DNA of 64,000 nucleotides from an uncultured delta proteobacterium (GCA_963727445.1 CAVSGI010000006.1:608001-672000); one strand, 5' to 3'; positions 1-64,000 are shown, counted from the first letter of the stretch. Numbers and translations: made by a program. Notes: a model not told the origin generated them from the sequence alone.

Positions 1-593
1 GCCGAGACCTCGAGCACCAGGGTCGAGACCGCCGGGGTGAGCCCGAGCAGGCCGTAGGCCACGGCGCGCCGCACCTGGTGTCGGGTCGCGCGGGCCGCGG
101 ACGCATGCACCCGCTCGCCGTAGGGCGCGGCGCCGGACGCTTCGCGATACCCGGCATCTTCTGCGGGAGCGCGCTTTTCGGCGAGGGCGGCGAGGATGAC
201 GGTGCAGGCCGGCGACTTCGTGTTGAGCTCGACGGTATGCGGCTCGTACTTCTTCAGGTGGGGCTCGAGGTCCCGGAGGACGATGTCGACATACCTCGGC
301 CAGTCGCGTAGCGCGTAGTGGGCGATCACCGGTGCCGCGAGGCCTGCCGCGTAGAGGGCGCCGTAGAGCCAGTCGATGGGCGGCACGTCGCGGGCGCAGA
401 GGTAGCTGATGTACAGGCCAGCGAGGCCGATGGGGACCGACCAGCCGGCGACGAGGAGGCCGCCGAGGCGCGTGTAGCCCTGCGGTCGGTTGGCCGTCTT
501 GCCGGTCCAGCTCCCGGTCACGATGGACACGCCGAGGGAGAGGAACATGAGGCCGGCTGCGAGAGCGACCGCTGCGAGAAGGAGCAGCCCCAT
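1..593 (-). CDS. Hypothetical membrane protein, partial (runs off the left edge)
   Basis: Not in the ORF track. Read manually: ATG at 593, MGLLLLAAVALAAGLMFLSLGVSIV..., open to position 1, with several hydrophobic segments. Starts 5 nt after the stop of the radical SAM gene. Confidence 0.65.
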   Translation of the reverse strand, partial: MGLLLLAAVALAAGLMFLSLGVSIVTGSWTGKTANRPQGYTRLGGLLVAGWSVPIGLAGLYISYLCARDVPPIDWLYGALYAAGLAAPVIAHYALRDWPRYVDIVLRDLEPHLKKYEPHTVELNTKSPACTVILAALAEKRAPAEDAGYREASGAAPYGERVHASAARATRHQVRRAVAYGLLGLTPAVSTLVLEVS

Positions 594-598
594 GACCG

Positions 599-2374
599 TC
601 AGCTCCGTAGGAGTGGAAGCGCTCGCCCGGTCGGCTCGGGGTCGCCCATGCCGGAGATGATCGCGCGCGTGATGGGGTGGATGAGCACGATGATGCGGTC
701 GAGGGCGCCGAGCGCCTGCGCGCTGGCCGTGGGCTCGCTCTTCTCGTAGGAATAAGCGACGCCGGGCAGGATGCGCAACGCGCGGGTGTCCGGCTCGGCG
801 GGAACGGCGCGGAGGACGACCTCTCCCGTGGTGTGAGAGAGCACGATCCTCAGTCCCTGGCGCGCGTCACCGTCGATGACGGTGACCTCCGCCAACGTGA
901 AGACGCCGAGCGAGTCGACGCGCCGCGCGAGGGCGTCGTGCATGTGCTTGTGTGCGACGCCGGCGTCGGTCGCGGGCGGGTCCGTGGACGAAAAGGAGAT
1001 CGGTTCCTCCCGTATACCCGCCGCGGCGCGATGTGCGTCGCGCTGGCCGGGCCGCGGGAACTTCCAGGTGCCTCCGTGGGGGATGTCCCCGCTCTCGTCG
1101 TGAGCGAAGTCGTCGAGCCACCGGCAGGTGTCCTCGAGCTCCTCTCGAGACCAGCCGCGGCAGGAGATGAGCTGAAGCGTGAAGGGGTCGTAGACCATCG
1201 CGTCGCGGGCCGGTGCGTTCTTCATGAACGCGCTCGGAAGCACCAGACAGTGGAAGACCCGGATCGAGGCGGGGAGCTTCAGGACGCGCTCCAGGGTGCG
1301 CTTGAAGCTGTCGGGGTCATCGCCGGGGAGGCCGAGGATGATCTCGACCGTCGTGTCCGGGACGATCGACGCCACTTCGGCCACGACTCGGTCGAAGCGC
1401 TCCTCGTCGAAGGGCCGGTCGACGTGTTTCAGCACCGACGCGTCATACGATTGGAGGCCGATGCCGGCGTAGGCAGCGCGCGCGGACTCGAGGAAGGCGA
1501 GGTGCCCGTCTTTCATGTGCGAGGGATAGACCTCGCAGCGCAGGCCTCCGAGCTTTGCCAGGGCGCCGACCTCGGCCTCCGCCCGAGACAGGTTGGCGAA
1601 GGCGCGGCTGCTCAGGTTCAGGGCCGGGTCCACCAACCAGGTGCCCTTGACGTCCAACTTGGAGAGCGCCTCGAGCTCGCGCACCAGATGTTGGTGGCCG
1701 AAGACCCGCGACCGTACGCCGGTGTCGCCCCAGGCGCAGTAGGCGCACGACAACGGGCAGCCGCGAAAGGACTCGAACTGCGCCGTGACGCCGTCGGGCA
1801 TCAAGCCGAGTTGGTAGGGCGACGGGTGGACGTCGGGGGGACCATAGTCGCGGAGCGGCGTCTCAATCCACGCGTCACCGTCGTGGACCGCCAGCCCCGG
1901 GATCTTCGCGAGGGCCCCGCGGTCGAGCGCGGGGGAGAGCAGGATCTCCTGAATCGCCGCCTCGCCGTCCCCGATACAGATGGCGTCGACCACCTCTGCT
2001 CCGTCGGCGTGCTGCGGTAGCTCGAACATCTCCGGACGGCTCGAGGGGCCGCCGAAGATGATCGTCCGCTCGGGGCGCGCGCGCTTCGCTCGGCGGCAGG
2101 TTTCGAGGAGCGTGGGGAAGGACCACACGTACGCGCTGGTGCCGATCACGTCCGGGTCGAAGGCCTCGATCCGCTCCAAGAGCGCGTCCACGTCGAGGGT
2201 GCGCATCTCGATGAGCGTGTGCTCGGTGATCTCGCCGAGGATCTCGTGGCCGACGATGGCGGCCTGGATCCGTCGTACCGCGTAGTTGAAGGGTTGGTTG
2301 TCCACGCTCTCGGTGAGCTGCCACGGATCCAGGCAGAGCAGCGCCACACGACGTGGCTTCACGGAGGGGGGCAT
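599..2374 (-). CDS. Cobalamin-binding radical SAM enzyme (copy 1) with C-terminal extra domain
   Basis: CxxxCxxC motif FRGCPLSCAYC; B12-binding-like segment PDVIGTSAYVWS...IIFGGP; ILGLPGDD. Likely start MPPSVK at 2374, just after the upstream stop. Confidence 0.9.
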   Translation of the reverse strand: MPPSVKPRRVALLCLDPWQLTESVDNQPFNYAVRRIQAAIVGHEILGEITEHTLIEMRTLDVDALLERIEAFDPDVIGTSAYVWSFPTLLETCRRAKRARPERTIIFGGPSSRPEMFELPQHADGAEVVDAICIGDGEAAIQEILLSPALDRGALAKIPGLAVHDGDAWIETPLRDYGPPDVHPSPYQLGLMPDGVTAQFESFRGCPLSCAYCAWGDTGVRSRVFGHQHLVRELEALSKLDVKGTWLVDPALNLSSRAFANLSRAEAEVGALAKLGGLRCEVYPSHMKDGHLAFLESARAAYAGIGLQSYDASVLKHVDRPFDEERFDRVVAEVASIVPDTTVEIILGLPGDDPDSFKRTLERVLKLPASIRVFHCLVLPSAFMKNAPARDAMVYDPFTLQLISCRGWSREELEDTCRWLDDFAHDESGDIPHGGTWKFPRPGQRDAHRAAAGIREEPISFSSTDPPATDAGVAHKHMHDALARRVDSLGVFTLAEVTVIDGDARQGLRIVLSHTTGEVVLRAVPAEPDTRALRILPGVAYSYEKSEPTASAQALGALDRIIVLIHPITRAIISGMGDPEPTGRALPLLRS

Positions 2375-2384
2375 CGTCCCCACT

Positions 2385-4751
2385 CTACGATGCGGGTGCG
2401 TCGTCGGCCAACCGCTGGGCCCAGCTCGCGTACCGGTCCCGGACCCGCGCATGGGACGGCTCGACCCGCACGCCGCCGATGACGATGAGCGTGGGCTCGT
2501 CCAGCACCGAGAGGTCCTCGCGGGGATCGCGCGGATAGACGACGAGGTCCGCCGGCGCACCTTCGGTGATCGCGGGCTCGCGGAAGTAGGCGCGCGCGCC
2601 GAAGGAGCCGGCGGCGAGGGCGGCCATACGCGAGAGCCCCAGCTCGTGGAGCTGCCGAATCTCGTCGGCGACGGTCACCTCGGGGAAGAGATCGGTCCCG
2701 GCGAGGATCAGCACGCCGCGCGACTCGGCGTGGGGAAGGAGCTCGGCCAGGCGCACCATCGTCTGCTCGATCCACGTCGCGCGTTCGGGCTGCCGGTCGC
2801 GTCGCGCGATCCGCCACATCGGGTGCGCGATCGCGGTGAGAGGAGCCCATGCCGTGCCGCGCTGCGCCATCTCCGCCAACAGCGCTTCGTCGAGCCCCCA
2901 CCCGTGCTCGAGGCTGTCCACGCCGGCGCGCACGGCGACCTCGGCCCCCGCGTGCGTGAAGCAGTGGGCGGCGACGCGTCCCCCGAGCGAGTGGACCACG
3001 CGCACCGCCTCCGAGAGCAGGGGCAGCGGATAGCTGACCGCGTCGTCGCGGGTGAACCCGGAGTTGATGCGGCCGCGGTAGTCGCTGGTGAAGTCCGCGA
3101 AGACCTTGACCCAGCGCCCGCCGCGCTCGATGCGCTCCGCAGCGGCGCGCACCAGGTCCTCTGGCTCGGTGGCGGTGAAGGGCCACTCGTCGTTGCGCAG
3201 GATCATCGTGCCGCATGCGTGAACGCGCGGCAGGCCGGGCACGTCCAGGAGCTGACTGGGGGCGTCGTCGATCGAGCCCATGTCGCGGATCGCGGTGACG
3301 CCCGTCACCGCGTAGTCGGTGCGCCGCTCGTCGAGCCAGGCCTCTGTGCTCACCGGCGCGTCGCGATCGTGGGGATAGCTGATGTGTCCGTGGCATTCGA
3401 AGAGCCCCGACGTCACGAAGGCCGAGCCCCGGGTCAGGAGCTCCGCATCGGCGGGTCCCGCCGAGTGAATGCATCCGTCCACCACGAAGAGGTCTCGCGT
3501 GCGTCCGTCCGGCAGCGTGGTGCCGTGGACTCTCGCGCCGCGCTCGTCGCTCGACGGCGCGATCCGCGGCGCGTCCGCGGGGTAGACCAGGGGCCACCGC
3601 GTGCTCGCGGCGGGGTCGCCGGGGTGGGCGTCGGGGGCCGAGTTTTCGAGGAGCATCCGCATCTTCGGCGTGGTCGGCGCCTTGATGCGCGCGCCGTCGG
3701 CGAAGCAGTGCAGGGCGAGCGCTGCGCGCGGCGAGTCCCCTTCGTTCGGAAAGGCGCCGTGGATCATCTTGCCGTCGTGGAAGCTCACGTCGCCGGCGAA
3801 GACCGGGGGGAGCGTGTCCACGACGAGGCCGGCCTCCGCGATGATGGTGGCGAACTCGGCCTCGCTCACGTCGTTGATGTCCTCCACGTGGGCGATGCCG
3901 AGTCGCTGGGCCCCGCGAGCGAAGCGGAGCAGGCCGTCTCGTGGCCCGACGTCACCGAGCGGGATCCAGCAGGTGATCGTCGCCTCCGCGTCGAAGGGGA
4001 AGACAGCCTCGTCCTGGTGCCAGGGGGTGATGCCGGCGCCCGCCTCTTTGATGAGCCAGTCCTCGCAGAAGAGGCGAAGCGACGAGACGCCCATCAGCTG
4101 CGCGGCCATCCCGAGGACGCGCCTCGACCACGCGAAGGTGCGGAGCTCCGGATCCGAGAGCCCGAGGTCGACGATCTGGGTGAAGGATCGCGCGTAGGCG
4201 TCGGGGCGCGCGTTGGGCGGCGGGAGGTCTCTCGGCCATGCGCGCTCGAGGGCGAACCACAGATGCGGCGCCGCGGCCAGGACCACGTCGCGGCCCAGCG
4301 CGCGGCGAACCAGCACGTGCCCGTCGCGCCGGTAGGCGTCGATGATCGCAGGGTCGAGGTCGACCTCGCTCGCGAGATGGGCGCGTTGGTAGGGCGTTGG
4401 AAACCCAGCGTCGCGGGGAGGCGGAGCCAGTGTGGAGGCGGATGGATCGAAGCGCTCCGCCGACAGGAGCGCGGCGAGGGCGTCGATCGCGGCGTCGAGG
4501 GCTCTGCGGCGTGGCGGCGAGAGCTCGCCGTCGTAGCGGTAACTGAACGCGAGGGAACGGACTTCGCGGTAGCACCGGCCCCGCCCGGACGCCGGGCGGA
4601 CCTCCAAGACCAAGCTGGGCTCGTGCGCGAAAGCAATCCACACGGCGCCACGCTCCTGCCACATGCGGCTTGTCTCCAGCGTGCGGGCGGTGGCCTCGGC
4701 GACCGCATCCGCCATCCGCGAGCGCAGGTTCGAAGACCGTTCGCTCGACAT
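2385..4751 (-). CDS. Fusion: N-terminal unknown module + PhyH-family Fe(II)/2OG dioxygenase + metal-dependent amidohydrolase
   Basis: PhyH motifs TPWHQD...TCWIPL...GDVSFHDGKMIHGAFPN...R. Amidohydrolase motifs ECHGH, GVTAIRDMG, WVKVF, AAHC, SLEHG, LAGTD, GAPADLVV. Start MSSERS overlaps the upstream stop (TGATG). Confidence 0.85.
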   Translation of the reverse strand: MSSERSSNLRSRMADAVAEATARTLETSRMWQERGAVWIAFAHEPSLVLEVRPASGRGRCYREVRSLAFSYRYDGELSPPRRRALDAAIDALAALLSAERFDPSASTLAPPPRDAGFPTPYQRAHLASEVDLDPAIIDAYRRDGHVLVRRALGRDVVLAAAPHLWFALERAWPRDLPPPNARPDAYARSFTQIVDLGLSDPELRTFAWSRRVLGMAAQLMGVSSLRLFCEDWLIKEAGAGITPWHQDEAVFPFDAEATITCWIPLGDVGPRDGLLRFARGAQRLGIAHVEDINDVSEAEFATIIAEAGLVVDTLPPVFAGDVSFHDGKMIHGAFPNEGDSPRAALALHCFADGARIKAPTTPKMRMLLENSAPDAHPGDPAASTRWPLVYPADAPRIAPSSDERGARVHGTTLPDGRTRDLFVVDGCIHSAGPADAELLTRGSAFVTSGLFECHGHISYPHDRDAPVSTEAWLDERRTDYAVTGVTAIRDMGSIDDAPSQLLDVPGLPRVHACGTMILRNDEWPFTATEPEDLVRAAAERIERGGRWVKVFADFTSDYRGRINSGFTRDDAVSYPLPLLSEAVRVVHSLGGRVAAHCFTHAGAEVAVRAGVDSLEHGWGLDEALLAEMAQRGTAWAPLTAIAHPMWRIARRDRQPERATWIEQTMVRLAELLPHAESRGVLILAGTDLFPEVTVADEIRQLHELGLSRMAALAAGSFGARAYFREPAITEGAPADLVVYPRDPREDLSVLDEPTLIVIGGVRVEPSHARVRDRYASWAQRLADDAPAS

Positions 4752-5516
4752 CAGGACCCCGGCAAGAGCGACGCGAGGACCTCGTCGGCCTCGGCGGCGG
4801 CGCGGAAGGATTCGTCGACCCAGGAGGGCCGTGGCGCCCATGCGGCCGTGAGGTAGAAGGCGATGAAGATCCGGAGCCCCGCGGAGCGCTTTTCCGTCGC
4901 CGCGTGCCAGGTCGCCTGGTCGAGGAGGACGACGGTTCCCGCGGTGCAGAAAAGCTCGCGCTGCCCCGCCCAGTCGGTGGCCTTGGGATCGAAAGGCGGC
5001 TCGGTGGGGTCGGTGAGCGCCCGCGGCCGAATGCGCAGCGCGCCGTCCTCCGGCGATACGTCCTCCAGGTAGAGGAGCGCAGTGATCCGCTCCGGGCGCT
5101 CGTAACGCGGGAAGATCCCCTCCTTGCGATGACGGATGTTGTCGACGCCGCCCATGTGCGCGTGCCAATCGAAGAAGGGGCGTCGCCCCGACACGACGAC
5201 CGCGCTCGCGTATTCGAGGTACATGCCGGCGCCGAGCAACTCCCGCGTGACGCCGAGCACTTCGGGCGCGAAGATGTGTGCGCCGAGCTCGGGGAAGTGC
5301 GATCCCAGCTTGTGAAACACCAGGCCCACCGGCGAGATCTCGACGTCGGTCGCGGGCGCCTTCGGGGGCCGGGCGTAGGTCTCGGGGGACCCGAGGGCCT
5401 CGTAGCGCGCCACGATCGGCGCGCGGATGCGCGCCACCTCGTCCGCGGAGACCGAGATCCTCGAACACCGCGTATCCCTCGTCGAGGAGCGCGCGTGCCC
5501 GGGCCGACTCAGACAC
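4751..5516 (-). CDS. PhyH-family Fe(II)/2OG oxygenase-like protein (one apparent +1 indel near 5452)
   Basis: N-terminus (V)SESARARALLDEGYAVFEDL joins the frame of ORF 4751..5437 if one extra base is removed. Motifs WHAH, ITALLYLEDV...GALRI, GTVVLLDQATWHAA...R. GTG start overlaps the rSAM2 stop. Confidence 0.75.
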
Positions 5517-7143
5517 CGTCGCCTCCGAGGGGCGCCACGACCGGTCCCACGTCCTGGTGGAGCGCGGCGATGAACGAGCGCAGGCGCGACGCGCCTCCAG
5601 CCTCGAGCTCGCCACGGTGCGAGTAGGCGATGCCATCGTGCTCCGCGAAGAGCGCTTGCCCGGGCGTGGCCACGCGGGCTTCGAGCACCACCCCTCCTTC
5701 GCCGGCGTCGAGGTCGAGGATCAAACGCCCGCCGTCGGCGCGCGCGTCTCTGAGGCGGTAGCCCATCTGGGTGGAGGCTACCGCGCGGCGGAGGCGCGCG
5801 AGCGCGAGGTCACCGAGGGAGCGCGAGCGTTCGGCCGCGCCGTCGGTGCGAAAGTCGACCCAGTCGCGCCCGAAGTTCGGGCGGTGCATCTGGCCTGCAA
5901 TCTCGCGGACGTAGGCCCATTCGTTCTCGAGGTCCTCGCGGCTCCATCCGAGGCAGGACTCGATGGCGAAAGTCTCCGGATCGAAGACCAGATCGAACTC
6001 CTCCGCGCGTTCGAGGAGGGCGTCGGGCAGCGCCAGGCAGTAGAAGACGCGCACCGTCGCGGGGATCGAGAGGGCCCGTTCGAAGGTGCGGCGAAACGAG
6101 GCGGGATCGTCGCCGGGGAGGCCGAGGATGAGCTCGAGGTCGATCGGATATCGGCCCGAGAGCTCGTCGAGCACGCGAGCGAAGCGCGCGGCGTCGAAGG
6201 GCCGCCCGAGACCCTTCAGCACCGCTCCGTCGAAGCTCTGGATCCCCACCGCGAGCTCCACCCGGCCAAAGGTGTCGAAGAGATCGAGGTGCTCGTCCTT
6301 CAGGTAGGTGGGGTAGACGTGGCCCAGGACCTGGCGCGTCCCGAGCGCGCGCACCTCGCGCTCGGCAGCGGCGAAGTTGCGGAATGCGCGCGGGCTCAGG
6401 TTGAAGGCCGCGTCGAGCACGTGCACCCGCTCGACGCCCGCCGCGTCGAAGCCGCGCAGGTGCTCGGCGAGGTATTCGGCGGAGTACACGCGGTCGGCAC
6501 GCGCGTCGCCCCATTGGCAGAAAGCGCAGCTGATGGGGCAACCGCGGAAGGTCTCGAGGAAACCGTGCTCGGCCCGCGGGATGGTGCCGAGCTGGTAGGG
6601 CGACGCGTAGTCGTCGAGCGCCGGCCGCGCGGCCTCGCCGCTCGCGCGGAAACCCAGGGCGTGTGGGACGTGGAGTCCGGCGACTCGCTCGCGCCAGTCG
6701 TCGTTCCCGTGCTCTCTGACGATGGCGCGGATGACCTCTTCACCTTCACCGGTGGCGATGGCGTCGAAGAAGCGCGCGTAGGGAGCGTAGGGCGAGAGCG
6801 CCAGCACCGAAGGACGCGCCGCCGGCCCACCCATCACGACGCGGACCTCTGGGTCGTGCTTCTTCACCAGCTCGGCGACGCGACAGAAGAGCCCGATGGA
6901 CCAGATGTAGGCCGAGGCCGCGACGACGCTGGGTCCGAAGGCGCGGATCGCCTCGAAGTACGCCTCGGGGTCGTCCTCGCGGAGGTCGATGGCGCAAGTC
7001 TCCACGTGCCCGAGGTCGGGCGCGCTTCGAACCGAGGCCTCGAGCTTCCGGGCTGCGTAGGAGAAGGGGAGCGAGCCTCCCGACACGTCGCCCCAGACGA
7101 GGTCGCGGGCCAGGAACGCGACGCGGGGCTCTGAGCTCACCAT
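5509..7143 (-). CDS. Cobalamin-binding radical SAM enzyme (copy 2) with C-terminal extra domain
   Basis: FRGCPISCAFC; VVAASAYIWS...VVMGGP; ILGLPGDDPASFRRT. Clear paralogue of 599..2374. Confidence 0.9.
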   Translation of the reverse strand: MVSSEPRVAFLARDLVWGDVSGGSLPFSYAARKLEASVRSAPDLGHVETCAIDLREDDPEAYFEAIRAFGPSVVAASAYIWSIGLFCRVAELVKKHDPEVRVVMGGPAARPSVLALSPYAPYARFFDAIATGEGEEVIRAIVREHGNDDWRERVAGLHVPHALGFRASGEAARPALDDYASPYQLGTIPRAEHGFLETFRGCPISCAFCQWGDARADRVYSAEYLAEHLRGFDAAGVERVHVLDAAFNLSPRAFRNFAAAEREVRALGTRQVLGHVYPTYLKDEHLDLFDTFGRVELAVGIQSFDGAVLKGLGRPFDAARFARVLDELSGRYPIDLELILGLPGDDPASFRRTFERALSIPATVRVFYCLALPDALLERAEEFDLVFDPETFAIESCLGWSREDLENEWAYVREIAGQMHRPNFGRDWVDFRTDGAAERSRSLGDLALARLRRAVASTQMGYRLRDARADGGRLILDLDAGEGGVVLEARVATPGQALFAEHDGIAYSHRGELEAGGASRLRSFIAALHQDVGPVVAPLGGDGV

Positions 7144-7159
7144 CGAAGCATGACCGCGC

Positions 7160-9350
7160 TCAGCCGCCGATGCCACCGCCGAGATCCAGGTCGGGTAGGG
7201 GGAGGGCGTCGGTTTGAAGGCTGGTTTCGTTGTCCTGGTAGTGCATGCTCTCGGCGGTGAGCGACGTGAGGTCGAAGCCGGGCCCCGAGATGCAAGCGCC
7301 GATGGTGTTGTCCTCGATGTACCCGTCGGAGACCGTCAGAGTCGTGTCGCTCTCTCCGCCGCTGTCGAAGACGTAGAATCCCGCAGGTGGCGTTGTTGCC
7401 GCTCAGGAAACGCGAAAAGGTTGCGGCTGCGTCGGCGACGACCACCCCATGGCCCCGCGCCCCGGCGCCCGTTCTCGCGACGTTCGAGACGGTGAAGTCG
7501 TGGGCCTCGAGGGTGGCTTTCGTGACGACCAGCCCGTACTCGCGAAGGTCGTCCATCTGCACCCGCTCGAGCTCCGTTCGCGAGCTCGCCTGCGCCTGAA
7601 CGGCTCGGCCACCGACGCCATCGGGGGTGCCCGTGACGTGACGCACCACCACGTCGCTCAGCGACATCAGCGAGCCGCTGTGTTGTGCCAGCACTCCCAC
7701 GTCCACCAGATCCTCGAGCAGAGCGCGCGACAATCGAAGGGACGAGCCGAAGACGATGTTGGCGGCCCGCCCGCCGAAGCCGCCGGCCCCGGGGTGGTTG
7801 TTTCGAATCACGACGTCCGTGAGGTCGATCTGCGCGTTGTTCTGGCCGTTGATGGCCGTGGCGTAGCCGCCGTCGAAGCGCCCCCGGCTCACGGTGACCG
7901 AGGCGCTGTCGGCGTGAAGGTGGACGCCAATCTTGCCGCCCTCGTTGCTCGTCGCTTCGATGGAGAAGTCGCTCAGCTCCACCCTCGCTCCCGTCAACAA
8001 CACGAGCCCGCCGTCCTGGACGCGGGCGACCGCGACCCGCGATCCGGTGAAGGTGCTCTCCGATTCGACTACGAATCCACGGCCGGTCATGGGCACGGAA
8101 GAGGGAGTGCTGTCGCGCACCACCAGGTCGGTGACGTCCAAAGAGCTGGCATTTACGACCGATACCGAGAAGACGTCGACGCCCGACAGCACCACGCGCT
8201 CCGCCTCGAGCGTGCCGCCGACATCGACCAGGATCCCGTATCCCCTGGGGTTGCCCCTCGGCGCGGCGACGTCGCGGATCACCACGTCCGAGAGGCTCGC
8301 GGATGCCTCGAGGTCGGCGACGCCCGCTTCGGCGCAGCGCTCGACGAGGACTCGCGAGAGCGTGAGTGTCGCCCCCATGTCGACGTTGAACGCCCGCCCT
8401 CCTTCTCCGCTCGCCGGCACCGTGTCCAAGACCGCGGCGTCGCTCATGGACACCGCGACCCCTTCGCCCCGAATGATGACGCCGCCCTTGGTGCTGTTGC
8501 GGATGACGAGGCGCTGCGCGTCGATGGTGCCCCCGAGGAGAAGAAAGGCGAGACCTTGGCCGAGCTGGGGTGTCACGTTTTCGATCAGAACGTCGGCGAC
8601 CTCGAGATGCGCGTCGCCGGCGCTCACGGCGAAGGCCTCTCGTAGCACTCCGTCGACGACGACGCCCTCTACGCGCAGGTGTCCAGTGCCGAGTTGAACA
8701 CCGCGCTGAGGCGCGCCGCGGATCGTCACGTTGCGGAGCACCGCTGGATCACCGTCGGCGGTGACCGTCACCACCTGCGCCACGGGCGCGTCGACACCGG
8801 TGAGTACGGTTCGGGCCGCGCAGGCGCCGACGACCTCGACGCCAGGACGCAGCGGGAGCGAGCCCGCGTAGGTCCCGGGCCCCAGCGCCACCACCGTCCC
8901 CGAGCCGAGAGAGCTCCAGTTGACCTGCGACAGCGATGTGTAGGGCGCGCCCCGGCTCCCGTCGCCATTTGCTGCTGCGCTTTCGAGCACGTAGATGGTT
9001 CCGGAGACTTCGGCGAATTCGCCCGAGGGGCACACGTCGCCCACGGGCCGGCAGCCCGCCTCACCGACGAAGTGCGCTTCACCGTCGGCGCAATCCGCCG
9101 GGCCGCCTTCTGGGTAGGGGTCGCATTCGACGATCCCGTCGACTGTCACCTCGCGCCATCCCGACGGACACGGCGTCAGCACCGGCGCGGCAACCGGCGG
9201 CTCGCCCTCCGCGAGCCACGGGATCTGTGGTGGCGTGACGCGCTCCTCCACCATCGAGGCGTCGCCGCCGGCATCTGCGCTCGAGTCCGGACCGGAGCAC
9301 CCGGCCACGAGGCTGAAGATCACTGCGACGGCGGCGCGCGGAGACACCAC
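7160..9350 (-). CDS. Secreted lipoprotein with Cys-rich N-terminus, DUF1565-like motif and right-handed beta-helix repeats (apparent indel near 7377)
   Basis: Lipobox-like LVAGC; YVLESAAANGDGSRGAPYTSL; repeated V..VVIRD..GRG units. A shifted frame gives the C-terminus ...GACISGPGFDL...LPLPDLDLGGGIGG* ending at 7160, matching the paralogue at 11320. Confidence 0.75.
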
Positions 9351-9397
9351 CAGATCATACTCGAACGCGCGCGCAGGCTTCTGGCATTCTGCGGTCG

Positions 9398-10120
9398 GTG
9401 CGGATCACGGGGCAGAGCAGGTGTCCTCGCTGTGGGCTGCCGGCGCCGGACGCGAAGCCCTGTGCGCGGCACGTGCTCGTCTCGGGTCGTCGCGTGGCGT
9501 TCGGCCAGTCGAGCCAGCTCGCGTTCACCATGACCCTGAGCGGGATCCTGATCGGCATCGTCCCTTCGGTGCTCGTGGGGATGGCGTTCCACGGCGGCAT
9601 CGGCGCCTGCTCGTTCTTCGGGTTCGGGCCGCTGTGTGGCGTGCTGCTCGGCTACGTGGGGTCGCGCATCGCGGAGCGGCGCGAAGAGGCGAGGCAGCGA
9701 GCGCTTCGGGAGGCCGCGAAGCGCGCTGCGTCGACGCTCCCCTGGGCGTCGGACGAGGGGGAGGGGAGGGTCCGGATACGCGGGCGGATCCGCGTCCTCC
9801 GCAGCGTGACGGATCCCCTCTTGAAGACGCCGGTCGCGGCGGCCACCGACTATCGCGGCGAGCGGGTCTGCGGCCGCTTCGAGGTGGTGGGGGACGGCGT
9901 CGTGGGCGTGGTCGACGACGACTTGATCGAGCTCTGGGACGATTGGGGCTGGACCGTCAGGCTGAACGACGGAGACGAAGTCGAGGTCGCGGGGGAGGCG
10001 AAGCGCGGGCCCCTCGACGATGGTGAGGAGGGCTATCGCGACACGGCGATGGGGATGATCTTCGACGGGCGCCCCGGCCAGCCGGTGCACGTATTCCTCG
10101 TCCGCCCGTCCGGGTTTTGA
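9398..10120 (+). CDS. Hypothetical membrane protein with N-terminal CxxC...CxxH motif
   Basis: CPRC...CARH, two hydrophobic helices, then a soluble domain. Protein-like composition. Confidence 0.6.
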   Translation: MRITGQSRCPRCGLPAPDAKPCARHVLVSGRRVAFGQSSQLAFTMTLSGILIGIVPSVLVGMAFHGGIGACSFFGFGPLCGVLLGYVGSRIAERREEARQRALREAAKRAASTLPWASDEGEGRVRIRGRIRVLRSVTDPLLKTPVAAATDYRGERVCGRFEVVGDGVVGVVDDDLIELWDDWGWTVRLNDGDEVEVAGEAKRGPLDDGEEGYRDTAMGMIFDGRPGQPVHVFLVRPSGF

Positions 10121-11210
10121 GAGCGCATCTCCAGTGCCTGGTCCAATGACGTAGAAGGGTTCTCGCTCGTTCGTCGGCCGCCTCGCGGCGTCGGGAAACC
10201 TCGAATGTGCGCGGACCCTCGGTCTCAGTCGTAGCGGGCGATCGAAAGAGATCCGAAGCGTCTACGGGAAGGTCACAAGGGCGCACGCCCGCGTCGACGG
10301 CGACGAGCACCTCGCCCCAGACGCCCTGCGCATGTGGGGTCTGCGTGTGGTCTGCGCCACGCACGAATCGACCGCTCCCCTCCGGCACCTCTCGCCCGAC
10401 CACGCCTCGCACGACGAAAGCGCTCGGCAGCGGGCCCCAGGCGACCAGGAGGGTCTGGATGTCGCCCAGACTCTCGAGGAAGCGCGTCTGCATTTCGTTC
10501 AGGGCGCCCGGGTTGGGCGACGCCGGGACGGGCCCGCCGTCTTCCGCGCTCGCCCGGGCCAGCTCGATGCCCACCGCCACGTCGACCACGGCGTCGCCCG
10601 GCAGGTTGGACTCGTCGCCCGCCACGGCCACGACGAGCTCGAGCGCTGCAGCGGTCTCTCGGAGGTCGCCGAGTTCGGCCGAGTCGAGAGCCATGGACGC
10701 ACGTGCACCACGAATCAGGGCCGCGGTGGCGTGCTCGGCGCCGAGCGCGCGCACGGCGGGCGGCTTCCCATCGCTCAGCGCCGCGAGGCGCGCTTCGAGA
10801 CGGAGGAGCTGCGCGTGCGGCTCCGGATACATGTCAGCGTCGACCTGGGTCAGGAGCGCGCTCACGAAACCGTGCGCTGACAGCTTTTGATTCGGCAGCC
10901 GGACGAAACGAGTGAAATCCGCTCCGGCGTGCTCGAAGAAGCCGCGCGGCGCCACCGCCTCGTCTGCGGCGCAGCCGGCGGTGACGTACGCATCGACCAC
11001 CGCGTTCTGAAAGTCTTCGGTCGCGGCGATGGTGGCCGGCGCGCCGGCGCTGAAGAGCCGACCCCAGCGGCTGATCAGGTAGACCAGGAGCATGTTGCAG
11101 CCCGCCTCCGAGCGGACCTCCGCGAGGTCACCGCTTCGGATCTCGTCGAGAGCCTGGGGATCCTCGCGCTCGGCGCGACCGAGCTTTTCCGCGCGGTAGA
11201 CGTGTTGCAT
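9957..11210 (-). CDS. Hypothetical protein (3' end uncertain; overlaps the convergent gene)
   Basis: Protein-like frame from MQHVYRAEK (11210). The last ~55 codons overlap the + strand gene and look non-coding. Confidence 0.45.
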   Translation of the reverse strand: MQHVYRAEKLGRAEREDPQALDEIRSGDLAEVRSEAGCNMLLVYLISRWGRLFSAGAPATIAATEDFQNAVVDAYVTAGCAADEAVAPRGFFEHAGADFTRFVRLPNQKLSAHGFVSALLTQVDADMYPEPHAQLLRLEARLAALSDGKPPAVRALGAEHATAALIRGARASMALDSAELGDLRETAAALELVVAVAGDESNLPGDAVVDVAVGIELARASAEDGGPVPASPNPGALNEMQTRFLESLGDIQTLLVAWGPLPSAFVVRGVVGREVPEGSGRFVRGADHTQTPHAQGVWGEVLVAVDAGVRPCDLPVDASDLFRSPATTETEGPRTFEVSRRREAADERARTLLRHWTRHWRCALKTRTGGRGIRAPAGRGARRRSSPSPCRDSPPHHRRGARASPPPRPRLRLRRSA

Positions 11211-11319
11211 CTGCGCGGGAGCGTACGTGCGGCTTCCGGTTCGCTCAAGCACGCCGCGTCCGCCTCGCTGAGTCGAACAGTGGTGGTGGCCGCGACCTGA
11301 TGGAGCATACTCTGGGTTC

Positions 11320-13134
11320 GTGCGCGGAGTCCTCGGCATCGTGCTGCTCTCGGCGGTCGCTTGCAGCGACGACGCGGCACCGCCCGCAGACGCTTCCGTG
11401 GACACCGCGACGGTCGACGCGCCGCCCGTCGATTCCGGGCCCCTGGTCACGCCGATAGAGGAAGCTGCGCCGCCGAGCTTCGCTCCATGTCCGTCCGGGT
11501 GGCGAACCACCGCGCATCCCACCCTTGGCCTGGACGTCTGCGAGCCGTGGCCCGCCTCCGGTCGTGCGACCTGCGCTGCGCACGAGATCCATCTACCCGG
11601 GAGCGCGGGGTGTCAGCGGGTCGGCTCTGCCTGTCCTTCCGACGGATGGCCCGCGTCGCTGCCGCCGGGTGAGGTGCTCTTCGTTCGCGCGGGCGCGGCC
11701 GCGGGCGGCGACGGGTCGCGCGCGGCTCCCTTCGGCACCGTGTCAGAAGCCCTCGACGCGGCCGCAGGCGGAACGACCCTCGCCCTCGCCGTCGGGGACT
11801 ACGACGAGGGAGTCGTCGTCTCGGGCCTCCACTCCATCGTCGGTGCCTGCGCCGAGGGAGTCGTGCTCCACCGCACGGACTCCGCCGGCGGGCTTCCGAT
11901 CATCGAGGTCTCCCGCGAGGCGAGCGTCGACCTCCGGGACGTGACCCTGCGCTCCGATCGCGACGATCTCTTCCATGCGACCCAGGCCAACGTCACCATC
12001 CGAAGCGTCGTCTTCGACGGTGTGGGGCTGAGTCAGTACGGCGGCGAAGCCAGCGTCGAAGACGCGCGCTTCGCGGGGCCTGTCAGCGCCGCGCTCTCCG
12101 CCGTGTCCATCTCGAGCGTCGATGTCGCCCACGTGTCTCGGTTGGTCGTCACGGATTCCGACGCCAATGGCGTGACGATCCTCGGCGACGAAGTGACGGT
12201 TTCGGACGTGGCGGTGGCCCACGCCCAATCCGTCGGCTTTCAGGTCACCGCCGCTGTGTCGGCGACGATCGAGCGGGTCGTGGTGGAAGACGTGATGGAT
12301 CTCGGCGTCAGCTTGGATGGGCCGATGACCGTCGCCGATCTGCTCGTGCGGAGAGTCGTCAGAAGCGAGATGGGTGTGGCTGGCGGGCTCGGGACCGTGG
12401 GGGACGTGACGCTCTCCCGGGTACGCGTCGAAGACGCCGGGGACGTCGCGGCGTCCATGGTGGAGGGGATGGTCGAGGTCGACGACCTGGTCATCTTCGG
12501 CGGTCGAGAGGGCGGGGGGTACGAGCGCGGACTGGAGCTCGGAGGGGCGGCGCAGATCGCCATGAACCGCGCGGTCCTCGGCTCGTTGCACGATATCGCT
12601 TTTCTGGTCTTCGACGAGGGCACGGCCGTCGAGCTCTCCGACGTCCGGGTGGAAGACGTCGCCAGCGGGCCTGGCGGGAGATTCGGCCGCTGCCTGCACG
12701 CGCAGCAGGGCTCCAGCGTGACGGCGATCCGCACCCGATTCACCCGCTGTCGCGAGGCCGCGGTCACCGCGTCGTATGGCGCGCGCGTGCAACTGAGAGA
12801 TGCCGTGGTCGAGCACATCCTACCCCTCGACTGCGCGACGGCGGGCTGCCCCGACGCGCAGGCCGGGATCGGCTTCGTCGCGCTCGAAGGGGAGGGGGCC
12901 ATCGACGTCGAGCGCTTCTCGGTGAGCGATGTCGCGCTCGCGGCGGTGCAGGTGATCGAGGGCGGGGGCATCGATCTGCGGGACGGAACGATTCGGGACA
13001 ACCCCGTCGGGATCAACATCCAGGTGGATGGATACGACCTCGCTCGCCTCATGGACCGCGTGGTCTTCGAGAACAACGGTCTGAACCTCGACACCGCAGA
13101 GCTCCCCGTCCCTGCCGCCAGCGCCGGGCCCTGA
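11320..13134 (+). CDS. Secreted lipoprotein with DUF1565-like motif and right-handed beta-helix repeats; paralogue of 7160..9350
   Basis: LSAVAC lipobox; CPSGWR...CEPWP...CPSDGW; FVRAGAAAGGDGSRAAPFGTVSEAL; beta-helix repeats. Confidence 0.8.
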   Translation: MRGVLGIVLLSAVACSDDAAPPADASVDTATVDAPPVDSGPLVTPIEEAAPPSFAPCPSGWRTTAHPTLGLDVCEPWPASGRATCAAHEIHLPGSAGCQRVGSACPSDGWPASLPPGEVLFVRAGAAAGGDGSRAAPFGTVSEALDAAAGGTTLALAVGDYDEGVVVSGLHSIVGACAEGVVLHRTDSAGGLPIIEVSREASVDLRDVTLRSDRDDLFHATQANVTIRSVVFDGVGLSQYGGEASVEDARFAGPVSAALSAVSISSVDVAHVSRLVVTDSDANGVTILGDEVTVSDVAVAHAQSVGFQVTAAVSATIERVVVEDVMDLGVSLDGPMTVADLLVRRVVRSEMGVAGGLGTVGDVTLSRVRVEDAGDVAASMVEGMVEVDDLVIFGGREGGGYERGLELGGAAQIAMNRAVLGSLHDIAFLVFDEGTAVELSDVRVEDVASGPGGRFGRCLHAQQGSSVTAIRTRFTRCREAAVTASYGARVQLRDAVVEHILPLDCATAGCPDAQAGIGFVALEGEGAIDVERFSVSDVALAAVQVIEGGGIDLRDGTIRDNPVGINIQVDGYDLARLMDRVVFENNGLNLDTAELPVPAASAGP

Positions 13135-13270
13135 GGGCCGGCCGCACTCTCGGTCACTGACCGATTCTCCTCGGGGGAGCTCGGGGAGGTGCGCATTCGT
13201 CGTCTCGTAGGACCCGCCGAACACGCGACGGCCCGCTGGCCGGCGCATCGACCAAAGAAACGAGACCAAC

Positions 13271-14671
13271 ATGAAAACGAGCACACTCCTGTCCATCGCC
13301 GCCCTCGCCCTCGCGACGGCATGCGCCGCCGAGGCCGCGCACCCCAGCGCCGAATTCTCCGGCTCGGCGGCAGACCTCGACGCCACCGACGCCGAAGCGA
13401 CCGCGATGCTGCGTGTCGCCAACGAATCGAGCTTCGACACCCTCGACCTCGACGTCGGGCTCGACCGACGCGCCGCTCGAAACATCGTGGACACGCGCGG
13501 CACCGGCTTCACCACCCTCGAGGCGCTCGACGCCGTACCCTGGGTGGGACCGGTCGCTCTCTCGCTGCTCCTCGACTACGCCTACGCCGAAGACATGGTC
13601 GAAGAGGATCCCGCGGCCGTGTACGGCATCGCCGAGGGCTCGCCGGAGGCGCACGGCGTCCTCACGGTGGCCAACACGCTGGACCAGACCACCCTCGACG
13701 ATGCGGTGCGTCTCGACAGTCGGGCGGCGGCCAACATCGTGGCCCTCAGAGGAACGGGCTTCCCCAGCCTGGCCGCGCTCGACGAGGTCCCCTACGTCGC
13801 CGAGCGAGCCTTCGGGAAGCTGCTCGCGTACGCCACTGACAACGGCTACGTGGTGGACCCGTCGGTGGTCGAGTTCGAGGGAGCCGAGCAGTGCAACTCG
13901 AGCGGTGAGTACTACGGCTTCTTCGTCATCTCCGATCCCCCCGCCGCCACGAGCGACGGGCGCATCACGCTGACCTTCCGAAGCGGGAGCCCCTACGGTC
14001 CGCGACCCTTCGACATCGCGATCGAGACGGCGCCCGACGAATGGACGGTGGTCGCGACGACCGTCGGTGCGGTCTCCGAGAGCCAGACGCAGACCTTCCC
14101 CATCTCCGCCGACACCCTGAACGAAGCGATGGGCGCGCTGGGCTGGGTGCGCTTTCGCGTGAACCCGGGCACGGCGTACCTCGCCTGCAGTCAGCTCTCC
14201 CTCACCTACAACTGTCCGAGCTGCCTCGCCTGCCCCGAGGGTGAGGTCGATCGCGGCTTCGGCTGCGAGGCGGCTGACGCCGGCTACGACCGTACGATCC
14301 TCGATCACTCGACGGGCGCCTGCTCCTACCGCGGCGGCGACCTGACCTTCTCCGGCGCCCCCGAGGCGGGCAGCGACGGGACGCTCAGCTTCGACTACGT
14401 GGTCTGCGACGGCGGCAGCGCATCGGTCCGCATGTACACCGACAACGCCGGCTGGGTCTCCATCGGCAGCGACGCCACCGGCCTCTCCTGCGGCTTCACC
14501 ACCGCGACCATGACCATCCCCGAGGCGTATCTCGATCACGCGCGGAACGAAGCCGGGGAGATCCAGATCCGCTACTCCCTGAGCGACCGTTGCGTCGCAG
14601 GGGTCGGCTGCTCCGGCTACAACGATCCGTGCATCCGGCGGATGCGGCTGCAATACGGTCCCCAGCTCTGA
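13271..14671 (+). CDS. Lipoprotein with two tandem helix-hairpin-helix (ComEA-like) units and Cys-rich C-terminal domains
   Basis: LATAC lipobox; two repeats of VAN...TLD..V.LD.RAA.NIV..RGTGF..L.ALD.VP.V. Confidence 0.75.
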   Translation: MKTSTLLSIAALALATACAAEAAHPSAEFSGSAADLDATDAEATAMLRVANESSFDTLDLDVGLDRRAARNIVDTRGTGFTTLEALDAVPWVGPVALSLLLDYAYAEDMVEEDPAAVYGIAEGSPEAHGVLTVANTLDQTTLDDAVRLDSRAAANIVALRGTGFPSLAALDEVPYVAERAFGKLLAYATDNGYVVDPSVVEFEGAEQCNSSGEYYGFFVISDPPAATSDGRITLTFRSGSPYGPRPFDIAIETAPDEWTVVATTVGAVSESQTQTFPISADTLNEAMGALGWVRFRVNPGTAYLACSQLSLTYNCPSCLACPEGEVDRGFGCEAADAGYDRTILDHSTGACSYRGGDLTFSGAPEAGSDGTLSFDYVVCDGGSASVRMYTDNAGWVSIGSDATGLSCGFTTATMTIPEAYLDHARNEAGEIQIRYSLSDRCVAGVGCSGYNDPCIRRMRLQYGPQL

Positions 14672-14742
14672 GCGAGGTCCGGGGGCGGAGGCGACGCGGA
14701 TCTGGATCCGGGTCGCCGCCGCTCCCGAGCTGGCCCATCGAT

Positions 14743-15246
14743 TCAGTCGTCGTGAAAGATGGGCTCGCGAATGCTCGCGAACTCCTGAATCGTCGCGAGG
14801 GCCTCGTCGCTCAGGCGGGTGAAGCGGATGCCCATCCCGGCGCTCAGCTCGCTGTCGAAGGTCACCCCCTGACGCGTCCACGCGACCTCCCCTTCGGCCT
14901 CGACCTCCAGGCCGCCCGGAAACGAAAAGGACAGGGTCACGGCGGTCCCGATGGGCAGCAGCGAGACCGTCGTCAGGAAGATGCCGCCCTCCGAGACGTC
15001 CCCGGAGAAGCCAACGAAGAAGTTCGTCTCGGTGCGCAGGCCGATCTCCACTGCGATGCGGGCCCGATGTGCCTGACGGCGTTCGTCTTCGACCTTGGGG
15101 GGCGGCTCGGAGAGCTCGGTGAACCACTCTCGGTAATAGCTGGTGAGCTCGGCTTTGGTGTTTCCCTGACCGTGCACGATGCCGCGCCACCGAAGCTCGG
15201 CAAACATCTCCTCCTTGGTCAGCTTTGCGAAGTCGTCGGGCGTCAT
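14743..15246 (-). CDS. TIGR02266-family (myxobacterial PilZ-like) protein with small N-terminal helical module
   Basis: ERRQAHR, NFFVGFSGDVSEGGIFLTT, EGEVAWTR, GMGIRFTRL. Confidence 0.85.
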   Translation of the reverse strand: MTPDDFAKLTKEEMFAELRWRGIVHGQGNTKAELTSYYREWFTELSEPPPKVEDERRQAHRARIAVEIGLRTETNFFVGFSGDVSEGGIFLTTVSLLPIGTAVTLSFSFPGGLEVEAEGEVAWTRQGVTFDSELSAGMGIRFTRLSDEALATIQEFASIREPIFHDD

Positions 15247-15247
15247 C

Positions 15248-15706
15248 TCAGTGGCAGTTGGAGAAGTCGAGGTCGCCTCGCACCATGCCGCCCGAGTGCA
15301 GCGCGCAATCGAAACGCGCGTGCCCCCGCATCACGCGAACGCCGTTGATGAGGGTGTTCGTCGGCTGCACCAGGACGTCGAGTGTCGAGCAGTTGTCGCG
15401 GCTGAGCTGGAGGCCTTCGCCGGGGGTGGCGGCGTTCACCAGCGTCAGCGTCGGTCCCTGTCCGGGGTTGGGGTTCTCGACGATCCGCATCACCACCTGC
15501 TGGTCCGCCGACCCCACGTCCACCCCGAGGAAGTACTCCCGCGCGCCCGACTCGCAGATGGTCATCGGCGCGTCGAAGGAGCCGATCCCGGTGTCCTTGA
15601 CGGCGACCGCGCCGGTCACGTGAGACCGAAACGCTCCACAGCCGGCCCAGGCGAAAGCCACGGCGAGGATGGCGAGGGTCGAGGTGCACCGCGCGAAACG
15701 AGTCAT
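15248..15706 (-). CDS. Hypothetical lipoprotein
   Basis: FAWAGC lipobox-like signal. Its stop lies 1 nt before the start of the PilZ-like gene. Confidence 0.7.
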   Translation of the reverse strand: MTRFARCTSTLAILAVAFAWAGCGAFRSHVTGAVAVKDTGIGSFDAPMTICESGAREYFLGVDVGSADQQVVMRIVENPNPGQGPTLTLVNAATPGEGLQLSRDNCSTLDVLVQPTNTLINGVRVMRGHARFDCALHSGGMVRGDLDFSNCH

Positions 15707-15789
15707 GTGCCGAAGGCCAGAATACGCCCCTCCTGACGACGAACGAACCGTAATCGCCTTTCGTTTCGGTCCTGGCCATGCTGGGAAAC

Positions 15790-17433
15790 ATGGGACTGCG
15801 CCTCCTGTTTTCGATCGCGGCTGCGGGCCTGCTCGGCGGGTGCGTGGGGCAGATCAGCGATGTCGGGGGGGCGCCGGGCGACGCGCCGGACATCGACCCC
15901 TTCGACCCGCCCGAGGGGTATTGCGACGGCGCCGGACCCGACCTCGCCGACGTCCCGATCCGGCGTCTGAGCCGCGTCGAGTACATGAACACGGTTCGGG
16001 ACGTGCTCTTCGGCGCCAGCTTCGAGATGCCCGAGATCCCCGGCGACATCACCGAGCAGGGCTTCGAGAACGTCTCGCGGCACCTGAGCCCCTCGACGCT
16101 CCTGGTCGAGCGCCACGAGGCCACGGTGACCGCGGCCGCAGAAGCGGCGATGAACGACGCCGCCGTCCGTGATCAGATCCTGCCCTGCGCGGGATGGGAT
16201 ACGCCCGCCGCCCAGAGCGACTGCGCCGAGATCTTCCTCGCGACCTTCGGGCAGCGCGCCTTCCGTCGTCCTCTGGACGCGGACGAGACGGCGTTCATGC
16301 TCGATTTCATCGAGCAGCAGGCGGCGGCCATCGACTTCGAAGCCGCGATCGAGCTCGCGATAGGCGCGCTCCTGATGTCGCCCGAGTTCACCTATCGGGT
16401 CGAGGTCGGCGAGGGCACAGAGGTGACGCCCTTCGAGATGGCGAGCCGGCTCTCGTACTTCCTGTGGCAGACGATGCCCGACGACGAGCTCTTCGCCGCC
16501 GCCGAGCGAGGCGAGCTGACGACGCGCACCGAGATCGAGGCGCAGGCCTTGCGAATGCTCGAAGACCCGCGCGCCGCCGAGGCCTTCACGGACTTCCACC
16601 GGCAGTGGCTCGACTTCGATCGCGTTCTCGACGAGGCGAAGGACGGGGTGCTCTTTTCGAGCTGGAGCCCCGCGCTCCGCGACGCCGTGCGCGAAGAGAG
16701 CGATCGATTCGTCGAGAGCATCTTCGAAGGTGACGCGACCCTGGGCTCGCTCCTGACCAGCCAACGGACGTGGGTGAACGGGCCGCTGGCCGCGCACTAC
16801 GGGCTGCCGCCGGTCTCGGATTGGACCCAGGTCGAGCTGCCGGCCGGCGAACGATTGGGGATCCTCACCCGCGCCGACTTCCTCGCCGGTCACTCTCACT
16901 CGACGAACGCCTCGCCGGTGCTCCGCGGCGTGATGGTCCTCGATCGCGTGCTGTGCATGGCGCCGGGCGCGCCTCCGCCGGGCGCCGCTGCTTCGGCGCC
17001 GGAGGTCCCGCCGGACGCCGTGATGACCAACCGCGAGGTCTTCGCGCTCCGCACCTCGCCCGACGCCTGCCAATCCTGTCACCAGCAGATCAACGGCATC
17101 GGCTTCGGGTTCGAGAGCTACGACGCGATCGGCCAGTTCCGGACTCGAGACAACACGCTGCCCGTCGATGCGAGCGGGGAGCTGATTGGCACCGACGTCG
17201 ACGGACACTTCGCGGACGCGGTCGAGCTCTCGGAGATGCTCGCGGGGAGCGAGACCGTGCGCGACTGCACTGCGACCATGTGGGTCCGCTACGCGACGGG
17301 ACACACGGTGGCGCCGGCCGACGCGTGCCTCCTCGAAGAGGCGCGCACTTCCCTCGAGCAGAGCGGCGGTGACGTTCGACAGATGCTCGTGGACATCGTC
17401 ACGAGCCCGCACTTCACGCGAGGGGTCCGATGA
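15790..17433 (+). CDS. DUF1592/DUF1588/DUF1585/DUF1587/DUF1595 (PSCyt-type) lipoprotein with CxxCH motif
   Basis: RRLSRVEYMNTVRD, RAFRRPL, LMSPEFTYRVE, ASRLSYFLW..MPDDEL, SPVLRG, CQSCH, GFGFESYDAIGQFR. Confidence 0.9.
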   Translation: MGLRLLFSIAAAGLLGGCVGQISDVGGAPGDAPDIDPFDPPEGYCDGAGPDLADVPIRRLSRVEYMNTVRDVLFGASFEMPEIPGDITEQGFENVSRHLSPSTLLVERHEATVTAAAEAAMNDAAVRDQILPCAGWDTPAAQSDCAEIFLATFGQRAFRRPLDADETAFMLDFIEQQAAAIDFEAAIELAIGALLMSPEFTYRVEVGEGTEVTPFEMASRLSYFLWQTMPDDELFAAAERGELTTRTEIEAQALRMLEDPRAAEAFTDFHRQWLDFDRVLDEAKDGVLFSSWSPALRDAVREESDRFVESIFEGDATLGSLLTSQRTWVNGPLAAHYGLPPVSDWTQVELPAGERLGILTRADFLAGHSHSTNASPVLRGVMVLDRVLCMAPGAPPPGAAASAPEVPPDAVMTNREVFALRTSPDACQSCHQQINGIGFGFESYDAIGQFRTRDNTLPVDASGELIGTDVDGHFADAVELSEMLAGSETVRDCTATMWVRYATGHTVAPADACLLEEARTSLEQSGGDVRQMLVDIVTSPHFTRGVR

Positions 17434-18857
17434 GCGCGACGCGACGACGATTCCTTCAAGCGCTCGGGCTCGGTGGCGCGAGCCTCCTGCTTCCCTCCCT
17501 GGGACGGCGCGGCGCGAGCCCCGCCCGCGCGGAAGGCGAGTACCCCACGCGCCTCTTGATCTTCACGACCCAGCACGGCGCACCGCGCCAGCACTGGCAG
17601 ATGGACCTGCCGGGGCTGCCCGCCGCCGCCGATGGATACGTCGACCTCGCGCCTCTCGCCGCCACGGACTTCAGCCACGTCCTCGCGCCGCTCTACGACG
17701 TGCGCGACCGGGTCACGATCGTCCAGGGACTGTCGATGATGTCGTCGATGCTCGACGATCCGGGCAACAACCACGGCGTCTCGTGGGCGCACCTTCTGAC
17801 CAACGCCTACGCCAACTACGACGAGCCTTTTCAGACCAGCGGCGGGATCCACCCCGTCGCGCGCGGCCGCTCCATCGATCAGTACATCGCCGCGCAGGTC
17901 TCGACCGCGGGGATGATCCCGACCCTCGAGTGGGGTGGGGGAGGGCGTTTCGCCAGCGGGCCTGTCGGCTACGCGACGGGGCCGGACGGATCGTGGCTCC
18001 CCTACGAGACCGACCCCGCCCGGGCCTTCGCGCGGCTCTTCCCGATGGGCCCACCCGACCCGGCGATGGCCGCGCCCAGCCGCCGCGACCTGATCCGCGC
18101 GGCGCGCCCGAGCGTGCTCGACGCCGCCGCGGAGCTCTACGACACGACGATCCCCCGCCTCGCCGCCGAGGATCGCACGAAGCTCGAACAGCACCGCGAC
18201 CTGATCCGCGACCTCGAGGCCCGCCTCAGCGGAACCGCGACGGGTGGGGCCGCCTGCGATCCGAGCTACGACGATACGGCGAGCCGCTACGACCAGTTCT
18301 TTCAGCTCCTCTCGGTCGCTTTCTCCTGCGACCTCACGCGCGTCGCGACCATCGACGTACCCCAGCTCTCGACCAGCGACTTCGGCGCGCCTCCGGGTGA
18401 CGTCCACGAGGTGTACGCCCACGGAACCAGCCCCGAGGCGTACATGGCCATGGCGGATTACTACCGCTACCATGCGAACCAGTTCCGTTCGCTCGTCGAG
18501 CACCTCGACGCCATCCCCGAGGGCAGCGGGACGCTGCTCGACAACACGGTGGTGCTCTGGTTCACCGAGCTCGCGACCGGGGGCCACGACATGGCGGACA
18601 CGCTCGCGGTCGTCGCGGGCGGCGGGGGCGGCGCGCTCAGCCCTGGCAGGTACGTGCGCTTCGCGCAGAATCGCCCGAACCCCTGCTCGACCTACGGCTG
18701 TCTCGGCGGCGGCAACATCGGTCCCGGCCACAGCCACCTCTTCGTGAACGCGATGCAGGCGATGGGCCTCAGCGACGACTCCTACGGCATCGCGAGCGCC
18801 TCCGCCCTCGACGGCTCCGCCATCGATCTCTCCGGCCCGCTGCCCTTCGTGAGCTGA
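17430..18857 (+). CDS. DUF1552 domain protein (Tat signal)
   Basis: TRRRFLQALG signal; SIDQYIA, AFSCDLTRVATI, GTLLDNTVVLW. ATGA overlap with the DUF1592 gene. Confidence 0.9.
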   Translation: MSATRRRFLQALGLGGASLLLPSLGRRGASPARAEGEYPTRLLIFTTQHGAPRQHWQMDLPGLPAAADGYVDLAPLAATDFSHVLAPLYDVRDRVTIVQGLSMMSSMLDDPGNNHGVSWAHLLTNAYANYDEPFQTSGGIHPVARGRSIDQYIAAQVSTAGMIPTLEWGGGGRFASGPVGYATGPDGSWLPYETDPARAFARLFPMGPPDPAMAAPSRRDLIRAARPSVLDAAAELYDTTIPRLAAEDRTKLEQHRDLIRDLEARLSGTATGGAACDPSYDDTASRYDQFFQLLSVAFSCDLTRVATIDVPQLSTSDFGAPPGDVHEVYAHGTSPEAYMAMADYYRYHANQFRSLVEHLDAIPEGSGTLLDNTVVLWFTELATGGHDMADTLAVVAGGGGGALSPGRYVRFAQNRPNPCSTYGCLGGGNIGPGHSHLFVNAMQAMGLSDDSYGIASASALDGSAIDLSGPLPFVS

Positions 18858-18861
18858 AGCC

Positions 18862-20292
18862 GTGGAATCGAAAGATCACCGCCTCGCACCGCCGCTCTGG
18901 CTGCTCCTCGCGCTGCCCATGCTCTCGGGGCTCGGATGTGAAGGGATCATGAGCGGCACCACCACCGGGGACGCGTCGGCGATGGAGGACGGAAGCGTCG
19001 CGGGAGACGGCGCGGTCGCTTCGCCTCCCGATGGCTCCGCCACGTCCGACGCGGGCCCAGACGCCGACGCGGCGACCGTCGACGCCGGCCCGACCTGCGA
19101 CCCACCGCCCGGGCCGCCGGCGATCACCGGCGCGACCCACGACGTCCGCCCTGGGGACGACCTCGGCGAGGCGATGGCTGCTGCGGCGAGTGGCGACGAG
19201 ATCGTCGTTCACGCCGGCAGCTATGGCGACGTCGACGTTCGAGACCTCGCATTCGATGGCCTTCTGGTCATCCGGGCCGCCGACGCAGAGAGCGCGGACT
19301 TCGGTTCGCTCTGGTTCGAGCGGGTCCACGGCGTCTACGTCGAGGGGCTCTCGTTTTCGAGCACGGTGACTGTGCAGAGCGGAGAGCGCGTGGTCTTCGA
19401 TGGCGTCTCCATCGACGTGGGCGACATCGGCGGGGCCGCCTTCCACGTGCGCGGGCGGGGCGGAGAGCTCGGGAGCAAGGAGATCACCCTTCGCCGATCC
19501 GTCGTCTCCGGCGGCGCGCGCACCCTCTTCCTCCAATCCCTGTTCACCCCCGCTGACGAGTGGAATCAGGACATCGTCGTCGAGGACAACGACGTGACCT
19601 GCGATGCCTACGGATGCGTTCAGATCTCCGGCTCCCAGCACGTGCGGATCGAAGGCAACGTCTTCCGCGATTCCCAGGGCGACGGCGTGCTCCTCGCGGG
19701 CGCCATCGACGTCGAGGTGCTCCGGAACCGCTTCGTCGGCATCGCGGGCGCGTCGGGGGGCGCCATCCGCGTGGCGAGCCCCGGGCGCGAATGGGACGAC
19801 TTCGACGGCGTGCGCTACATGGTCTCCGAGGACGTCCGCATCGCGAACAACCTCGTCACCGACTACGGAAACGGGATCGAGCTCCTCGCCTGCCGCCGCG
19901 TCGACATCGTCTTCAATACCGTCATCGGCGGCCGCGGCCTGTACACCTGGCGCCGCACGCCTCACGACCGCTCGGGTGCGGAGATCCTCGTCGGCAACGA
20001 CGACTACCGCCTCTGGAACAACGTCCTTCCCGAGATCGCCATCGACGATGGCGACCCACGCCCGACGCTCGAGTCGCACAACGCGGTGCTGCGCGGCGGA
20101 GCGGGGGAGGGCCTCGTCACCGACGATCCAGGCGTCGATTCGGAGGGTGCGCTCGCGGCTGGCAGCCCGTTGCGGGACGCAGCGCTCGCGCACGCCGACA
20201 ATCCCGCCGACGATCTCGACGGCGATCTTCGCGTGGGGACGCCCGACATCGGCGCCATCGAAGATGGCGCGGTGGCCCCCTGTGCGCCGTAG
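18862..20292 (+). CDS. Secreted right-handed beta-helix lipoprotein with C-terminal choice-of-anchor-Q-like motif
   Basis: LGC lipobox; GDEIVVHAGSY; IEGNVF/IANNLV repeats; DDLDGDLR...PDIGAIE. Confidence 0.8.
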   Translation: MESKDHRLAPPLWLLLALPMLSGLGCEGIMSGTTTGDASAMEDGSVAGDGAVASPPDGSATSDAGPDADAATVDAGPTCDPPPGPPAITGATHDVRPGDDLGEAMAAAASGDEIVVHAGSYGDVDVRDLAFDGLLVIRAADAESADFGSLWFERVHGVYVEGLSFSSTVTVQSGERVVFDGVSIDVGDIGGAAFHVRGRGGELGSKEITLRRSVVSGGARTLFLQSLFTPADEWNQDIVVEDNDVTCDAYGCVQISGSQHVRIEGNVFRDSQGDGVLLAGAIDVEVLRNRFVGIAGASGGAIRVASPGREWDDFDGVRYMVSEDVRIANNLVTDYGNGIELLACRRVDIVFNTVIGGRGLYTWRRTPHDRSGAEILVGNDDYRLWNNVLPEIAIDDGDPRPTLESHNAVLRGGAGEGLVTDDPGVDSEGALAAGSPLRDAALAHADNPADDLDGDLRVGTPDIGAIEDGAVAPCAP

Positions 20293-20333
20293 AGCGGGCC
20301 TGGGCCGCGGGGTCAATCGGGTAACATGCACCG

Positions 20334-23300
20334 GTGGCGACTTCTGAAAGCAAGCGGCTCTTCATCGGGCTGCTCCTGTTCGCGTGTGCCTGCAACCCCG
20401 GCGACGGGCCTCGTGATGCGGCGAGCGATACGAGCCCCCCCTCGGACGCCACCGTCGATGCAGGCGCCGACACGAGCGTGACGACGGATGGTGGCATGCC
20501 CCCCTATCGGCGCTGCGATCTCGAGGTGGAGCCGGTGGTCCTGAGCGCCGGACGCATGCTCCAAACCGTGGCCAGCCCGACTGTCTCCGGTGATCAGATC
20601 TACTTCTGGGGCAGCGACGAGATGGTCCTCGACGACGACCTCTGGGTACAGGTCGGCGATGCGCCCGCGGTGCGGGTGATGCGCGAGAACACCGAGGTGC
20701 CGGTCGAGGGGTTCGGCGATCAGCGCATCGACCAGATCGCGACCGGCTTCGACCAAGGACCATCGGTCGCACCGGTCGGTCCGTTCTGCGAGCTGCCGCA
20801 GCGGGTCGTGCTCAGCACCCAGCTCTTCGACTTCTCCGTCGACTTGCGCGTGATCCCCCAGAACCTGCTGCGGCTGGAGCACGACGGGGGTGCGAACGCG
20901 CGCCTGGTCCGGCTGGTCGGGGAAGAGACTCCCGCGCCCGACTCCGGCGGCGAGGCGTTCGAGTATTTCGGTCGTCCGACGATGACGGCCTGCGGCGACG
21001 TCGGCTTCGTGGGCACGCTCACCGGTGGTCATCGGCGCGCCTATTTCCGCCGCGGCGCGGACGGGAGCCTGACGCGCGTCGTCGGGGAGGGCGACACGCT
21101 GCCAGGTATGTCCGAGCCCGTGGCCGCGATGGGGTGGGCGGGCATGGCGGACGGGGCGACCGCCGTTCAGGCGGTGGGGGCTTCGGGCAACGAGAGCGTG
21201 TGGTGGATCCCCACGGGCGGGACGCCGACCTGCCTGGCGACCGGCGACACACCGACCGAGTGCACGCTCACCGGTGCGACCCGCATCTCGTCTCTGACCA
21301 TCGGCGAGGGCGCGGTGGCTTTCGAGGGTGACGGGAGCGACGGGCGCCATCACGTCTGGGCCGTCGCGAACGTGGGCGGCGGCGGACCCGTCTTCGACGC
21401 GAGCCCCGGCACTGAGACGGCCGAGGGGGCGGTCCTCAACCTCGTCCAGGCGCCCGTGATGGATCCGGTCACGGGCGATGTCTACTTCGTCGGCCGCGTC
21501 GACGGGACCCTCGTCCGGGACGTGTACCGCTATCGCACGGAAGGAGACGTACTCGAGCGGCTCACAGATTTCGCGGCGGCCTATGCGGGCGAGACCGTCG
21601 ACCCCGATTACGGCGCGACGGGCGTGAGCGTCTCCCCCGCGGGCGGCTGGATGGTCGTCCAGTCGTCGGGGCTGGACCTGAGCAAGACCCTGTGGGTGGT
21701 TTCCCCGGACGGTCGGATGGCGCGCGGACCCAGCGAGGGAGAGCGCCTGCCCTATCCGATGGGCAGCGGCGCGGCCGACGGTGAGATCAGGCGGCTCGGC
21801 ATCGCGACCGGGGGCAACGCCCTCGACGGAACCGCGGTGGCGCTCAGCGGCCCGGAGCGCGTCGTCTTCAGCGTCGGCTTCGCGGACTTCCAGCAGGGGA
21901 TCTACCGCGCGCGCTGGCCGGCGAACGATTGCGTTCCTCAGACGGACGTGAACACCACGGGCGACGCGAGCGACGCGAGCCCCGGCGACGGAAGCTGCGA
22001 CACCGGATCGACGGCGCCCAACGGCGATCCGGAGTGCACGCTCCGCGCCGCCATCGAGGAGTCGGAGGCGGCGCCGGGGCCCGATCGAGATCAGGTTCGC
22101 CATCGACGGGGTGGGCCCTCACGTGATCCAGCCGGCGAGCGCACTCCCGGACATCACCCAGCCGCTCTCCATCGTGGCCACCGGCCAACAGATTGTCCTC
22201 GACGGCGCCAGCGCGGGCGACGGCGTGGTGGGGCTCTCCTTCGTGGCCGACGGCGCGCGCGTGGAGGGGCTCACGGTGCAGGGCTTCGGTGGCCACGGCA
22301 TCTTCAGCGCGGCCGCCGACACCGTGCTGTCGTCGGTCACCTCGAAGGACAACTGCGGTTGGGGCGTCTGGGCCGAGGGCAACCTCCGGATCGACGACGC
22401 CTCCGGGATGCCGAGCGAGGTCTCGAACAATGGGGCCACCGATGCGTGCGAAGCGGGCGGCGTCTACGTCGGCCGTGCTCCGGCGGGATCACCCGGGTCG
22501 ACGAAGGTCCGTCTGAAGGGCGTCACCCTGACGGCAAACGACGGGCCGGGGCTCTTCAGCCTCGGGGATGTTGTCATCGAGGGGAGCCGGATTTCCGACA
22601 ACGCCGGAGAGGGGATCGCGGCGTACCCGCAAGCCGGAAGCGGCGTCTCCAGCAGCGCCGACTACGTGCGCTTCGACCCGGGGGAGACCGAGGTGAGCGG
22701 CAACGGGAGCCACGGCATCTACGTGGACACCGGGAAGGTCGAGGCCGTGTACGGCGCACGCCTGATGATCCGCGACAACGCGGGCTGGGGGATCTGGGCC
22801 GCCATCGGCGAGGTGGTTCTCGGCGAGGAGTTCCTCGGCAGCATGACCCCGGACCCACACGAGCTGATGCGCAACGGAGGCGGCGGGACCTGCCAGTCGT
22901 GGTCACCCGGGGACGCAGGGCCACAACGCGCCGCTGAGCCCTGTCGCGGCGGCGCGATCTTGGCCGTCTCGAACAGCGCGAGCCGGCACGTCTTCGTGGA
23001 GAACGCGCTCCTCGCCGACAACGCGGGGCCGGGCGTGCTCACGACGATGCGGATCCGTCTCGGAGGAGCGGTGATCGTTCGTGACAACCGCGGCCAGGGC
23101 TTGGTGTCGGTCGGCCTCACCGGGTTCGCCCTGCCTTCGATCGGCGTCGACGTTCGGGAGCCGGGCCTGTCGGTCACCGGGAACAGCGGGGACGGGATCG
23201 AGAGCAGCTCCGGTAGCGTGCAGGTCGCGGCGCTGATCGGTTTCGACGTGAGTGACAACGACGGATATGGGGTCCGCGCCGAGGCCGACGTGACGATGGA

Positions 23301-23610
23301 GGCCAGCAGCGGGACCACGCCGACGCGCGTGATCTCGGGCAACGGGGGCGGAGTCACGTGCGAGCGGTGGAGCATCGACGAGACGGATGAGACGAGCACC
23401 GTCACGAGCGTCGCCTGTGACGGCGGCGGCTTGACGAGTGAGGTGAACGTCGACGCCCACGATCTGGTCTCGCGCGACAACATCGGGCCGGGCGTCTACG
23501 CCGCGGGCGATTCCGCGCTCACCGATTGTACGGTGTGCAACAACACCGGCACGGACATCGACGCCGGTGGGGGCAGCACCCTCACGCGCGTCTCCACCAC
23601 CTGCCCGTGA
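20334..23610 (+). CDS. Large secreted lipoprotein with CSLREA-type motif and beta-helix C-terminal half (apparent indel near 22086)
   Basis: CACN lipobox; VNTTGDASDASPGDGSC...CTLRAAIEES. A one-base shift gives ...PD-EIRFAIDGVGPHVIQP, continuing into ORF 22111..23610. Confidence 0.7.
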
Positions 23611-23657
23611 GCGAAATCTCTACGCGCAGATCCCGCGACTCGGTCGCCGAGTGGCGG

Positions 23658-26600
23658 CTACTCGCCCCGGAACACCTCCGGCAGCTGTTCGACCTCGAGC
23701 CCGGTGTTGCCGAGGAGCCGCTCGGTGAACTCGTTCGGGTCGAGGCCCTGGGCGTCGATGAACTTCTCGGCGCAGGTGGGGTGCATGTAGCCCGGGCCCT
23801 TGCCCTTGAAGCGAGGCGTGTCGATCTCGCGCTCGATGATGATGCGCACCGTGCCCTTCTCGATCTTCTGATCGCAGTGCATGCACTTGGCGCGCGCGGT
23901 GGGGGCGTGGTCGGCGCTGGGGAAGTCGTTCGACATGTCGAGGAGGGCGCGCTGGGTCGTGCCTCCGGCGGTCTTTGCCGGACCTCGCACGGCCGCGGGC
24001 GTGGCGTCCTTCGGCGCTGCGCTCTCGAAGAGGCACATCACGGCGTACTGCGCTTCGCTGAAGGCGACCGGGTCGACGTCCTCGGGTTGGATGCTGCCGA
24101 CATGGAGCTGTCCGAAGGAGATCCCGCTCACCTGGATGTCTTCGCCCCAGCCCACGTCGCTGACGATGTAGCCGCTGTGGTTGAGCTCGACGTTCACCCG
24201 GCGCGCCGGCATGCGCATCCAGTCGTGGTAGACCCAGCCCGCGTCCTCGGCTTGGCCCCGGTTCCAACCAGCGTCTCTGAGGCGCGCGACGAACGTGGCG
24301 GGCTCGATCTTGTCCTTCGGGATCTCGAAGGGGGCGTCTGCGCGGAAGACCGGCCGACCGATTTGAGGGAAGGGCTGGATCACCTCCGACTCGGAGAGAT
24401 GCTCGCCCCAGGCGGCGAGCTCGGCCTCCGACAGATCGAGGGGATGCGCGACACGGAGCACGTCGTCGTCCGCGAGATTCACGTCGTCGCTGGCGGCGTC
24501 GATGGGCGTGTACTCCTCGCTCAAGCGCAGGCTGCGGCCGTCCTGGGTCACGAAGACGATGCTACTCGCCACGGTGCCCATGATCGGATGATCGACGAAG
24601 ACCTCGCGGAAGCGGCGCGCCTCCCAAGTCCGCCCGCTCTGCATCGCCCGCTCGAGCCGGCGCACCACCCGTCGGACCTCGCGTGGCGCGCTGTCCGATA
24701 GCTGGCTGAAGAGGCGCTTGGCCGCGGTCACCGCCTTTTCGTCGTCGCCCGCCTTCTTCGCCGGCATGGACTTGGTCGTCTTCCCGGCGTCGTCGACGAC
24801 CTGGAGCGTGGCGTCGAGGAGGAGGCGAATGGTGACCTCGCGGTCGCCGTAGCTCACCTTCTGTTCGCCGCGGCGATCGAAGCCGAGGGTCGGAACCGCG
24901 CGCTCCGCCTGCTCTTCGGCGACGAAGGGATTGAGCGTCGCGCGGATGTCCTGGGCGGAGACGCCGGCTGCCTCTGCGAGGGCGCCGAGCTGCCCGACCG
25001 CCTTGCGCATGAGGCCACCGGTGAGCGCATGATCGGCCCAGTAGCCGATCCAATCGCGCGCGGTCTGGGTGTCGAGACGCGCGAAGACCTCGAGCATCCA
25101 ACCAGCGAAGGCGTGCTTGCCGGCGCTCGAGAGGTTGTCGAGGCGGGGCGCGATGCCGTGCACCCATGCGTCGTCGGCGAAGAGGGCCATCTGATAGAGC
25201 GCCCACTTGTCGGCGGCCTTTCCGCCCTTCTTCTGCCACGCGTCGTAGATCGCCGTGCCGAAGGCGAGCGCGCTCGCGCTGTCCAGGTGTGGGCGAAGGC
25301 CCCAGGCGACGGGATCCTGTCGCTCGTGCTCCTTCTTGAGGCGTCCGATCAGCCCAGCGACGGCGGTCGCGTCGAGGGGCTCGCCGGTGCAGAGCAAGAG
25401 CTGCGGCAAGTCGTCGAGGTCGATCCACTTGGGCAGGCGCGGCTTCTTCTTGCCCGCGAGCTCGGCTGCCCAGTCCGCGGCGCTTCGCTCGCCAGTGTCC
25501 GCGCTCAGGGTGTCCGCAGTGCTCTCAGGGGTGGGGTCGCCGCCCGCCGCGCGGATCGCGAGGTCGAGGGCCATCTGCACGTCCTCGCTCGTCTCCCCTT
25601 CGTACGCTTCGTGAAGCGCGGGCAGGGCCTTGTCGGCGCCGATCTTCGCGAGGACCTGTGCCGCCGCGAGACGCGCGGGCTTCTTCTTCGACGCGAGAAG
25701 TGGGACCACCTGATCCACCACGCCCTCGCCCTGGGTCGCGAGCGCCTCGATGCAAGGCTCCTGAATCGCCTTCGCGCTTTCAGACAGGCCATCGACGAGG
25801 ACCTTCGTCGTCCGATGGGGCGCCTTGGCGGCGATCGCGTAGAAGAGGGGCGCGAGCGGGGTCTTTCGCGTCTCGAGCACCATCGCCGCTGCGGGCGCCG
25901 CCCAGCCCTCGAAGCGCTTCGGCGTGTCCCGCAAGAGGGTCCGCGTCATGTACTTCTTCATCTTCGGGAGCTGGCCGACGATGTCGAGGTAAACGAACGC
26001 CGCTTCGATGCGGCGCTTCTGGGACGCTTCGTCACCCGCCGTGTAGAGGCTCTTCGACGCGTACTGAAAGCCGATCAGGGGATCCACCATCGAGTCGAGG
26101 ACCATGCCCGCCTCGTAGGAGGAGGTCTTGAAGCGCTCGAGGTACCACTCGCGAACGGCGAGGAGCGCCTCGGGCCCGTGCGCCTCCGCTTGCCCTTCGG
26201 CGTACGTCTTGAGCTCGTGGCTTTGGCCCGGGATGCCCTCGACGATCGCCTTCTTCACGGCGTCGTCCATCGCGTCGAAGCGCGCCTGGACAGCGCCGAG
26301 CGGTGAGTCCTCCGCGGCCGAGGACGCTGCGAGAAGCTCGAGCATCTCGGCGCACGCGGTGCGGACCGCCTTCTTCCTGGCCTTGGCGCCTGCTTCGAGG
26401 GCGGCGCGCGCCGGCTCGCCGATCTTGCCGAGCGCGGCCTGCGCCGCCTCACGGACGACCTTGGACGAATGACCGAGCACCGTGACCAGGAGCTCAGCGG
26501 CTTCCTTCGTGGGGATGTGCCCGAGGGCGCGCGCCGCGTGGGCCGCGAGATGGATCGGCGGCTTCTTCACGTCGAGCGCCCGTGTGAGCGCCGGCAGAGC

Positions 26601-27662
26601 ACGCGGGCCGACCGCGCCGATCTTGTCTGCGAGCCCCGCCGCGTACTGGCTGTCGAGCTTCGCGACGGCCGCATCGAGAAGCGACTCGTCCTCGACCACT
26701 GGGAGGAGATCCGCAGCGCTGCCGACACTCACCGAAAGGATTGCGCTCGCGCGCGCCGGCTCGAGCGCGCCGAAGAGCCGTCGGTCGTGTGCGATGTCTT
26801 CGCTCACGAAGTACTTCAGGTGCTCGTCGACCTCGGCGGGGACCTCTTCGCCTGCGTCGAGAGCGAGGTGGGCGAGCAGATAGGCCGCGTTCTGTTTCGA
26901 CTGGTGGGGCGGGTTTTCCATCGCCCCGAGGCGGGCGAGCTCTGCCTGGACGAGCGCCTTGGCGTCCGTCATGTCCCGCAGCCGTGTCAGGGCGAAGCTG
27001 CGCCGGTCTTTTTGGGAATGGCGGACGAGCGCCGCCACCCTCTCGGCGTCGGTGAGCTCGGGCCAACAGCGCTCGATGATCTCGGACTGGTAGATCGGCT
27101 CGCTGTCCTCGAAGGTGCGCGCGAGCGCACGGGCCAAGCGGCCCGGGGGGATGGTGTCGCGGTTCTTGTCGAGCCAGCTTCCCTCCCAGATCGAGCTCTG
27201 CGCGCGGTAACCGCGCGCCAGCGCGTCCATGGTCGCGTCGCTCACGACGCTCGCGTCGCCGCGGAGCATCTGCGCTACCTCCAGCTGCTGCTGCACTTTG
27301 GGAGAGAGGCCGCTCGACAGCGAGAGGAACGCGTCGCCGTGCGCGTCGAGCGCGGTGAGGAGCGCTTTTTCGACCTGTTCAGACCACTCGTAGACGACGT
27401 GGCCGCCCATGCTCCCCGCGTCCTTGCCGAGGAGATTCGCGAACATCACGAAATCGGCCGCGGTGCCACCGCTCGGATGGTCGAGGAGGAGCATCTGCTC
27501 CTCGCGCATCTTGCCGCTACCTTCCCGAAACTCCGCCCACAGGCCGGCGCGCATGCCCTCCCAGAGGGTCTTCGTCAGCTCCGCCGGGTTCGCCGCTCGG
27601 ACGATGTCTTCCTTGTCCCAATGACTCGCCTTCTTCAGCTTCTTCAACAGGGCTTCGTTCAT
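23658..27662 (-). CDS. HEAT-repeat + DUF4132 protein with C-terminal PARP-type zinc finger
   Basis: HEAT-like repeats (VREAAQAALGKIG, RLAAAQVLAKIG). DUF4132 segment VPTLGFD...RRLERAM..GRTW...HP...HPLDL...QPFPQIGR. Zinc finger APTARAKCMHC..KIEKG..RI...YMHPTC. Likely start MNEALLKK. Confidence 0.85.
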   Translation of the reverse strand: MNEALLKKLKKASHWDKEDIVRAANPAELTKTLWEGMRAGLWAEFREGSGKMREEQMLLLDHPSGGTAADFVMFANLLGKDAGSMGGHVVYEWSEQVEKALLTALDAHGDAFLSLSSGLSPKVQQQLEVAQMLRGDASVVSDATMDALARGYRAQSSIWEGSWLDKNRDTIPPGRLARALARTFEDSEPIYQSEIIERCWPELTDAERVAALVRHSQKDRRSFALTRLRDMTDAKALVQAELARLGAMENPPHQSKQNAAYLLAHLALDAGEEVPAEVDEHLKYFVSEDIAHDRRLFGALEPARASAILSVSVGSAADLLPVVEDESLLDAAVAKLDSQYAAGLADKIGAVGPRALPALTRALDVKKPPIHLAAHAARALGHIPTKEAAELLVTVLGHSSKVVREAAQAALGKIGEPARAALEAGAKARKKAVRTACAEMLELLAASSAAEDSPLGAVQARFDAMDDAVKKAIVEGIPGQSHELKTYAEGQAEAHGPEALLAVREWYLERFKTSSYEAGMVLDSMVDPLIGFQYASKSLYTAGDEASQKRRIEAAFVYLDIVGQLPKMKKYMTRTLLRDTPKRFEGWAAPAAAMVLETRKTPLAPLFYAIAAKAPHRTTKVLVDGLSESAKAIQEPCIEALATQGEGVVDQVVPLLASKKKPARLAAAQVLAKIGADKALPALHEAYEGETSEDVQMALDLAIRAAGGDPTPESTADTLSADTGERSAADWAAELAGKKKPRLPKWIDLDDLPQLLLCTGEPLDATAVAGLIGRLKKEHERQDPVAWGLRPHLDSASALAFGTAIYDAWQKKGGKAADKWALYQMALFADDAWVHGIAPRLDNLSSAGKHAFAGWMLEVFARLDTQTARDWIGYWADHALTGGLMRKAVGQLGALAEAAGVSAQDIRATLNPFVAEEQAERAVPTLGFDRRGEQKVSYGDREVTIRLLLDATLQVVDDAGKTTKSMPAKKAGDDEKAVTAAKRLFSQLSDSAPREVRRVVRRLERAMQSGRTWEARRFREVFVDHPIMGTVASSIVFVTQDGRSLRLSEEYTPIDAASDDVNLADDDVLRVAHPLDLSEAELAAWGEHLSESEVIQPFPQIGRPVFRADAPFEIPKDKIEPATFVARLRDAGWNRGQAEDAGWVYHDWMRMPARRVNVELNHSGYIVSDVGWGEDIQVSGISFGQLHVGSIQPEDVDPVAFSEAQYAVMCLFESAAPKDATPAAVRGPAKTAGGTTQRALLDMSNDFPSADHAPTARAKCMHCDQKIEKGTVRIIIEREIDTPRFKGKGPGYMHPTCAEKFIDAQGLDPNEFTERLLGNTGLEVEQLPEVFRGE

Positions 27663-27825
27663 CTCTCGAGGTCGCCTTTCTCGGTTCCGCGCTGCGGAAT
27701 ACGGCGGGCGCGGCGAATAACTCCCCTCCAGCGATCGCCGCCGAGAGATCCTCGGTGGTCGTCGGCAGCGAGCACGACGGGCTGGCTTGGCCGGCTGCGG
27801 GTGAGATGCTACTCCACGGATGGAG

Positions 27826-29286
27826 ATGAAGCGGTACGGCATCGGGATCGCGGCGGGGTGCCTCGTCCTCGCGATGGGCTGCGGCGATGACGGCGCGCCC
27901 CCGCCGGTGTCACCCGATCCGATCGACGGTCTCGGGGTGGCGAGCGGCAAAGCCGACGGCGGCGCCTTCTCCTCCTGCGAGCTCGATCAGGTGGTCCTCT
28001 ACCTCAACGCGGGGCCGACCGCCGAGCAGCTCGTCGACGCGGGCGTTCACACCGAGGCCGCGACGCATCTCGAGACTCACCGAGACGGACCAGACGGCGA
28101 ATACCCGACGGGGGACGACGATCCCTTCGACGACATCGAAGAGGTGGATGGCGTCGACTACGTCGGTGAGACCGCGATGCGCCAGTTGGTCGGCGTGGTG
28201 GAGCAGGGTTGCGCCGATCGACCCGCTGCGTGCGCCGATGCGCCACTCCTCGGCAGCCCGGGCTTCGCCCAGCGCCAGATCTACGACGTCCCCTTCACGT
28301 GGGGCGACGGCTGGGCCGTCGGCGAGCCCATCACCGTCGCCGTGCCGGCGGATCTCGAAGGCCTGGTGGTCGCCGTGATCTCCGGGGACGTGGACGTCGG
28401 TATCGATCGCGTCGTTTTCGACGGCGCGATCCTGCAGGACATCGGGCGTGACGATCCGATGCTCGAAGGGATCCTGCCGCCCTTCTTCCACTCGCTCGTC
28501 CCGGCGGGCGCCATCGCCTTTCCCATGGACGAGGACAGCAGCCTCTCGGCGGGCTGCCTCGAGATCACACCGGTGGCCCTCGACGACATCGGGACGGGAC
28601 GGGTGGCCTTCGTTTCGCGGCGCATGCCGCGGGGCGGGGCCATCGACATCAACGCCGTCATCGTCGGGGCGACCGCCGTCACCGAGGAACAGCTGCACGA
28701 GACCTTCGACGTGGCTGCCGCGGTCTACATGGGCGCGGGTGACCTCACGATCGGCAGCGTGAGCACCGTCCCACTCAGCTGGCCCGATCCCTACGTCGAA
28801 TCCGAGGGGGCGACCATCAACATGTTGCGCGGGGCCGTGACCACGCCCGACGAGGGGAGGATCAACGTGTTCTTCGTACAGGACTTCCTCGAGGTGGGGA
28901 CCCTCGGTTTCGCTTCGGCGATTCCGGGGCCGAACGGTGTCCACGGCACGGCAGGGAGCGGGCTGGTGATCTCCATCGACAGCCATCTCGACGACGCGGG
29001 CGCGCTCGACGTGACGACCATGGGCGAGACCATCGCCCACGAGATTGGGCATCAGCTCGGCCTCTTCCACACCACGGAGGACGACGGCGTGGAGCACGAC
29101 ATCCTGGACGATACGCCCTTCTGCGGGATCGAGAACGACACCGACGGGGACGGCCAGGTCGGCGCGGAGGAGTGCGCCGACTTCGACGGCCACAACGTGA
29201 TGTTCTGGGTCTCGGGCGATCTTCGGCAGAACCAGCTCTCCCCGACACAGCTCGACATCCTCTCCGCTTCACCGGTGGTGCGATGA
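27826..29286 (+). CDS. Lipoprotein with HhH-like unit and metzincin zinc metalloprotease domain (M43-like)
   Basis: AMGC lipobox, GKAD motif, DDDPFDDIEEVDGVDYVG. HEIGHQLGLFH followed by Met-turn NVM. Confidence 0.85.
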   Translation: MKRYGIGIAAGCLVLAMGCGDDGAPPPVSPDPIDGLGVASGKADGGAFSSCELDQVVLYLNAGPTAEQLVDAGVHTEAATHLETHRDGPDGEYPTGDDDPFDDIEEVDGVDYVGETAMRQLVGVVEQGCADRPAACADAPLLGSPGFAQRQIYDVPFTWGDGWAVGEPITVAVPADLEGLVVAVISGDVDVGIDRVVFDGAILQDIGRDDPMLEGILPPFFHSLVPAGAIAFPMDEDSSLSAGCLEITPVALDDIGTGRVAFVSRRMPRGGAIDINAVIVGATAVTEEQLHETFDVAAAVYMGAGDLTIGSVSTVPLSWPDPYVESEGATINMLRGAVTTPDEGRINVFFVQDFLEVGTLGFASAIPGPNGVHGTAGSGLVISIDSHLDDAGALDVTTMGETIAHEIGHQLGLFHTTEDDGVEHDILDDTPFCGIENDTDGDGQVGAEECADFDGHNVMFWVSGDLRQNQLSPTQLDILSASPVVR

Positions 29287-29816
29287 GCTGGCTTGGATAC
29301 GCGGCCATGTCGGTCCTGATCGCGCTCTCGGCGTGTAGCCCCGCGAGCCGTGAGGAGCCGCCGACCGAGACCGTTGCGAGCGACGCGCCCGCCAGCGCCG
29401 ACGCCATCGCCACGCTCCTCGGCGCGCGCCACACCGAAGATCTGCCCGACGAGGCGACCCTCGCGGCCCACGAAGAGCCCGCCGCCGCGCTCCGCTACAT
29501 CGCTGGCCACCACGGCCGGATGGTGATCCGGGCGCGGGCGCTCTCGTCCCTTCGCTTCTACGACGACGGCGAAACGCGGGCGTACCTCCTCGCTGTGCTG
29601 CGCAGCGACAGCGCGCACCCGGCGCTGAAGGCGGCGGCCGCCGAAGGCACGACGCGGCTCACGCTCGACGACGAGCTACGGGCGGCGCTGGCTGCGGCCC
29701 GCGCGGGCGGCGACCCGCGCGTCGAGCGCGCCGTCGACGCCCGCCTCCGAGGCCCCGATCCCGTCCTCGAGGAGACGGGGGAGGGCCCCGGCCCCACGAC
29801 CCCCACCGGACCGTGA
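29283..29816 (+). CDS. Small HEAT-like lipoprotein
   Basis: MSWLG...LSACS lipobox; helical repeats. ATGA overlap with the protease gene. Confidence 0.7.
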   Translation: MSWLGYAAMSVLIALSACSPASREEPPTETVASDAPASADAIATLLGARHTEDLPDEATLAAHEEPAAALRYIAGHHGRMVIRARALSSLRFYDDGETRAYLLAVLRSDSAHPALKAAAAEGTTRLTLDDELRAALAAARAGGDPRVERAVDARLRGPDPVLEETGEGPGPTTPTGP

Positions 29817-29886
29817 GCTACGCATCACTGTGGCCGAGCCCCTCGTCCGGGCCCGCATTGGACGAGGCTCGCGCTCGTCGCGCACC

Positions 29887-30204
29887 TCAGCTCTCGGTGA
29901 GTCTCGCCTCGGGCGCATTCCAGATGCGCACGAAGAAGTAGACGGGGACCGCGAGCAGGTTGCCCATGAAGAGCATCAGGGCCCACAGGAGCCGCTGCTC
30001 CATCGGCAGCCTCGCGTCCCCCAGGACGTCGGGCCGGGTACGTGGGGAGAGCTGCCGCATCTGCGGGCCCCTGCCCGGGCGGGCCGCCTCATTCGGGCGG
30101 CTGGATCTCGTAGTGCCCAGCCTCTCCCTCATCCGGAGCCGCTGCGCGCTCGAGCTCCTGGCGAAGCTCTCGGAGCGCGTTTCCACGATGAGGGAGCGCC
30201 ACAC
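29887..30204 (-). CDS. Possible small membrane protein or fragment (PLDc_N-like C-terminus)
   Basis: Only the C-terminal RLLWALMLFMGNLLAVPVYFFVRIW looks coding; the start is unclear. Confidence 0.3.
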   Translation of the reverse strand: MWRSLIVETRSESFARSSSAQRLRMRERLGTTRSSRPNEAARPGRGPQMRQLSPRTRPDVLGDARLPMEQRLLWALMLFMGNLLAVPVYFFVRIWNAPEARLTES

Positions 30205-30241
30205 GTGGACCGGCCCAGTGTAGCCCCTTTGCGCTCGCCGC

Positions 30242-31240
30242 TCAGCCGCCGCCGGCGGCGCGGAAGGGCACGCCCATCACGATCGCGACGTCCCCATCGA
30301 GCGCGAGCCCGAAGGTCTCTCGGTCGCAGGCGCTGTTGTCCATCTCGGAGCACTCCTCGTAGGCGACCTCGCGCTTCTCTCCGCCGACCACGTGCCAGAC
30401 CACCTGCTGCCACCAGACGCGATGGGGAGAGCAGGAGGTGAGGCTGCAGCCGGAACGCTCCGACGCGTCCTCGTAGGAGAGGAAGTAGTAGTCGTCGAGC
30501 GTGCCCACCACGGGCGGGAAGAGCGAGTTGGGGAACTGGGGGACGAAGGGGAGGGCCTGCACCTCGGTTCCCGCGAGCCCGAAGGCGAGCCCGTCGAGGG
30601 TGGTGGCGATCACGCCTCCGCCCGTGCGGCGAAAGGCGGCCACCGCGTGATCGAGGTCGAGCTGTGTCGGCGCGCCTCGGTCGAAGCGGTAGAGCCCCAT
30701 GCCCCCGTTGTAGACGTAGACCGCGCCGTCGCCGGCGAGGGCGATTTGCATGGAGTACGACTGGACCGGCGGCTCGGGGACGTCGAAGCAGTCGGTCGTC
30801 ATGCCGTCGATCGCATGACACAGCCGATGCGGCGACGGGCCCACGTCCGTGTGCCAGAAGTCCGCGAGCGAGGTTCCGTCGATCGCGTCGACAAGGCCGT
30901 CGAGGGCCAGCGGCGAAAGGGCGCCGCCCACCGGCACCGCGTGGACCGTGCCCTCGCTGTCCAGCACCATCACGCCGCCATCGTCGAAGACCCGCATCGA
31001 TCGAGGGACGGCCACCTCGTCGAGAAAGTCGGGGTCCTCGACCCCTTCGACGACTCCCCCACGCAGGCGCATGACCTGTCCGCCGCGGTCCAGCCACGTC
31101 GGCTCCCCGCGCATGGGGTCGCCGAGCAACGGCGCCGTGGGCTCCAGGCGCACCGCGAGGCGAGGCGACGTGCGCTCCGGCGGCCCCGGCGTGGCGGCAC
31201 AACCACAGAGGCCGAGGATGAGGACGAGGCGCCAGCGCAC
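30242..31240 (-). CDS. Hypothetical lipoprotein
   Basis: (V)RWRLVLILGLCGC lipobox; beta-rich sequence with paired Cys. Confidence 0.65.
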   Translation of the reverse strand: MRWRLVLILGLCGCAATPGPPERTSPRLAVRLEPTAPLLGDPMRGEPTWLDRGGQVMRLRGGVVEGVEDPDFLDEVAVPRSMRVFDDGGVMVLDSEGTVHAVPVGGALSPLALDGLVDAIDGTSLADFWHTDVGPSPHRLCHAIDGMTTDCFDVPEPPVQSYSMQIALAGDGAVYVYNGGMGLYRFDRGAPTQLDLDHAVAAFRRTGGGVIATTLDGLAFGLAGTEVQALPFVPQFPNSLFPPVVGTLDDYYFLSYEDASERSGCSLTSCSPHRVWWQQVVWHVVGGEKREVAYEECSEMDNSACDRETFGLALDGDVAIVMGVPFRAAGGG

Positions 31241-31308
31241 GCCTGACGGTAGCACGGGGAGAGGAGACCGCGCTTGCGCCCGAACGCCGGCACGTCGTAG
31301 TGGGGGGC

Positions 31309-32280
31309 ATGGTCGAGCTCGTCCGCGCGCGGCACATCCCGACGTGGGTCTGTCTCGTCGCCGTGCATGTGTTTGTCGCGTGTGGTGCGAGCGCTCCCGA
31401 GCTCTGGGAGGCGGGTCGCTTCCCAGAGGCGTGTCGCGAGATGGACTACGCACAGAAGCCGCAGTTCCTCGACGCGCTCTACGCCCAGTCTCGCCTCCGC
31501 GTCGACGTGCACGCCTACACCGCGTCGGAGCTGGAGGCGATGCTGCCGGTGGTACCGCCCCTGCTCGTCGACGACAGCCACGTACTGCTCGGGATCCGAG
31601 CCGAGGTGGCGCACGAGGTGAGGGGCTCGCTCGAGATAGCAGTGGCGCCGCGCCTCGGCGGCCGGCAGTTTCGGCTGGAGCCCTTCTGTGCTCCCGTACA
31701 GACCGCTCTCGACCCCAGCCGTGAACCAGAAGTCGCGCCCGAGGGTTGGATGACGCGGCTCGGGCGCACCATGCGGGTCGTCGGCGGCAGCGCCGCCGCG
31801 AGCGTGGCCGACGTAGTGTGGGCCGCGACCGGTGGGGCGGTCGACGCGAGCCCTGGATCCCTCGAGGAGGGGGTCGTCAGTCTTCGCACCCTCGGGGAAG
31901 CCGTGGCGAACGCAGAGGCCGACGACGGGAGCAGTCCCGCGAACGCGGCCGACGAGGAGGCGCGGCAGCGGGCGCTCGCCGAGCGGTCTGCACAGGTCCT
32001 GAACGAGATGCTCAGCGGCTCGCACTGCCGCATCGAGGGCACGACCGCGTGTACACACTTCGCGCTCTACCACACCGACCTTCCCACGATGACGGGCGCC
32101 GATCTGCAGATCATCGTGGCTTACCACGAAGGCGAGCTACCCGATCGCTGCGATGCCAACGACGCGTGGGTGGCCGCTCTCGAGGGGCGCGGGGAAGACC
32201 GCGTCGACGCGATCAACGCGCTCTTCGCTTCCGGACCCGTGACGTTCCCGGATCGGCAGTACACACGAGGCGATCCATAG
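31309..32280 (+). CDS. Hypothetical lipoprotein
   Basis: FVACG lipobox-like signal; protein-like composition. Confidence 0.6.
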   Translation: MVELVRARHIPTWVCLVAVHVFVACGASAPELWEAGRFPEACREMDYAQKPQFLDALYAQSRLRVDVHAYTASELEAMLPVVPPLLVDDSHVLLGIRAEVAHEVRGSLEIAVAPRLGGRQFRLEPFCAPVQTALDPSREPEVAPEGWMTRLGRTMRVVGGSAAASVADVVWAATGGAVDASPGSLEEGVVSLRTLGEAVANAEADDGSSPANAADEEARQRALAERSAQVLNEMLSGSHCRIEGTTACTHFALYHTDLPTMTGADLQIIVAYHEGELPDRCDANDAWVAALEGRGEDRVDAINALFASGPVTFPDRQYTRGDP

Positions 32281-32459
32281 GGCGCATTCGACGAACAGAC
32301 GCTACGCGTCCCTATCAAGTGTACGCGCGGCTGGCGCGCTCACGCAGCGGAGCGGGGTCCGCAATCGACAGCCTTCGTCGACCGATGTTAGACCCGTGTT
32401 CTTCTCGGCGAAGGGCGCCGTCGACGAGGCGGCCCAGAAGGGCGCGAAGTAATCGGTCG

Positions 32460-32732
32460 CTACCGCGCGCGGTCGTACTTCAGCTTCTCGATCGCGCGCC
32501 GGTAGCACTGGATCTCGTTCAGCTGCGGGTTCTGCAGCATCTCGGCCTCGACCAGGCTCTCCGCCACGTCTTCGTCGTGACAGAGGGAGAGCAGCTCGGC
32601 GTGGAGCGCGTCGATCCGCCGCTCCTTGTCGCGCCGGCGGCGTTTCGGTCCGCCCTTCGGCGCGCGGAGGGCGTTGATCACGAGCACGGCGATCACGATG
32701 ACGACGGCGAAGAAGAGGAGGCGGAAGAGCAT
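32460..32732 (-). CDS. Small single-pass membrane protein
   Basis: N-terminal hydrophobic helix, basic linker, helical C-terminus ...YRRAIEKLKYDR. Confidence 0.7.
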   Translation of the reverse strand: MLFRLLFFAVVIVIAVLVINALRAPKGGPKRRRRDKERRIDALHAELLSLCHDEDVAESLVEAEMLQNPQLNEIQCYRRAIEKLKYDRAR

Positions 32733-32817
32733 CGGATCGGGTCGATGCTAACGCGACTCGGCGGGCGAGCCGAAACGCGTTTGACTCGGACCCGCGGCGT
32801 GGAATCATGCCCGACGC

Positions 32818-33249
32818 ATGCGCACCATCCTCCTCGCTCTCCTCTGCATCGCCCCGCTCGCGGCGGCCTGTGAAGACAACAGCATTCCGGCGCCCCCCGA
32901 CGTCGCCGCGCCCCCTGCGGATGCGGAGCGGACGGCCTCCGGCCTCGCGAGCAAAGTGATCGTCGAAGGCACCGGATCGACACACCCGGTCGCGACCGAC
33001 ACCGTCGAGGTCGACTACACGGGTTGGACGACCGACGGAGAGATGTTCGACTCTTCGGTGGCGCGCGGGGAGCCGGCGCAGTTTCCCCTGAACGCCGTGA
33101 TCGCCGGCTGGACCGAAGGGCTGCAGCTCATGGTCGAAGGCGAGACGCGTCGGCTCTGGATCCCGGAGGAGCTGGCCTATGAGGGCAGGGCGGGCGCGCC
33201 CGCGGGCATGCTCGTCTTCGACGTCCATCTGATCCGCATCGTCGAGTGA
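32818..33249 (+). CDS. FKBP-type peptidyl-prolyl cis-trans isomerase (lipoprotein)
   Basis: VDYTGWTTDGEMFDSS, VIAGWTEGLQLM, LWIPEELAY, LVFDVHL. Confidence 0.95.
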   Translation: MRTILLALLCIAPLAAACEDNSIPAPPDVAAPPADAERTASGLASKVIVEGTGSTHPVATDTVEVDYTGWTTDGEMFDSSVARGEPAQFPLNAVIAGWTEGLQLMVEGETRRLWIPEELAYEGRAGAPAGMLVFDVHLIRIVE

Positions 33250-34175
33250 CCGAGGAAGAGGCGAAGGCCTCGGACGCGCCCCGACTCATTGCGCAGGAGC
33301 ACGGCTTGTGGGTGCTCCACAAACCCGCGGGCTATGCGGTGCACCGCACGGGGGACGAGAGCATCCCCGATCTGCAACGGTGGGCCGCCGCCGAGCTCGA
33401 CGCCCCGGCATCTTTGTCTCCGGTTCACCGTCTCGACCGCGAGACCTCCGGCGTGGTCCTCTTCGCGACGGATCCCGAACGCCTCGCCGAGGGCGGAAAG
33501 TGGTTCGCCGAAGGCCTCGTGAAAAAGCGCTACCTGGCGCTGGTCTTCGGTCGCACCCGCCAAAAGGGCATCATCCGCCGCCCGTTGCAGGACGCCCGTC
33601 GGGGCCGCCCCCTCGAGGCGGTGACGCGCTATCGCCAGCTCGGCGCGTACGGCGCCTTCAGCTATCTCGAAGTCCGCCCCGAGACCGGCCGCCGCCACCA
33701 GATCCGCAAACACCTCCACGGCATCGGCCACGCGATCGTCGGCGACACCCGCTACCGCGCCAGGCGCTTCCGCGCCGTCCCCGGCTTCCCCGGCCGCCTC
33801 TGGCTCCACGCCGCCGTGCTCGAGCTGCCCGGCGATCTGCGATACGAGTCGCCGCTTCCTCCGGAGCTCGCCGCGCATCTGACGTCGCTGGAGGAGCGGG
33901 AGCGCGGCCCGGATGCCGAATCGGAGCTCGACCCAGGGGCCGAAGTGAACGCTGTCGGGACAAGCCCGACGCGCGAGGCGCGGACGATGGCGATGATTCC
34001 TCATCGGAGGTGCGGCGGATGGATGCGACGAATGAACGTGCAAGAGCGCAGCGCTCGGGGACCCGGCCTTTCCCCATTCCGACGCATGTCCCCGGGGATC
34101 GGCGCTCACAGACTCGTCCCTTTCCCATCCAGAAGCCGAGCAATCGGACGGGCGGCACTTGCTCCTATCCGGTGA
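33246..34175 (+). CDS. RluA-family pseudouridine synthase (C-terminal ~90 aa doubtful)
   Basis: KPAG, VHRLDRETSGV, TGRRHQIRKHL...HAIVGD, LWLHA. Confidence 0.9.
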   Translation: MTEEEAKASDAPRLIAQEHGLWVLHKPAGYAVHRTGDESIPDLQRWAAAELDAPASLSPVHRLDRETSGVVLFATDPERLAEGGKWFAEGLVKKRYLALVFGRTRQKGIIRRPLQDARRGRPLEAVTRYRQLGAYGAFSYLEVRPETGRRHQIRKHLHGIGHAIVGDTRYRARRFRAVPGFPGRLWLHAAVLELPGDLRYESPLPPELAAHLTSLEERERGPDAESELDPGAEVNAVGTSPTREARTMAMIPHRRCGGWMRRMNVQERSARGPGLSPFRRMSPGIGAHRLVPFPSRSRAIGRAALAPIR

Positions 34176-34348
34176 TCCCGCCCCGCGATCGGTAGAACGC
34201 GCGGAGCCCGCGCTCACCGAGAGCGAGACACGATGCCGGATTGATGGACGATCCGCTCGCGCCCTGACCTCCGCTCCCCATGAGACGAGAGCGGCGATCG
34301 GGATCCGACTCGGAGGATCCTGAAAGGAGCTGGTGCTACGATTGCAGC

Positions 34349-34780
34349 ATGCGGCTGTTTCCGCCGATGCTCGCGCTTCTCTGCCTCTTCGTTTGCGGAT
34401 GCACCACTGAACGGCGGCCGGCGGACGCGGCCTCGGCAGACTCCACCGTCACCGTCGACAGCAGCTCGGACTCGGCGAGCGACGGCGGCGGGATCGGGTG
34501 CGGCGCCTTCGAGTCACCGAATCGTTCCTGCGAGGACATCAGCGGTTGCGTGGTCTTCCTGCATCAGAGCGACTGCTGCGGCTCGACGCGGGCGCTCGGC
34601 GTCAGCGGAGCGGTCGTGCCCGAGCTCGAAGCGGCCGAATCGATGTGCAGTGAAACCTATCCCGACTGCGGCTGCGCCGTGGGCCCCACCGTCGCCGACG
34701 ACGGCACGATGAGCGACGCGGGCAGCCCTGCTTCGGTCAGCTGCGAGAGCGGCGTCTGCACCACGACCTTTCCCGGTTGA
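34349..34780 (+). CDS. Small Cys-rich lipoprotein
   Basis: VCGC lipobox; C...C...DCCG...C...C.C...CESGVC. Confidence 0.75.
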   Translation: MRLFPPMLALLCLFVCGCTTERRPADAASADSTVTVDSSSDSASDGGGIGCGAFESPNRSCEDISGCVVFLHQSDCCGSTRALGVSGAVVPELEAAESMCSETYPDCGCAVGPTVADDGTMSDAGSPASVSCESGVCTTTFPG

Positions 34781-35138
34781 GGGGGTCGCGTCGACTTTCC
34801 GCACGGAAAGTTCGAACGCCGAAGGACCTTCAGGCAGGGGGTAGGTTCTCGTATGAGCCTCGGGGTTCGTCATCGTTCCCGCTGGCGGCACGCCGGAGGC
34901 GCTCGAAGTGCATGTCGTAGAGCGATTTGAACGCATCGCTTCGCGCCCGGCCGTCTCGCGCACCTGCGTGCGACAGGTCGTAGAGCTTTGCCAGACGGTC
35001 GCGAATGTCGGCGTCGACCGCCAGCAACGAACGCGCCTCCTCGACGTCTCCTTTGATCTGCGCGAGAAGCCAGAGAAGCTCCCGGCGGGGGTTCGGTTCG
35101 CGACACGGGGCGTACTTCCCCGGCGCAACGAGAACGAC

Positions 35139-35194
35139 CCGAGGTCACTGATGGTGATTGTTCTCGAGCTTGATGCCGAGCTCCTCGCTCACGA
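35139..35194 (-). repeat. Diverged direct copy of internal groEL segment (36276..36330)
   Basis: 35 bp identical (35160-35194 = 36296-36330), plus 21 bp with 3 substitutions and 1 insertion. Confidence 0.9.
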
Positions 35195-35232
35195 GCCCGC
35201 GTTCTGCTCCCCGATGCGCGCGCTTCACTCGA

Positions 35233-35383
35233 GGCCGTGCGGGAGGGTCCCGGGGGGTTGAGGCGGTCGTGGGGTGCTGGCGGGTGGGAGCACTCAGATG
35301 TTTCGCGACTCGCGCGGCGAAGTGGTCGAGGTCCATCGCCGTTCCCCGACCGCCGATGCCCCCCGGGACCCTCCCGCACGGCC
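35233..35383. repeat. Long inverted repeat with 25-bp perfect arms (MITE- or REP-like)
   Basis: GGCCGTGCGGGAGGGTCCCGGGGGG (35233-35257) and its exact reverse complement (35359-35383); imperfect pairing continues inward. Confidence 0.85.
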
Positions 35384-35420
35384 GGGCACGCATCTCGTTT
35401 CGATCTCGAAGGAGCAGCCC

Positions 35421-35458
35421 GAAAACGAAACGGGCCCGCATCTTTCGATGCGAGCCCG
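35421..35458 (-). terminator. Rho-independent terminator of groESL
   Basis: Minus strand CGGGCTCGCATC-GAAA-GATGCGGGCCCG followed by TTTCGTTTTC. Confidence 0.75.
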
Positions 35459-35471
35459 CTTCATGTTCGGC

Positions 35472-35576
35472 GGCCGGGGGCGTAGTCCCGGCTCGGCCCG
35501 CTTCGCCTCCGGTCCGAGCGCCGCGTGACTTCGTCACGCTCTGCTCGGCCCTGCGGCTACGCGGGCCTCGCCTTCT
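35472..35576 (-). repeat. ~105-nt structured dispersed repeat, copy A (3' UTR of groEL)
   Basis: Shares AGAAGGC...GCAGGGCC...GGACCGGAG...GCCGGGA...CCCCGGCC with 45782..45885; nested stems. Confidence 0.7.
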
Positions 35577-35594
35577 GTGTGGGATGGACTTCTT

Positions 35595-37230
<1,636 letters not shown>

Positions 37231-37246
37231 TGTCTTGTCTCTCTCT

Positions 37247-37542
37247 TCAGCTTCGGTGACTGACACGCCGAGGATGTCGTCTTCGCGGAGGATGAGATGC
37301 TCTTCCCCGTCGATCTTGACCTCGGTGCCGCTGTACTTGCCGAAGAGGACGCGGTCGCCCTTCTTCACTTCGAGGGCGCGGACGTTGCCGTTCTCGGTGA
37401 CCTTGCCGTTGCCAACGGCGACGACCTTGCCCTCGATGGGCTTTTCCTTGGCCGTGTCGGGGATGATGATCCCGCCCTTGGTCATTTCTTCTTCCTTGAC
37501 GCGCTTGACGAGCACGCGGTCCTGAAGCGGACGAATACCCAT
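37247..37542 (-). CDS. groES: Co-chaperonin GroES (3' end affected by an indel)
   Basis: [14 protein letters not shown]...[13 protein letters not shown]...[24 protein letters not shown]. Confidence 0.95.
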
Positions 37543-37611
37543 GGTGTGATCCCTCTTTCGTGAGTGGCCTGAGGCCTGAGGGGGCGGCTAGCCCCCAGAA
37601 GTTAGCGATTG

Positions 37612-37638
37612 TTAGCAGTCGTCAGTGACGAGTGCTAA
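37612..37638. promoter_or_regulatory. CIRCE element (HrcA operator)
   Basis: TTAGCAGTC-N9-GAGTGCTAA, one mismatch to TTAGCACTC-N9-GAGTGCTAA, ~70 nt upstream of groES. Confidence 0.9.
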
Positions 37639-37653
37639 CGGGATGGGAGGCGG

Positions 37654-37681
37654 AACCTAATCCGCCTAAAGCCAGGGTCAA
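37654..37681 (-). promoter_or_regulatory. Putative sigma70-type promoter of groESL
   Basis: TTGACC-N16-TAGGTT just upstream of the CIRCE element. Confidence 0.55.
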
Positions 37682-37879
37682 GGGGCCCGAAATCGCGGCG
37701 TGAGTCAGCTCACGAGCGGCGTGATTCCGGGCACTTGAGCCCGCACCTCTCCCGCGTGCCCCAGGCGTTGGCAGCCGGGGTCCGAGAGTGTCACTAGGCC
37801 CCCCTTCTGGCCGCGCCAGCCCCAATTCGCGGATGCGCAGAAAAAGGACACCCGGCCATTTCTCGTTAGATTGCCTGTC

Positions 37880-38446
37880 ATGACGATCGAGCTCAGCGCT
37901 GACCCTTCGGGGTTCTTCCACGAGCGCCTCACCGAGGCCCTGTCGCGCCGAGGGATGCACCTCTCCGAGACCACCGAGGTCTACCTCGTCCATCTGCTCA
38001 CCGGTTTCGTCCACGTCACCGCGGACGAGGCCCTCGAGAGGCCGCTGGTAGAGCGCATGGCAGACGCCCTGAGCGCGCCCAGCACCACCGAGAGCTTCCG
38101 CCGCTTTCGCGCCCTCGGCGACAACGCCCTCTACATCACCGGCTTCTTCTCCGATCACCTGAGCCGCCGCGGGGTGAGCCGCGGCTACGTGATCGCGATG
38201 GGCGGCCGCGCCTACGTCGCCGCCTCGAGCTACGGCGGCAACCTCTTCGAGGAGCTGGCGGAGAGCTTCGACCACCTGGCGCAGGTCCTCGACGAAGTGC
38301 GCGAGACCACCTCGCTGCGCACACCGCAGGACATCGTCCGCCTCTACGAGCGCTGGCGGCGCACGAAGTCGCCGGCCCTCGCCGAGCGCCTGGAAGCCGA
38401 GGGTGTATTTCCCCAGGGCGCGCCCAAGAAGCAGCTTCTCCATTGA
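37880..38446 (+). CDS. Conserved hypothetical protein
   Basis: YLVHLL, LGDNALYITGFFSDHLSRRGVS..Y.IAMG..AY, LYERWRRT; protein-like helical sequence. Confidence 0.8.
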   Translation: MTIELSADPSGFFHERLTEALSRRGMHLSETTEVYLVHLLTGFVHVTADEALERPLVERMADALSAPSTTESFRRFRALGDNALYITGFFSDHLSRRGVSRGYVIAMGGRAYVAASSYGGNLFEELAESFDHLAQVLDEVRETTSLRTPQDIVRLYERWRRTKSPALAERLEAEGVFPQGAPKKQLLH

Positions 38447-39114
38447 GCACCCCGCTCTCCGAGATCCAGGACGCTCTCTGTCGCCTCTACGATCTACGCG
38501 TCTCGTGCGACGTGAGAGACTACGTCTGCGACGCCGACGCGGTGCGCGTCACCGCGGGGGACGAGCACGACCGAGGTGAGGTGCTGGTGGTGGTCGAAGA
38601 CGAGGAAGGGCTCACCATCGGGCTCTACGTCGATCCCGACGCGTTGTCGCATCTCGAAGAGGCCGGCGGTGATGCCTGGCTCGACGAGGGAAAGCGATGG
38701 GCGGCCTGCCTCGCCACCGAGGGCGTGAGCCACTTCCTCTATCTGGTCTTTCGCGCCGACAACGACATGAGCGTGAGCCAGCTCGAGCTCGAGCTCCAGG
38801 CCGAGGTCGACAAGTACGCGAGTGCCGTCCTCACGGAAGAGCTCGACGCGATGGCCCTCGAGGGCAACGGCGTCCACACCATTCGCGCGCGGAGCCGGGA
38901 GGTGCGACAGCGCCTCTTCGCCGGCGTGCGTTTCCTGGACGGTGCCGAGAGCGCACGTGGGGAGCGCTACCGGACAGCGCATCGCCTCGCGGCTCGCTAC
39001 GCCGCCCGCCTCGAGGAGCGCCACCTCGAGAGCGGCGACATCCGATCGTTTCTGAGGGAGCTCCGACGCTTCTACCGCCACGGGCTCCGAGAGAAGCTCG
39101 AGGCGACACGCTGA
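38443..39114 (+). CDS. Conserved hypothetical protein with EGVSHF...ELELQAEVDKY motif
   Basis: Overlapping start with the upstream gene; motif-rich sequence. Confidence 0.8.
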   Translation: MSTPLSEIQDALCRLYDLRVSCDVRDYVCDADAVRVTAGDEHDRGEVLVVVEDEEGLTIGLYVDPDALSHLEEAGGDAWLDEGKRWAACLATEGVSHFLYLVFRADNDMSVSQLELELQAEVDKYASAVLTEELDAMALEGNGVHTIRARSREVRQRLFAGVRFLDGAESARGERYRTAHRLAARYAARLEERHLESGDIRSFLRELRRFYRHGLREKLEATR

Positions 39115-39168
39115 GCGCTTCACTGCTCGGCATTGGCCGTCCGCGGGGCGCGACTACATGAAGAAGTC

Positions 39169-40056
39169 ATGAGTGCCGACCTCGACAAGATCGCCGCCGC
39201 GGTCGAGCGCGACGAGCTCGACCTCGCCGTCTGGGCGGAGGAGCTCGACTGGGCGACGGCGGAGCGGATGCGCTCGGCGGCACGCATGGCGATCGAGGGG
39301 CTGCCGTTGCCGATCCGCGCCGCGGTCGATCCCCCGCCCGTGCAGAAGCGTCGAACCCTCGAGCGCATCCTCGGCCACCTCCTGGCCGCCCAGGGCGATT
39401 ACACCCTGTTGGCCCGCGCCGAGCGTGTGCTGTGGCTGCGCGGGGGCAGCCACGTTCGCTACCTGTCGGTGCTGGTCCAGGCCGGACGCGCGCTCGAAGC
39501 CGCCAGCCTCGCCCGCGCCCTGGTCGACAGCGCGAAAGGGCAGGAGCGCGAGGCGCTCTTGCGCTTCATCGCCGAGATCTCCCAGCCGCCCGCAGAGTGG
39601 GAGGCCCACGTCGCCCGTCTGGCCGAAGCGCCCACGGAGGAGGCATGGGACGCGCTCTTTCGCTTCACGCCGGGCGAGCATTTCGTCGAGCGCCAGCGCT
39701 ACACCATCGACCTGCTGCTCCGCCTCGGGGTCAGCGCCGATCACATCTTCCATCTCGCAGCCCGCAGCGGTGCCTCGAGTCATCTCCTCGCGTTGGTCGA
39801 AGAGGGGCGGGTCGACCCGAAGGTGATCGAGGCGCACGCCGAGGCGAGCCCCGCGACGGCCATGTGGCTCGGCTACGCGGCGCGCGCGGCCTGTGTGCGG
39901 GGTGACGCTCTCGGAACGCTCCGTCTCTTGCGCCGGGCGCACGTCGGGGTGCGCACGGAGTTCGTCGAGGCGGACCTGCGCTTCATCGCCAATCACGCCG
40001 ACCGGGCCACCCGAGAGGTCCTCGAGAGCGCGGGCGTGGATCTACCGGAAGACTAG
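39169..40056 (+). CDS. Hypothetical alpha-helical protein
   Basis: Long open frame with normal composition; start approximate. Confidence 0.6.
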   Translation: MSADLDKIAAAVERDELDLAVWAEELDWATAERMRSAARMAIEGLPLPIRAAVDPPPVQKRRTLERILGHLLAAQGDYTLLARAERVLWLRGGSHVRYLSVLVQAGRALEAASLARALVDSAKGQEREALLRFIAEISQPPAEWEAHVARLAEAPTEEAWDALFRFTPGEHFVERQRYTIDLLLRLGVSADHIFHLAARSGASSHLLALVEEGRVDPKVIEAHAEASPATAMWLGYAARAACVRGDALGTLRLLRRAHVGVRTEFVEADLRFIANHADRATREVLESAGVDLPED

Positions 40057-40078
40057 TGTCGCCGGGCGGGGCGCCGAC

Positions 40079-40333
40079 TCAGGAGCCGGTGAGCGTGGCC
40101 TCGAGGGCCTTCTCTTCCGCGATGTACTCCTCGACGGCGGAGCGCACGGGACGGTTGAAGTAGACCTTCTTGGCGGCAATCTCGCGCAGGGCGGTGACGG
40201 CAGGGCGGTTCTTGCTGTGAACCAAAGCCGGGGCGCCCTTCATGAGCTGCCGGGTCCGGCGGGAAGCGAGGACCACCAGGGCAAAGCGGTTCTCTTCGTG
40301 CTCGAGGCAGTCTTCTACGGTGACGCGCGCCAT
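40079..40333 (-). CDS. rpoZ: RNA polymerase omega subunit
   Basis: [27 protein letters not shown]...ALREIA. Confidence 0.95.
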
Positions 40334-40602
40334 GGATTCTCCGTGAGGGCTGGGGCCAGCTCGGGCCTCAGCGGGGCGCGAAACCTAGCAGCGCCTGTGG
40401 GGACAGGCAAGAACCGCTGGTACCGAAATCCACCCAGCGTGAAAATGATGAAGAATCGAGGCGTGGGCGCATCTCGGCAATCCAGGCACATGGCCCTCGG
40501 GCCAGAGCCGCCACTAAACCTGCCGTCCGGGTCGACGTGGCGCTTTACCTGATGAGAGAGGGCCGATAGCATCATCTCCCCCTAGCCACGTAGCCCTCCT
40601 TC

Positions 40603-42323
40603 ATGGCTCGACTGACCATCTTCAGCCCGGATGGGCGCATGGAGCGAGAGCTCCTGCCCCACAACACCCTGGGCCGTCATCCCGAGAACACGATCCAGCT
40701 CTTGGACCGGATCGTGTCGAAGGAGCATTGTCACGTCGACCAGATCGACGGCAACTGGGTGCTCAAGGACCTCGGCTCGCTCAACGGCACCTTCGTCAAC
40801 GGCGAGCGGGTATCGGAGCGCGTGCTGTCCCAGGGCGACGAGATCTCCCTCGGCTCGACGCGCATGGTCTTCCAGATCGAGCCCATCGACGACGTGAAGC
40901 TCGCGCCCTCGGCCGCTCCCCCGCCGGGTCAGGCGCCGGAGCCCGGGGATGGTGCGCCGGTGGCCCCGGGTCAGGCAGCGGCCCAGGCGCAGGCCGCGCA
41001 GAAGATGTCACGGGTGACCATCGCGCCGGGGATGGTCGAGAGCCACATCCGCACCAAGCTCCAGCCGCTCCTCGATCAGAACTTCCTGCCCGAGCGTCTG
41101 GTGAACGACACCGCGACGCTTCGCGCCGACTACGAAAAGCTCCGCGTCAGCTACGAGGTCATCAAGGCCATCGGCGTCGAGCTCGACGTCGACAAGCTGC
41201 TGACGAAGATCCTCGACTGCGCGTTCCAGCTCCTGCCCGCCGACCGCGGCGTCGTGCTCCTCTACGGCGAGGAGCGGGAGCTCGAGCCGCGCTGCGTCCG
41301 CACCAAGAAGGCCCTCGCCGAGGGCGAGGACGTGGTGCTCTCCACCACGATCATCAACGAGGTGCTGCGGGACAAGACGGCGGTGCTCTCGAGCGATGCC
41401 TCGGTGGACTCCCGCTTCCAGGGCGCCCACTCGATCATCATGCAGGGCATCCGCTCCTCCATGGCGGTGCCGCTCCTGCACAGCGGCGAGATCTTCGGCG
41501 TCCTGGTGCTGGACTCCCAGATCGCGGCCAACGCCTTCACCGAGAAGGACCTCTCGCTCTTCCAGAACATCGGCAACCAGGCCGCCATCGCCATCCAGAA
41601 CAGCCTCTACGCCGCCAAGCTCGAGGCCGAGGCGGTCACCCGCGAGCGCTTCCAACGGCTGCTCTCGCCCGCCATCGCCGAGCAGGTCCTGAGCGGCAAG
41701 GTCGAGGTCAAGAAGGGCGGCGAGCTCCGCGACACCACCATCCTCTTCACCGACATCCGCGGCTTCACCGCGATGGAGCGAGTCGCGTGCCGCGCAGAAC
41801 GTCGTCGAGATGCTCAACGAGTACTTCGAGCTGATGGTGGAGATCATCTTCGAGCACGAAGGGCACGCTCGACAAGTTCGTCGGCGACGAGATCATGGCG
41901 CTCTTCGGTGCGCCGGTGGCGCACTCCGACGATCCGTACCGCGCGGTGAAGACCGCGCTGGAGATGCTCGACCATTCTCGAGCAGTTCAATCGAGCGCCG
42001 CATCGCCAAGGGCGAGGACGCGGTGGCCATCGGCATCGGCATCAACACCGGCGAGGTGCGTCGCGGGCTACCTCGGCTCGAGCAAGGCGCTCGAGTACAC
42101 GGTGATCGGCGACGCCGTGAACACCGGCGCGCGTCTGTGCTCGCTCGCGAAGGCGGGTGAGATCATCATCAGTGAAACCACCTACAACCGGGTGAAGGAC
42201 TACTTCGAGGTCGTCGAGCTTCCGCCGACGTCGGTGAAGGGCAAGTCGAAGCCGCTCAAGATCTTCAACGTGATCCGCGAGCGGACCGGCAACTTCTCCA
42301 GCGACCTCACCCGTCCCCAATAA
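40603..42323 (+). CDS. FHA + GAF + class III adenylate/guanylate cyclase (several indels in the cyclase domain)
   Basis: LGRHPEN...VSKEHC...DLGSLNGT (FHA); SMAVPL...FTEKDL (GAF); ILFTDIRGFT, DKFVGD, GIGINTG, YTVIGDAVNTGARL across frames. Confidence 0.9.
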
Positions 42324-42339
42324 GGGAAACAACCATCTG

Positions 42340-43302
42340 ATGGCCGCACTGGACTTCGAGAAGCCCCTCGTCGACCTCGAGGATCGCATCCGTGAAATGA
42401 AGACGGTCAGCGGCGGCGAGGCCGGCGTCGACGAAGAGCTCAGTCGGCTCGAGGCACGCGCCAAGCAGCTCTACCGCGACATCTACCAGGACCTGTCGGT
42501 CTGGCAGAAGGTGCAGCTCAGCCGTCATCCGGACCGGCCCTATTTCCGCGACTATCTCGAGCGAATCTTCGAAGACTTCGTCGAGCTCCACGGCGACCGC
42601 TCTTTCCGGGACGACCCGGCGATCATCAGCGGCTTCGCGACCTTCCACGGGCGGAGCGTCGCGGTGATCGGCCAGCAGAAGGGCCGCACCACCAAAGACA
42701 AGGCCCACTACAACTTCGGGATGGCTCATCCAGAGGGCTATCGAAAGGCGATCCGGATCATGGAGCTGGCGAGCCGCTTCGGCCGACCGGTCTTCACCTT
42801 CATCGACACGCCCGGCGCGTATCCCGGTCTCGGCGCCGAAGAGCGTGGACAAGCGGAGGCCATCGGGCAGGCGCTGCTCACCATGAGCCGCCTCCGCGTG
42901 CCCGTGATCGCGGTGGTGATTGGCGAGGGCGGCTCCGGCGGCGCGCTGGGCCTCGGCGTCGCCAATCGCGTCGCGATGCTGGAGTACGCGACCTACAGCG
43001 TGATCACGCCCGAGGGCTGTGCGTCGATCCTCTGGCGCGACGGCGCGCGCGCGCCCGACGCGGCTGCGCAGCTGCGCCTCTTGGCGAACGACGCTTACGA
43101 GCTGGGTGTGATCGACACGGTGATCGAGGAGCCGCACGGCGGCGCGCACCGTGACTACGACGTGGCGGCCGGCCTGGTGCGAGACTGCCTGGTCACTCAT
43201 CTCGACGCGCTCTCGACCCTCGATCCGGACGCGCTCGTCCAGGACCGCTACGACAAGTTTCGCAAGATGGGCAAGTTCGTCGGCGACGACGCGTCGGGGT
43301 AG
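42340..43302 (+). CDS. accA: Acetyl-CoA carboxylase carboxyltransferase subunit alpha
   Basis: LDFEKP, RHPDRP, ELHGDR, FIDTPGAYPG, GEGGSGGAL, PEGCASILW. Confidence 0.97.
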   Translation: MAALDFEKPLVDLEDRIREMKTVSGGEAGVDEELSRLEARAKQLYRDIYQDLSVWQKVQLSRHPDRPYFRDYLERIFEDFVELHGDRSFRDDPAIISGFATFHGRSVAVIGQQKGRTTKDKAHYNFGMAHPEGYRKAIRIMELASRFGRPVFTFIDTPGAYPGLGAEERGQAEAIGQALLTMSRLRVPVIAVVIGEGGSGGALGLGVANRVAMLEYATYSVITPEGCASILWRDGARAPDAAAQLRLLANDAYELGVIDTVIEEPHGGAHRDYDVAAGLVRDCLVTHLDALSTLDPDALVQDRYDKFRKMGKFVGDDASG

Positions 43303-43311
43303 GGCGGCCTG

Positions 43312-43545
43312 GTGGGTGGGCTGTTGGGTGGAGAAGGCCTCGTGACGGTCCGGGTCCGGGTGGCCGACGAGGACGCGGTCGTGCTCCGCTCCATCCTCGA
43401 GGCCTACGAGGGGCTGGCGAGCTACTGGGCGGACGGCTCCGGGGTCTACGTCCTGATGGCCCCCGAAGGACGGGGGCCCGAGCTCGACGGTCTGCTCGCC
43501 GACCTGCGCCGGGAAGGGCTCTCCCTGGCCCGACTCGATCGCTGA
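43312..43545 (+). CDS. Small protein, DUF4911-like
   Basis: VVLRSILEAYEGLA motif; start uncertain. Confidence 0.6.
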   Translation: MGGLLGGEGLVTVRVRVADEDAVVLRSILEAYEGLASYWADGSGVYVLMAPEGRGPELDGLLADLRREGLSLARLDR

Positions 43546-43613
43546 GTGCCGGGTCGATTTCCGCCGTTTTTTGACCGCGGCAGTCTGCGCTCCCTACAAT
43601 CGCAGTCGCACCC

Positions 43614-44579
43614 GTGCCTACACGCGCCAAAGACCTCTCCTCCCTCACCACAATCTCGCTCTCCTTGTGGGCGATCTTCACCGTCGGGTGTGGAGGCGCG
43701 GCGACGCCGCCTCCCGAGACGGCGGACGCAGTGGGGCCCGAGCGCGAGCTCGCCCAGCTTCGCCAACAGAACGAGGAGCTCTCGTCGCGGCTGCGCGAGC
43801 TCGAGAGCAGTCTGTCGCTTTCGCGTGCGACGGTGCGTGAGCTTCGCGCCGCGGAGCAGCATCGCAATGCAGCGTCGCCCGAGCGCGAGGTGGTGCGCAT
43901 CGGCGGAGCGCCGGCACCCGTCACGCGGGACGTCCGGCCCGGGGAAGAAGGCTGGGACGAGCCGAGGGCCGAAGAGGAGACCTTCGGGATCCAGGACGAC
44001 GGAAGCGAGGGGCCGCGCCCCTTGCTCACGCTCTACGGCTCGCCGGCGGCGCCCATCGATACTTCGATTCCGCTTCAGATCCCCCCCGCACCCCCCGGAG
44101 TTCCTGGGAGCCTTCCGGTGGCCGCGCTGCCTGCACCGGAGCTGGCTTTCCGATCGGCCTCGAGCCCCGCGCCCGCGCGCGACGCCCGCGAGGAGCGCGT
44201 GCGGCAGGCCGACCGCGCGGCGGTGACCGCTTACCAACAGGCGCTGGCACACCTGAGGGACCGGCAGTTCGCCGAGGCTCTCCGTGCCTTCGACGACTTC
44301 CTTCGATCTCACCCACGCCACCCCTACGCCGCGAGCGCGGTGTACTGGCAGGGCGAGGTCTATTACGCGATGCGAGACTATCGGCTCGCGCTTTCGCGCT
44401 TCGAGCGGGTCGTGGACCAGTATCCCGAGGCGAGCAAGGTCGCCGACTCGCTCTACAAGATGGGCCTTTGTCAAAAGCGAATGGGACGGGAGCGGGCTGC
44501 TCGCCGTATCTTCGAGCAGGTGCGTCGCCGCTATCCGGACAGCGTGGCGGCGCGTCTCTCGGTGCAGGAGGACGCCTGA
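43614..44579 (+). CDS. Tol-Pal-associated YbgF/CpoB-like TPR lipoprotein
   Basis: VGC lipobox, coiled coil, TPRs AVYWQGEVYY...YPEASKVADSLYKMG...YPDS. Confidence 0.85.
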   Translation: MPTRAKDLSSLTTISLSLWAIFTVGCGGAATPPPETADAVGPERELAQLRQQNEELSSRLRELESSLSLSRATVRELRAAEQHRNAASPEREVVRIGGAPAPVTRDVRPGEEGWDEPRAEEETFGIQDDGSEGPRPLLTLYGSPAAPIDTSIPLQIPPAPPGVPGSLPVAALPAPELAFRSASSPAPARDAREERVRQADRAAVTAYQQALAHLRDRQFAEALRAFDDFLRSHPRHPYAASAVYWQGEVYYAMRDYRLALSRFERVVDQYPEASKVADSLYKMGLCQKRMGRERAARRIFEQVRRRYPDSVAARLSVQEDA

Positions 44580-45775
44580 TGAAACGCGCGCTCTTCATCT
44601 CGATCCTGGTAGCCCTGGTGGGCGTCTCGTCGGGCGTCTCTCGGGCTGCATTGGCCCAGGTCAGCGTCGATGACGAGCCCGAGTACTGGGAAGACGAGGG
44701 AACCACCGGCGACTACATCGGCGATGGTGCCCAGGCGAGCGCGGGCTCGCAGTCGCTGGAGGAGGCCCGCCAGAGCGGCGTCGGGCTGCGCCTCGGTGGG
44801 GGCAGCCTCTCGCCGCGCCAGGTGCCGGAGCGCTACACGGTCCGTCGTGGGGACACGCTCTGGGACATCACGGGGCACTTCTACGGCAACCCGTGGCAGT
44901 GGCCGAGGGTGTGGTCCTACAACCCGGAGATCACCAACCCGCACTGGATCTATCCGGACGACACGCTGCGACTGGTCCCTCAGGGCTCGGCGGAGGTGCG
45001 CCTGCCCGAGGACGAGGGAAGCGAGCCGGTTCGGGTCACACAAGGCACGCTCGAGCCGGGCAGCATCTTCCTGCGCGATCAGGGCTACCTCGATCCGGAC
45101 GCGCTCAACACCTTCGGAGAGATCGTGGGCTCGCCCGAGGACCACATGCTCCTGTCGAGCTACGACGAGGTCTACGTCCAGTTCAGCGACGACGCCGAAG
45201 GGGTGCGCCGGGGCATGGAGCTCTCGATCTTCCGGCGCATGCACGCGCGCGATCGCGCCCCGGAAGAGCAGGGTGAGCTGGTGCGGGTCTTCGGTACCGT
45301 CAACCTTCGAAGCTACGATCCGGAGACCAAGGTCGGCCGCGGGACCATCACCGAAGCCCTCGATCCCATCGAGCGAGGCTTCGAGGTCGCCAACATCCCA
45401 CGCCGCTTCGAGATGGTGCCGCCGCGGGAGAACTCCACCGATCTCGACGCGGAGGTGGTCGCGGCGCTGCGGCCGCTCCAGCTCTTCGGCGACAACCAGG
45501 TCATCTTCGTCAACGCCGGCGAGGAGCAGGGCGTCAAGCTCGGTAACCGCTTCTTCATCGTCCGCTCCGGCGACGTCTGGCGCGACAACCTCAACACCTC
45601 CGAGCGCACCGCCGGTGCGACCGAGGTCAGCGACGATCCCACCGAGTACCCGGACGAGATCGTGGCCGAGGCCCGCGTCGTCAACGTGCGCCCGGAGACG
45701 AGCGCGCTGATGGTGACGCGCGCCATCGCCGAGATCGGAATCGGCGACCGCGCCGAGATGCGTCGCGGATATTAG
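44579..45775 (+). CDS. LysM peptidoglycan-binding protein
   Basis: YTVRRGDTLWDIT..FYGNPWQWPRVW..NPEITNPHWIYP; TGATG overlap. Confidence 0.9.
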   Translation: MKRALFISILVALVGVSSGVSRAALAQVSVDDEPEYWEDEGTTGDYIGDGAQASAGSQSLEEARQSGVGLRLGGGSLSPRQVPERYTVRRGDTLWDITGHFYGNPWQWPRVWSYNPEITNPHWIYPDDTLRLVPQGSAEVRLPEDEGSEPVRVTQGTLEPGSIFLRDQGYLDPDALNTFGEIVGSPEDHMLLSSYDEVYVQFSDDAEGVRRGMELSIFRRMHARDRAPEEQGELVRVFGTVNLRSYDPETKVGRGTITEALDPIERGFEVANIPRRFEMVPPRENSTDLDAEVVAALRPLQLFGDNQVIFVNAGEEQGVKLGNRFFIVRSGDVWRDNLNTSERTAGATEVSDDPTEYPDEIVAEARVVNVRPETSALMVTRAIAEIGIGDRAEMRRGY

Positions 45776-45781
45776 TCTAGG

Positions 45782-45885
45782 AGAAGGCTTTCGGCCGCGA
45801 GCGGCAGGGCCCGCGAAGGCCCGCCTTGCGGGCCGCAGCGGGACCGGAGCGCAGCGGACGAAAGCCGGGAGTGCGCTCCCCGGCC
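45782..45885 (+). repeat. ~105-nt structured dispersed repeat, copy B (3' of the LysM gene)
   Basis: Same conserved blocks as 35472..35576, with different but still complementary stem sequences. Confidence 0.7.
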
Positions 45886-45893
45886 CCCTCGCC

Positions 45894-46385
45894 TCAGTCG
45901 AGGCCGGTGTCGCAGTAGATGTGGTTGTCGCTGCGGTCGGTGCACATCGCCAGGCCGGTGGTGCAGAGCATCGAGCCGAGGCAGCTGCAGGTGCGGTCGG
46001 CGCTGCACGCCGAGGGGACGGCCATGCAGGTGAAGCTGGTCGGCCCGCCGCAGGCGCACTCGAAGCACACCTCGGTGGCGGGATCGCAGGTCTCGGTGCC
46101 GCATGGGGTGCCGCTCGCGTCTCCGCTGGTCCCGGTGTCGCTCGCGTCCGCGCTGGCGCCAGTGTCGCCGGCTGTGCCGGTGTCGCCGCTGGTGCCGGTG
46201 TCGCCGGCTGTGCCGGTGTCGGTGCCGGTGTCGCCGGCCGTGCCGGTGTCGGAGCTGGTGCCTGTGTCGCCGGCCGTGCCGGTGTCGGAGCCAGTCCCGG
46301 TGTCGGAAGCCACTCCGTCGTCACCACAGGCGACGAGGGAGAGAGCCAGAGCGAGGGCGAGGATGGAGGTTCGAATGGAAGCCAT
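45894..46385 (-). CDS. Small lipoprotein with (S/G)DTG(T/A) tandem repeats and Cys-rich C-terminal domain
   Basis: MASIRT...LVACG; ~9 hexapeptide repeats (18-bp units, ~46130-46310); about 10 Cys. Confidence 0.8.
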   Translation of the reverse strand: MASIRTSILALALALSLVACGDDGVASDTGTGSDTGTAGDTGTSSDTGTAGDTGTDTGTAGDTGTSGDTGTAGDTGASADASDTGTSGDASGTPCGTETCDPATEVCFECACGGPTSFTCMAVPSACSADRTCSCLGSMLCTTGLAMCTDRSDNHIYCDTGLD

Positions 46386-46414
46386 GGAGGGGAGGATAGC
46401 GCGTTGTCGGGCGC

Positions 46415-47905
46415 TCAGCCCCTCCAGAACGAGGGGTAGAGCACCACGAGCGCCGAGAACATCTCGAGGCGGCCGATGAGCATGTTCGCGCTCAAGAACC
46501 ACTTGCTGGCGTCGGAGAGGAACGCGAAGTTGTGGCTGGGCCCGACCTCGCCGAAGCCGGGGCCGATGTTCATGAGGGTGACGATGACCGAGCTCATGGC
46601 GGTGGTGATGTCTACACCGTCGACGAGCGCCATGAACATGCCGCCCACGATCACCAACAGGATGTTCACGATGAAGTAGATGAGCGCGAGGGTGACGATG
46701 GACCTGTCGAGGCGCTGCCCGTCGAGGCGCACCGAGACCACCGCCAGCGGCTGAAAGTAGGACTTCTTGATGGCGGCCACCATGAACTTCCAGATGATCA
46801 GGAAGTGCACGATCTTGATGCCGCTGCCGGTCGAGCCGGAGCACGGGCCGACGAAGCAGACGGCATAGAGGAACATCTGTGCGGCGTTCGGCCACTTCTC
46901 GTAGTCCGCAGTCGTGTAGCCGGTCGTGGTCAGGATCGAGACGACCTGGAAGCTGCCGTAGCGGAAAGAATCGATCAGGCTCGAGTAGGTCCCGGCGCTG
47001 TAGAGGATCAACGTCACGCTGACGCAGAAGAAGAGGACGGCGGCCACGTACCAGTGGAACTCGGTGTTGGCGCGGAACGCCCGCCACTCCCCGCGCGACA
47101 TGCGGAAGAAGAGCACGAAGTTCATCCCGCCGAAGAACATGAAGACCGTCGTCACCCAGTCGAAGTACGCGTTGTCGTAGTGGGCGATGCTGTCGTTGTA
47201 GGGGGAGTAGCCGGAGGTGGAGACGGTGCCGAAGGCGTGGCAGAGGGCGTCGAAGAGGGACATGCCGCCAGCCGTGTAGAGGATGACCTGCGCGAGGTTG
47301 ATCGCGCTGTAGAGCAGCCAGAGGTAGCGCATCGTGTCCCGGTTGCGGGCGGTGAAGCGCTCCTTGGTGATCAACTGGCCGGGGCTGGATTCGGCGCGAA
47401 AGAGGCGCAGCCCACCCATGCCGTGGGGCAGGATCAAGGCGGCCAGCGTGACGAAGCCCATGCCGCCGATGAAGTGGGTCTCGCTCCGCCACATGAGCAG
47501 CCCGTGGGGCACGACCTCGATGTCGGTGAGGATCGTCGAGCCCGTCGTCGTGTAGCCCGACATCATTTCGAAGAACGCGTCGGTGAAGGACGAAATCGAC
47601 CCGTGAAAGACGAAGGGCAGGCCCGAGACGGCAGAGACGACGACCCACCCGAAGGTCGCGACGAAGAACGCGCTCCGCGCGTCGAGGTCGTCGTTGCCTC
47701 GGAAGAACCAGCGCAGGGGCGCGCCAATCCCGGCCGTGATGAGCGCGGCGAGGACCAGCGCCCCGGCGTCACCTTCTCCGTAGATCAGCGCGACGGCGAT
47801 CGGCAGCAGCATCGATGCGCTGATGACCAGCAGCAGCATCCCGAAGACGAAGGCCACGGGCGCGACGATGCGAAGGAGCGGATGTGGCTTCTTCCAAGAG
47901 CTCAT
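46415..47905 (-). CDS. trkH: TrkH-family potassium uptake membrane protein
   Basis: AFFEMMSGYTTTGSTI, GGMGF, VSTSGYS, TTTGY, GSTGSGIK, NIGPG, GRLE. Confidence 0.93.
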   Translation of the reverse strand: MSSWKKPHPLLRIVAPVAFVFGMLLLVISASMLLPIAVALIYGEGDAGALVLAALITAGIGAPLRWFFRGNDDLDARSAFFVATFGWVVVSAVSGLPFVFHGSISSFTDAFFEMMSGYTTTGSTILTDIEVVPHGLLMWRSETHFIGGMGFVTLAALILPHGMGGLRLFRAESSPGQLITKERFTARNRDTMRYLWLLYSAINLAQVILYTAGGMSLFDALCHAFGTVSTSGYSPYNDSIAHYDNAYFDWVTTVFMFFGGMNFVLFFRMSRGEWRAFRANTEFHWYVAAVLFFCVSVTLILYSAGTYSSLIDSFRYGSFQVVSILTTTGYTTADYEKWPNAAQMFLYAVCFVGPCSGSTGSGIKIVHFLIIWKFMVAAIKKSYFQPLAVVSVRLDGQRLDRSIVTLALIYFIVNILLVIVGGMFMALVDGVDITTAMSSVIVTLMNIGPGFGEVGPSHNFAFLSDASKWFLSANMLIGRLEMFSALVVLYPSFWRG

Positions 47906-49290
47906 GACAGGAAGAGCCGCTGCAGGTGGCCCAGGTGCTCCTCGGTGCACACGCAGACCACCCGGTCGCCGCCCTCGATCTTCGTGCTTCCGACCGCGAC
48001 CTGCCAGCCTTCCTTCCGAGCGACCGCGCCGATGGTGATGCGCCCCCGAAGCGCGCTCTGCTCGAAGAGGGGGCGCTTGGTGATGGGGGAGCCGGCCTCG
48101 GCGAGGAGCTCGACCACCTCGGCGTTGCAGCCGTGCAGGTGCGCCACCGACAGCACGCTGTCTCGGCGGATGTGTCTCAGCACCGCGTTGGCCGCGAGGA
48201 TCTTGCGGTTCAGCGCGATGTCGGTGCCCATGGTCGAGGCGAGGGTCAGGTACTCCTGGCGCTTCACGAGGGCGATGGTCTTGGCCAGCTGCGCCCGCTT
48301 GTCGTCGGTGCGGGTGTGGATCAGGTGCTTGGCCAGCACGCTGGTCATGATGTTCGTCTCGTTGTCGCCGGTGGTGGCGACGATGGTGTCCATGTTGAGG
48401 AGCCCGGCGAGCACCAGCGTCTCGCGGTCCGAGCCGTCGCCGTGGAGCACCTGTGTCGACTTGAGCATGTGCGACAGCGCTTCGGCGCGCATTTCGTTTC
48501 GTTCGAGGAGCGTGACGGCGTAGGACGACTCGAGCAGCTGCGCCACGCGCGCGCCAATCAGCGCGCCACCGATGATCAGCACGTTGTGCCGGTTCTCGGT
48601 ACGCATCTCGAGGAACTCCATCAGCTTCGGCATGTCGCCGGCGCCGGCCATCAGGTAGATGCGGTCGTCGGTCTGAAGCTCGAAGTCGCCGTCGGGGATG
48701 AGGGTGTCGATGTCGCGGGTCACACACCCGATCCGGAAGACGAACTCGTCGAACTTGCCGCTCAGCTCCTTGATCTGCATCCCGCGCATCGGCGAGTAGG
48801 GGCCCACGTTCGTGGCGAGCACTTGGAGATCCCCGTCACCGACATCCACCAGCACGTTGCCGGCGCGCATCTTGAGCAGGCGCACGATCTCCTGCGCCGT
48901 GAGCTCCTCGGGGCGGATCACCAGGTCGATGCCGAGGTCGGACGCGCTCAGGGCGCCATCCTCGTCCCAGACGGCGATGCTGCGACTGCGGACGATCTTC
49001 TGCTCGATGCCGTAGCTGTCGGCGATCATGGCGGCGACGATGTTCACGGCGTCGTCGTCGGTGGTCGCGATCAGGTAGTCCATCTTGGCCGCTTCGGCCT
49101 CGTCCCAGTGGGAGAAGTCGGTGGCGGAGCCGTGGATCAGCCGGGCATCCATCTCCGCGTCGGCCTTGTTGATCTTGTCGCGATCGGACTCGATCACGGT
49201 GACCTGATGGCCCTCCATCGACAGGCGCCGGGCCAGGTACTCACCCATGCCGCCCAGCCCCAGGAGGAGGATGTTTTCGGACTTCATCAT
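47902..49290 (-). CDS. trkA: Trk system potassium transport protein TrkA
   Basis: Two RCK units: ILLLGLGGMG and VLIIGGALIG, HGDGSD, TGDNETN. Confidence 0.93.
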   Translation of the reverse strand: MMKSENILLLGLGGMGEYLARRLSMEGHQVTVIESDRDKINKADAEMDARLIHGSATDFSHWDEAEAAKMDYLIATTDDDAVNIVAAMIADSYGIEQKIVRSRSIAVWDEDGALSASDLGIDLVIRPEELTAQEIVRLLKMRAGNVLVDVGDGDLQVLATNVGPYSPMRGMQIKELSGKFDEFVFRIGCVTRDIDTLIPDGDFELQTDDRIYLMAGAGDMPKLMEFLEMRTENRHNVLIIGGALIGARVAQLLESSYAVTLLERNEMRAEALSHMLKSTQVLHGDGSDRETLVLAGLLNMDTIVATTGDNETNIMTSVLAKHLIHTRTDDKRAQLAKTIALVKRQEYLTLASTMGTDIALNRKILAANAVLRHIRRDSVLSVAHLHGCNAEVVELLAEAGSPITKRPLFEQSALRGRITIGAVARKEGWQVAVGSTKIEGGDRVVCVCTEEHLGHLQRLFLS

Positions 49291-49401
49291 CCCTTTCCGG
49301 CCCCTTATCACGTCGTGGGGCGCGGATTGCTGGCAATTTGTCGCCTGCCCCTGTCGCCCAGATTGCGGCCGGAGGCGACAATCGGCGAAAATCGAGGCGC
49401 C

Positions 49402-51225
49402 GTGGTCGCGGAGGTAGAAGAGCTGAAGAAAGCCCTGGCCCGGGAGCGGGAGAAGCTCTCGGCGCTCAAGGACATCGGCGCCGCTCTCGGCTCTACCCTC
49501 GATCTCGGGGAGCTGCTGGTTCTCGTCCTCGATCGCGTCTCCCCCCTCATGGACGCGGACCGCTCCACTCTCTACCTGCTGGACGAGGACACCGGCGAGC
49601 TCTGGTCGAAGGTCGCGCAGGGCGAGGACGAGCGCGAGATACGCCTCAAGGTCGGTGAGGGGCTCGCTGGCTTCGTCGCGAAGACCGGTCAGGTCCTCAA
49701 CATCAAGGACGTCTACCAGGACCCACGCTTCGACGCGGAGTGGGACCGTCGCACCGGTTATCGAACTCGCTCCGTCCTCGCGGTGCCGATGAAGAACCAG
49801 CACGGCCGAACCATCGGCGTGGTGCAGGTGCTGAACAAGCGCGAGGGGGACTTCACCGAGGAGGACGTCGAGCTCCTCACCGCGCTCGCGTCGCAGGCGG
49901 CGGTCTCCATCGAGAACTCGAAGCTCTTCCTGTCGGTGGTCGGCAAGAACATGGAGCTGCTCGAGACCAAGGAGCAGCTCGAGCGCAAGGTGCGCGATCA
50001 GGACGTGCTCTTCGAGATCGCGCAGGTGTCGGCGAGCGCACTCGAGCTCGACGACCTTCTCGAGGGTGTGCTCGGGCGAACGATGCGCGCCATCGACGCC
50101 GAAGCGGCGTCGATCCTCATCAGCGACGAGGATACGGGCGACCTGCGCTTCCGCGCGGCGGTTGGCGGCGAGCCGGAAGCGGTTCAACACCTGCGCATCA
50201 AGGCGGGGCAGGGGATCAGCGGCTGGGTCGCCAAGAACAAGAAGCCCCAGGTCGTGAACGAGGTCGACGACGACCCGCGCCACAGCAAGACCATCGCCGA
50301 CCGCGTCGGCTACCACCCGCGCTCGGTTCTATGCGTCCCGCTCGAGTGGGATGGGGGCGGGGGCGCGCTCGAGTTCTTGAACAAGAGCGGCGGCCGCGAG
50401 CCTTTCGCCGAGGACGACATCCGGCTGGCCACCATGGTGGCGGGTCACGTCTCGACGGCGATTCAGCTGGCCACGGCGCGTCAGCGCCGGGAGCGCGAGG
50501 ACCGTCTGTCCACCATCGGGCAGTTCATGTCGAGCGTCCTGCACGACCTGAAGACGCCGATGACGGTGATCAGCGGCTACGTGCAGCTGTTGACCGAAGA
50601 GAAGGACCCCGAGATGCGGGCCCGCTACGCGGAGCTGGTGCAGCGTCAGGTCGAGCTGATCAACACCATGACCCGCGAGACCCTGGCCTTTGCGCGCGGC
50701 GAGCGGAAGCTCTGGGTGCGCAAGGTCTACCTGCACAAGTTCTTCATCGAGATGGCGGATCAGCTCAAGCGCGAGCTGGAAGGGCAGGGCATCGACGTCG
50801 AGCTCGTGCTCAACGACCGGGGCGTCTTCAAGTTCGACGCCCCGAAGATCCAGCGCGCCATCCACAACCTCGCCCGCAACGCCGCAGAGGCGATCGGGGG
50901 CGAGGGCGGGCGCGTCCAGATCGTCGTGGACCGCCGTGACGACGGCGCGCTGGTGCTGACCGTGAGCGACGACGGGCCGGGCATTCCGGACGAGATCCGG
51001 GCGCAGCTCTTCGCGCCCTTCGCGACCCACGGCAAAGAGGGCGGCACCGGGCTCGGACTCGCGGTGGTGCGCACCATCGTCGAGGACCACGGCGGGCACG
51101 TCTCGGTGGAAAGCGAGCCGGGGAACACCACCTTCACGCTGGTGCTCCCCGAAACGAACGCTGGCCCACGCGACGTCACGCCCTCGACTCCGCGAGAGCG
51201 CGGCGAGGTCGCGCCAGGCGAATAG
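49402..51225 (+). CDS. Cytoplasmic GAF-GAF sensor histidine kinase
   Basis: Two GAF domains (GEGLAG, TRSVLAVP, NK); H-box LHDLKTPMT; NLARNA, DDGPGI, GGTGLGL. Confidence 0.92.
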   Translation: MVAEVEELKKALAREREKLSALKDIGAALGSTLDLGELLVLVLDRVSPLMDADRSTLYLLDEDTGELWSKVAQGEDEREIRLKVGEGLAGFVAKTGQVLNIKDVYQDPRFDAEWDRRTGYRTRSVLAVPMKNQHGRTIGVVQVLNKREGDFTEEDVELLTALASQAAVSIENSKLFLSVVGKNMELLETKEQLERKVRDQDVLFEIAQVSASALELDDLLEGVLGRTMRAIDAEAASILISDEDTGDLRFRAAVGGEPEAVQHLRIKAGQGISGWVAKNKKPQVVNEVDDDPRHSKTIADRVGYHPRSVLCVPLEWDGGGGALEFLNKSGGREPFAEDDIRLATMVAGHVSTAIQLATARQRREREDRLSTIGQFMSSVLHDLKTPMTVISGYVQLLTEEKDPEMRARYAELVQRQVELINTMTRETLAFARGERKLWVRKVYLHKFFIEMADQLKRELEGQGIDVELVLNDRGVFKFDAPKIQRAIHNLARNAAEAIGGEGGRVQIVVDRRDDGALVLTVSDDGPGIPDEIRAQLFAPFATHGKEGGTGLGLAVVRTIVEDHGGHVSVESEPGNTTFTLVLPETNAGPRDVTPSTPRERGEVAPGE

Positions 51226-51237
51226 AAAAGCGCTGAG

Positions 51238-51768
51238 CTACGCGTGAACCGTCTTCGCCGTCGTGACCGTACGGGTCGTGCGATCCGTGGTGCGATAGTT
51301 CGCCGCCTGCATCATCCACGCGTGCTTCTCGAGGTCTCGGCTGATGCCCATGAGGAGGTCACTCGTGAGGGGGTCGAGGGGATCGACCCGTTCGATGCGT
51401 AACCTCATGCGCTTGGTGACGTCGAGCAGGTGATGGGTGATGGATGTCAGGGCGACCTGGTCCTCCACGAACCCGTTGGGGAACGCGAATCCCTCGGCGT
51501 TCTGGGCGATGGTGAGCGGCATCCCGCTGGGGACGAGGCCGAGGGCGGCCGTCCGCTCGGCTACCTGATCGGCAGCCGCTCGCGTCGTCTCCACCAGCTC
51601 GTCGAGCTTCAGGTGAACGGCGCGAAACTGCGGGCCGACGACGACCCAGTGTGCTTGCTTGGCGACGAGTGACATGGCGACGAGGTCGACGAGCGAAGCC
51701 TGGAGCTCGCCTGCGACTGCATGGCGCGTCTTTTCGTCGAGAGCGTGTGCGATTAGTTCCTGTGCCAC
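51238..51768 (-). CDS. dps: DNA starvation/stationary-phase protection protein Dps
   Basis: KQAHWVVVGPQFRAVHLKLDE, DQVAER, LEKHAWMM. Confidence 0.92.
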   Translation of the reverse strand: MAQELIAHALDEKTRHAVAGELQASLVDLVAMSLVAKQAHWVVVGPQFRAVHLKLDELVETTRAAADQVAERTAALGLVPSGMPLTIAQNAEGFAFPNGFVEDQVALTSITHHLLDVTKRMRLRIERVDPLDPLTSDLLMGISRDLEKHAWMMQAANYRTTDRTTRTVTTAKTVHA

Positions 51769-51814
51769 TGATGGTCTCCTCGTGTTCGTTGTGCTTGGTG
51801 CGCTTTCGGGAGTC

Positions 51815-51830
51815 GCAGTGAACGTGCCAA
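51815..51830 (-). promoter_or_regulatory. Putative sigma54 promoter for dps
   Basis: TTGGCACG-TTCA-CTGC (GG-N10-GC), ~47 nt upstream of the dps start. Confidence 0.65.
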
Positions 51831-52146
51831 GGTCGCGGCCCGGGAAAAACGCGCCTATGGATGTGGCGATTCGTCACGGTCGTCCGTGGCGCCGGTTCGC
51901 GGGTGTGGCCATTTGCCATGCCATCGACCGACTCGCGGGTCGCGAGCCGGCTGCGGCGTTTGAGAAAGCGCACACTGGTCGACCCCGAAGACGAAGCGAA
52001 GGTGAAGCAGGTACTTCCCTCCGACTGATCCGCGCATATGACCATTGGTTGGCCAGCTGGGGCGGCGCGGGTGGGTAGCTTTTCCCCACTCGGGTGAGGA
52101 AACCGGGGACGACGGCCCGGTATGTGCCTTGCTTCTGCGCTCGCAC

Positions 52147-52939
52147 ATGCGCGAGAGAAGACACGAAGAAGCTGCGCTCGTCGCCAGGGGGGCGACAGGC
52201 GAACCCGACGCCTTGCTCAAGTTGATGACGGACAACGCCCCCATGGTGCACGCCCTGGCGCGGCGTCTCTCCGGTCAGAAACAGTCCCGGGAGGACCTGG
52301 TCCACGAGGGCTATCTGGGGCTCCTCAAGGCGGTCGACCGTTTCGATCCGGATAAGGGTACGCGCTTTTCGACCTATGCGCGGCACTGGGTCCGGTACTA
52401 CCAGCAGCGCTTCGCCCGCGAGAATCGCCGGGTGGTGACGCTCCCTCGCACCCGCAACATGGTCAAGGCCCGCAACGGGTCGCGCCGCGTCCGGCGTGAC
52501 CTCGAGCAGGAGCTGGGCGACCGGGTTTCCGACGAGGTGGTGGCGGGGATCCTGGGCGTCGACGTCGAGGACGTGGCGCACGCCCGCATGGAGCACTCCG
52601 GTGCGGACATCTCCATGCACGCCGACGCGAACGAGCTCCACGGAGTACAGAATCTCGGGTGACTTTCCGGACCCCGAGACCGCGGTCGGTGAGCTGGAGG
52701 AGGCCCGGAGCCACCACATGCTTCTCGCCGAGTGTCTCGAGGTGCTCGACGCGCGCGAACGGCGCATCGTCGACGAGCACATCCTCTCCGAGGAGAAGCA
52801 CACGCTCTCGGAGATCGGCGAGGAGCTCGGCGTGTCTCGTGAGCGCGTTCGCCAGCTCGAGAAGCGAGCCCTTCGGAAGATGCGGACGCTGATCGAGACC
52901 CAACACCCCGAGCAGCTCACGCCGACCGCCGCGGCTTGA
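52147..52939 (+). CDS. Group 3-like sigma70-family factor (RpoH/SigF-like; apparent +1 indel near 52651)
   Basis: EDLVHEGYLGLLKAVDRFDPDKGTRFSTYARHWVR (region 2); TLSEIGEELGVSRERVRQLEKRAL (region 4) in the next frame. Confidence 0.88.
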
Positions 52940-52960
52940 GCGCTCAGGGCGTCGTCGCGC

Positions 52961-53323
52961 TCAGTTGTACTCGCGCTCTTCCCGCTCTTGGTCCTCTTTG
53001 CAGTTGATGCAGAGAGTCGTCTCGGGGCGGGCCTTGAGGCGCTTGACGCTGATCGGCTCTCCGCAATCCTCGCAGATACCGAACTCGCCTTCGTCGAGCT
53101 TCTTGAGCGCCTTGTCAATCTTCTTCAGGAACGTTCGGTCGCGTCCGCGGAGTCGGAAGGTGAAGGACTGGATGTACTCGCTCGAAGCGAGGTCGATCTC
53201 GTCGGGTAAATCCGAAGTGTCGAGCGTCATGTCCTTCTCACGACTCTCCTCTGCGCGCGAGATCACGTCCTGACGCTTGCTCTCGAGGATGCTGCGGAAC
53301 TCTGCGATGTCTGCTTTCTTCAT
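52961..53323 (-). CDS. dksA: DksA/TraR family zinc-finger protein
   Basis: PDEIDLAS; FGICEDCGEPI...RLKARPETTLCINCKE. Confidence 0.9.
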   Translation of the reverse strand: MKKADIAEFRSILESKRQDVISRAEESREKDMTLDTSDLPDEIDLASSEYIQSFTFRLRGRDRTFLKKIDKALKKLDEGEFGICEDCGEPISVKRLKARPETTLCINCKEDQEREEREYN

Positions 53324-53488
53324 GACGACTCGCCTCCGAAACGCTTACAGCGAGGATTCGATGCTAACCGAGTGCCGGGTCCAGTCAAGGACCGGCGTTC
53401 TACGTACGCACGACGTATGCGCCCGACGATCTTCGTCGGTGATTGTGCGCTCCTCGATTCCCGCTTGACACGAGACGCGGTGTTGGTC

Positions 53489-56287
<2,799 letters not shown>

Positions 56288-56291
<4 letters not shown>

Positions 56292-58182
56292 ACCGTCAAC
56301 CGCCGGTGATAGGTGAACCACTCGACGACCAGAATGGCGAGGGCGAAGAGCACGAGGTAGATCCAGAGCTCCTGGCGCACGCCGGCGCGGCCCGCCGTGG
56401 GCTCCTCGGCTCGCATGCCCGACACTTCGAGGACGTCCACTGGCTCGATGCGCGCCTCCTCGCCGGGGCCGAGGTTCGCGGCGAAGACGTCCTCGTGATC
56501 GCCGGCGCGCAGCGGTGTAGAAGCCGGCGCGGGTGCCCGCGTAGATGGCGCGGCCTTCGACGATGGGCACCTTCGCGCTCGCTCGCCGTCGGGGGCCACG
56601 ACGGTCGCGACTCGACTCGTCTGCGGGGACCGGGACGTGCCAGGTCTCGCCGGTCGCGGTAGCTGGAGACGTAGGCCGGTGTCCTCGCTGCACGAAGAAG
56701 TCGATGCAGTTGAGCAGCAGGAGCGGCCACGCGACGCGGAGCGGCAGGTCGCTCTGGCGGAGTCGAAGATGAAGCGACACGATGCGGTGGCCGTTGCGGG
56801 TGCCGGTGACGAGCAGCGGCGCTCCGTCGGAACCACCGATCACCCGGTCGCCCTCCTGGAGCTCGACCTCGAGCGCCTCGGCGATGTTCACGTCGCGGAG
56901 GGCGGTGAAGGCGCAGGAGCGGGTGGTTGCGCTCGAGGTGGTCGAAGAAGGGACTCTCGACGAGCCCCGTTCACCTCGAAGGGCTCGGTCCGCCCTTCGC
57001 CGACCAGGGGATAGAGATAGATGGCGTCGGCATCGGGCGGGCTCGCCGGCACGAAGGAGTCGAAGATCACCACGTCGTAGCGGCCGCTCGTCCGGGTACT
57101 CGCTGGGCGAGATCTCCGTCACGTCCAGGTACTCGTCGAGGAGCAGCGCGGCGGAGAGGTAGAGGTTGCCCGAGGTGACGGCGAGGACGCGGGCCCTGCG
57201 CCGCTCGGGCAGCCGTGCGTAGGCGTGGTCGTCGACGGGGAGGGCGTCGTGGGTTCCGTCGGCGAGGCTGAGCTGCGCTTCGAGGGTCTGGTCGGCGCCC
57301 GAGACGTTCTCGAAGAAGCGCCGCAGCCGCTCGCCGGGCCCGACGGTCAGTCGCTGAACGTCCAGCGGGCTCCCGTCCCCGAGGAGCGTCAGCTCCACCG
57401 CGTGCTCGTCCTCGGTGGGGTTGTAGAGCTCGACCAGGACCTCGCTCTGGCTCTTGTCGAGGGGGTAGCGGCGCACGGAAAAGGCGCTGATCGCGACGTT
57501 GCGCGAGGCCTCGCCGACCTTGGCGAAGGACAGGCGCACGCCGCTGTCCGAAAGCCGCTGCACCATCCCCGGCGCCGCTTCGACGCGCCCGTCGCTGATC
57601 ACCACCACCTCGGCCCCCGGCTCGTCGCGGAGCACGTCGAGGGCGAAGCGCAGCCCGCGCCGCCAGATCGGCCGAGACGTCCACCGCTTCGATCTCGTTC
57701 AGCGACTCTTCGAGGACGCGTTGGTCGGAGGACAGCGGGCTCACCGGCGTGGTGGTGGCGTCCATCTGCGCGACGATCATCCGGTCTGCGGGGCCCAGGC
57801 CCTCGATCAGCTCGCGGGCGCGCTCACGGGCGGCCTCGATGCGGCTGCCGGCTTCGGTATCGGTGGCCTGCATGGAGGCGCTGGCGTCGACGAGCAGCGC
57901 GATGGTGCGACCCGAGGCGGTGGCGCCTTCGTAGCGCGGGTCGCCGAGGGCGAAGGCGAGGCCGGCGACGATGGCGAGGGCGATCAGGAGCGAGAGGATC
58001 CGCTTGAGCTGCGAGAAGAGACGAGTCGTCTGCTTCTCGGCGAGCACGTGCTCCCAGAGCTTGACGAAGGGCACCGTGACCTGGCGCCTTCGGAGCTTGA
58101 GCAGGTACAGCACGACCACGGCGGCCGCGAAGCCGCCGAAGACCGTGAGCACCTGCGTCAGCGTGAGTCCGGTGAGCTCCAT
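56288..58182 (-). CDS. BatA N-terminal + VWA domain membrane protein (several indels)
   Basis: VVVLYLLKLRRR...LW, LVDASASM, VISDG; C-terminal ELW...LVVEWFTYHRR. Confidence 0.82.
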
Positions 58183-58240
58183 CTCAGTTCATCTGGGTCG
58201 GTCGACCGAGTACGGGGCGGGGTGGGCGGGGCGATCCAAT

Positions 58241-59186
58241 TCAAGCCACCATCATTCCGCGCCGCAGGATGCGGAGGATGGCCTCGTCGAAGGGGACCTG
58301 GGTCTCGAGCGCGAAGTAGGGCACCTGCTTGTCGCCGCAGAAGTCCTCGATCGCTTTCGGTACTCTGCGTGCGCGGCCGCGTAGCTTCTCGAGGACGCGC
58401 GCGTGATCGTCACCTCGCGGGCTTCGCCGGTCTCGTGGTCGACGAGACGCACGTCGCCGTGCAGCGGCGGGCGCACCTCCACCGGGTCGAAGACCTGCAG
58501 CACGTAGGGCTCGAACTTCGCGTAGCGAAGCGGTTGATGCCCTCCTTGAAGCCCTCGGGGTCGTAGAGGTCGCTGATCAGGATGGCGACGCCGCGCCGCT
58601 TGTTCTGCGCGACGAAGGTACGCATCGCGTCGGCGAGGCCGGTCTGTCCGTCGGCCTCGAGGGGCGCGAGGAAGCGGAAGACCTTGAAGATGCGGTTCTT
58701 GCCGCGCGTCGGCGCGAGGCGTCCGGCCATGCCGTCGTCGAAGGAAAGGACGCTCGACGCGGTCGAGGTTCGCGAGCGCGATGTAGGCGAGGGCGGCGGC
58801 GAGCGCTTGGCGTAGTCGAGCTTCGGCGGTGAGCCGAAGCTCATCGAACGCGAGCAGTCGACGAGGACGTAGACCGAGAGATCCTCCTCTTCCTCGTAGA
58901 GGCGCAGGAGCAGCCGGCCGTGGCGCTGGTAGACGTTCCAGTCGAGGTAGCGGAAGTCGTCGCCGGGCGCGTACTGGCGGTGGTCGGCGAACTCGATGCC
59001 GCTGCCCGTCTTCTTCGAGCGGCGCTCGGCGCGCGTGCGGCCCGCGTACGAGCTCGGCGCGAGACGATGGCGAGGTACTCGAGCCGGCGCTGGAACTCCT
59101 CGTCGAAGAGGTCGTCGCCCGCCTCGGCTCGCGGCGGCCGGGCTCTTGCTGCGCTCGCGCGACTTCAGCGAAGCCGAACACGGGCA

Positions 59187-59187
<1 letters not shown>
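58241..59187 (-). CDS. DUF58 domain protein (several indels)
   Basis: [40 protein letters not shown], read across frames. Confidence 0.8.
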
Positions 59188-60204
<1,017 letters not shown>

Positions 60205-60208
<4 letters not shown>

Positions 60209-62268
60209 TCGTCAGTCGCTCCGGCTCGCTGTCTGGTCTGCGTCGCGCCTTCGTCACCCTCCGTCCCGAGCGGGGCCGGATCAGCTGGAAGTAGCGGCGC
60301 ACGTAGAAGCGGTAGCCGGGCGGGACTTCGTCCTGCTCGAGCACCTCCTCGGCGTGGCCGGAGTAGTCGGTGTAGACGTCGCTGGTAGTCGCGCGCGGCG
60401 AAGCCGCGCTGCGCGGAGCCGAGGATCACCTCGCTGCGGCTCGGCCCCCGGCTGTTGCTCGCCTTCGACCCGCACGTCTGCGGTGGTCGCCGCCGAGGCG
60501 CGTCGGGTCGTCGAGCATCGTCGGGTCGTGGCCGACGCCGGCGCCCGGGCCCATGCTGCGCCTGCCCCGCGCCCTGCCGCCCTGGCCCTGGTCCCCTGGC
60601 CCATGCCGGGAGCTCCAGCATCGCTGCTGCCCTGGCCCTGGCCGCCGAGCTGCAGCACGCTGTTGTCCTGTGCCTTCGCCCTGACCCTTCTGCCCCTGGC
60701 CCTGTCCCTGGCCGCCGCCGGCCTGACCCTGCTGGCCCTGCCCTGCTGCCCTGTCCCTGGCCTTGGCCCTGCTGGCCCTGACCCTGGCCTTGCTGGCCTT
60801 GCCCCTGGCCCTGCTGTCCGGGCCCGACGATGGGCATCCCCTGTCCATCGCCCTGACCCTGCGCGCGCAGGACGAAGCGATCCATCCGTCCCTGACCCTG
60901 ACCCTGTCCCTGACCCTGACCCTGGCCGTTCTGCTGTTGTTGTTGCTGGCGCCGCAGCATCTCGCGCAGCTGTCGCAGCTGCTCGGTCATCTGCCGGAGT
61001 TGCTCCTCCGACATCTGCTGGCGCGCCATGCGGTTCAAGTCGTCAGCGCCGCGCTCCATCGCGTCCGCCGCATCCTGCTGGCCGCCATCGCGGTTGAGGT
61101 CCTCCGCCGACTGACCGAGCTCGCGCTGCAGGCGCTCGAGCTCGCGGCGCGCCTGCTCGTACTGCTCCTGCTGGCGACGTAGGCGCTCGAGCTCGCGGCG
61201 CTGGCGATTGAGCAGCCGTCGCTCGCGCTCGTTCAGCCCCTGCTTTTCGCGCTCGCGCTGGAGCAGGCGATTCATCTGCTCCTCGCGCTCCTGGATCTCC
61301 TGCTCGTGATTCTCCTGCTGCGCCTCGCTGGCTCGCTGAAGCGCGTCGCGAAGGCGCTGTAGCTCCGCGCGGTCCGGCGGGTTTTCGCGGAGCTGGGCCG
61401 CGAGCTCGCGGAGCGCCTGCTCGGCTGCGCCGGGGTCGGCGTCGCGGAGGGCTTCCGAGGCGGCGCGGGTCAGCTCCGAGCGGCGGAGCTCGTCGCCCAG
61501 CTGTCGAAGCGCGTCCTCGAGCGCCTGCGCATCGGCGCGCCGGCCCTGGGACATCCGACTCTCGAGCTCACGGATCCGCCGCAAGGCCTCGGTGCGATCG
61601 AGTCGGCGATCGGCGAGGTCTTCGACGAGCTGATTGAAGCGCCGGGCCGCGTCGCGGACCTCCTCGCTGCTCTCCGGGTCGCGCACCAGGTCGTCGAGGC
61701 CTTCCCCGAAGGCCGAGAGGTCGTCGGGGTGCATGAGCAGCGGCGTGAGCGAGTGGGCGGCGGCGACAGGGACGCGCTCCGGGACCTCGAGGGAAGCCAC
61801 CAGCGCCACCAACACACAGAGGCCGCTGGCCGGGACGAGGTGCGGCGGTTTGCGATAGGGGAAGGCCTTCTTCGGGGAGAGGTCGCTCGCGCTCCGGGCG
61901 GCGTCGTCGATGGCGGCGTTCTGGAACTCCGTGCGCGCGTCGCTCGGGATCTCTGCGAACTCGAGGGCGCTCGCGATGCGTGAGTGCAGGCCGTGGCTGC
62001 GATCGAGGAGCTGCGCGCCGACCAGGCGACGCAGGGGCAGGGCGGCGCCGAGCGCCGCGCCGAGGACCGGGACGAGGCCCGCGCCGACCAGGAACAGTCG
62101 GCCATCCGCCGCGGGGAGCAGCCCCGCCTTGATGGCGCCGAGCACCATCGCGCCGAGGGCGAGCCCCACCAGCGCGAAGAGGAGGCCAGCGTCGAGGGCC
62201 CGCTCGATCCGCACGCGGCGCCGCACCCGAGCGACCTGATCCCGGATCGGGCGGAGATCGCTGCTCAT
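60205..62268 (-). CDS. Membrane-anchored coiled-coil protein with Gln/Gly-rich region (MoxR operon partner; 3' end uncertain)
   Basis: N-terminal TMs, [13 protein letters not shown], long E/Q/R helices; C-terminal [14 protein letters not shown] in a shifted frame. Confidence 0.75.
60660..60950 (-). repeat. Low-complexity coding repeat (Gln-Gly)n
   Basis: Runs of CAG-GGC/GGT encoding QGQGQG. Confidence 0.85.
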
Positions 62269-62462
62269 GCGCCTCTCGGGCCAAAGCACTGGATGGGGAG
62301 ACTCATGCTCGTGAGTAGACGATGGGGGTCCTTCGAAGTTTCCGCAATCTATCGCCGGGGCGCGCGACCGACGTCTGAACAATTGTGGACCACTCGTCCT
62401 TCCAACGCCTTTGTCGGCCTCCGATTCGGCTAATTTGTGGGGCCCTCGGGTCTTCGGGGGGC

Positions 62463-63701
62463 TCAGAAGAGGCTTTCGGCTGCGCCGCGAGGGGCGCCGA
62501 AAGGGATCGCCAGCAGCTCCTGGCCCTTCGAAAAGCGGGCCTCGTCGCCCGGGAGGAGCACCAGCGCCTCGGCGTGGGCCACCGAAGGCAGGGCGCCCGA
62601 GCCCTGGTGGGTGGCGAGGGTGGCCCAGGTCCCTTCGGGGCTGAGGGTGAGTTGGGCGCGCGCCAGCTCCGGCCGGCCGGGCTTGTGCCGGTGGTCGTGC
62701 GCGAGACGGACCCGCAGGGGCGCAGGGTGTGGGGTCGGGTCACCGAGCATGCGACGCAGGCCGGGCAGGACGAAGACGGTGAAGGTCACCATGGCGCTGA
62801 CGGGGTTGCCCGGGAGGCCGACGAAAGGGGTCGTGCCGTGGCGCCCGAAGGTCAGGGGCTTGCCCGGTTTGATCCGTACCTTCCAGAAATCGGCGGCGAT
62901 TCCCACGCGCTCGAGCGCGTCCTTCACGTGGTCGTGATCGCCGACGGAGACGCCGCCGGTCGTGAGGACCAGGTCGGCCTCGAGGGCGAGCCTCAGGCGG
63001 GCCACCGTCGCTTCGAGGTCGTCGCCGACGCGGGGCAGCACCCAGGGCACGCCGCCCGCCTCGCGGATCTGCGCCGCGAGGGCGTAGCGATTGGAGTCGA
63101 CGATGGTGCCGGGGGTGGGGGGCGCTTCGAGGTCGCGGAGCTCGTCGCCCGTGCAGACGATGGCGACGCGTGGACGGCGGTGGACGAGGAGGGCGCCGAT
63201 GCCCTGGCTCGCGAGGAGGCCGATGGTGCCTGGCGTCACGCGATGGCCGGCGGTCAGAAGCACGTCCCCTGCACGGGTGTCCTCGCCCCGGGCGCGCACG
63301 TGATGGCCCGAGGGGGCGGGGAAGCGGAGGTGTACGCGCTCGCCGTCGCGTTCGGCGTCCTCCTGGACCACCACGGCGTCGGCGCCTTCGGGCAGCGGCG
63401 CGCCCGTGAAGATCCGCATCGCCTGGCCCGCTTCGAGACGCGCGATGGGTGGGCTGCCGGCCTTGGACTCGCCCACGACCGGGAGGGTCACGGGGTTGTC
63501 GGCGCTGGCGCTCTGGACGTCTTCGGCGCGAACGGCGTAGCCGTCCATCGCGCTGTTCGAAAAGGGCGGCGCGTCCTCACGCGCTTGGATGTCGCGCGCC
63601 ACGAAGCGGCCGGCCGCCTCTTGCAGCGGGACCTCCTCGGCCGAGAGCGGCGCGAAGGCGGCGAGGATGCGGTCCTGGGCTTGCCTGATCTCGAGCATCA
63701 T
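62463..63701 (-). CDS. moeA: Molybdopterin molybdotransferase MoeA
   Basis: PPFSNSAMDGYAVR, RIFTGAPLPEGADAVV, TGDEL, TTGGVSVGD, KPGKP, GLPGNPVS. Confidence 0.95.
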   Translation of the reverse strand: MMLEIRQAQDRILAAFAPLSAEEVPLQEAAGRFVARDIQAREDAPPFSNSAMDGYAVRAEDVQSASADNPVTLPVVGESKAGSPPIARLEAGQAMRIFTGAPLPEGADAVVVQEDAERDGERVHLRFPAPSGHHVRARGEDTRAGDVLLTAGHRVTPGTIGLLASQGIGALLVHRRPRVAIVCTGDELRDLEAPPTPGTIVDSNRYALAAQIREAGGVPWVLPRVGDDLEATVARLRLALEADLVLTTGGVSVGDHDHVKDALERVGIAADFWKVRIKPGKPLTFGRHGTTPFVGLPGNPVSAMVTFTVFVLPGLRRMLGDPTPHPAPLRVRLAHDHRHKPGRPELARAQLTLSPEGTWATLATHQGSGALPSVAHAEALVLLPGDEARFSKGQELLAIPFGAPRGAAESLF

Positions 63702-64000
63702 CCGCCGCTGACGGCTGCTTCGGCATCCGCCGAGGGCGGCGTCGCGTCGTCGAGGTCGTCGAGGTAGCCGTCCGGGAGCGAGACCTTCTGCGTGCCCGCG
63801 GTCTTGCCGCGCGGCACGCGCATCGCATCCGGGGAAATTCGAGCGCGCGATCGACATCGGCCAGCGCGGCCTTCACGTCGGCAGCGGTCTCCACCTTCAT
63901 CAGCTTCTGGCGGAGCGCGGCGCCCCCGCGGAAGCCCTTGGTGTACCAGGTCGCGTGGCGTCGGAAGCCGCGAATGCCCATGCGAGGGCCGAACCAATCC
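63698..64000 (-). CDS. dusB: tRNA dihydrouridine synthase, 3' part (indel near 63835)
   Basis: FRRHATWYTKGF.GG..LR and the tail PRGK..G.QKVSLPDGYLDD; only the C-terminus is visible. Confidence 0.6.
   Translation of the reverse strand, partial: GLVRPSHGHSRLPTPRDLVHQGLPRGRRAPPEADEGGDRCRREGRAGRCRSRARISPDAMRVPRGKTAGTQKVSLPDGYLDDLDDATPPSADAEAAVSGG

Follow-up and report, generated by a model that had tools for sequence, protein, structure and literature searches.

The locus analyzed here raises the question of whether neighboring genes for different enzymes carry one common additional domain and, if so, what this domain may do for them. The window is the whole stretch of DNA that was analyzed, 64,000 bp of contig C6 (C6:608001-672000) of an uncultured delta proteobacterium. 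At its left end, four minus-strand genes follow each other with abutting or overlapping ends. A preliminary description of this region had placed a module of about 60 aa on three different enzymes of the operon and had ascribed to it a mobile role in substrate recognition or docking. The genes and the module copies, with the basis of each assignment, are as follows.

599..2374, minus strand: rSAM1, a B12-binding and radical-SAM enzyme of 591 aa (Pfam PF02310 and PF04055)
650..952, minus strand: module copy 1, the C-terminal domain of rSAM1, aa 475-575 (shuffles, HMM, profile-profile comparison)
2385..4751, minus strand: fusion of module, PhyH dioxygenase, and amidohydrolase, 788 aa (Pfam PF05721 and PF01979)
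4452..4733, minus strand: module copy 2, the N-terminal domain of the PhyH-amidohydrolase, aa 7-100 (HMM, profile-profile comparison, AlphaFold2 model)
about 4751..5516, minus strand: second PhyH-family dioxygenase, without the module (Pfam)
5509..7143, minus strand: rSAM2, a B12-binding and radical-SAM enzyme of 544 aa (Pfam)
5530..5820, minus strand: module copy 3, the C-terminal domain of rSAM2, aa 442-538 (HMM, profile-profile comparison, AlphaFold2 model)

Enzymes that combine B12-binding and radical-SAM domains are mostly methylases, and members of the PhyH family are 2OG oxygenases. Judged by its family, rSAM1 would be a methyltransferase. Both rSAM1 and rSAM2 scored under every NCBIfam cut-off, and none of the genes in the window received a curated Hxs name from NCBIfam. 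The reading frame of the second PhyH dioxygenase gene shifts near positions 5450-5460, possibly due to an indel in the assembly. The named relatives of rSAM2 were from Myxococcota in 22 of 23 loci (Polyangiaceae, Sandaracinaceae, Enhygromyxa, Paraliomyxa, and Chondromyces), so that the DNA probably comes from a myxobacterium. The PhyH-amidohydrolase yielded 60 matches at E<=1e-30, itself counted.

Evaluation of the shared module needs to consider that rSAM1 and rSAM2 are paralogues (residues 7-416 are 40% identical), which leaves the copy of the PhyH-amidohydrolase as the sole independent fusion in the window. The three segments quoted in the preliminary description translate from the minus strand where they had been placed, and they are shared; their length, however, had been underestimated, because the full unit comprises about 95 aa, of which the quoted segments are the C-terminal two-thirds, with one helix and one strand added upstream. 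Pairwise similarity of the three copies, which are mutually 23-24% identical, was weak or marginal, with 28, 3, and 7 of 2000 shuffles attaining the observed scores. A control HMM trained solely on 23 C-termini of rSAM2 orthologues from other genomes nevertheless recovered the copy of rSAM1 (E 3.2e-5) and the N-terminal copy of the PhyH-amidohydrolase (E 6.4e-5) among 103,381 ORFs, the top clearly unrelated ORF reaching only E 0.26. When three family profiles were built separately (30, 57, and 24 sequences), they aligned end to end with probabilities of 99.6, 99.1, and 98.7%.

No known family accounted for the module. Pfam gave no credible match to the three window copies at E<=10 or to 70 aligned copies at E<=0.1, the best value being E 2.8e-4 for one member of the 70, with any single family appearing in no more than three members. 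In NCBIfam, the three copies had no match at E<=1, and a PDB sequence search with the module profile reached a best E of only 0.19. With profiles that match, predicted topologies that agree, and no annotated domain in Pfam or NCBIfam, the module is a real, uncatalogued, and shuffled domain that forms a well-supported family.

The two AlphaFold2 models (pLDDT 94.8 and 94.4), made for copies 3 and 2, both contain a helix, five strands, and a helix, and the module is predicted to be an independently folding accessory domain. Foldseek found zero matches in PDB and BFVD at E<=0.001. In a wide structure search (VIA), both models retrieved one common set of chains, BPI/TULIP/SMP, Aha1-N, and domain 4 of phosphoglucomutase, which have a helix-meander-helix layout like that of the module, and chains of PqqD/RRE or frataxin/CyaY were absent among the 50 matches listed for each model. 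The ESM Atlas gave no usable feature match, and the structural neighbors, with TM values of at most 0.63, were without family names.

One of the closest known counterparts is the RRE (PqqD, PF05402), which resembles the module in its size of about 90 aa, its N- or C-terminal position on unrelated RiPP enzymes or its stand-alone occurrence, its low sequence conservation, and the proposed role. The fold is different: three strands followed by three helices in a winged helix-turn-helix in case of the RRE (PMC12710340), as opposed to the predicted order of alpha, five strands, alpha in the module. There was no match to PF05402 for the three window copies at E<=10 or for any of the 70 aligned copies at E<=0.1, and HHalign of the module to the PqqD-family protein of the own genome, represented by a single sequence, yielded 1-3%. 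By its predicted fold, the module is not an RRE, and it is likely a new route to the RRE role.

Which proteins carry the module was judged from its profile, which at E<=0.001 matched 340 clusters (50% identity) in a set of 1.84 billion representatives. The 150 clusters that were listed comprised 52 B12-rSAM proteins, 12 HxsC-like rSAM proteins, 11 PhyH types, 5 cluster families without a name, 34 proteins that were short or consisted of the module only, and 36 further long proteins, among them one false positive. Pfam searches with 31 of the 36 long proteins identified 2OG-Fe(II) oxygenases and nitrogenase component-1-like proteins (three of each), metallo-beta-lactamases and PhyH proteins (two of each), and a single WelO5-like and a single radical-SAM protein; TP_methylase and PMT_2 matches were sub-threshold. 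The module was also located on TPR proteins and on multi-pass, glycosyltransferase-like membrane proteins with apparent signal peptides as judged by eye and hydropathy, and it formed tandem arrays of four to eight copies without a recognized catalytic domain. An unnamed module-bearing family of 340 aa was considered as a prenyltransferase of the LynF/TruF type, but this is a lead only, with 8ye0 as top PDB match (E 0.22), no TIGR04445 candidate in the genome, and no named homologue of the family found. Module copies were present in 115 of 401 sampled genomes of the order and in 82 of 391 sampled genomes of the phylum. One carrier, on a contig of 7.5 kb, was labeled Terriglobales.

To approach the biological meaning of this distribution, it can be combined with that of the HxsA4-type His-Xaa-Ser system (NF038313 HxsA4, TIGR03978 HxsB, NF038332 HxsC4, TIGR03976 HxsD, NF038315 HxsD-like). 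Among the 401 genomes of the order, with the unpublished genome G122 counted as one, the module was found in 115, HxsB in 137, and HxsA4 in 130. HxsA4 or HxsB was present in 107 of the 115 module-positive versus 37 of the 286 module-negative genomes, in a tally that ignores kinship and genome size; within one family (f17), the module co-occurred with HxsA4 or HxsB in 47 of 49 cases. Both HxsA4 and HxsB were absent from 8 of the 115 module-positive genomes, including two single-contig genomes of 99-100% completeness (G372 and G400). In these two, a module-bearing B12-rSAM gene is located about 3.5 kb from a gene of the Frankia_peptide family, a proximity that may be due to chance.

His-Xaa-Ser system genes also recur in the neighborhoods of rSAM2 orthologues. 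In genome G102, the genes for HxsD, HxsD-like, HxsA4, and HxsC4 and the orthologues of the four window genes share a contiguous stretch of about 21 kb, with these orthologues at most about 20 kb from the HxsA4 gene. In G044, hxsA4-hxsB-hxsD is followed by four module-bearing genes, and 9 kb separate hxsA4 from the rSAM2 orthologue. Paraliomyxa miuraensis (L090) possesses an HxsA4 gene with 20 repeats and, 4 kb from it, a 1157-aa fusion of an HxsC-like rSAM, the module, and a PhyH-amidohydrolase, so that the PhyH-amidohydrolase type of the window is united with an HxsC-like enzyme; this fusion, the rSAM2 orthologue, and a module-bearing double B12-rSAM are all located 4-15 kb from HxsA4. Linkage of this kind was not the rule. 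An hxsA4 or hxsB gene within about 30 kb of a close rSAM2 orthologue was observed in only 3 of 21 other genomes (G102, G044, and G142), with different contigs in most cases, and linkage of the orthologues to a precursor gene was additionally seen at loci L090 and L100.

In the own genome, a HxsA4 precursor was absent from the window operon and its vicinity. The HxsA4 genes reside on contig C20 instead, where two of them are located at 767-770 kb together with HxsB (550 bits; cut-off 370) and HxsD. The two HxsA4 genes scored 91.7 and 85.8 bits against a cut-off of 55 and contain 16 and 13 His-Xaa-Ser repeats; the peptides are about 97-120 aa long with 13-16 repeats. Further module copies are located on the same contig at 822, 829, and 841 kb and also on contig C12. 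The catalogued core proteins of the system do not carry the module, which was found in none of 46 HxsB, HxsD, and HxsD-like ORFs and in none of the four ORFs for true HxsC4; most enzymes of the PhyH2 type lack it as well (present in 2 of 65 ORFs). All these counts are over redundant loci. With genomes and, repeatedly, gene clusters in common, the link of the module family to the HxsA4 system is well supported.

The module may serve in substrate recognition or docking, and co-occurrence and gene linkage make HxsA4 the candidate for a shared substrate. The reading we prefer, to which we assign a probability of roughly 45%, is that of a tethering domain, different from the RRE, in an expanded His-Xaa-Ser pathway, which would bring enzymes to the HxsA4 peptide. 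Fused to many unrelated enzymes, the module would tie all of them to one common substrate, most likely the His-Gly-Ser repeat peptide HxsA4, taking over the job of the RRE with a different fold. The four-gene operon would then be a detached tailoring block for the HxsA4 encoded on contig C20, possibly composed of two B12-dependent methylases, two 2OG-type oxygenases, and one hydrolase. The peptide may bind at the [AS]-[FY]...S-[YH]-R motif, which lies in the last two strands. The module may contact the repeat core rather than a cleavable leader, since tandem arrays and exported copies fit core binding better. An identity of 16-28% between module copies of different host families is low for one common ligand and counts against tethering. 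Other observations that speak against it are the missing precursor at the window operon, the rare linkage of close rSAM2 orthologues to hxsA4 or hxsB, the module-free core maturases, and the eight module-positive genomes without HxsA4 or HxsB. A wider version is possible but doubtful. Besides the RRE, there would be another class of mobile domains for peptide recognition, represented by the module, that binds (His-Gly-Ser)n and has brought dispersed myxobacterial enzymes to a single peptide substrate on either side of the membrane; these would be methylases, oxygenases, nitrogenase-like reductases, possible prenyltransferases, and periplasmic glycosyltransferases. In this version, the module would flag every enzyme of the unexplained HxsA4 pathway wherever it is encoded.

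Alternatively, the modules may bind each other or a common scaffold (HxsD, for instance, or the proteins with tandem arrays) and so hold the enzymes together in a complex without touching the substrate, which we regard as unlikely. As for a relation of the module to HxsD or HxsD-like proteins, their NCBIfam models gave no match at E<=1, and HHalign against local alignments of HxsD (15 sequences) and HxsD-like (7 sequences) yielded 0.6% or less.

Even less probable is a structural or stabilizing appendage that was spread by gene fusion and fission in compact clusters and has no common ligand. In a tree of 271 module copies, the copies grouped by host enzyme, and the host label switched 45 times compared to at least 167 times in 200 shuffles, which indicates old fusions followed by vertical descent. 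Of the copies from PhyH-amidohydrolases, 56 of 60 formed one clade nested inside the C-terminal copies of the rSAM1 type (modest support of 0.87 on a short alignment), as expected if the tail of an upstream gene had been captured, and the fusion protein of P. miuraensis has a different copy, of the HxsC-like type, ahead of its PhyH-amidohydrolase. Close enzyme homologues without the module exist, and the domain is conserved to 35% within family compared to a mean column identity of 53% for the whole protein. The nested clade, the different copy in P. miuraensis, the module-free homologues, and the lower conservation agree with an appendage. On the other hand, the module was retained in 57 of 59 PhyH-amidohydrolase homologues (45 at >=15 bits with the HMM of an unrelated family, 12 weaker), the positions conserved best over 12 host families are the [FY] and the S-[YH]-R motif that follows it (Y at 0.81 and H at 0.17), and exported proteins as well as tandem arrays contain the module. 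The notion of a mobile accessory module is borne out by unrelated hosts with the module at either terminus, arrays, nearly solitary copies, grouping by host, and module-free homologues. A similarly improbable explanation is binding of a small molecule, a lipid or isoprenoid or a tetrapyrrole, as the substrate common to the enzymes, with an only indirect link to HxsA4.

A four-gene HXS antiphage system has been described in E. coli (PMC13128918). This HxsD-B-C-A system of E. coli and Klebsiella is, according to the available part of that text, alike in that radical-SAM enzymes mature a protein with His-Xaa-Ser repeats, and the same part is silent on myxobacteria, RRE, HxsA4, and cobalamin. The HxsA4 peptides considered here are not known to have an antiphage role. 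The accessible portion of PMC9062424 contains only a passing mention of HxsB/HxsC. Nitrogenase-like genes with many radical-SAM neighbors in Elusimicrobia and Myxococcales, for which tetrapyrrole chemistry was proposed, are covered in the available part of bioRxiv 10.1101/765248. Literature on HxsA4/HxsC4 or such a system in myxobacteria was not found outside subscription journals and supplements.

Genome mining for RiPPs is guided by the RRE and by the clustering of genes. If the module tags the enzymes of one peptide pathway, scattered tailoring genes such as the window operon, which has no nearby precursor, could be assigned to a substrate, and a targeting handle for enzyme engineering would be available. 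Paraliomyxa miuraensis SMH-27-4 is a named strain with the pieces in one cluster. Even without the mechanism, an uncatalogued family of 340 clusters, present in about a quarter of the sampled genomes of the order, connects the HxsA4 system, whose chemistry is unstudied, with B12 radical-SAM, PhyH, and nitrogenase-like proteins.

HxsA4, the His-Gly-Ser repeat peptide, was encoded on C20, another contig of the source genome G000, which also carried module-bearing genes:

G000:C20:767046-769952 (L086:11987-14952), two HxsA4 genes in tandem, then HxsD, HxsD-like and HxsB
G000:C20:822234-828768, two membrane proteins, each with an N-terminal module, then GT2, nucleotidyltransferase and epimerase
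G000:C20:841449-842471 (L074:8054-9076), module-bearing 340-aa family with no name

The tandem genes contained 16 and 13 His-Xaa-Ser repeats, with Trp at the end, and HxsC-like radical-SAM genes were dispersed across the region of 764-830 kb. Directly upstream of the HxsA4 genes was a stretch of near-identical repeats of about 55 bases, both direct and inverted (L086:11140-11520, about 766.1-766.5 kb of C20).

Loci from other genomes contained the following genes:

L090:6538-10011 and 16901-20245 (Paraliomyxa miuraensis), 1157-aa HxsC-like rSAM-module-PhyH-amidohydrolase fusion and 1114-aa double B12-rSAM
L068:5688-5864, small gene, Frankia_peptide PF14407
L070:5233-5412, small gene near-identical to that of L068

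The double B12-rSAM possessed a single module, and it and the fusion adjoined HxsA4, a cupin/JmjC-like gene and two WelO5-like genes. Genes for UbiA, a polyprenyl synthetase and a desaturase were located within the HxsA4 cluster of G102 (L034:4364-6917). The small genes of L068 and L070, both from complete genomes in which the Hxs core genes were absent, were about 3.5 kb away from a module-bearing B12-rSAM.

Two window genes showed frame changes. In the gene for PhyH2, the dioxygenase without the module, the reading frame shifted at 5450-5460: the first ~20 residues and the remainder of the protein matched homologues in different frames, which may reflect an indel in the assembly. Further upstream, the beta-helix gene at 7137-9350 likewise appears to contain a frameshift near its 3' end (about 7190-7410), and a C-terminus resembling its family was found in a different frame.

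The 340-aa family on C20 carried the motifs G-W-D...K-L-Y; its best PDB match, a LynF/TruF/PatF peptide prenyltransferase, was non-significant (E 0.22). Both membrane proteins had an apparent signal peptide, the second of their module copies was weak, and together with the genes following them they may represent a glycosylation block.
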